Shown here: positions 1 to 28,340 of the stretch, piece after piece
Position numbering within the stretch: position 1 is the stretch's first letter
Layout: each line of letters opens with the position of its first letter
DNA from: Candidatus Bathyarchaeum sp.
GTDB taxonomy: Archaea > Thermoproteota > Bathyarchaeia > Bathyarchaeales > Bathyarchaeaceae
Direction of reading: 5' to 3'
Assembly: GCA_026014495.1 (NCBI GenBank)
Contig: JAOZIF010000184.1
Location: 1 to 28,340, forward strand
Length of the DNA: 28,340 nucleotides
Position numbers and translations under genes: made by a program
The notes under the pieces: model-generated
What the model saw: the letters and a program-made list of their open reading frames with translations, nothing else
What the model was told of the DNA's origin: nothing
The model's database searches: none

Positions 1-105
1 GGTGCCGAGGGCCGGACTTGAACCAGCGACAACTCGGTCTTCAGCTTCACCCTCAACAATGTGTGTTGTTGAGTCGAGTGCTCTCCCAAACTGAGCTACC
101 TCGGC
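1..105 (-). tRNA. trnF: tRNA-Phe(GAA) with 29-nt BHB intron at non-canonical position 30/31 (intron 46..74); final A of CCA lies outside the window
   Basis: Reverse complement: GCCGAGG TA GCTC AGTTTGGGA GAGC A CTCG|intron|G CT GAA GA CCGAG TTGTC GCTGG TTCAAGT CCGGC CCTCGGC ACC. BHB: helix CACT/GGTG, bulges CG|A and AA|G, inner stem CTCAACAA/TTGTTGAG. Confidence 0.95.
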
Positions 106-204
106 GCCACTCAACATGAACTACATCTTGTTTTTTAAGCTTTTTGAAATAGCCCTGTTTTAGTTGACTGTGACTATTAACCATAAACTATTAACCCATG
201 CATA

Positions 205-648
205 GTGAAGGCTAAATTAGAGTTGAAAACTTTGAGTGATGTTTGTCCCTTCTGTAAGATAGCCTCTGGAAAAGCTCCAGCAAGCATAGTTTACCAAGAC
301 GATAACGTGATGGCTTTTATGGACCTAAACCCCGTTAACGAAGGTCACACTTTGATTGTTCCGCGAGAACATTGGGAGAACATCTATGAAGTTCCAGAAA
401 AAACCTTGGCTGAAATGGTTGCGGTTGTTAAGCGAGTTAGTGTTGCTGTAAAGAAAACTGTGGCTGCAGATGGAATTAAGGTTATTCAGCTCAACGGAAG
501 GGATGCTGGTCAGGTAGTTATGCACATTCACATTCATGTTATTCCGGCCATTTCTGGCTCAGGAGCCACTAAAGGGCATCATGGTCGGATAACTTTGGAA
601 AGAAAGGATTTGGATGAGACTGCGCGGAGAATACGTGAAAACTTCTAA
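205..648 (+). CDS. hit: HIT (histidine triad) family nucleotide hydrolase
   Basis: CPFCKI start, FMDLNPVNEGHTLIVP, HIHIHVIP triad motif; exact start codon uncertain. Confidence 0.92.
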   Translation: MKAKLELKTLSDVCPFCKIASGKAPASIVYQDDNVMAFMDLNPVNEGHTLIVPREHWENIYEVPEKTLAEMVAVVKRVSVAVKKTVAADGIKVIQLNGRDAGQVVMHIHIHVIPAISGSGATKGHHGRITLERKDLDETARRIRENF

Positions 649-656
649 GTGGTTGG

Positions 657-751
657 TGGTGGGCCCGGCCGGATTTGAACCGGCGGTCTCTTCCGCGTGA
701 GGGAAGCGTCTTTTGGCCTCAAATGGAGTTAACCAACTGGACCACGGGCCC
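657..751 (-). tRNA. trnV: tRNA-Val(CAC) with 18-nt intron at position 21/22 in the D-loop (intron 712..729); CCA encoded
   Basis: Reverse complement: GGGCCCG TG GTCC AGTTGGTTA|ACTCCATTTGAGGCCAAA|AGAC G CTTCC CT CAC GC GGAAG ... GGTTCAAATCC GGCCGGGCCC A CCA. BHB: helix TGGT/GCCA, bulges TA|A and AA|A, inner CTC/GAG. Confidence 0.93.
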
Positions 752-933
752 ATTTCTCTAGACCTAAACGGTTGTTTGATTCCTTTATATCTTTTGTAAC
801 TTGTGTTTTGTTGGAATTTCAGAAAAAAGGTTGTTTTCAACAATGTACCTCTATTAGTCTCCTAATATGCTGGTTGTTCATTTCTGAAAGGTTATTTGCA
901 CGATTGCACGTTACTGTTTTGTTTGGTGCGACA

Positions 934-1827
934 ATGGATTGGCTAGTGTTTGCTTTGTTGTCTCCCGCGTTCTGGGGCATAAACAATGTTGTTAACAAGT
1001 TTCTTGTGACCAAAAGGTTCAAAGGCTATTTTTCTATCGCAATTTACTTGAATTTGGTGGATTTAATTTTTGCTGGAGCTGTTTTTGTTGCTGTTCCAGT
1101 TAGTTTCGAGTTTCCCTATGCTTTGTTTTCTATGGCTGTTGGCATGTTGCCCCTGTTTGCGTTTTGGTTTTACAGCAAAGCCCTTATGGTGGAGGAGGTC
1201 TCGCGGATTACGCCGCTGTTCCAGTTTATTCCCATTTTTGTTGTTTTGTTGTCGGTGCTGTTTTTGGGTGAGCTTTTGAGTCCTCAAATGTATTTTGGAA
1301 TTGCCTTGATTGTTTTGACTTCGATGCTGATTTCCTACAGAAAAACGGCAAATGGCAATTTGTTGTCTTCCGCGTTCAAGTTGATGATTCCTTTTACTGC
1401 GATTCTTGCTGTGTACACTGTTTTGAACAAGTATCTTCTTGGTTACTTGGATTACTGGTCGTTGTTTTTTTGGATGATGATTGGTTCTTGTTTTGGGGTT
1501 TTGTGTATGTTGGCTTTTTCTAGGCCACGTAAAGAGTTTGTTGAAGCTGTTTCTCAGCTTGGAAAACGCACATTTGTTGTGTCTTTAGTTGGTGAGGGGA
1601 CATACATTCTGGGCACAATCTGCTCGTTGATAGCAACTTCTTTGGGTTATGTTTCTTTGGTTTCTGCGTTGTCTGGGTTGCAGCACTTTTTTGTTTTCAT
1701 TTACATGTTGCTGTTGAGTTTGTTTGTGCCAACTATCCTCAAAGAAGAGATAAGCAAAACTGTTGTTGCACTAAAAATTGTTGCCATAGCCCTGATGTTT
1801 GTCGGAACTTGGCTAATAACAGTGTAG
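934..1827 (+). CDS. EamA/DMT superfamily transporter (about 10 TM)
   Basis: Starts MDWLVFALLSPAFWGINNV; two hydrophobic halves; EEVSRITPL and GYVSLVSAL segments typical of DMT. The 772 start in the ORF track overlaps the tRNA-Val promoter region. Confidence 0.85.
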   Translation: MDWLVFALLSPAFWGINNVVNKFLVTKRFKGYFSIAIYLNLVDLIFAGAVFVAVPVSFEFPYALFSMAVGMLPLFAFWFYSKALMVEEVSRITPLFQFIPIFVVLLSVLFLGELLSPQMYFGIALIVLTSMLISYRKTANGNLLSSAFKLMIPFTAILAVYTVLNKYLLGYLDYWSLFFWMMIGSCFGVLCMLAFSRPRKEFVEAVSQLGKRTFVVSLVGEGTYILGTICSLIATSLGYVSLVSALSGLQHFFVFIYMLLLSLFVPTILKEEISKTVVALKIVAIALMFVGTWLITV

Positions 1828-1958
1828 CTTTGGTTAGATAAGTAATCTTAATTATATAAAAAACTACACAGTTAATTTCTATATTTCTTAATGCTAATTT
1901 GTATGTGCTGTAAACTACAATTTATGAAAGATTGCTTTTGTCTAACCTGCTTTTCAAA

Positions 1959-3437
1959 TTAACGAGATGAGTGTTTTCCCATTTTGTTCCTAAATATCAC
2001 CGCTAATGTAGACATCGCAATTAGTCCTACTGACAGTAGAACTATTGATTCAAACTCGGGAATTTCCTCTTCGATAACAAACTCTATGTTTTCTGTGATG
2101 TTTGTGTCTGCTACAGTTAGTGTTCCTGACAAAACTGAAGTTGAGTTGTATCCTGTGGGCACATTAATAGAATACGAGTAATCGCCACTTATTACACTGA
2201 AACTAATTGAATCCGAACTAGATGATTGGGTCACACCATTAAACGTAACCCACCAGTTGGTGTCCGTCTCCAAGCCCGACTCAACAAAAGTTACTGTGTA
2301 AGTTGTACCTGATGGCAAACCAAAAGCATACACGTTATCGTCAGTTGAGCCCACGTAAACAACGCCGTTCGCAATTGCAGGAGAAGAATAAACCCCTCCA
2401 TCTGTTGTGTAACTCCAGACAAGTGAACCGCTGGCTGCATTTATTGCATAAACGTTGGAATCCCCTGAGCCCACGTAAACTATTCCATTTGCAACTGCAG
2501 GAGATGATGTCACACTGTTTCCTGTCGTGTAACTCCAAACAATTGAACCGTCATCGGCGTTCAAAGCATACAAATTACCATCATACGCGCCAACATAAAC
2601 TACGCCATTCGCAACCGCGGGAGACGAATCCACGTAGTCTCCTGTAGTGTAGCTCCAAAGCATACTCCCATCATTTGCATTCAAAGCATACAACTTGCCA
2701 TCTCGTGAACCCACATAAACAACGTCATCTACAACAGCAGGAGAATAATACACGCTTCCTCCAGTTGTGTAACTCCAAACAAGTGAGCCGTCATCTGCGT
2801 TTAACGCATACACTTTGCCATCAGCTGAACCCACATAAACAATGTCATCTACAACCGCAGGAGAGGACATTACACTTCCTCCTGTTGTATAGCTCCAAAC
2901 AAACAAGCCGATGTCTGCACTCAAAGCATACAGGTTATCGTCATATGAGCCCACGTAAACCATTCCATTATCAATTACAGGTGACGAATCCACGTAACCT
3001 CCTGTTGTGTATGCCCAAGCAAGTGCGCCTGTAGCTTTTTCCATCGCGTATACCCTGTTATCGCCTGCACCTACGTAAACATAATTGTCTCCAATTGCAG
3101 GAGAAGAATACACAAAACCTCCTAGTGTTGCGCTCCAAACAAGTGAGCCGTCATCTGCATTCATTGCATATACATTATTGTCATATGAACCAACATAGAC
3201 AACTCCATCAACAACCGCAGGAGACGAAGAAACATAGCCTCCTGTTGTGTACTTCCACAGAATTTGGTTAGTCATAGGAACTGTTGAAGTTGAACATCCA
3301 CTATTCGCCGAGTCATGATGGAAACTTGTCCACCAATCAGTTGACGTAGAATCACAGCAGGCAAATTCAACACTAACTAAACATGTAACCGCTGAAAACA
3401 ACAAAACACATAGTAACGCTGAAACTTTTAATTTCAT
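1959..3437 (-). CDS. Secreted 8-blade PQQ-like (BamB-type) beta-propeller protein with Ig-like spacer and PEF-CTERM-like anchor
   Basis: Signal peptide MKLKVSALLCVLLFSAV; eight 40-aa repeats WxYTTGGxVxSSPAVxDGxVYVGSxDxxVYALNAxDGS; YTVTFVESGL domain; C-terminal IPEF + TM helix + RNK tail. Confidence 0.9.
   Translation of the reverse strand: MKLKVSALLCVLLFSAVTCLVSVEFACCDSTSTDWWTSFHHDSANSGCSTSTVPMTNQILWKYTTGGYVSSSPAVVDGVVYVGSYDNNVYAMNADDGSLVWSATLGGFVYSSPAIGDNYVYVGAGDNRVYAMEKATGALAWAYTTGGYVDSSPVIDNGMVYVGSYDDNLYALSADIGLFVWSYTTGGSVMSSPAVVDDIVYVGSADGKVYALNADDGSLVWSYTTGGSVYYSPAVVDDVVYVGSRDGKLYALNANDGSMLWSYTTGDYVDSSPAVANGVVYVGAYDGNLYALNADDGSIVWSYTTGNSVTSSPAVANGIVYVGSGDSNVYAINAASGSLVWSYTTDGGVYSSPAIANGVVYVGSTDDNVYAFGLPSGTTYTVTFVESGLETDTNWWVTFNGVTQSSSSDSISFSVISGDYSYSINVPTGYNSTSVLSGTLTVADTNITENIEFVIEEEIPEFESIVLLSVGLIAMSTLAVIFRNKMGKHSSR
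2319..3263 (-). repeat. Intragenic tandem repeat, 8 x 120 nt (40-aa propeller blades)
   Basis: Recurrent DNA blocks such as CTCCAAACAAGTGAGCCGTCATCTGC and GCAGGAGA at 120-nt periodicity, in frame with the CDS. Confidence 0.9.
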
Positions 3438-3590
3438 ATTAGATATCCCCTGACAAAAGTTATCTACTACAGTTGTAACCTGTATTATCTCCAATATTTA
3501 TCGGTTATCACACACAACTTACGCTGGTAATTCAAGAATTAAAAAAAGGAAAATTGGAACAAAAAGGGTGAGTTATGTTTCAGTTGATAA

Positions 3591-4106
3591 TTACTTGTTT
3601 TTCATTAGCCCATTTTTGTTAATGACAATTTTGTTTGTCATGCCATGACTTTTTCTGACGATTAACCCTTTAATTTCCAGATAATCCAAGATTCTGGTGA
3701 TTTTTGCTTTAGGGAAACCTGTTTGTGTGTGCAGGTCGCTTTGCAAGATTTCTCCGTTGGACTCTACTATTTCGTTGAAGACGGTTCGTTTGTCTCCATC
3801 CAAGAGTTTAAGTGCAAATGCTATCTCCTGCTTTGACGTGTCCTTTTGCTCTAGCACGGTTACAACGGTAGATGCTTCACTGTTTTTTCCAAACACCATA
3901 TAGAAGCTGCTGATAGCTAATACCACCGTGGATAAGCTGATTATTGCAACGTCATACTGTGTGTAACGAAAAATCTGACCTACAACGATTGGCTCTTCAC
4001 CTTGAATAACTATCTGTATTGGTGTAGGCATCAACAGCTTGCCTGCTAACACAAACGCAGAAACTGCGAACAATATTGCCATAACTGTCATTTTTTGTTT
4101 TGTCAA
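3591..4106 (-). CDS. Membrane-anchored winged-HTH transcriptional regulator (COG2512-like)
   Basis: Two N-terminal TM segments; C-terminal LDGDKRTVFNEIVESNGEILQSDL...FPKAKITRILDYLEIKGLIVRKSHGMTNKI. Start may be 4091. Confidence 0.82.
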   Translation of the reverse strand: MTKQKMTVMAILFAVSAFVLAGKLLMPTPIQIVIQGEEPIVVGQIFRYTQYDVAIISLSTVVLAISSFYMVFGKNSEASTVVTVLEQKDTSKQEIAFALKLLDGDKRTVFNEIVESNGEILQSDLHTQTGFPKAKITRILDYLEIKGLIVRKSHGMTNKIVINKNGLMKNK

Positions 4107-4183
4107 GTATTCATCGCCTCATTTTTGCACAGAAAAAGGGTGGGAAATTTTTGGTTTGTTTCATAGTTTATTTCTCCCACATT

Positions 4184-4912
4184 TCACTGTTTTTCGATAC
4201 TTGTTGCGTATATTGTGCTGGGTCCAGCAAATTTGCCGGTAACTGTTACAGTGTCGCCGTTTTCGATGTCTGAAACATCTACTTCTCCATTTTGGTGAGC
4301 ATAGAACACCGTAACTGTTTCGTCAAGCTCAAACAGGGAACCGAACACTTCACCTAGCAAGCTGACTTTTCCGGTCACTGTTACTACTACTCCTTCGTAG
4401 TTTTCAGGATTTTCAATAAGCTCGCTAAGTTCTGTAATGTTGTCCACTATTTTTGGCTTAACAATTTCTGGCTGCACATCTTTTGTTGTTATTTGCTGTT
4501 TTTCTAGGTCTACTGTTACCTCAATAGTTTGTTCACCGAACTGGTCACCGTAGTCATTATTGATTTGAATCGTAACTTTTGCAACGCCCTTCTGGGGAAC
4601 AAGCGCTACTTCGCTACTTGTTTCCTGAACATCAAAGTCAACAACATCAAAAACTTCCGAAACCACTAGTGTATAGTTGTCTGCACCTGCCAGCAACTGC
4701 TCTATCTGCGAATCTGCAAGCGCAATGCTTGTTGCCGTTGCTTTTTCTTGGTCCGTAAGAATCAGCGACACCGACATGGTTTCTATTCTGATTTCCTCGT
4801 CTTCAAATCTAGCAAAGCTTTGTAGAACTCCAGATGCTTGAGCAACAACTGCCAAACTAACTGAAGCCAGCAGTATAACGCCCAACATTGTCAATCTTTT
4901 TGTTTTTTGCAT
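4184..4912 (-). CDS. Secreted or membrane-anchored protein with C-terminal OB-fold-like domain
   Basis: Signal peptide MQKTKRLTMLGVILLASVSLAVVAQA preceded by GAGGTGA RBS; C-terminal LIENPENYEGVVVTVTGKV...IENGDTVTVTGKF resembles OB-fold; very acidic. Confidence 0.65.
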   Translation of the reverse strand: MQKTKRLTMLGVILLASVSLAVVAQASGVLQSFARFEDEEIRIETMSVSLILTDQEKATATSIALADSQIEQLLAGADNYTLVVSEVFDVVDFDVQETSSEVALVPQKGVAKVTIQINNDYGDQFGEQTIEVTVDLEKQQITTKDVQPEIVKPKIVDNITELSELIENPENYEGVVVTVTGKVSLLGEVFGSLFELDETVTVFYAHQNGEVDVSDIENGDTVTVTGKFAGPSTIYATSIEKQ

Positions 4913-5231
4913 ATTTGTTTTCACCTCATTTTTTCGGTAACCTCACATTCGGTGAAACAGCCTTAAGCTGTAACGTGAAATACATTTCAATACACTGTTC
5001 TAACTTCTGTTTTTAATTTCCTGTTTATAAAATGCTGCATACTACTTACAACAAAACATCAATCATTACCACAAACCACTCCACCTGCCCAGCCTTCAAA
5101 GCAGGCTCAATAGCACTATAGACAATAGACACACAAAGCTCGAAAAACTGCTCACAAAACCTTTTTCGCCATACAGTTAATTCGTAGACTTTCTTCAAAT
5201 AACAGGTTTAATGTTTTAGCCCTAAAACTTG

Positions 5232-5921
5232 TTACCTTTCTAACTTGATGACGCCGTCTTGCTTACCCAAATAAACAATGTCTGCAATGTTCATGAACAG
5301 CCCAGTTTCGATCACGCCAGGAATAAACTTAAGCCCCAAATTCAACTCCTCTGGACTGTCTATTGGACCAAAATCTACGTCGACAATGTAGTTGCCGTTA
5401 TCCGTAACAACGGCGCCAACCTTTCCTTTGCCTTCACGCAAAACTGGTTTACCGCCCAACTCTTTTATTCCCGCCGATACGGTTGCCAACGCAAAACCCA
5501 AAACTTCAACTGGAACCTTAAATGTCGAACCAAGCTTTGGCACCAACTTTTTTTCGTCCGCAACTATAACAACTTGTTTGGCTGCTGAGGCTACAATTTT
5601 TTCTCTGGTTAATGCGCCGCCTCCACCTTTGATCATGTTTAATGCTTTGTCGACTTCGTCAGCGCCATCTATTGCCAAATCAAGGGTTGGATGCTCATCT
5701 AATGTAGTCAACTGGATTCCAGCATTTACTGCTAACATCATGGCTTGACTGGAGCTTGGAACACCCATAACCTGTAAACCGTCTTGTTTGATTAGCCTGC
5801 CTAGTTCTTGAATTGCATAGGCAGCTGTGCTTCCACTACCTAGCCCCACAACAAAGTCGTCTTTTACATGCTTAACTGCTTGTAAAGCTACCCGTTTCTT
5901 TGCGTCTTCTCTCCAACTCAC
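5232..5921 (-). CDS. rpiA: Ribose-5-phosphate isomerase A
   Basis: VGLGSGSTA, AIDGADEVD, IKGGGGALTREKIVA, VVTDNGNYIVD, PGVIETGLF motifs; probable GTG start at 5921. Confidence 0.97.
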   Translation of the reverse strand: MSWREDAKKRVALQAVKHVKDDFVVGLGSGSTAAYAIQELGRLIKQDGLQVMGVPSSSQAMMLAVNAGIQLTTLDEHPTLDLAIDGADEVDKALNMIKGGGGALTREKIVASAAKQVVIVADEKKLVPKLGSTFKVPVEVLGFALATVSAGIKELGGKPVLREGKGKVGAVVTDNGNYIVDVDFGPIDSPEELNLGLKFIPGVIETGLFMNIADIVYLGKQDGVIKLER

Positions 5922-5925
5922 CGTT

Positions 5926-6585
5926 TCAAGCCTCAGTTTCCATCTGCCCAAGCCGCTCCAAAACTTTCTCTACCTCTGACCTGATTTTGTCAATTTTCTC
6001 TTCAGCCTCTGTTTTCTTTGGCTTTGAGGTCTTCCGTGGTTGCTTCTTAACGGTTTCAGGTCGGGAAGACGGAGTAGTTGGTTCCTTTTTGGGAGCTACA
6101 TGTTTTGGCGTTATGTCCAAGTTCACCCTTAAGCCCCCTATCTTTTTGTTTATTTCATCAAAGCGGTCATTGAACAGTTTGATAAGATCCTCTTGCATTC
6201 CCTCTAGTTCGTGGAGGGCTACAACCGACTCTTTTTCGGTCATGGAATCTTTGATCTCTCGCATCCTTGCCTTGTAATTTTGTGCTAGTCGATCTCTTTC
6301 CTTTTCGTCTATCTTGCCTTCTGCTTGAGCCTCGTAGATGCGGCGAATGCCGAAGCTGAGAATTTCTCTTTCTACGTCTAATGTTTTCAGTTCTTTTTTG
6401 GATTTCTGAGCGTCAAAAGGTGTAACTGTTCGGTTTCCCTGTAGTGGCAATATAGCTGCGTTTTTAGGCGCTTCCAAAGGCTCTTCGTTGATGTTTTTCT
6501 TTCCTCTTCTCGTAATGTAGATTGTTATCAAAGCTAGTATAACTGCCCCGAGTGCAATTGAATACGCCAAGACGTCAGAATTCAC
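5926..6585 (-). CDS. Hypothetical protein: N-terminal TM anchor plus charged coiled-coil
   Basis: Hydrophobic residues 5-25, then E/K/R-rich heptad-like helices and a P/K/T linker; stop lies 4 nt before the rpiA start. Confidence 0.75.
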   Translation of the reverse strand: MNSDVLAYSIALGAVILALITIYITRRGKKNINEEPLEAPKNAAILPLQGNRTVTPFDAQKSKKELKTLDVEREILSFGIRRIYEAQAEGKIDEKERDRLAQNYKARMREIKDSMTEKESVVALHELEGMQEDLIKLFNDRFDEINKKIGGLRVNLDITPKHVAPKKEPTTPSSRPETVKKQPRKTSKPKKTEAEEKIDKIRSEVEKVLERLGQMETEA

Positions 6586-6998
6586 GAAGGTTCCTACTCC
6601 AACCCAGTTCCTTTTTTTTATTGTTGTATATAAGTTTGAGGAACAAGTTTCTGAAGATTTCGGTCATTTTTATACAAAACTCACCTGTATGCTCTTGTAG
6701 TGCTCTTTGATTCTTGAAAATCTACCAAGTTGTAACCGAAAAAAACAATTTCTAAAGTAACGATTCCACGAAAAGCAACCTAGACTTTTTAACCGCCCCA
6801 TTATTTTCATGTATGTCAACTTACCTTTTAGAACACCAACTACATTAAAATAACTGTCTTTTTGGGATAACCATCTAACCCGTTTGAAAAAAGCGGTTCA
6901 ACTTAGCAGTTCGTTTTATTACATAAAGTTCTGATGGCTTGTGGTGCAAAGTGTTCACTGTTTCTATTTCCATTTTAACAACAGGTGCAGCTTTGAAT

Positions 6999-7352
6999 TT
7001 AGTTATAACCTGATTGTTTGTTCTTTTCGTTTTGCGTGGGCGCTAAAAGCTTGAACTTCATTTCATAAAGTTCATCGAGAAACACAAAATGAGCTTCCAC
7101 ATTTTCGTATTCTTCTTTGAGTTTTTGGCATAACCGCTTGATGCTTGCGGTCTGTATGATTTGGGCTCCCTCTTTTCCTATCAGCTTTTCGAGGTATGTG
7201 ATAATAGTTTCGATGTTGTTACTGCTTTGTTTTATTTTAGCGGATAGTTGTTTTTCTGTTAGTGAGTGAATCAACTTCGAGGCGCTTTCTCCAAGGACCA
7301 TCTTGATTGCATCGTCTAATGCCTCAGACATTAAATCGTCAAAATTCTCCAT
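6999..7352 (-). CDS. Small hypothetical protein, DUF3227-like
   Basis: ALDDAIKMVLGESASKLI...LEKLIGKEGAQIIQ...IKRLCQKL pattern resembles DUF3227-type proteins; GGGTGA RBS upstream. Confidence 0.65.
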   Translation of the reverse strand: MENFDDLMSEALDDAIKMVLGESASKLIHSLTEKQLSAKIKQSSNNIETIITYLEKLIGKEGAQIIQTASIKRLCQKLKEEYENVEAHFVFLDELYEMKFKLLAPTQNEKNKQSGYN

Positions 7353-7503
7353 TAATTAATTCACCCTTTTTTGAACTAAAACCGTAGTTTACTTAAAATT
7401 CATCTTCTGCCCTAAATATTTTTTTTGTTTTTATTCAAATTCCGAATTCGAATTATGTGTAAATGTTAAATATAAAAAAACAATAGAACTGTTTAATTCT
7501 AAG

Positions 7504-7857
7504 TTGGAGTCTGATTATTTGACGTCAAAAATCGTAGAGACCCTAAGAAGACGCACAATAAAAACGTTCATGGATGTATTAATCCTAGCAGAGCTACAGG
7601 AAAAATCTCTCAGCGGCTACGACATCATTGGGCTCATTCACAAAAGGTTCAACATCTTAGTAAGTTCAGGCACAGTTTATTCATTGTTGTATTCGCTGGA
7701 AAGAAAAGGCTTAGTGACCGCCGACCTAGACAATCGCAAACGAACCTACACCTTAACTGACAAAGGCAAACAAACTTTAGAAACAGTAGGGCGAGCAAAC
7801 GGGGAAATTAATGGTCTTGTCCAAAATCTGATATCGGGCAACAGGCCAGATAATTAA
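7504..7857 (+). CDS. PadR family transcriptional regulator
   Basis: FMDVLILAEL...SGYDII...SSGTVYSLLYSLERKGLV...RKRTYTLTDKG signature. Confidence 0.92.
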   Translation: MESDYLTSKIVETLRRRTIKTFMDVLILAELQEKSLSGYDIIGLIHKRFNILVSSGTVYSLLYSLERKGLVTADLDNRKRTYTLTDKGKQTLETVGRANGEINGLVQNLISGNRPDN

Positions 7858-8222
7858 CTGGTTAACCACCACCCATATTTGGCTCTCCCCTTCTCCTTTA
7901 TTTCTACATTTTGTCAAGTTGCCGTTTTGTAACTACACTTGATTTTTGACTTTAGTTCTTTGCTTGAACTTAGCATTGATACTGTCCTAGTTCTAGCAAT
8001 CTTCAGGAACAGAAACACATCAAACAGTTAAACCACAAATTCAGTAAACACAATGATTTGGTGAAAAACATCGTTAACCAATAATGTGAGCAACTGTTAT
8101 GCAAAGAAGTGTTGTGTGAAAAATTTTGAAAAAAGGTATTTTTCAACAATGAACTGCTATTAGTATCCTAATATGTGCAGTTGTGTACGCTGCTACTTGT
8201 GGCTTTTGTTTAGTCAAGTGTT

Positions 8223-8384
8223 TTAGCGGACGACTTCGCGTTTCTTCCATCGCAGATTTTTGCTTCTGCATTTTCTGCATTTGGTGGCGCTGGAAGCGTT
8301 TCGTCCTCCACATTCTCTGCAGATTTTCATGTAGAGCCTGTGTTTTTGTGCAAGCGTTTTCTTGAAGGGGTCCATTATAGGCAA
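8223..8384 (-). CDS. rpl40e: 50S ribosomal protein L40e (missed by ORF track)
   Basis: My translation: (MSD)LPIMDPFKKTLAQKHRLYMKICRECGGRNASSATKCRKCRSKNLRWKKREVVR*, a CxxC...CxxC zinc ribbon. TTG start 8384 favoured by GGAG spacing; alternative ATG at 8393. Confidence 0.95.
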   Translation of the reverse strand: MPIMDPFKKTLAQKHRLYMKICRECGGRNASSATKCRKCRSKNLRWKKREVVR

Positions 8385-8637
8385 ATCAGACATTCTCCGT
8401 TAACGAGTTAGTTACGATTCAAATCACCCCTGACCTAAATATGTTTTCCTGTATCTTACATTGTAGCTTGCTATTTTTTCCGAAATCTTCATGGTGTTTG
8501 CTCTTTTTGGAAAAAGCAATTCCTTGATAATCTAACTTTATGTATTATGCAAAATTTTACCACAACGTATTTATTGAACTGCAAAAAAGCTTAGAAAGTT
8601 CACACGAACAGAAAAATAAAGGAGCAAGGCAGCGAAG

Positions 8638-8916
8638 ATGGCAGAAGACAACTCTGTGTTGATTGGAAAAAAGCCAGTAATGAACTATGTGCTAGCGTGC
8701 ATATCTCTCTTCCATGGCGGAGCAAACGAAGTTTCCGTTAAGGCTAGAGGTAGAGCAATCAGCAGAGCAATTGACGTTGTGGAAATAACCAGACGTCGTT
8801 TTATGCCAGACCTTAAAATACATAAAATTGGAATTGGTACAGAAGAATTGATGGTCTTTGAAGAGGGAGGCGCACCATCTAACGTTAGTACCATCGAAAT
8901 AACGTTAGAGAAGTAA
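8638..8916 (+). CDS. albA: DNA/RNA-binding protein Alba
   Basis: [40 protein letters not shown]. Confidence 0.97.
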
Positions 8917-8985
8917 CCAAAAAATACGCAAGTTTAAATGTCTCCGCTGCCACACCTCATTTACTTCAGGGAGGACACACACGAA

Positions 8986-9492
8986 GTGAAAACGGAACTA
9001 TGCAATTTCTGCTTGAAGAGCGGAATATTGTGCTCAAAATGTCAAGAAAAACTCAAGTCAGGAGCTGTTAGTGAAGTAGACTTTACTGTAGCCCGTTTAC
9101 TTTTGTCTCTGGAAGAACAGTATCCTTCTCTTCAAGAAGTACGTTTTCACAAGGCTGTGGAAGCGGATAGAATTCTCGCAATTCTCGTTGATAAAGGTGA
9201 TGTGCCGCGACTTTTGAGTCATGGCGGAAAAATTGTTAAGGTTCTCGGTGAAAAGACGGACAAAACTGTTCGCATTCTGGAATATGGCGTAACTGAACGA
9301 AAGTTCCTAGAAGACCTCTTTGTTCCATTGAGCATTTTGACAATAAACAAGATTTGGTTGCCTGACGGAACCACTGAAACCCGAGTCATATTAAATCGCG
9401 GAAGACGAAAAAGAATTCCAAATGTCAAAGCTTCAAGGGAACTCGCCGAAAAGCTTCGGGGAATGACCCTTAGAGTAGAATTTGCCCAATAA
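8986..9492 (+). CDS. Archaeal NusA-like KH-domain protein with N-terminal Cys cluster
   Basis: CNFCLKSGILCSKC; KH-like LLSHGGKIVKVLGEKTDKTVRILE; INKIWLPDGT; GTG start after GGAGGA. Confidence 0.85.
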   Translation: MKTELCNFCLKSGILCSKCQEKLKSGAVSEVDFTVARLLLSLEEQYPSLQEVRFHKAVEADRILAILVDKGDVPRLLSHGGKIVKVLGEKTDKTVRILEYGVTERKFLEDLFVPLSILTINKIWLPDGTTETRVILNRGRRKRIPNVKASRELAEKLRGMTLRVEFAQ

Positions 9493-9507
9493 CAGGCTGG
9501 TTCTCCA

Positions 9508-10827
9508 ATGAAAATTGACAAGCTGGGAGCCTGGCGAAGAAGCCACTATTCAGCAGACATAAGTCCTGAACTAGATGGACAAGAAGTAATTGTTTTTGGC
9601 TGGGTTCAAGAAATCAGGGACCTAGGCGGCTTACGTTTTGTTATTTTGCAAGATAAAAATGGACAGTTGCAGATTACTATTCATAAAAACAAAGTTGTTG
9701 CTGAGGTAGTGGAGAAAGCTAAGACACTGCAAAAACAGTACAGCATCGGCGTTAAGGGAAAAGTTAAGACAATGAAAAATGCTCCTGGGGGCGTAGAAAT
9801 TGTTCCCAATGAACTGCGCATATTTAGTGTGTCAGAGCAGCCTTTGCCACTTGACATAACGGGGAGAACAAAAGCAGAAATTGATGTTCGCTTGGATGCC
9901 CGTGTACTGGACTTGAGACGGGAAGAAAATCAAGCAATCTTTAGGATTCAGCATGCTGCATTGCAAGCTGTGCGGGCGTTTCTGTCAAAGCAGGGTTTCA
10001 TGGAAGTTTTCACTCCGCGAATCATAGTATCTGCCACTGAGGGTGGAGCTGCGCTGTTTCCTGTAGCATACTTTACTAGAGAAGCTTTTTTGGCTCAAAG
10101 TCCACAGCTTTACAAAGAGCAGTTAAGTTTGGATTTTGAGAAAGTTTTCGAGATTGGCCCCTTCTTCAGAGCCGAAGAATCACACACTCGTCGTCACCTG
10201 AGCGAATTTATTTCCGTGGACATCGAACAGGCTTTTGCAAACGCAGAAGATGTCATGAATGTTCTTGAAGAGCTAATTCACGATGTCTGCAAGTATGTGG
10301 CTGATAACTGTAAGCGTGAACTTGAGCTTTTAGGTCACAAGATTGTGGTTCCCGAGATTCCCTTCAAGCGTCTAACTTACCGCGAGATTTTGGAGGAACT
10401 GGAAAACGAGAAGATTCACATCAACTGGGGCGAAGACATCCCCACTGCTGCTTATCGTGTTCTTGGGAAACTTCATCCCTATTACTACTTCATCACTGAC
10501 TGGCCAACCAAAGCTAAGGCATTTTACATCAAACCAAATGACGACAACCCCGAGCTAAGTGAAGGCTTTGACCTCATGTGGCACTGGGTAGAACTATCGT
10601 CTGGCGGAGCACGTATCCACGACAAAGAACTGCTAATGAAACGGCTAGCTGAGCAGGGACTAAGCACAGAATCCTTCAAAACACACCTAGCTACATTCGA
10701 TTACGGTATGCCACCACACGCAGGATGGGGACTAGGTCTAGCACGGATGGTCATGGTCTTAACTGGAGTAAAAAACATACGAGAAGTAGTGCTCTTCCCA
10801 AGAGACCAATTCAGACTAACACCATAA
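9508..10827 (+). CDS. aspS: Aspartate--tRNA(Asp/Asn) ligase, probably non-discriminating
   Basis: GWVQEIRDLGG, ATEGGAALF, LAQSPQLYKE, FRAEES, GMPPHAGWGLGLAR, LFPRD; Gln and Pro (NAPGG) at the discriminator positions. Confidence 0.97.
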   Translation: MKIDKLGAWRRSHYSADISPELDGQEVIVFGWVQEIRDLGGLRFVILQDKNGQLQITIHKNKVVAEVVEKAKTLQKQYSIGVKGKVKTMKNAPGGVEIVPNELRIFSVSEQPLPLDITGRTKAEIDVRLDARVLDLRREENQAIFRIQHAALQAVRAFLSKQGFMEVFTPRIIVSATEGGAALFPVAYFTREAFLAQSPQLYKEQLSLDFEKVFEIGPFFRAEESHTRRHLSEFISVDIEQAFANAEDVMNVLEELIHDVCKYVADNCKRELELLGHKIVVPEIPFKRLTYREILEELENEKIHINWGEDIPTAAYRVLGKLHPYYYFITDWPTKAKAFYIKPNDDNPELSEGFDLMWHWVELSSGGARIHDKELLMKRLAEQGLSTESFKTHLATFDYGMPPHAGWGLGLARMVMVLTGVKNIREVVLFPRDQFRLTP

Positions 10828-10836
10828 CTTTTGGTG

Positions 10837-12204
10837 CTAGTATCCTGCTGCTATCAGGTCTTGTGGTTTCATGAATTCTCGCAGTAGAACAGTTGCGTAG
10901 CTGCCACGGTTCAATGTGAAGCCCAGCTTCATCATTTGTTTGCCTTCATTTTCTTTATCTTCAGATATTTCTTCCAAAACCAGATTCCAGACAGGATTCA
11001 AAACTGCTCTTACTCTGCCTTCTGCGGTTGCTTCTGGCATGAACGGAATTTTGAACTGTTCTGGAGTAACATTTTCATCTTCAAGAATCACCTGCTCAAT
11101 CTCGCCCTGCAGCCCCTTGGATGGCGGCTGGTTTGGACCTACAAGCGGAGCAGCAACACACAACTTGTTTGCATTAACCCCCGCAGTTATATCCTGAATG
11201 TTTTGGTCTGTAGCCTGATCCCATCCCTCTGTTGGGATTCCGTTTTCGTCAAGTTTATTCACGTAGTCGCCGACCTGCGGCTCATTGAGGGGAATTGCTC
11301 TTCGTATTCGTTCACTGATGAACCTATTGAAAAGATACGACTGGTATGCTTGAACAAAGAGTTTACGAAGCCTCCGTGGCAACGCCCTGAATGCGCCCAC
11401 AAAATCGTTGGGATACCTTGCTAGGTGACCAAGCATGAATCGCTCATACCTCAAAAATCTTGGGAACCGTTCAAGTGCTTCTTCAAAGTTCATTGTGTCC
11501 TGTAGATATTGTCGCGCCTCCTGTGCTTCGGGGTGCTCGTGTATTGTGGGTTGTGCAAGAAAAGCAAGAGCCGCATCCTTTGTGTCTCCTAGTGTTAGAT
11601 GTTTGCCCACAAGATGGGTGTTTGGCCTGATTGTTCCAAAACGTTGGTGCCCAAAAAAGTTGGGAACACCCCCAACCTGCTCTATTTCTTGGATAGCACT
11701 GTTTGTTCTCTCTGCGATAACTGAGGCTGGGTTGTCCATTCCTCTCACGGTAATGTGGAACCTGTTTCCTTTAATGAGCTGAGAATACATTCTTTCTCTG
11801 GAATAACGCTGCGGATACACCTGTATGTCCTTGATTTGCAAACCCAAAACCTTGTCTGGTGATACATTCTGCAAACTAATATGCTGAGCAGTAAGCGCCT
11901 TTGTGTCCTTGATTCCCGCAAACCTGATGCGCTTTTGGCTAACATGTAACCCATGAGCAACCTCTCTAACCGCCATAAAAGTGTCCCATTTTCGCTTAAC
12001 AAGCACACAAATGAGGTAGTTTCCCTCGCCAGTAGGTGCCCATTCTTCAGTTGGAGGCGTAACTTCAGCTAAAGAGTCATTAACTAAAAGTTCCTCAACA
12101 ACAAAATCGTCTAACAGCGTACGAATTTTGCCCCCAATCCCCTCGGACTGGGTGGAGTAAACTTCCATCCCCAAATCTTTTTCGAGCTGTGGAACCTGCA
12201 ACAA
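10837..12204 (-). CDS. truD: tRNA pseudouridine(13) synthase TruD/Pus7
   Basis: DFVVEE, FAGIKDTKALTAQ (catalytic Asp), GVPNFFGHQRFG, LFVQAYQSYLFN, FTLNRGSYATVLLREFMK. Confidence 0.97.
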   Translation of the reverse strand: MLQVPQLEKDLGMEVYSTQSEGIGGKIRTLLDDFVVEELLVNDSLAEVTPPTEEWAPTGEGNYLICVLVKRKWDTFMAVREVAHGLHVSQKRIRFAGIKDTKALTAQHISLQNVSPDKVLGLQIKDIQVYPQRYSRERMYSQLIKGNRFHITVRGMDNPASVIAERTNSAIQEIEQVGGVPNFFGHQRFGTIRPNTHLVGKHLTLGDTKDAALAFLAQPTIHEHPEAQEARQYLQDTMNFEEALERFPRFLRYERFMLGHLARYPNDFVGAFRALPRRLRKLFVQAYQSYLFNRFISERIRRAIPLNEPQVGDYVNKLDENGIPTEGWDQATDQNIQDITAGVNANKLCVAAPLVGPNQPPSKGLQGEIEQVILEDENVTPEQFKIPFMPEATAEGRVRAVLNPVWNLVLEEISEDKENEGKQMMKLGFTLNRGSYATVLLREFMKPQDLIAAGY

Positions 12205-12210
12205 ACTTCC

Positions 12211-12597
12211 TCAGAGTAGACTCAATTTTCCCGTTATTGTATCAACCTTGTTTGCTGGGGCTGGACCTATCCCCAAACAGGTTGTAGTGTTTGGCGGAAT
12301 TTCAGTTAAACCCCTATCAACAATCAGTGCCACAGGAAGCCCAGCGTTTCTGGCTTTTCTTTCAATCTCTAATATCTCAGCTTCAGACCTAACTTTCACC
12401 GCAATCTTGCATTGCCCCTCTGTAATCCATGGACTCCACCATTCAGGGCGATTCTTTCTTGCATATTCGGCTGCAGAAACTGCAGCGTGTCCAGCCTGAG
12501 CAGCCATCTTACCTTTACTCATTTTAATGTCTGTTCTCACGACAATAACCATCTTATACGAGAAAGCCGATGAATCGCACGATATTCTTCCAGTCAT
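12211..12597 (-). CDS. pth2: Peptidyl-tRNA hydrolase Pth2
   Basis: YKMVIVVRTDIKMSKGKMAAQAGHAA, GQCKIAVKV, DRGLTEIPPNTTTCLGIGP. Confidence 0.96.
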   Translation of the reverse strand: MTGRISCDSSAFSYKMVIVVRTDIKMSKGKMAAQAGHAAVSAAEYARKNRPEWWSPWITEGQCKIAVKVRSEAEILEIERKARNAGLPVALIVDRGLTEIPPNTTTCLGIGPAPANKVDTITGKLSLL

Positions 12598-12676
12598 TTT
12601 TCTGTAGCCCCAACACACTATTCTACTGTTCTTTGTTCTTACTCTAAAACGCTTCCATGCCCAACATCAACACATT

Positions 12677-13903
12677 CTAAAAGAAACTTTGTTTTGTTGA
12701 CGACATCAGCCACGAATAAAGAAAATAGCTGATTACCGCCAGCGTACCCGGATACTTCATCATAGGAATAAGGGACCTGCCCTGAAAGTCGATGTCTCCA
12801 AACTTTTTAAGTGTCTCACTTATCCCCAGCCTCTTACACAAATCAATTACCTTGTCTGTTCTGCTATCAGGTAGACTGTTTAACATTCTTCGCATCATGA
12901 GCATGGCTGATAAATCAAAACCTACCAACCGTTTCCATTGACGATGGTAACTTGAAAGAAACATTTCAGAAAAATTGCCGCTCTTAACTGCCTCGCAGGC
13001 AACCTCCCCTGCCACCTTTGCACAGGTTAAACCAAAGATTACGCCTCCACCTGTTGTAGGTTTTACTTGGGATGCCGCATCACCCACAGCAAGAAAGCCA
13101 TTTGAATACGTTTTAGGAATTGGACCAGCCAACGGTATAGGATGAGCCAAAATACTGTTGACTTTGCTTTTTTGTAGTTTCTTGGATGCCACCGGATGCT
13201 TCTCCATGAAGCTTCGAAGATGCTGCTGCGGGTTACCTGTGCTGGTGGCTAATCCAACCTTTGCTGTCCCATCCTTTCTGGGTATTATCCAAGCAAAAAA
13301 GTCTGGCGCAACATTTCTTCCCAGATACACCTCAACCATGTCTTCATCAAAATGCTCTAGCCCCTCAACATCTGCTTGTATTCCACGAACAGTCATCGAA
13401 GCCCTCAATCCAGCCAAACCCGTGTTTTTCAGAATGGCTGATGAGCATCCTTCAGCATCTATGACCAGACTCGATTCAATCTTCTCTTTTTCCTTCAGAA
13501 TTACCCCTTTGACATGACCTGAATCAAAAAGCAGAGACTTCACTCTAGATTTGAAACGATACTGAACTCCAGCTTTCATGGCCAGTTCAGCAATGTGCTT
13601 GTCAAAGCGCCCACGGTCAACAACATATGTTACTGGATTGTGGCACCTTAGCACGAACTCTTTGCCTGATGGCGAATAGATGTTGGCTCCTTTAATCTCG
13701 TTTTCAATAATACTTTGTGGTAATGGTATTTGCAGCCGTTTCAAACTAGAAATATTTAGATGACCTGCACAGTGGTCTGGCGCCCCAACTTGGTTATGTT
13801 CTTCGCAAACCACAACATTAGCGCCTAATTTAGCTGCTGAATATGCCGCGTATGAGCCACAGGGTCCTGCTCCGACCACAACAATGTCATGTTTTGTTTT
13901 CAC
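12677..13903 (-). CDS. Geranylgeranyl reductase family FAD oxidoreductase (DGGGPL reductase-like)
   Basis: DIVVVGAGPCGS Rossmann motif, VIDAEG, FAWIIP, GFLAVGDAASQVKPTTGGGV. Confidence 0.9.
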   Translation of the reverse strand: MKTKHDIVVVGAGPCGSYAAYSAAKLGANVVVCEEHNQVGAPDHCAGHLNISSLKRLQIPLPQSIIENEIKGANIYSPSGKEFVLRCHNPVTYVVDRGRFDKHIAELAMKAGVQYRFKSRVKSLLFDSGHVKGVILKEKEKIESSLVIDAEGCSSAILKNTGLAGLRASMTVRGIQADVEGLEHFDEDMVEVYLGRNVAPDFFAWIIPRKDGTAKVGLATSTGNPQQHLRSFMEKHPVASKKLQKSKVNSILAHPIPLAGPIPKTYSNGFLAVGDAASQVKPTTGGGVIFGLTCAKVAGEVACEAVKSGNFSEMFLSSYHRQWKRLVGFDLSAMLMMRRMLNSLPDSRTDKVIDLCKRLGISETLKKFGDIDFQGRSLIPMMKYPGTLAVISYFLYSWLMSSTKQSFF

Positions 13904-14013
13904 GTCTCTTCTTCCTCTTGCCAAACAAGTCTACTATTATTCTCTAGGGAAGTTTTAAAAGATAGCATATATAAGAGGGCAGTGTATTATCCAAGTTTCC
14001 TTGAGGTGTTGCT

Positions 14014-14199
14014 GTGAGCGAGAAAGTAAACATCGTTATGCCAAAGTGCATGTCCTGTAACCGAATTGTTCCTCCGGGCGAAGATGCGACAAAAACTAAT
14101 TGCCCAAACTGTGGAGAAATTCTCATCTGGCGTTGCGCTAAATGTCGACAGTTCGGAAGAAACTACCGCTGTCCAAAATGTGGATTCACTGGACCGTAG
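14014..14199 (+). CDS. Double zinc-ribbon protein, DUF1610 / HVO_2753-like
   Basis: CMSC...CPNCGEILIWRCAKCRQFGRNYRCPKCGFTGP; GAGGTG RBS. Confidence 0.93.
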   Translation: MSEKVNIVMPKCMSCNRIVPPGEDATKTNCPNCGEILIWRCAKCRQFGRNYRCPKCGFTGP

Positions 14200-14201
14200 C
14201 T

Positions 14202-14218
14202 TTGGTTAGCGTAACCAA
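14202..14218 (+). terminator. Inverted repeat right after the stop codon; possible terminator or mRNA-stabilising hairpin
   Basis: TTGGTTA-GCG-TAACCAA 2 nt after TAG; T-rich tract downstream. Confidence 0.4.
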
Positions 14219-14391
14219 CGCTTCCATTTTTGGATTAGCATAAAGTTTTGAAAGAACTGCAAGTCAGTTTTTCTAGTCTAGTTGTTTGTGCCTCCCTTTA
14301 AGGGGGAAGATTTTGTTTTTGTGGTCTGAAAATTAGATATACCCGAATTTGGTATAACTTATATCGCAAGTTAAGCAGAGGGGGTGAGTTT

Positions 14392-14514
14392 GTGGGGGTT
14401 CAAGCAGTTAATGAGAAGTATCGCTGTAATATTTGTGGTAACGAAGTTGTTGTAACCAAAGTTGGTGGCGGAACACTTGTGTGTTGTGGAGAAGACATGG
14501 AGTTACTCAGTTAG
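14392..14514 (+). CDS. Stand-alone desulforedoxin (FeS4 iron-binding) protein, 40 aa (missed by ORF track)
   Basis: [40 protein letters not shown]; CxxC-x16-CC Dx signature; GGGGTGA RBS, GTG start. Confidence 0.92.
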
Positions 14515-14805
14515 AAGTTACAGCGATTCGTGTGGCTTTCCAACGTAGACACGCATTTCTGTGGATTATGCAACAAGATAGCTGTGCCCGAGTAAATCAC
14601 GTTTAGCTCTCTTTTTTTGAGCCACAAGCTGAAAATTGTTTTGGATGATTCAGTGTGCTAGTGAATGAACTACGTTTCTTCTGACAATGTTCCCCGAAAA
14701 ACGTATTTTTGAGTGTTTGCTGCATTAAATTTTCAACAAAAACGCTTGTGCCAAGAAAAAGCTTTTATTCAAAGCCCTAGAAACTGGGTTTCGTGGTGTT
14801 ACTTT

Positions 14806-15447
14806 ATGGACATACAAACAACCAAAACTTTGGGTGGTATAGGCGCATTACTAATGCTGATCTCCCCGCTCTCTGGCTTTGCAGCAGGCGGCTTTGGTAG
14901 CTTACTAGGACTTGTTGGCATAATTCTTGTTTTAATCGCAATGAAAGGACTCGCTGACAACTACAACGAAAGCGGCATATTCAACAACACCCTTTACGGC
15001 GTTATCTTGACGATAGTAGGTGCAGTAGTCTTTGTAGCTACTATTGTTGTGGGCGCAGTTGGTTTCTTATCTGAACTAAACCTTGATTTAGACACTCTGA
15101 GCACAGACCCAACAGCTCTTTCCAACATGGACTGGGAAGCCGCAATAGACTTCAGTACACTCGGAGAGTATATCGCAATTATCCTAGCCGGATTAGTTGT
15201 CCTCTTCGTGTTCGTTGTTATCGCAGCAATATTCTATAGAAAATCACTCTCTTCACTCTCTGAAAAGACTGGAGTTGGACTCTTCGGCACTACAGGATTG
15301 ATAATACTCATCGGCGCTGTTTTAACCATCATACTTGTCGGTTTCTTGCTTCTCTGGGTTGCTTTGCTGCTTTTGACTATAGCGTTCTTCTCAATAAAGA
15401 CGGACGCTGTTCCACCTCCGCCTCCCCCTCCAGAACCGCCAACTTAA
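14806..15447 (+). CDS. DUF996 family membrane protein
   Basis: KTLGGIGALL...LVGIILVLIAMKGLADNYNESGIFNN...FYRKSLSSLSEKTGVGLFGTTG; poly-Pro tail. Confidence 0.88.
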   Translation: MDIQTTKTLGGIGALLMLISPLSGFAAGGFGSLLGLVGIILVLIAMKGLADNYNESGIFNNTLYGVILTIVGAVVFVATIVVGAVGFLSELNLDLDTLSTDPTALSNMDWEAAIDFSTLGEYIAIILAGLVVLFVFVVIAAIFYRKSLSSLSEKTGVGLFGTTGLIILIGAVLTIILVGFLLLWVALLLLTIAFFSIKTDAVPPPPPPPEPPT

Positions 15448-15513
15448 CAGTTCACCCAAACGCTACTTACATAGCAAAAAAACCCACAAACCCTACTTTT
15501 TTTATCTTTTTAC

Positions 15514-16131
15514 TTAGACCGTCACCTGAATGCACTGTGTAAGAGTAGCAAGGAATTCTTCGTTTATAGAATACCTGACTGTAATCCCATCAGCTTGACC
15601 TGTAACAAGATTTTCCTCTTGTAATTGTTTCATGTGCCACGTTAAAGCCTGAGAAGAAATGTTTAGGCGCTCAGCCATGATTCCATGAGAGACCGACTTT
15701 TCATTATGCAGTATTGTTAATATTTTTCCTGCAGTCTTGCGTCTGAGAACAGAAATTATTCTCATTTCATTACTGGAGAATTTTCTTGATTCAAAGTATC
15801 GCTTATTTCGTCCATCACGGCGATTGGAAATAAAACCCCCCTTCATGAGCACTGCAAGATGATACTGTACAACTCCAATTGGAAGTGCGAGGTAGTTGCA
15901 GATTCCCCTGAAGTTGATTCCAGGTGTGTTTGTTATGAAGTTGTAGATTTGAATTCTGGTTGATTGATTCAACAACGATGCGTCATAATTGAGGCTCATC
16001 TGAACTAGTGATTGAGTGCTAAGTGATGTTGAAAAATCGGCGATAAGATTGGCTTTTGGATTGATTAATGTAACTAGTGATAAGACAATGAGTAACAGTA
16101 GAAATGCTGAAAGGAGTTTGCCACATTTCAA
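15514..16131 (-). CDS. Tandem winged-HTH regulator (HVO_0163/COG3398-like) with N-terminal hydrophobic anchor
   Basis: FITNTPGINFRGI...GVVQYHLAVL...DGRNKRYF and ILTILHNEKSVSHGIMAERLNISSQALTWHMKQL; N-terminal TM/signal. Confidence 0.85.
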   Translation of the reverse strand: MKCGKLLSAFLLLLIVLSLVTLINPKANLIADFSTSLSTQSLVQMSLNYDASLLNQSTRIQIYNFITNTPGINFRGICNYLALPIGVVQYHLAVLMKGGFISNRRDGRNKRYFESRKFSSNEMRIISVLRRKTAGKILTILHNEKSVSHGIMAERLNISSQALTWHMKQLQEENLVTGQADGITVRYSINEEFLATLTQCIQVTV

Positions 16132-16272
16132 TTGGGTTTCCTCATAGGAAAGTTGCTTTTCAAGTATTTATGATGATTTGTAAATAAATGTACTATTTGT
16201 CAATGATTGTACCATAAACCCTATTTTTCTAGAAATTAATTGCCTACCTGAATCAAAAACGGATGGGTTATT

Positions 16273-17772
16273 TTGAATATTCATGGCACACTAAAAATTA
16301 GTTACCTACATCTCATTTATGTCCTCAATATCGCGGCGGGATTCATTTTCTTTTATGTCGACCAATACATTCACACACATGTTGCAAGTAGCTACTCTTA
16401 CACAAGACCATATTTCAGAGCCTTTTACTTTTTTGACACATGGTCCTACGCCATTCTTTTTTCCTTATCTTTACTAATTCTCGCCTTTTTGCAAAAAGAC
16501 AGGATACGCGCCCTCTTTGTTGCCCCCATGCTACTAGTTACGGCAGTCTTTAATGTCCTGTTCATAGGAGTCAACAACGGCTACTATTTTCCTTGGAACC
16601 TAATAACAACTGAACCAAACCATTGGCTAATGCAGTGGGGATTCAACATTATCGTGAGCATTCAGTGGACGCTACTGCTTATCGGAATAGTGAAAAACCG
16701 ACGCTTCACTTCGTTCCTAGTTCCCGTGAATGCTGTTTTGATAGTTGTGACTTCTCTGTTCCGCAACAACCTCAATCATTTACTCGACTTTGGAGCTACT
16801 CCAATCGAACTAGCCTACGCCATGGTAATCTTATTTTCTTTGGTGTTTACTTTGGCATATTTGATTTACCAAAAAAAGAAGCAGATTATTCCATCTGTTG
16901 CAGAAGCTGCGATTGTATCTGTTGTTTTATTTGTTGTTGGACTTGTTTCATGGAATGCACCACGCATCCATAACCTCATTCCTTTCTTTATTTTTGAGCG
17001 CGACATGGCTTTAGGTTCAATCCTGATCGGAATACTTGCCGCTGTAATTTCTTCCAAAGTGATGAAAAGAGAATCGATTACACTACATAAGAAGCATGTT
17101 TTGACTCTAGTTGTGGTGTTTGTTTTAGTGACTCCAGTTTTGGGTGCTATTCAGTATCAAGGAAGGGATAGTGTAGTTGCTGAGAGGCTAGGCGGAAAAT
17201 ATGATGCACAAATACGTGTGACACATTTCCCTGATACGGAAGAGTTTTGGTACACAAAAGATGGTAAAGAATGGTCAGGATACTTTGACTCAAATTATGT
17301 TGCTTGTCTAGATTGGATAAGAAGTAACGTTGCTCAAAATTCTGTTTTCTTGAACTGGTGGGACTACGGACACATGATAAGAGGAATCGCCGAACAAGAA
17401 GTAATCATCTTTAGTCCATCCGAGGAAATACTTTGGACAATACAGGACCCAAGCCAAATTAGTGAATACTCAAACCATCAAAATGTTGTGGCCGTAGCCC
17501 AAGCCTTAACCGCCACTGACATAAACGAAACAATAGCAATAATGCAAAACTATAACACTGCCTACATTTTCGTTTCCCAAGACGATGCCGCTATAGCAGG
17601 TGTCTTCTTTGAAGTTGCTGGAAAGGATTCGTCAACATATCTTACTTCGGAAGGGTTTACTGACCAAGGAAAAGAGACAACGCTATACAAGATTCTGCAG
17701 ATGACAAACCTAGAAAATTTTGACATTGTTTACAGCGACACGCAAGTAGTAATCTACAAACTAACTGTATGA
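16273..17772 (+). CDS. Multi-pass membrane protein with AglB/STT3-type C-terminal domain
   Basis: About 9 hydrophobic segments followed by LDWIRSN..NSVFLNWWDYGHMI (WWDYG motif) and MQNYNTAYIFV. Confidence 0.8.
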   Translation: MNIHGTLKISYLHLIYVLNIAAGFIFFYVDQYIHTHVASSYSYTRPYFRAFYFFDTWSYAILFSLSLLILAFLQKDRIRALFVAPMLLVTAVFNVLFIGVNNGYYFPWNLITTEPNHWLMQWGFNIIVSIQWTLLLIGIVKNRRFTSFLVPVNAVLIVVTSLFRNNLNHLLDFGATPIELAYAMVILFSLVFTLAYLIYQKKKQIIPSVAEAAIVSVVLFVVGLVSWNAPRIHNLIPFFIFERDMALGSILIGILAAVISSKVMKRESITLHKKHVLTLVVVFVLVTPVLGAIQYQGRDSVVAERLGGKYDAQIRVTHFPDTEEFWYTKDGKEWSGYFDSNYVACLDWIRSNVAQNSVFLNWWDYGHMIRGIAEQEVIIFSPSEEILWTIQDPSQISEYSNHQNVVAVAQALTATDINETIAIMQNYNTAYIFVSQDDAAIAGVFFEVAGKDSSTYLTSEGFTDQGKETTLYKILQMTNLENFDIVYSDTQVVIYKLTV

Positions 17773-17798
17773 CTAAAGGGCCTGTTCAAAGCTAAACG

Positions 17799-17897
17799 TT
17801 TTTAAGAGATTCATGCAATCTGTTCGGTTTGCGGGTAGGTGGAGCCTCCCACCCGTTCCGCATTAAAAATCCCGGAGTGGGGAGGTAAAAATATACA
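17799..17897 (+). promoter_or_regulatory. queT promoter (TTTTTAAG) and structured GC-rich 5' leader with anti-SD; candidate riboswitch
   Basis: TATA-like box 17799-17806; hairpins GCGG/CCGC and GGTGG/CCACC; CCTCCC (17845-50) complementary to GGGAGG SD (17880-85). Confidence 0.5.
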
Positions 17898-18425
17898 ATG
17901 AAAACAAGTGAAATAAGTTTAACAATACTACTTACAAGCCTGTACGCAGTTCTTGTAATTGTTTTAGCTCCAATATCTTATGGTCCAATTCAGTTGCGTG
18001 TTGCTGATTGCCTGATTCCCTTAGCAGCTTTGTTTGGTTGGCCAGCAATTGCTGGAGTAACTCTTGGCTGCTTCTTGGGCAACGCATACTGTTGGCTGGG
18101 TCCACAGGACGTAATCTTGGGACCAATAGCTAACCTTGTCGGAGCATACATCATCTTTAGGCTTAGAAAACGACCATTCACGGCATCTGTTGCAGGTTCT
18201 TTGCCTATCGGAATCATTGTAGGCGGCTACCTTTGGCTGTTCTTTGGATTCGAAGCAGACATGCTTGGATTGCAGCTTCCAGTATGGGGCACAATGATTG
18301 TAAGCATCACAATTAGCACTTTAATTGCAGTTGCAGGAATCGGTTATGGCCTACTCAGAACACTAAGCAGCTCTAGTATTGTTAACGCACTAAAGTCGCG
18401 TGGACTGAAAATATACCAAGATTGA
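17898..18425 (+). CDS. queT: QueT family ECF-type S component (7-deazaguanine precursor transporter family)
   Basis: LYAVLVIVLAPISYGPIQLRVADCL...GVTLGCFLGN...DVILGPIANLVGA family signature. Confidence 0.9.
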   Translation: MKTSEISLTILLTSLYAVLVIVLAPISYGPIQLRVADCLIPLAALFGWPAIAGVTLGCFLGNAYCWLGPQDVILGPIANLVGAYIIFRLRKRPFTASVAGSLPIGIIVGGYLWLFFGFEADMLGLQLPVWGTMIVSITISTLIAVAGIGYGLLRTLSSSSIVNALKSRGLKIYQD

Positions 18426-18640
18426 AACTGCACAGATACCTGTGTGCGCCTCAAAGAAACCATATGAACCTTTGAGGTTCCCCCGTTTCAACATGTAACT
18501 AGACTATAATCCGTTAATATTAACCAATGAATTAGCAAACGAACTACAAACTAGTTTGATTGTAGAGACTTTTATTAAGCAACAACCGCCAAAGTTTATG
18601 TGTGTAGCCGTTTGCGCTTTGGTGTGAGGCTGCTTTTATC

Positions 18641-19747
18641 TTGCAAGCCAGAATTGTGATGCTAGTTGATTTGGACTATTTCTTTGCACAATGTGAGGAG
18701 CTCCGAAAACCCTCCATAAAGGGCAAACCAGTGGTTGTTTGTGTTTATTCTGGGCGCACAAAAGACAGCGGAGCCGTAAGCACAGCAAACTATGTTGCCA
18801 GAAAATATGGCGTAACATCTGGGATTCCAATATCTTTAGCAAAAAAGAAGCTCCAAGATGTAGACGCGATTTTTTTGCCCGTTGATAAGGAGTTCTACAA
18901 GGAAATTTCGGGCAACATAATGGAGATTCTTAGAGGATATGCAGACCATTTTGAGCAAGTTAGCGTAGATGAAGCATACCTTGACGTGACGCACAGAACA
19001 AAAGCAAACTATCAGCGTGCAAAACAGTTGGCAGAGACAATAAAAGACGACATTTTGACCCAGCAGCAACTCACCTGCTCAATTGGTGTTGGACCTAACA
19101 AGCTCATTGCCAAGATAGCAGCAGACATCCAAAAACCTGACGGCTTGACGTTGGTTAAGCCCGAGCAAGTTAAACGGTTCTTGGCGCCTTTGCCTGTACG
19201 CCGTTTAGTGGGTGTAGGAAAAAAGACTGAAAAGAGGCTGGAAACTCTAGGCGTCAGAACTGTTAGCCAGCTAGCTAGCTTTGATGTGCAGCGGCTAATC
19301 GATGTTTTTGGAAGAAAACTGGGAACATACTTTCATAACGCGTCTTTGGGGTTTGATGATGACCCTGTTCAGGAAAAAGGCGAACCAGAATCAGTGAGCC
19401 GAATCTCTACGCTCAAAGAGGACACAACAAATTTGGGGGTTATACTTGATAAGGCTTACAGGTTATGCGATGATGTTCACTCTAAGTTGCTGAGTCTGGA
19501 GCTAATGTACAGGTCAGTTAGTGTGTATGTTGTTGGTAGTGACCTTAGTACGCACAGCAGGTCAAAGACTTTCGAGAATCCAACAAGCAGCCTAGAATCA
19601 TTCAAAACAGCTGTGAAAGAGCTTTTTGAAAAATTCTTAGCCGAATCTGATGTGGAGGCAAGAAGGGTAGGAGTCAAGCTTTCAAGTTTAACTAAAAAAG
19701 AGGCTAAACAAAAACAGTTAACAAGCTTTTTTGGCGGCTCCAGCTAA
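18641..19747 (+). CDS. dinB: Y-family DNA polymerase IV (DinB/Dpo4)
   Basis: VDLDYFFAQCEE, TANYVARKYGVTSG, QVSVDEAYLD, IGVGPNKLIAKIAAD, RRVGVKLS. Confidence 0.97.
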   Translation: MQARIVMLVDLDYFFAQCEELRKPSIKGKPVVVCVYSGRTKDSGAVSTANYVARKYGVTSGIPISLAKKKLQDVDAIFLPVDKEFYKEISGNIMEILRGYADHFEQVSVDEAYLDVTHRTKANYQRAKQLAETIKDDILTQQQLTCSIGVGPNKLIAKIAADIQKPDGLTLVKPEQVKRFLAPLPVRRLVGVGKKTEKRLETLGVRTVSQLASFDVQRLIDVFGRKLGTYFHNASLGFDDDPVQEKGEPESVSRISTLKEDTTNLGVILDKAYRLCDDVHSKLLSLELMYRSVSVYVVGSDLSTHSRSKTFENPTSSLESFKTAVKELFEKFLAESDVEARRVGVKLSSLTKKEAKQKQLTSFFGGSS

Positions 19748-19757
19748 ACTGGATGCT

Positions 19758-20915
19758 TTATCGTTTTTTCAGTTTGATTACAGCAACGGCAGCCACGATA
19801 ATCAATATGACCACAAGAATCAGGTATACTGCTTCTGTAGGCAAAGCCGATGACGCGGATGATGAGCCTTCTGTTTGTGGTTGCTCAGTTTCAGGGTTTA
19901 TTGAAACTTCAGGGTAATCCATAAGTGGATAGTTGTCTTGGTTGCCTTCATACAAAACCTGACTATAGTCACCTATTCCGTCGCCGTTAGCATCTGCTCC
20001 GGCATAGTTGCTCCAGTAGTTGCCTTCGACACCATTATCCCAACTATTTTGTGACAGTTGGCCAGTTAATGCCTCGGTGTCACTTACTAGCTCTGTGACG
20101 TTAATGAAGTAGTTGCGGTATATCGTGTTGCCTGATGACTCGCCTATCAACACGCCTTGCTCGCTGTTTATCACAAAGTTTTCTGTGACCATGTTGCTTT
20201 GGCTGCCAAATATTAGCAGGGTTCCTTTGTTGAGTATGTTTCTGTAGACTGTGTTGTTTGGTGAGGACCACAGCATAAGTGCACCAAACTCGTCTGTAAT
20301 GTCTGATATCATGTTTTTGGAGACTGTGTTGCCTGAGGATAGGTCCAAAGAAATTCCGGATACTGTGGCGCCTGTTATGCTGTTTTCTGAGATTATGTTG
20401 TCTAGCGCGTCAATGAGTTCAATGGAGCGTTCATTGTCATCTAAAATGTTTCCAGAAACCGTGTTGCCTGACGAACGACCGTAAACGGTTATTCCCACAA
20501 GATTATTTTTTATCGAATTGTTTTCGATGACACAATCACTCACGTTTGCGAGGCTGACCGCGTAGCCCTGCAATTCTTCAGAGTTTGTTATCGTGAATCC
20601 TGTTATGTGCACATTGTTTGATGTTACTAAAAACCCCAACACACTATGGTAATAAAGCAAGCTTTTTTGCTCATCGCCAACAAGGGAAACTGACTTGTTT
20701 ACTGTAATCAACTCTTCATTGTATGTTCCTGCTTTAACAAGAATTGTGTCGCCGCTGTTTGCGGCATTGATGGCGTCTTGGATTTTTTCATAGTCATCGG
20801 GAACCGTTATTGTCTTTGGTTCTGAGGATGCGCTTGTGAAGTTGAAGCACATAGTTAAAGTTCCAATAAAAAGAATCATCAAAAGAATTGTTGTGGGAAC
20901 AGTCTTCATTTTCAT
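19758..20915 (-). CDS. Secreted right-handed beta-helix (NosD/CASH-like) protein with C-terminal TM anchor
   Basis: Signal peptide, TITVPDDYEKIQDAINAA..GDTILVKAGTY, Asn-rich repeats, WDNGVEGNYWSNY.G.DANGDGIGD...DNYPL, C-terminal TM + KLKKR. Confidence 0.9.
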   Translation of the reverse strand: MKMKTVPTTILLMILFIGTLTMCFNFTSASSEPKTITVPDDYEKIQDAINAANSGDTILVKAGTYNEELITVNKSVSLVGDEQKSLLYYHSVLGFLVTSNNVHITGFTITNSEELQGYAVSLANVSDCVIENNSIKNNLVGITVYGRSSGNTVSGNILDDNERSIELIDALDNIISENSITGATVSGISLDLSSGNTVSKNMISDITDEFGALMLWSSPNNTVYRNILNKGTLLIFGSQSNMVTENFVINSEQGVLIGESSGNTIYRNYFINVTELVSDTEALTGQLSQNSWDNGVEGNYWSNYAGADANGDGIGDYSQVLYEGNQDNYPLMDYPEVSINPETEQPQTEGSSSASSALPTEAVYLILVVILIIVAAVAVIKLKKR

Positions 20916-21119
20916 TTCAAGTCAAATCAGTTAAATCTTTGGTTAATAAAACAGTTTGGATAAAAGAACAGTTTCTATTTCTCAATCTAGAACAGGACAA
21001 CAAAATTGTGTAAACCCCGTTTTTGGTGTATGTTGTCCCCTTTTGTTGTGGTGTAACTCTCCAATATTTAGCGAAAATGTCATAAATTAGATGCATATAC
21101 AATAAAGGTGGTTTGAATT

Positions 21120-21407
21120 GTGTTTGATGAACAACAGTTACGCCAAGTTTCCGACATATTCAGCGCCTTGGGTAGCCCTACACGATTAAAAATTATTGAG
21201 CTTGTAAGTGAAACCCAAAGACCGTTGCACATAAAGGCTGTAGCTCAGGTGCTAAAGAAGGACTACGCTGCTGTTTATCGACATATTGGAGTTCTGGAAA
21301 AATGCGGGCTGGTGGGGGTTTATGAGGTTGGACGCTCGCGTGTGATTTATTTGAAGAATGTGGACCTTGTTAATGAGTGTGTTCGAACAGTAAAGAAGAT
21401 GCTCTGA
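21120..21407 (+). CDS. ArsR-like winged-HTH regulator
   Basis: IFSALGSPTRLKIIELV...HIKAVAQVLKKDYAAVYRHIGVLEKCGLV...GRSRVIYL. Confidence 0.88.
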   Translation: MFDEQQLRQVSDIFSALGSPTRLKIIELVSETQRPLHIKAVAQVLKKDYAAVYRHIGVLEKCGLVGVYEVGRSRVIYLKNVDLVNECVRTVKKML

Positions 21408-21506
21408 ACGCGCTAATATTAGTTGACAAAAAAGACATATTGTTTTACAAAAAACATAAATATGGTTTAGCGTACACTCTCTTCTTCTCTAAAAGGTGAC
21501 GCACAT

Positions 21507-22067
21507 TTGCAACGATTAGACACCAGAAAACTTGCATTAGCCAGCATGCTCGCTGGCTTGTCTTGCGTGTTCGAGATAATACCTGGACCACCATTTGACA
21601 TACCCTTTCCACTTTACAACAGAGTCTCATGGGACTTAACTGGAATGCCAATGATGCTTAGTCTGCTCTTCACAGGTCCCATAGGCGCATTATACACGTG
21701 CCTTATCGGGTGTTCTTTTATTTTTCTGCGAGGCAACCTTTACGGTGGCATATTCAAAATCATAGCTGAACTGGCAACCATCTTGGCGTTTGCTGCAATC
21801 CGCAAAGGCTTCATACCCAAATCGATTTCAGCGGTTGTATCTCGGGTTCTTGTAATGACAGCAGCAAATTACTGGCTGCTCCCGATATTCTACAGCATGC
21901 CTGAAGCGACTGTTGTTGGTATTCTCCCCGCACTGGCTATAATGAATGGAACCCAAGCCTTGATTAACATCATTCCCGCCCAGATTGTTTACTCCCGATT
22001 GGGAGATTGGTGGAGATTGCGTCTCCAAAAAACAGAACCCATTGAACAGGTTCCGCTTAAAACATAA
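21507..22067 (+). CDS. ECF transporter S component (RibU/PanT-like vitamin uptake)
   Basis: TRKLALASML, SWDLTGMPMMLSLLFTGP, SRVLVMTAANY, six TM helices; substrate not assignable. Confidence 0.8.
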   Translation: MQRLDTRKLALASMLAGLSCVFEIIPGPPFDIPFPLYNRVSWDLTGMPMMLSLLFTGPIGALYTCLIGCSFIFLRGNLYGGIFKIIAELATILAFAAIRKGFIPKSISAVVSRVLVMTAANYWLLPIFYSMPEATVVGILPALAIMNGTQALINIIPAQIVYSRLGDWWRLRLQKTEPIEQVPLKT

Positions 22068-22072
22068 ACTAT

Positions 22073-22166
22073 TGGTGGACTGGGCGGGATTTGAACCCGC
22101 GGCTTCTGCCTTTTTCTGCCAATGGCGTGCGAAGGCAGCGTTCATACCAGACTGAACTACCAGCCC
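22073..22166 (-). tRNA. trnA: tRNA-Ala(CGC) with 16-nt intron at canonical 37/38 (intron 22112..22127); CCA encoded
   Basis: Reverse complement: GGGCTGG TA GTTC AGTCTGGTAT GAAC G CTGCC TT CGC A|CGCCATTGGCAGAAAA|A GGCAG ... GGTTCAAATCC CGC CCAGTCC A CCA; G3:U70 Ala identity pair. Confidence 0.95.
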
Positions 22167-22382
22167 CTCTCGTATCGTGAATCAAGGACAATATTTAACG
22201 TTATTGAATACGTTGCTGGCGGCATGGTTGGGGCTTCAGAGTTTTTTTCTTGTCTTGTTTGGACAATAGACTTTTTCAAAAACGTAAAACAGATTTTATG
22301 ACCAAAAATGTGCGTAAGAGAAAAAACAGTTTTATTTTGTAGCTATGTTAGGTGTATGTTCAAAAGTTGGAGTTGCAAGGGG

Positions 22383-22868
22383 ATGGATTGTAAGTCGCGA
22401 CCTGATTGGGACAGGTATTTTTTGGATTTGTGTGAGGCTGTTTCTAAGCGTGCTACCTGTGATAGGGGAAAGGCAGGCTGTGTAATTGTTAAGGACAGAA
22501 GAATCATGACAACAGGTTATGTTGGAGCGCCTGCTGGGTTGCCACATTGTGACGAGGCAGGTCATGACATGAGACGAGTTTTGAACGAGAATGGAACTGT
22601 TTCCCAGCATTGTGTGCGTACTTTGCATGCTGAACAGAACGCAATTATTCAGGCTGCAAAATTTGGAATCCCTCTTGATGGTTCTACCCTGTATTGTAAG
22701 ATGACTCCGTGCAGAACATGTGCCATGATAATAATAAATTCTGGAATAATACGTGTTGTCTGCGAGAAACACTACCACGCGGACAAAGACACAATAGAGT
22801 TGTTCAAGCTGGCTGGCGTCGAATTAGTTGTCGTAAACGACGAAGTTGAAAAATACGACAGGCAGTAA
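22383..22868 (+). CDS. dCMP deaminase / ComEB family zinc deaminase
   Basis: RPDWDRYF, RATCDR, TGYVGAP, HAEQNAI and PCRTC zinc ligands. Confidence 0.93.
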   Translation: MDCKSRPDWDRYFLDLCEAVSKRATCDRGKAGCVIVKDRRIMTTGYVGAPAGLPHCDEAGHDMRRVLNENGTVSQHCVRTLHAEQNAIIQAAKFGIPLDGSTLYCKMTPCRTCAMIIINSGIIRVVCEKHYHADKDTIELFKLAGVELVVVNDEVEKYDRQ

Positions 22869-22955
22869 CCTGTTTGAGTCTCAAAAACGTGTACATCCAC
22901 GCCCTTTAGAATAAATTATGTTATTTCTCCAGAAAACTTTCTGTCACAAAGCGGC

Positions 22956-23081
22956 TTACACAATTTTTTCAGGGTTCTTTTCTATGTGCTCTTCCCATTT
23001 TGTGATGAGGATGTCACGTTTGCTCTGCAAATTTTTCCATCGTTCAAAGTAGATTGAGTTGTTTCTGGTTTGTTTGAACAT
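22956..23081 (-). CDS. Possible 41-aa small protein (not in ORF track)
   Basis: MFKQTRNNSIYFERWKNLQSKRDILITKWEEHIEKNPEKIV*; ATG 30 nt after the stop of the ClpP-like gene on the same strand; no clear RBS. Confidence 0.4.
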   Translation of the reverse strand: MFKQTRNNSIYFERWKNLQSKRDILITKWEEHIEKNPEKIV

Positions 23082-23111
23082 CTTTTATGTGTTCAACACT
23101 TTTGGCATTTT

Positions 23112-24026
23112 TCAGCGCCTAACTGTCCGTTTTGTATCACGTTCTTCTGAAATCACAAACCTGATAATGTGTTTATCAGCGCTTTGCAGCATATACATTG
23201 CCAGCCATTCTCGGAACATGTTCCACTCTTCTGGAAACTCGCTGTGGGATACCACTTTTAGTCCAATCTTTTTGGCTTTTTCGATGGTTATTACTTCATC
23301 ATGTGTTTTGAATCCTCTTACGATTTTTTTGCTTATCTTTTTGCATTCTGTTTTGTTGTATCCACTGCCTTCCAGAATTTCACAGATGTAGCCTTCCATT
23401 AAACTCAATGACGCAAGAGCATCCCTGATGTCTACGCTATCAAACTTGTCTGCAAGAGCCTTGTAGCTGTAGGGTGCGTCTTCTATTGCCCTTTCATCAA
23501 ACAGGGTTGTAACAAACTGGTGTGCGTCTACAACAGAGTTTGCGGATACAACGCCTTCTCCACTTTGTGCCTGTGGGTCAAGGGGGGATAGTTGGCTCAT
23601 CATTCCCATTACTATTTTGTTTCCTGTGAGGGCAAGAAGGGTTCCTCCGCTTGCTGCGATGTGTGGGACAAAGACTATGATTTCTTTGAATGCTTGTCTT
23701 AGTGCTCGTGCTATTTTGTATGACGATTGCACTAATCCTCCGGGGCTGTTAACTAGAAATAATAGTTTTTGGGCATCAGTTCTTGTTTGTATTTGATTAA
23801 TTGCTGTTTCTACGGCAAATTCTTCGGATAGTCCCATCTGTGCGTTTACTGTTTTTGTTGGAGAAACTTTGAGTCCAACGTATGGGGCGATGCATGCCAT
23901 TAGAACGGCGTTGTGTTTTTTGCTGATTTGGGTTAGTTTTTCTGAAAGCAGTGAGTCGTCTTCTTCGTTTACATCAATTATTTTGGTTATAGAATCGACA
24001 GTTTCTACCATAAGGTCTGCCTTCAA
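23112..24026 (-). CDS. SDH family ClpP-like serine protease
   Basis: LVNSPGG, AASGGT (Ser), LSPLDPQ (Asp), KTHDEVI (His): Ser-Asp-His order. Start may be ATG 24011. Confidence 0.88.
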   Translation of the reverse strand: MKADLMVETVDSITKIIDVNEEDDSLLSEKLTQISKKHNAVLMACIAPYVGLKVSPTKTVNAQMGLSEEFAVETAINQIQTRTDAQKLLFLVNSPGGLVQSSYKIARALRQAFKEIIVFVPHIAASGGTLLALTGNKIVMGMMSQLSPLDPQAQSGEGVVSANSVVDAHQFVTTLFDERAIEDAPYSYKALADKFDSVDIRDALASLSLMEGYICEILEGSGYNKTECKKISKKIVRGFKTHDEVITIEKAKKIGLKVVSHSEFPEEWNMFREWLAMYMLQSADKHIIRFVISEERDTKRTVRR

Positions 24027-24154
24027 AGAATTATTAATTCTATTTCTTTGCGGTAAACAGATTTAAGTTTTTACACGAATTTCTTCGTCACATAAGTATA
24101 TAACAATAAATTTACTACATTATGCATAATAACTAACGTCAAGAAGTGATCGGT

Positions 24155-24352
24155 ATGAGTGACCCAGTGAAATATTTTGAAACCAAACTAAAGGGCATGT
24201 GTTTGGCTGAGCTTAAAGCTTACATGAAACGTTTGGACGAGAGCATAACCCAAAAGATTGCACAAACTGCACCCAACGAACAAATCGCACCGCTTATACT
24301 ATACCGCGGCATAGTGGAACACGAAATGAAAACAAGAATGAACCAAAAATAA
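24155..24352 (+). CDS. Small helical hypothetical protein (65 aa)
   Basis: MSDPVKYFETKLKGM...LILYRGIVEHE; amphipathic helices, ATG start with upstream TATA-like region. Confidence 0.7.
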   Translation: MSDPVKYFETKLKGMCLAELKAYMKRLDESITQKIAQTAPNEQIAPLILYRGIVEHEMKTRMNQK

Positions 24353-24523
24353 TCCATAAGTTACTTCAAACTGGTACACACGAGACTCCAAAATTTTATT
24401 CTTTATTAATATACATTTCTAGATAAATGCCATAATATATAATACGTTTTTCAAATTCATATACTTTAAAAGCTCCAACTTTAAACCATTTATACGATTA
24501 TCAAAAAATGCGGTTTGAGCATT

Positions 24524-25234
24524 ATGGAAACAGTAGACCTTAAAAACGTAGTTTTTACTGGAATCAAAAGAACTGTGAACAAATTCAGAGAACACCCTTG
24601 TCTTTTCTTCACTGAGATGGATATTCATTCTTATCTTTACCATTGTTTATACAGTAGCAAGCTTGAAGTAAACACAAAAGATAGAGTAGTCACTACATGT
24701 TTACATAAGGAGTACCCAACCAATTTTAGATTCGATAAAAAAAGTATGAGAGATTATGGGCTGGACCGAGAAGGTCGAAGAGGAAATTATGATTTTGTGG
24801 TTCTTAATCCTAATTTTGTAGCAGAGTTTGATATACAAAATGTAGTGAACAAAAACGTTAGAGATGTTGAAGCTAGAAGCCGAAACGAAGACAAGTTTAG
24901 AAATGAACTTGTGGCAGCTATTGAATTGAAATATGTAATTAACAACAAAAAACAGTTTATCAAAGAAGTTAAAAAAGACATAGAAAAGTTATCCTTAGCT
25001 CAGAATAGACAAAATTTCGAAGCCTACGTCATTGTTTTTTGCAATCACAAATACCGCTATTTGGACGACTTAAAACAGGTTATTATCAAAAAAGATCAAA
25101 AAGTTAAGCGCCTCCTTGTCATCTCTTATTATACAAAGTCTGGGAAAGTAACTCCTAAACCAATGACAAATGGCTGGATCATATATTGGTCTCTGATTTG
25201 TAAATACGAAGAGAATAGAATACGCTATTTTTGA
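24524..25234 (+). CDS. Hypothetical protein, probable PD-(D/E)xK nuclease fold
   Basis: FFTEMDIHSYLY helix, GNYDFVVL strand and AAIELKY motif; AT-rich, Lys-rich. Confidence 0.6.
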   Translation: METVDLKNVVFTGIKRTVNKFREHPCLFFTEMDIHSYLYHCLYSSKLEVNTKDRVVTTCLHKEYPTNFRFDKKSMRDYGLDREGRRGNYDFVVLNPNFVAEFDIQNVVNKNVRDVEARSRNEDKFRNELVAAIELKYVINNKKQFIKEVKKDIEKLSLAQNRQNFEAYVIVFCNHKYRYLDDLKQVIIKKDQKVKRLLVISYYTKSGKVTPKPMTNGWIIYWSLICKYEENRIRYF

Positions 25235-25272
25235 AGAAATAACTCCACACAGTATTCAACAGTTAAACACGT

Positions 25273-26358
25273 CTAGTAAACCAGTTTTTCTAGTTCCTTG
25301 TTTGCTACTGCATTTTTTATTTCTCGGGCGATTCTTCTGCCCATGTACATTCCTTCACCGTACTTGAGGTAGGCGTACGGTGATGTTCCGATGCCCACGT
25401 TGCTTCCTGCAACTATTCTTGCAGAAATTTCGAAGGTGTAAATTTTCAGGTCGTCCGTGATGACTGTTTCAAGACAGAATGGTCCTATCATGCCTGGTGG
25501 GGCAATTTGTTTTGATAGTTTGACCACGTTTTCTGCCATTGTAAGAATCTCGGGCAGAAGTGATTCTCGTGCGACTATTGGAAAGTTGCCGACAACAGTG
25601 TATGTCGGGTTCACTTTGATTTCCAGTTGTTCTTGTGCTGGTATTTTTCCGATACTATCTACGGTGGATTCGTAGCGCCTGTCCATTCCCAGAAGTTCAA
25701 CTTCATTTGTGAGGGGCGAATAGAAGTATAGTGGGTACGCGTTTACGCCTATGATGTATTCTTGGAAGTGGATGTTCTCCAAGTTTTGTTTAGTTATGTG
25801 CCCCCGTTTCACCATATCCGCCGACTTTGTGTGAAACGCTTTTGCTGACTCTACAATGAAGTAGCCTTTTCCGCCCATTGCACCCGGAAACTTGGCAATA
25901 ACCAGCCTGTCTATTTCTTCAGGGTCATTGAACGTTTTAGGCAACCTTAATCCTGCTTTTTGCAGCCATTCTTTTTGTTTTTCTCTGTTTGTTTCCCAGT
26001 GCAAAAGTTGCCTGTTGCCAAACATGGGCAACTCTAGGCGGTCTATCATCTGGTTTGTTCCAACATACGCGTTAAAGGAGCCGTGAGGAACCAGAATTGT
26101 GTTTAGCTGTTTTAGTTGTTGCTGGACTTTTTCATCCAAAAATTCGCTGTAGTCGTCTATTAGAATGATTTTGTCTGCAAGTGGAAACCGTTTATAGATG
26201 ATTTCGTTTTCTTTTTTGCAGATGCAAACTGTTTTGAAGCCTTCCTCTTTGGCTCCTTTGAATATATTAAGTGCAGAGTGGGAGCCAATTGTTCCCACTG
26301 TAATGTTTTTTGGATCATAGTCCCGAAGCGTGTCGTTTATTTCATTTTTAGGTATCAC
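25273..26358 (-). CDS. purP: Formate-dependent AICAR formyltransferase (FAICAR synthetase) PurP
   Basis: GTIGSHSALNIFKGAKEEGF, VPHGSF, GGKGYF, GMDRRYES, MIGPFCLE, FEISARIVAGSN. Confidence 0.93.
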   Translation of the reverse strand: MIPKNEINDTLRDYDPKNITVGTIGSHSALNIFKGAKEEGFKTVCICKKENEIIYKRFPLADKIILIDDYSEFLDEKVQQQLKQLNTILVPHGSFNAYVGTNQMIDRLELPMFGNRQLLHWETNREKQKEWLQKAGLRLPKTFNDPEEIDRLVIAKFPGAMGGKGYFIVESAKAFHTKSADMVKRGHITKQNLENIHFQEYIIGVNAYPLYFYSPLTNEVELLGMDRRYESTVDSIGKIPAQEQLEIKVNPTYTVVGNFPIVARESLLPEILTMAENVVKLSKQIAPPGMIGPFCLETVITDDLKIYTFEISARIVAGSNVGIGTSPYAYLKYGEGMYMGRRIAREIKNAVANKELEKLVY

Positions 26359-27452
26359 GTGACTATCATCTCAAGCTTGTTTTCTGCAACAGCAGCTTTA
26401 ATTTCCATTGCAACTCTTCTTCCTGGACCAACCGCCATGCCATACTTGTATTTCATGTATGGGGATGTTGGTTCTACACAGGGGCATCCGGGTATTCTTG
26501 GGCTTACATCAAAAATGTAAAACTCCAAATTCTTGTTCATGGCTCCCTGCAGGGCAAACAAGCCAATTATTCCTGGCGGGTACTCTTTTTTGCAGGTTTC
26601 AACAAATTTTTCGCCAGCGTCAAATATTTTTTCTATTTGGGATTCGCGCATGGTTGCGCCTGTGTGTCCGATTTCGACGTTTTGGGTTGGCAGTTTTGCT
26701 TCTAGTTGCTCATCTGCTGGAAGGTCTAGGACTCCGTCTAGGTTTGTTTGTATTCTTCTGTCAAAGCCTAGCAGGTCTATTTCGTTGGTTATTGGGGAGT
26801 AGAAGTAGTTAGCGTTGAATTTTGCGCCAACAACATATTCTTCGATGATTGCTTCGTTTAGGTCTTCACGGTCGATTATGCCCTTTTTTATTCGTTCTTC
26901 TGAACGTTTTTTGAATTCTTCTGGAGATGAAGCATAAAAGAAGGCGCGTTCTATACTTCTTGTTTTTTCTGGAACCTTAACTATTGCTAAGCGGTCGATT
27001 TCTTCGGGTGAACTAAAGATTTTGGGCAAATTCAAACCAGCACGTACAATCAGGTCATATTGGTTATTGGGCACGTTTCTTTCTTCACTTCTAAGCATGA
27101 AGCGGTTTCCTAGGAGCGGAACCTTAAACTTTTGTTCGATATTGTCGTAGCCCGTGTAAACCGAAAATGACCTGTTTGGAACAAAAATTGTGTTTAATCT
27201 TCGCAGTTTGGCTTGATTTTCTTCTTTTATTATGTCAGAAAATTTGTCCAGTATCAGAACGTGGTCAAAGAGGTTTTTGTAGTGTTTTGCGTATGTTTTT
27301 TCTCTTCCTTTTTGGCAAACAACAACTACTTCAAAGCCTTCCTGCTTGGCTCCATGCCCCATCTCTAGGGCAGAGTGAGACCCAAGCACTCCGATTTTAA
27401 CTTCTTTTGGGTTATAATCTGACAAAACTTCACTAATTTGTTGTCGGTTCAT
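26355..27452 (-). CDS. PurP-like ATP-grasp paralog (PNRSF subtype)
   Basis: GVLGSHSALE, VPNRSF, ERAFFYA, GFDRRIQTNLDG, FDVSPRIPG; GTGA overlap with the purP start. Confidence 0.9.
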   Translation of the reverse strand: MNRQQISEVLSDYNPKEVKIGVLGSHSALEMGHGAKQEGFEVVVVCQKGREKTYAKHYKNLFDHVLILDKFSDIIKEENQAKLRRLNTIFVPNRSFSVYTGYDNIEQKFKVPLLGNRFMLRSEERNVPNNQYDLIVRAGLNLPKIFSSPEEIDRLAIVKVPEKTRSIERAFFYASSPEEFKKRSEERIKKGIIDREDLNEAIIEEYVVGAKFNANYFYSPITNEIDLLGFDRRIQTNLDGVLDLPADEQLEAKLPTQNVEIGHTGATMRESQIEKIFDAGEKFVETCKKEYPPGIIGLFALQGAMNKNLEFYIFDVSPRIPGCPCVEPTSPYMKYKYGMAVGPGRRVAMEIKAAVAENKLEMIVT

Positions 27453-27847
27453 TTTTGTTCACCTAAATTTGCTTTATAACGTGTGCGAATTTGCGGTGGG
27501 CAGCTCTCGCACCGCTCTTTGTTTATGTTGTTTCTGTTTGCAGTCCATTCTAAAAGAGGTATAATAGATTTTCTAAGCTCTGTGCCGTCGTTTGTTAGGG
27601 AGTATTCTACTCGTGGGGGTATCTCTGCGAAGGCTTCTCGTTTGATCAGTCCTTCGGTTTGGAGTTCTTTTAGTGTGTCTGAGAGTGTTTTTGGGCTAAT
27701 GCCTTGTAGTGCTTGCATTATTTGGTTGAATCTTAGTTTTTCGCAGTTGCCTAATGTGTTGATTATGAGTAGTGACCATTTTTTGCTGATTAAGTCGATT
27801 ACGCCTTTAAGTGGGCAGATGCATGTTTGTTCCTTTTTTTCGTACAT
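27449..27847 (-). CDS. HxlR family winged-HTH regulator
   Basis: CPLKGVIDLISKKWSLLII...LRFNQI...ISPKTLSDTLKELQTEGLIKR..FAEIPPRVEYSLT; ATGA overlap with the downstream gene. Confidence 0.93.
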   Translation of the reverse strand: MYEKKEQTCICPLKGVIDLISKKWSLLIINTLGNCEKLRFNQIMQALQGISPKTLSDTLKELQTEGLIKREAFAEIPPRVEYSLTNDGTELRKSIIPLLEWTANRNNINKERCESCPPQIRTRYKANLGEQK

Positions 27848-27867
27848 ATTGACCGCTTTCGTTGGGG

Positions 27868-27886
27868 ATAGTGACTGTGTTACTAT
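27868..27886. promoter_or_regulatory. Inverted repeat, probable operator in the divergent hxlR / small-protein promoter
   Basis: ATAGTGAC-TGT-GTTACTAT (one mismatch), overlapping the minus-strand TATA-like TTTATA (27884-89). Confidence 0.55.
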
Positions 27887-27952
27887 AAACTGGATAGTTT
27901 AAATACTTTACTTTGAATATTGAAGATGTAGGAGCGGAGGTGAACAAAGAAC

Positions 27953-28117
27953 ATGACCGGAGACTGTTGCTGCGGAGGAGACTGTCATGACCACGGGCAC
28001 ACTCATAGAAGACTGTTAACCAAAGAAGAAAAGCTCACAAAACTCACGAAATACAAGGAAGACCTCAAAAAAGAACTTGCAGCCGTAGACCAAGCCATAG
28101 ATGAACTCAGTAAATAA
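27953..28117 (+). CDS. 54-aa Cys/His-rich protein with C-terminal coiled coil, DUF5320-like (missed by ORF track)
   Basis: MTGDCCCGGDCHDHGHTHRRLLTKEEKLTKLTKYKEDLKKELAAVDQAIDELSK*; strong GGAGGTGA RBS at 27936-43. Confidence 0.85.
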   Translation: MTGDCCCGGDCHDHGHTHRRLLTKEEKLTKLTKYKEDLKKELAAVDQAIDELSK

Positions 28118-28234
28118 CACCAAAAACTGAGCAATCATCCAACTTTTTATTTTTCTATTTTTTAAACAAACACTGTTTTTTGTTGGTTTGAAACGAAACG
28201 CATAAATTGTAATTTTTACGTTGTAGAAGTCTGT

Positions 28235-28340
28235 CGGGAGGTAGCTCAGCTTGGTAGAGCTTCCGAGCCAGCCTAACATCTGTCTGGGCTGACGGAGACG
28301 CTGTAGACGCCTACCCATGGTGGGCATCATTTAGCCTATC
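28235..28340 (+). tRNA. trnY: tRNA-Tyr(GTA), partial: 34-nt intron at 30/31 (28266..28299) and second intron starting about 28307 (37/38), truncated by window end
   Basis: CGGGAGG TA GCTC AGCTTGGTA GAGC T TCCG|intron|G CT GTA G|A...; C1 typical of archaeal Tyr; BHB helix CTTC/GGAG, bulges CG|A and AC|G; sequence after the anticodon does not complement TCCGG, implying a second intron. Confidence 0.85.

Follow-up and report, generated by a model that had tools for sequence, protein, structure and literature searches.

A conserved pseudoknot-forming leader of archaeal queT genes, probably a 7-deazaguanine riboswitch of an undescribed class

Introduction

Riboswitches of the preQ1-I class (RF00522) precede queT or que genes, act by a translational OFF logic and fold into an H-type pseudoknot in which a short G-C-rich stem, P1, is followed by an A-rich linker and a second helix forms between bases of the P1 loop and a 3' strand carrying the Shine-Dalgarno sequence (SD). 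Their minimal aptamer measures about 34 nt: a single 5-bp stem leads into an A-rich tail, the end of which takes part in a P2 of 2-4 bp. The preQ1-II class (RF01054, the COG4708/queT motif of Lactobacillales) also lies before queT and sequesters the SD in a pseudoknot. The preQ1-III class (RF02680) is a pseudoknotted aptamer sensing a 7-deazaguanine; it is larger, and its SD-sequestering helix lies outside the aptamer. In SAM-II and other H-type pseudoknot riboswitches, a classic pseudoknot holds the ribosome-binding site, and the ligand presumably occupies the helical junction. Known archaeal riboswitch classes are very few, chiefly those for TPP and fluoride, both common to bacteria (PMC5473149). 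ArcTGT is described as using preQ0 (PMC11298593).

Here, we describe a leader of about 60 nt (a motif of about 59 nt) before the queT gene of a Candidatus Bathyarchaeum sp. (assembly GCA_026014495.1). The window, that is, the whole stretch of DNA analysed, comprises positions 1 to 28,340 of the forward strand of contig JAOZIF010000184.1 (28,340 nucleotides). The gene context and pseudoknot architecture given above for preQ1-I recur in the leader, its OFF logic as a presumption. The leader differs from that class in its length (about 59 against about 34 nt), in its second helix (P3), which has about 10 bp and two bulges and competes with an internal hairpin (P2), in its invariant letters (GU, GUU and AAA-N-CCC-GG) and in being archaeal, with preQ0 rather than preQ1 as the expected ligand. 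It has the stem and A-rich linker of the minimal preQ1-I aptamer, but its length, its 10-bp P3 and the competing P2 set it apart. Its position before queT, its SD-sequestering pseudoknot and its similar length recall preQ1-II; in contrast to that class, no hairpin is inserted between linker and SD strand, and conserved sequence and taxa differ. With preQ1-III the leader shares a pseudoknotted architecture and, presumably, a 7-deazaguanine ligand, whereas sequence and gene context are unrelated to those of SAM-II and the other H-type pseudoknot riboswitches.

A sequence-only reading of this stretch, made before our analysis, had recognised in the leader no match to preQ1 classes I-III and had called for an Infernal search of Rfam. 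That search (cmscan) bore this out: no family matched the motif at E<=10, either in window 17600-18100 or in 20 diverse copies, and the covariance models of preQ1-I (RF00522), preQ1-II (RF01054) and preQ1-III (RF02680) gave no match. Likewise, we found no description of such a motif in Rfam 15 or in the literature searched on queT, preQ1/preQ0 and archaeal riboswitches.

Results and discussion

The leader and its gene in the window

The open reading frame 3' of the leader (175 aa, start codon ATG at 17898) encodes QueT, as the sequence-only reading had proposed (Pfam PF06177, E 8.5e-26). The elements of the locus are given below; in motif numbering, position N corresponds to window position 17827+N.

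17794-17806, + strand: BRE/TATA-like promoter box AAACG TTTTTAAG, with a predicted start near 17826-17830
17828-17890, + strand: whole leader motif, match of covariance model R1 (89.2 bits, E 6e-25)
17830-17835, + strand: P1 5' strand U GCGGG, pairs with 17857-17862 (positions 3-8 / 30-35)
17838-17842, + strand: P2 5' strand GGUGG, the anti-anti-SD segment, pairs with CCACC 17849-53
17845-17854, + strand: P3 5' strand CCUCCCACCC, the anti-SD segment, pairs with 17874-17885; CCACC within it doubles as the P2 3' strand
17855-17856, + strand: junction G28 U29 (alignments A2 and A3)
17857-17862, + strand: P1 3' strand UCCGC A, pairs with 17830-17835
17863-17873, + strand: L3 linker UUAAAAAUCCC, with conserved AAA 17867-69 and CCC 17871-73
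17874-17885, + strand: P3 3' strand GG(A)GU(G)GGGAGG, contains the SD (17880-17886)
17898-18425, + strand: queT coding sequence, the putative regulated gene (Pfam PF06177)

The match to R1 is the sole copy in the source genome. Direct inspection recovered the elements that had been read from the letters alone: the TTTTTAAG box at 17799-17806, a stem of GCGG 17831-34 with CCGC 17858-61, the A-rich linker ATTAAAAAT at 17862-70, the SD GGAGGT, located at 17881-86, and a hairpin of GGTGG 17838-42 with CCACC 17849-53 around the loop AGCCTC 17843-48, which RNAfold also reproduced. The outer stem extends further than had been noticed, by U17830-A17862 and G17835-U17857. Two segments are complementary to the SD region, namely CCTC 17845-48 to GAGG 17882-85, and the longer CCTCCCAC 17845-52 to GT(G)GGGAGG 17877-85. 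Folded as a lone sequence, the leader reached -23.3 kcal/mol, which is no better than its shuffles (z -1.1); the lone-sequence signal is therefore within chance, and it is the comparative signal that exceeds it. A mini-hairpin of CCC 17871-73 with GGG 17880-82, part of the minimum-energy fold, was discarded, since the CCC is conserved even where the SD strand has no GGG.

Across 206 distinct copies, the region before GCGGG shows an A/T-rich box that is most pronounced at -35 to -27, with an A-rich stretch 5' of the box. A TATA-like box at a fixed distance suggests that the motif begins the mRNA, and the usual archaeal TATA-to-start spacing would place the transcript start a few bases 5' of P1, in line with the sequence-only reading.

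Conservation and distribution of the motif

QueT orthologues occur in 50 of 61 related genomes, and the proteins are 52-80% identical. The sequence-only reading had named the leaders of such orthologues as the place to look for conservation and covariation, and both were found: the same leader of about 60 nt, near-invariant, stands at all 30 queT loci fetched from related genomes (consensus GCGGGU..GUGG..CCUCCCAYCCGUUCCGC..AAAYCCCGG.GU.GGGAGG), and P1, P2 and P3 covary among the copies aligned. Identity to the window copy had a median of 89% among 27 relatives' copies, versus 32% for the anchored upstream 57 nt.

A covariance model, R1, was built from 28 copies. Its matches cover 105 of the 151 genomes, and 59 of the 79 genera, of class Bathyarchaeia; it also matched in four further families of the phylum (151-genome sample) and in 10 genomes out of 151 from an Asgard phylum, the one holding a Hodarchaeota MAG. 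Furthermore, scanning about 186,000 species genomes for the pattern gave at least 120 matching stretches. Among the matches listed, about 110 are real copies, which come from Bathyarchaeia (including Ca. Bathyarchaeum tardum, of the window's genus), Methanomethylicota, Hodarchaeota, Promethearchaeota and MAGs labelled Nitrososphaerota. About ten bacterial matches, again among those listed, were dismissed as chance, the remainder of the motif and QueT being missing from them.

Covariation of P1 and of two competing helices

The five core pairs of P1 are standard in all 90 sequences of alignment A3. Within this stem, G7:C31 is replaced by C:G in 9 of 90 sequences of A3 and 16 of 100 of A2 and is never unpaired, the closing pair varies (GC 56, AU 22, GU 5, UA 2, unpaired 5; A3, n=90) and the wobble G8-U30 is kept in 90 of 90 (A3). 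A mutual-information scan blind to structure had G7:C31 and the P1 closing pair as its top two, and its best-ranked pairs were exactly those of P1, P2 and P3, all three of which lie above shuffle and slide controls. Nine pairs of P1 and P3 changed on both sides, a number equalled in none of 500 shuffles, although such counts overstate independent events because most of the aligned sequences come from one class. Neither the invariant G-U wobble nor the U-G cases would be meaningful outside RNA. Pairing of GCGGG with the CCCG at 17852-55 or at 17871-74 was rejected, as G7 covaries with C31 and those CCCG segments do not change. The leader thus has the first trait looked for in a riboswitch of any kind, a conserved 5'-leader RNA with helices supported by covariation.

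P2 (positions 12-15 / 22-25) is 93.6% paired in an alignment that was itself fitted to P2, and its pair U13:A24 occurs as UA 61, GC 8 and CG 2. In other clades its register shifts, yet part of the anti-SD is always covered. P3 (positions 18-27 / 47-58), a helix of about 10 bp with two single-base bulges, covaries though it is absent from the model. In A2, C23:G53 is CG in 77 sequences and UA in 9, C25:G50 is CG 64, UA 5, AU 3 and UG 3, and C21:G55 is CG 73, UG 16 and UA 5; A24:U51 is weak, with 21-27 sequences unpaired (27 in A2). By eye, compensatory variants of P3 include CCUCCU/AGGAGG, CCUUCC/GGAAGG and CACCUCC/GGAGGUG, and in a divergent subfamily the loop and SD-strand pairs covary as CUCCC/GGGAG, CCCUCC/GGAGGG, UCCCCC/GGGGGA and GCCCCC/GGGGGC. 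Copies without an SD keep P3 in other letters (UCCGAC/GUCGGA, ACAUCUC/GAGAUGU and GUCUC/GAGAC); P3 is therefore no by-product of any SD matching any CCUCC.

P2 and P3 are mutually exclusive, CCCAC being common to both. As duplexes they amount to -9.3 kcal/mol for P2 and -18.7 kcal/mol for P3, figures that leave the loop cost of the pseudoknot out of account. Two ways of masking the SD had been proposed from the letters alone. The longer helix CCTCCC(AC)/GT(G)GGGAGG, said to exclude the hairpin, is backed by covariation and extends by CC 17853-54 / GG 17874-75, whereas the 4-bp pairing of loop CCTC with GAGG of the SD, said to coexist with the hairpin, is complementary but gains no support from covariation. 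The general claim that the leader can sequester the SD accordingly holds by way of P3, which covaries and contains it. With P2 and P3 both covarying, the leader also offers the alternative structures by which a riboswitch couples to its expression platform.

Invariant unpaired bases at the P1/P3 junction

The linker AAA and CCC are invariant in alignment A1 and near-invariant in A2 and A3; specifically, in A3 C44-46, U9 and G28 are invariant, A40-42 are invariant save in one copy and U29 is kept in 87 of 90, with an extra base at this point in three further copies. Alignments A1-A3 show no pairing partner for the linker AAA and CCC, and the conservation of U9, G28, U29, A40-42 and C44-46, all sited at the P1/P3 junction, is unexplained by pairing. 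In one clade the mutual-information scan gave a weak signal between the G-run of L1 and the linker CCC (G15:Y43 as GC, GU and 3 UA); this pairing was set aside because, by our own estimate of helix geometry, it cannot coexist with full P3. We presume that G28 and U29 form part of a ligand pocket at the junction, and by analogy with H-type pseudoknot riboswitches the linker may dock in the minor groove of P1 or at that pocket.

Gene context and 7-deazaguanine metabolism

A QueT-like ORF directly follows the motif in 105 of 115 distinct copies, and most of the other 10 copies precede QueT with an odd start codon or QueT-like paralogues. In two lineages queC belongs to motif-led operons, which are of two types. 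The association with queT and queC ties the motif to one metabolic pathway, a further trait of riboswitches in general. At 2 of the 30 relatives' loci the motif is placed 1.2 kb upstream, as the head of an operon that comprises a queT paralogue, queC and queT. This arrangement was read at L007:281-2031, on the chromosome of Ca. Bathyarchaeum tardum (CP122380), a congener of the source organism, and at L010; the paralogue is a 160-aa protein. Both genomes have QueC and lack QueD, which hints at salvage of 7-carboxy-7-deazaguanine besides preQ0.

ArcTGT was present in each of five genomes checked (90-97% complete), while QueD and QueF were found in 0 of these five; true QueC occurred in just two of them, those that carry it in a motif-led operon. 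With ArcTGT present and QueD and QueF not found, these genomes appear to depend on 7-deazaguanine salvage, and preQ1 is unlikely to be made because QueF was not found. Overall, the sequence comparisons support the view that queT mRNA begins with a conserved, structured RNA element whose association is almost exclusively with queT and queC.

In four copies the gene after the motif encodes a 230-aa membrane protein, and a 66-aa zinc-ribbon protein (CxxC...CxxC) comes next. The membrane protein matched no Pfam or NCBIfam family, and its match to the QueT profile is weak (34% probability). A P1 variant, GCGCG...GUUGCGC, often stands 5' of this conserved membrane protein (L042, L078, L088, L090, L158 and L201), and the conserved zinc-ribbon protein also occurs at L044 and L081.

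Proposed mechanism and alternative explanations

We regard the leader (17828-17890) as probably an archaeal translational OFF riboswitch of an undescribed class, responding to a 7-deazaguanine, most likely preQ0. P1 (17830-35 / 17857-62) would always be formed, and CCUCCCACCC would choose between two partners. Paired with GGUGG (17838-42) it would make P2, leaving the SD free and translation on; paired with GG.GU.GGGAGG (17874-85) it would make P3, which together with P1 gives an H-type pseudoknot that buries the SD and turns translation off. U9, G28, the near-invariant U29 and the AAA and CCC of the linker would form a pocket for the 7-deazaguanine, most likely preQ0, which ArcTGT incorporates into the tRNA of archaea. 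On binding, the ligand would stabilise the pseudoknot and so shut off the salvage transporter QueT, plus queC where it shares the operon. The pseudoknot is assigned to the ligand-bound state because the pseudoknot form alone gives a reason for the AAA and CCC of the linker to be conserved. We infer the identity of the ligand, the OFF direction and ligand binding at the P1/P3 junction from these comparisons. With so short an RNA and only a few candidate ligands, all known compounds, the riboswitch claim is directly testable.

A protein-binding translational operator, at which a trans-acting RNA-binding protein, for example one of 7-deazaguanine metabolism, recognises the core and selects P2 or P3, would be expected to show this conservation and these alternative helices too; the small number of riboswitch classes known in archaea (PMC5473149) fits such a reading as well. 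We consider it unlikely, however, as the loci read show no candidate regulator gene accompanying the motif, queT or queC is the sole constant neighbour of the motif throughout the two phyla that keep it, and invariant junction bases in a compact pseudoknot would be typical of small-molecule pockets. A riboswitch might instead sense a purine-like cargo of these QueT-family proteins other than preQ0 or preQ1; 7-carboxy-7-deazaguanine, queuine and guanine are examples. The assignment of a substrate to archaeal QueT is putative, two QueT paralogues can share one operon, and QueC without QueD in some genomes hints at salvage of the QueC substrate. Nevertheless, this reading, too, seems unlikely to us: ArcTGT uses preQ0 (PMC11298593), preQ1 is hardly to be expected where QueF is not found, and feedback by preQ0 as end product would suit control of both queT and queC.

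Readings in which no ligand takes part fare worse. P2 and P3, whose energies are of similar order, could by themselves switch with temperature or with the ribosome, and the leader might then determine the basal level of translation or how stable the mRNA is, or serve as a thermometer; this is improbable, because AAA, CCC, U9, G28 and nearly U29 are kept across phyla of very different habitats, which a simple occlusion hairpin cannot explain, and because the motif is tied almost exclusively to one pathway. The hairpin arms also constitute an inverted repeat just 3' of the TATA box, as expected of an operator at which a transcription factor binds the DNA across the transcript start. That idea is barely tenable, given compensatory changes that preserve RNA pairing and not DNA sequence, G-U wobbles that are invariant or frequent, a P3 that links segments 20-40 nt apart and a motif that is asymmetric.

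Should the preferred reading, a preQ0-responsive OFF riboswitch, be true, a widespread archaea-only class would mean that archaea evolved metabolite-sensing RNAs of their own, would add an independent fold for the recognition of 7-deazaguanines and would provide a genomic marker by which preQ0 salvage could be recognised in Bathyarchaeia and Asgard archaea that are uncultured. The wider proposition, that this is the first riboswitch class native and confined to Archaea and a fourth independent solution to 7-deazaguanine sensing, tuned to preQ0 and governing the sole supply of the precursor of archaeosine in those Bathyarchaeia, Asgard and related lineages that depend on salvage, is one that we judge to be evenly balanced.

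Divergent copies and flanking sequence

At four loci (L209, L218, L118 and L119) the 3' strand of P3 is not SD-like (GAGAUGU, GAGAC and GUCGGA), which suggests that the switch may be able to act on SD-less initiation regions. In a variant at L027:1340-1500, the linker CCCC is separated from the usual GGAGUAGGGAGG strand before queT by about 100 nt that contain a 33-codon ORF, and the motif looks split or rearranged.

In the window, the leader is preceded by a gene for a 499-aa multi-pass membrane protein (16273-17772) that had no Pfam match at E<=0.01; the sequence-only reading called it AglB-like. Directly 3' of the queT stop lie two inverted repeats that could form hairpins (span 18430-18477), GCACA 18430-34 / TGTGC 18443-47 and CCTCAAAG 18449-56 / CTTTGAGG 18470-77, followed by a gene for a Y-family DNA polymerase at 18641-19747 (IMS, IMS_C and HhH domains; E 6e-45). 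Finally, the third copy of the motif in genome G170 (L123:150-250), before a QueT-like ORF, has a mutated P1 (GUGCA...GUUGAGC) and CCU in place of CCC, and this degenerate copy may be a decaying duplicate.
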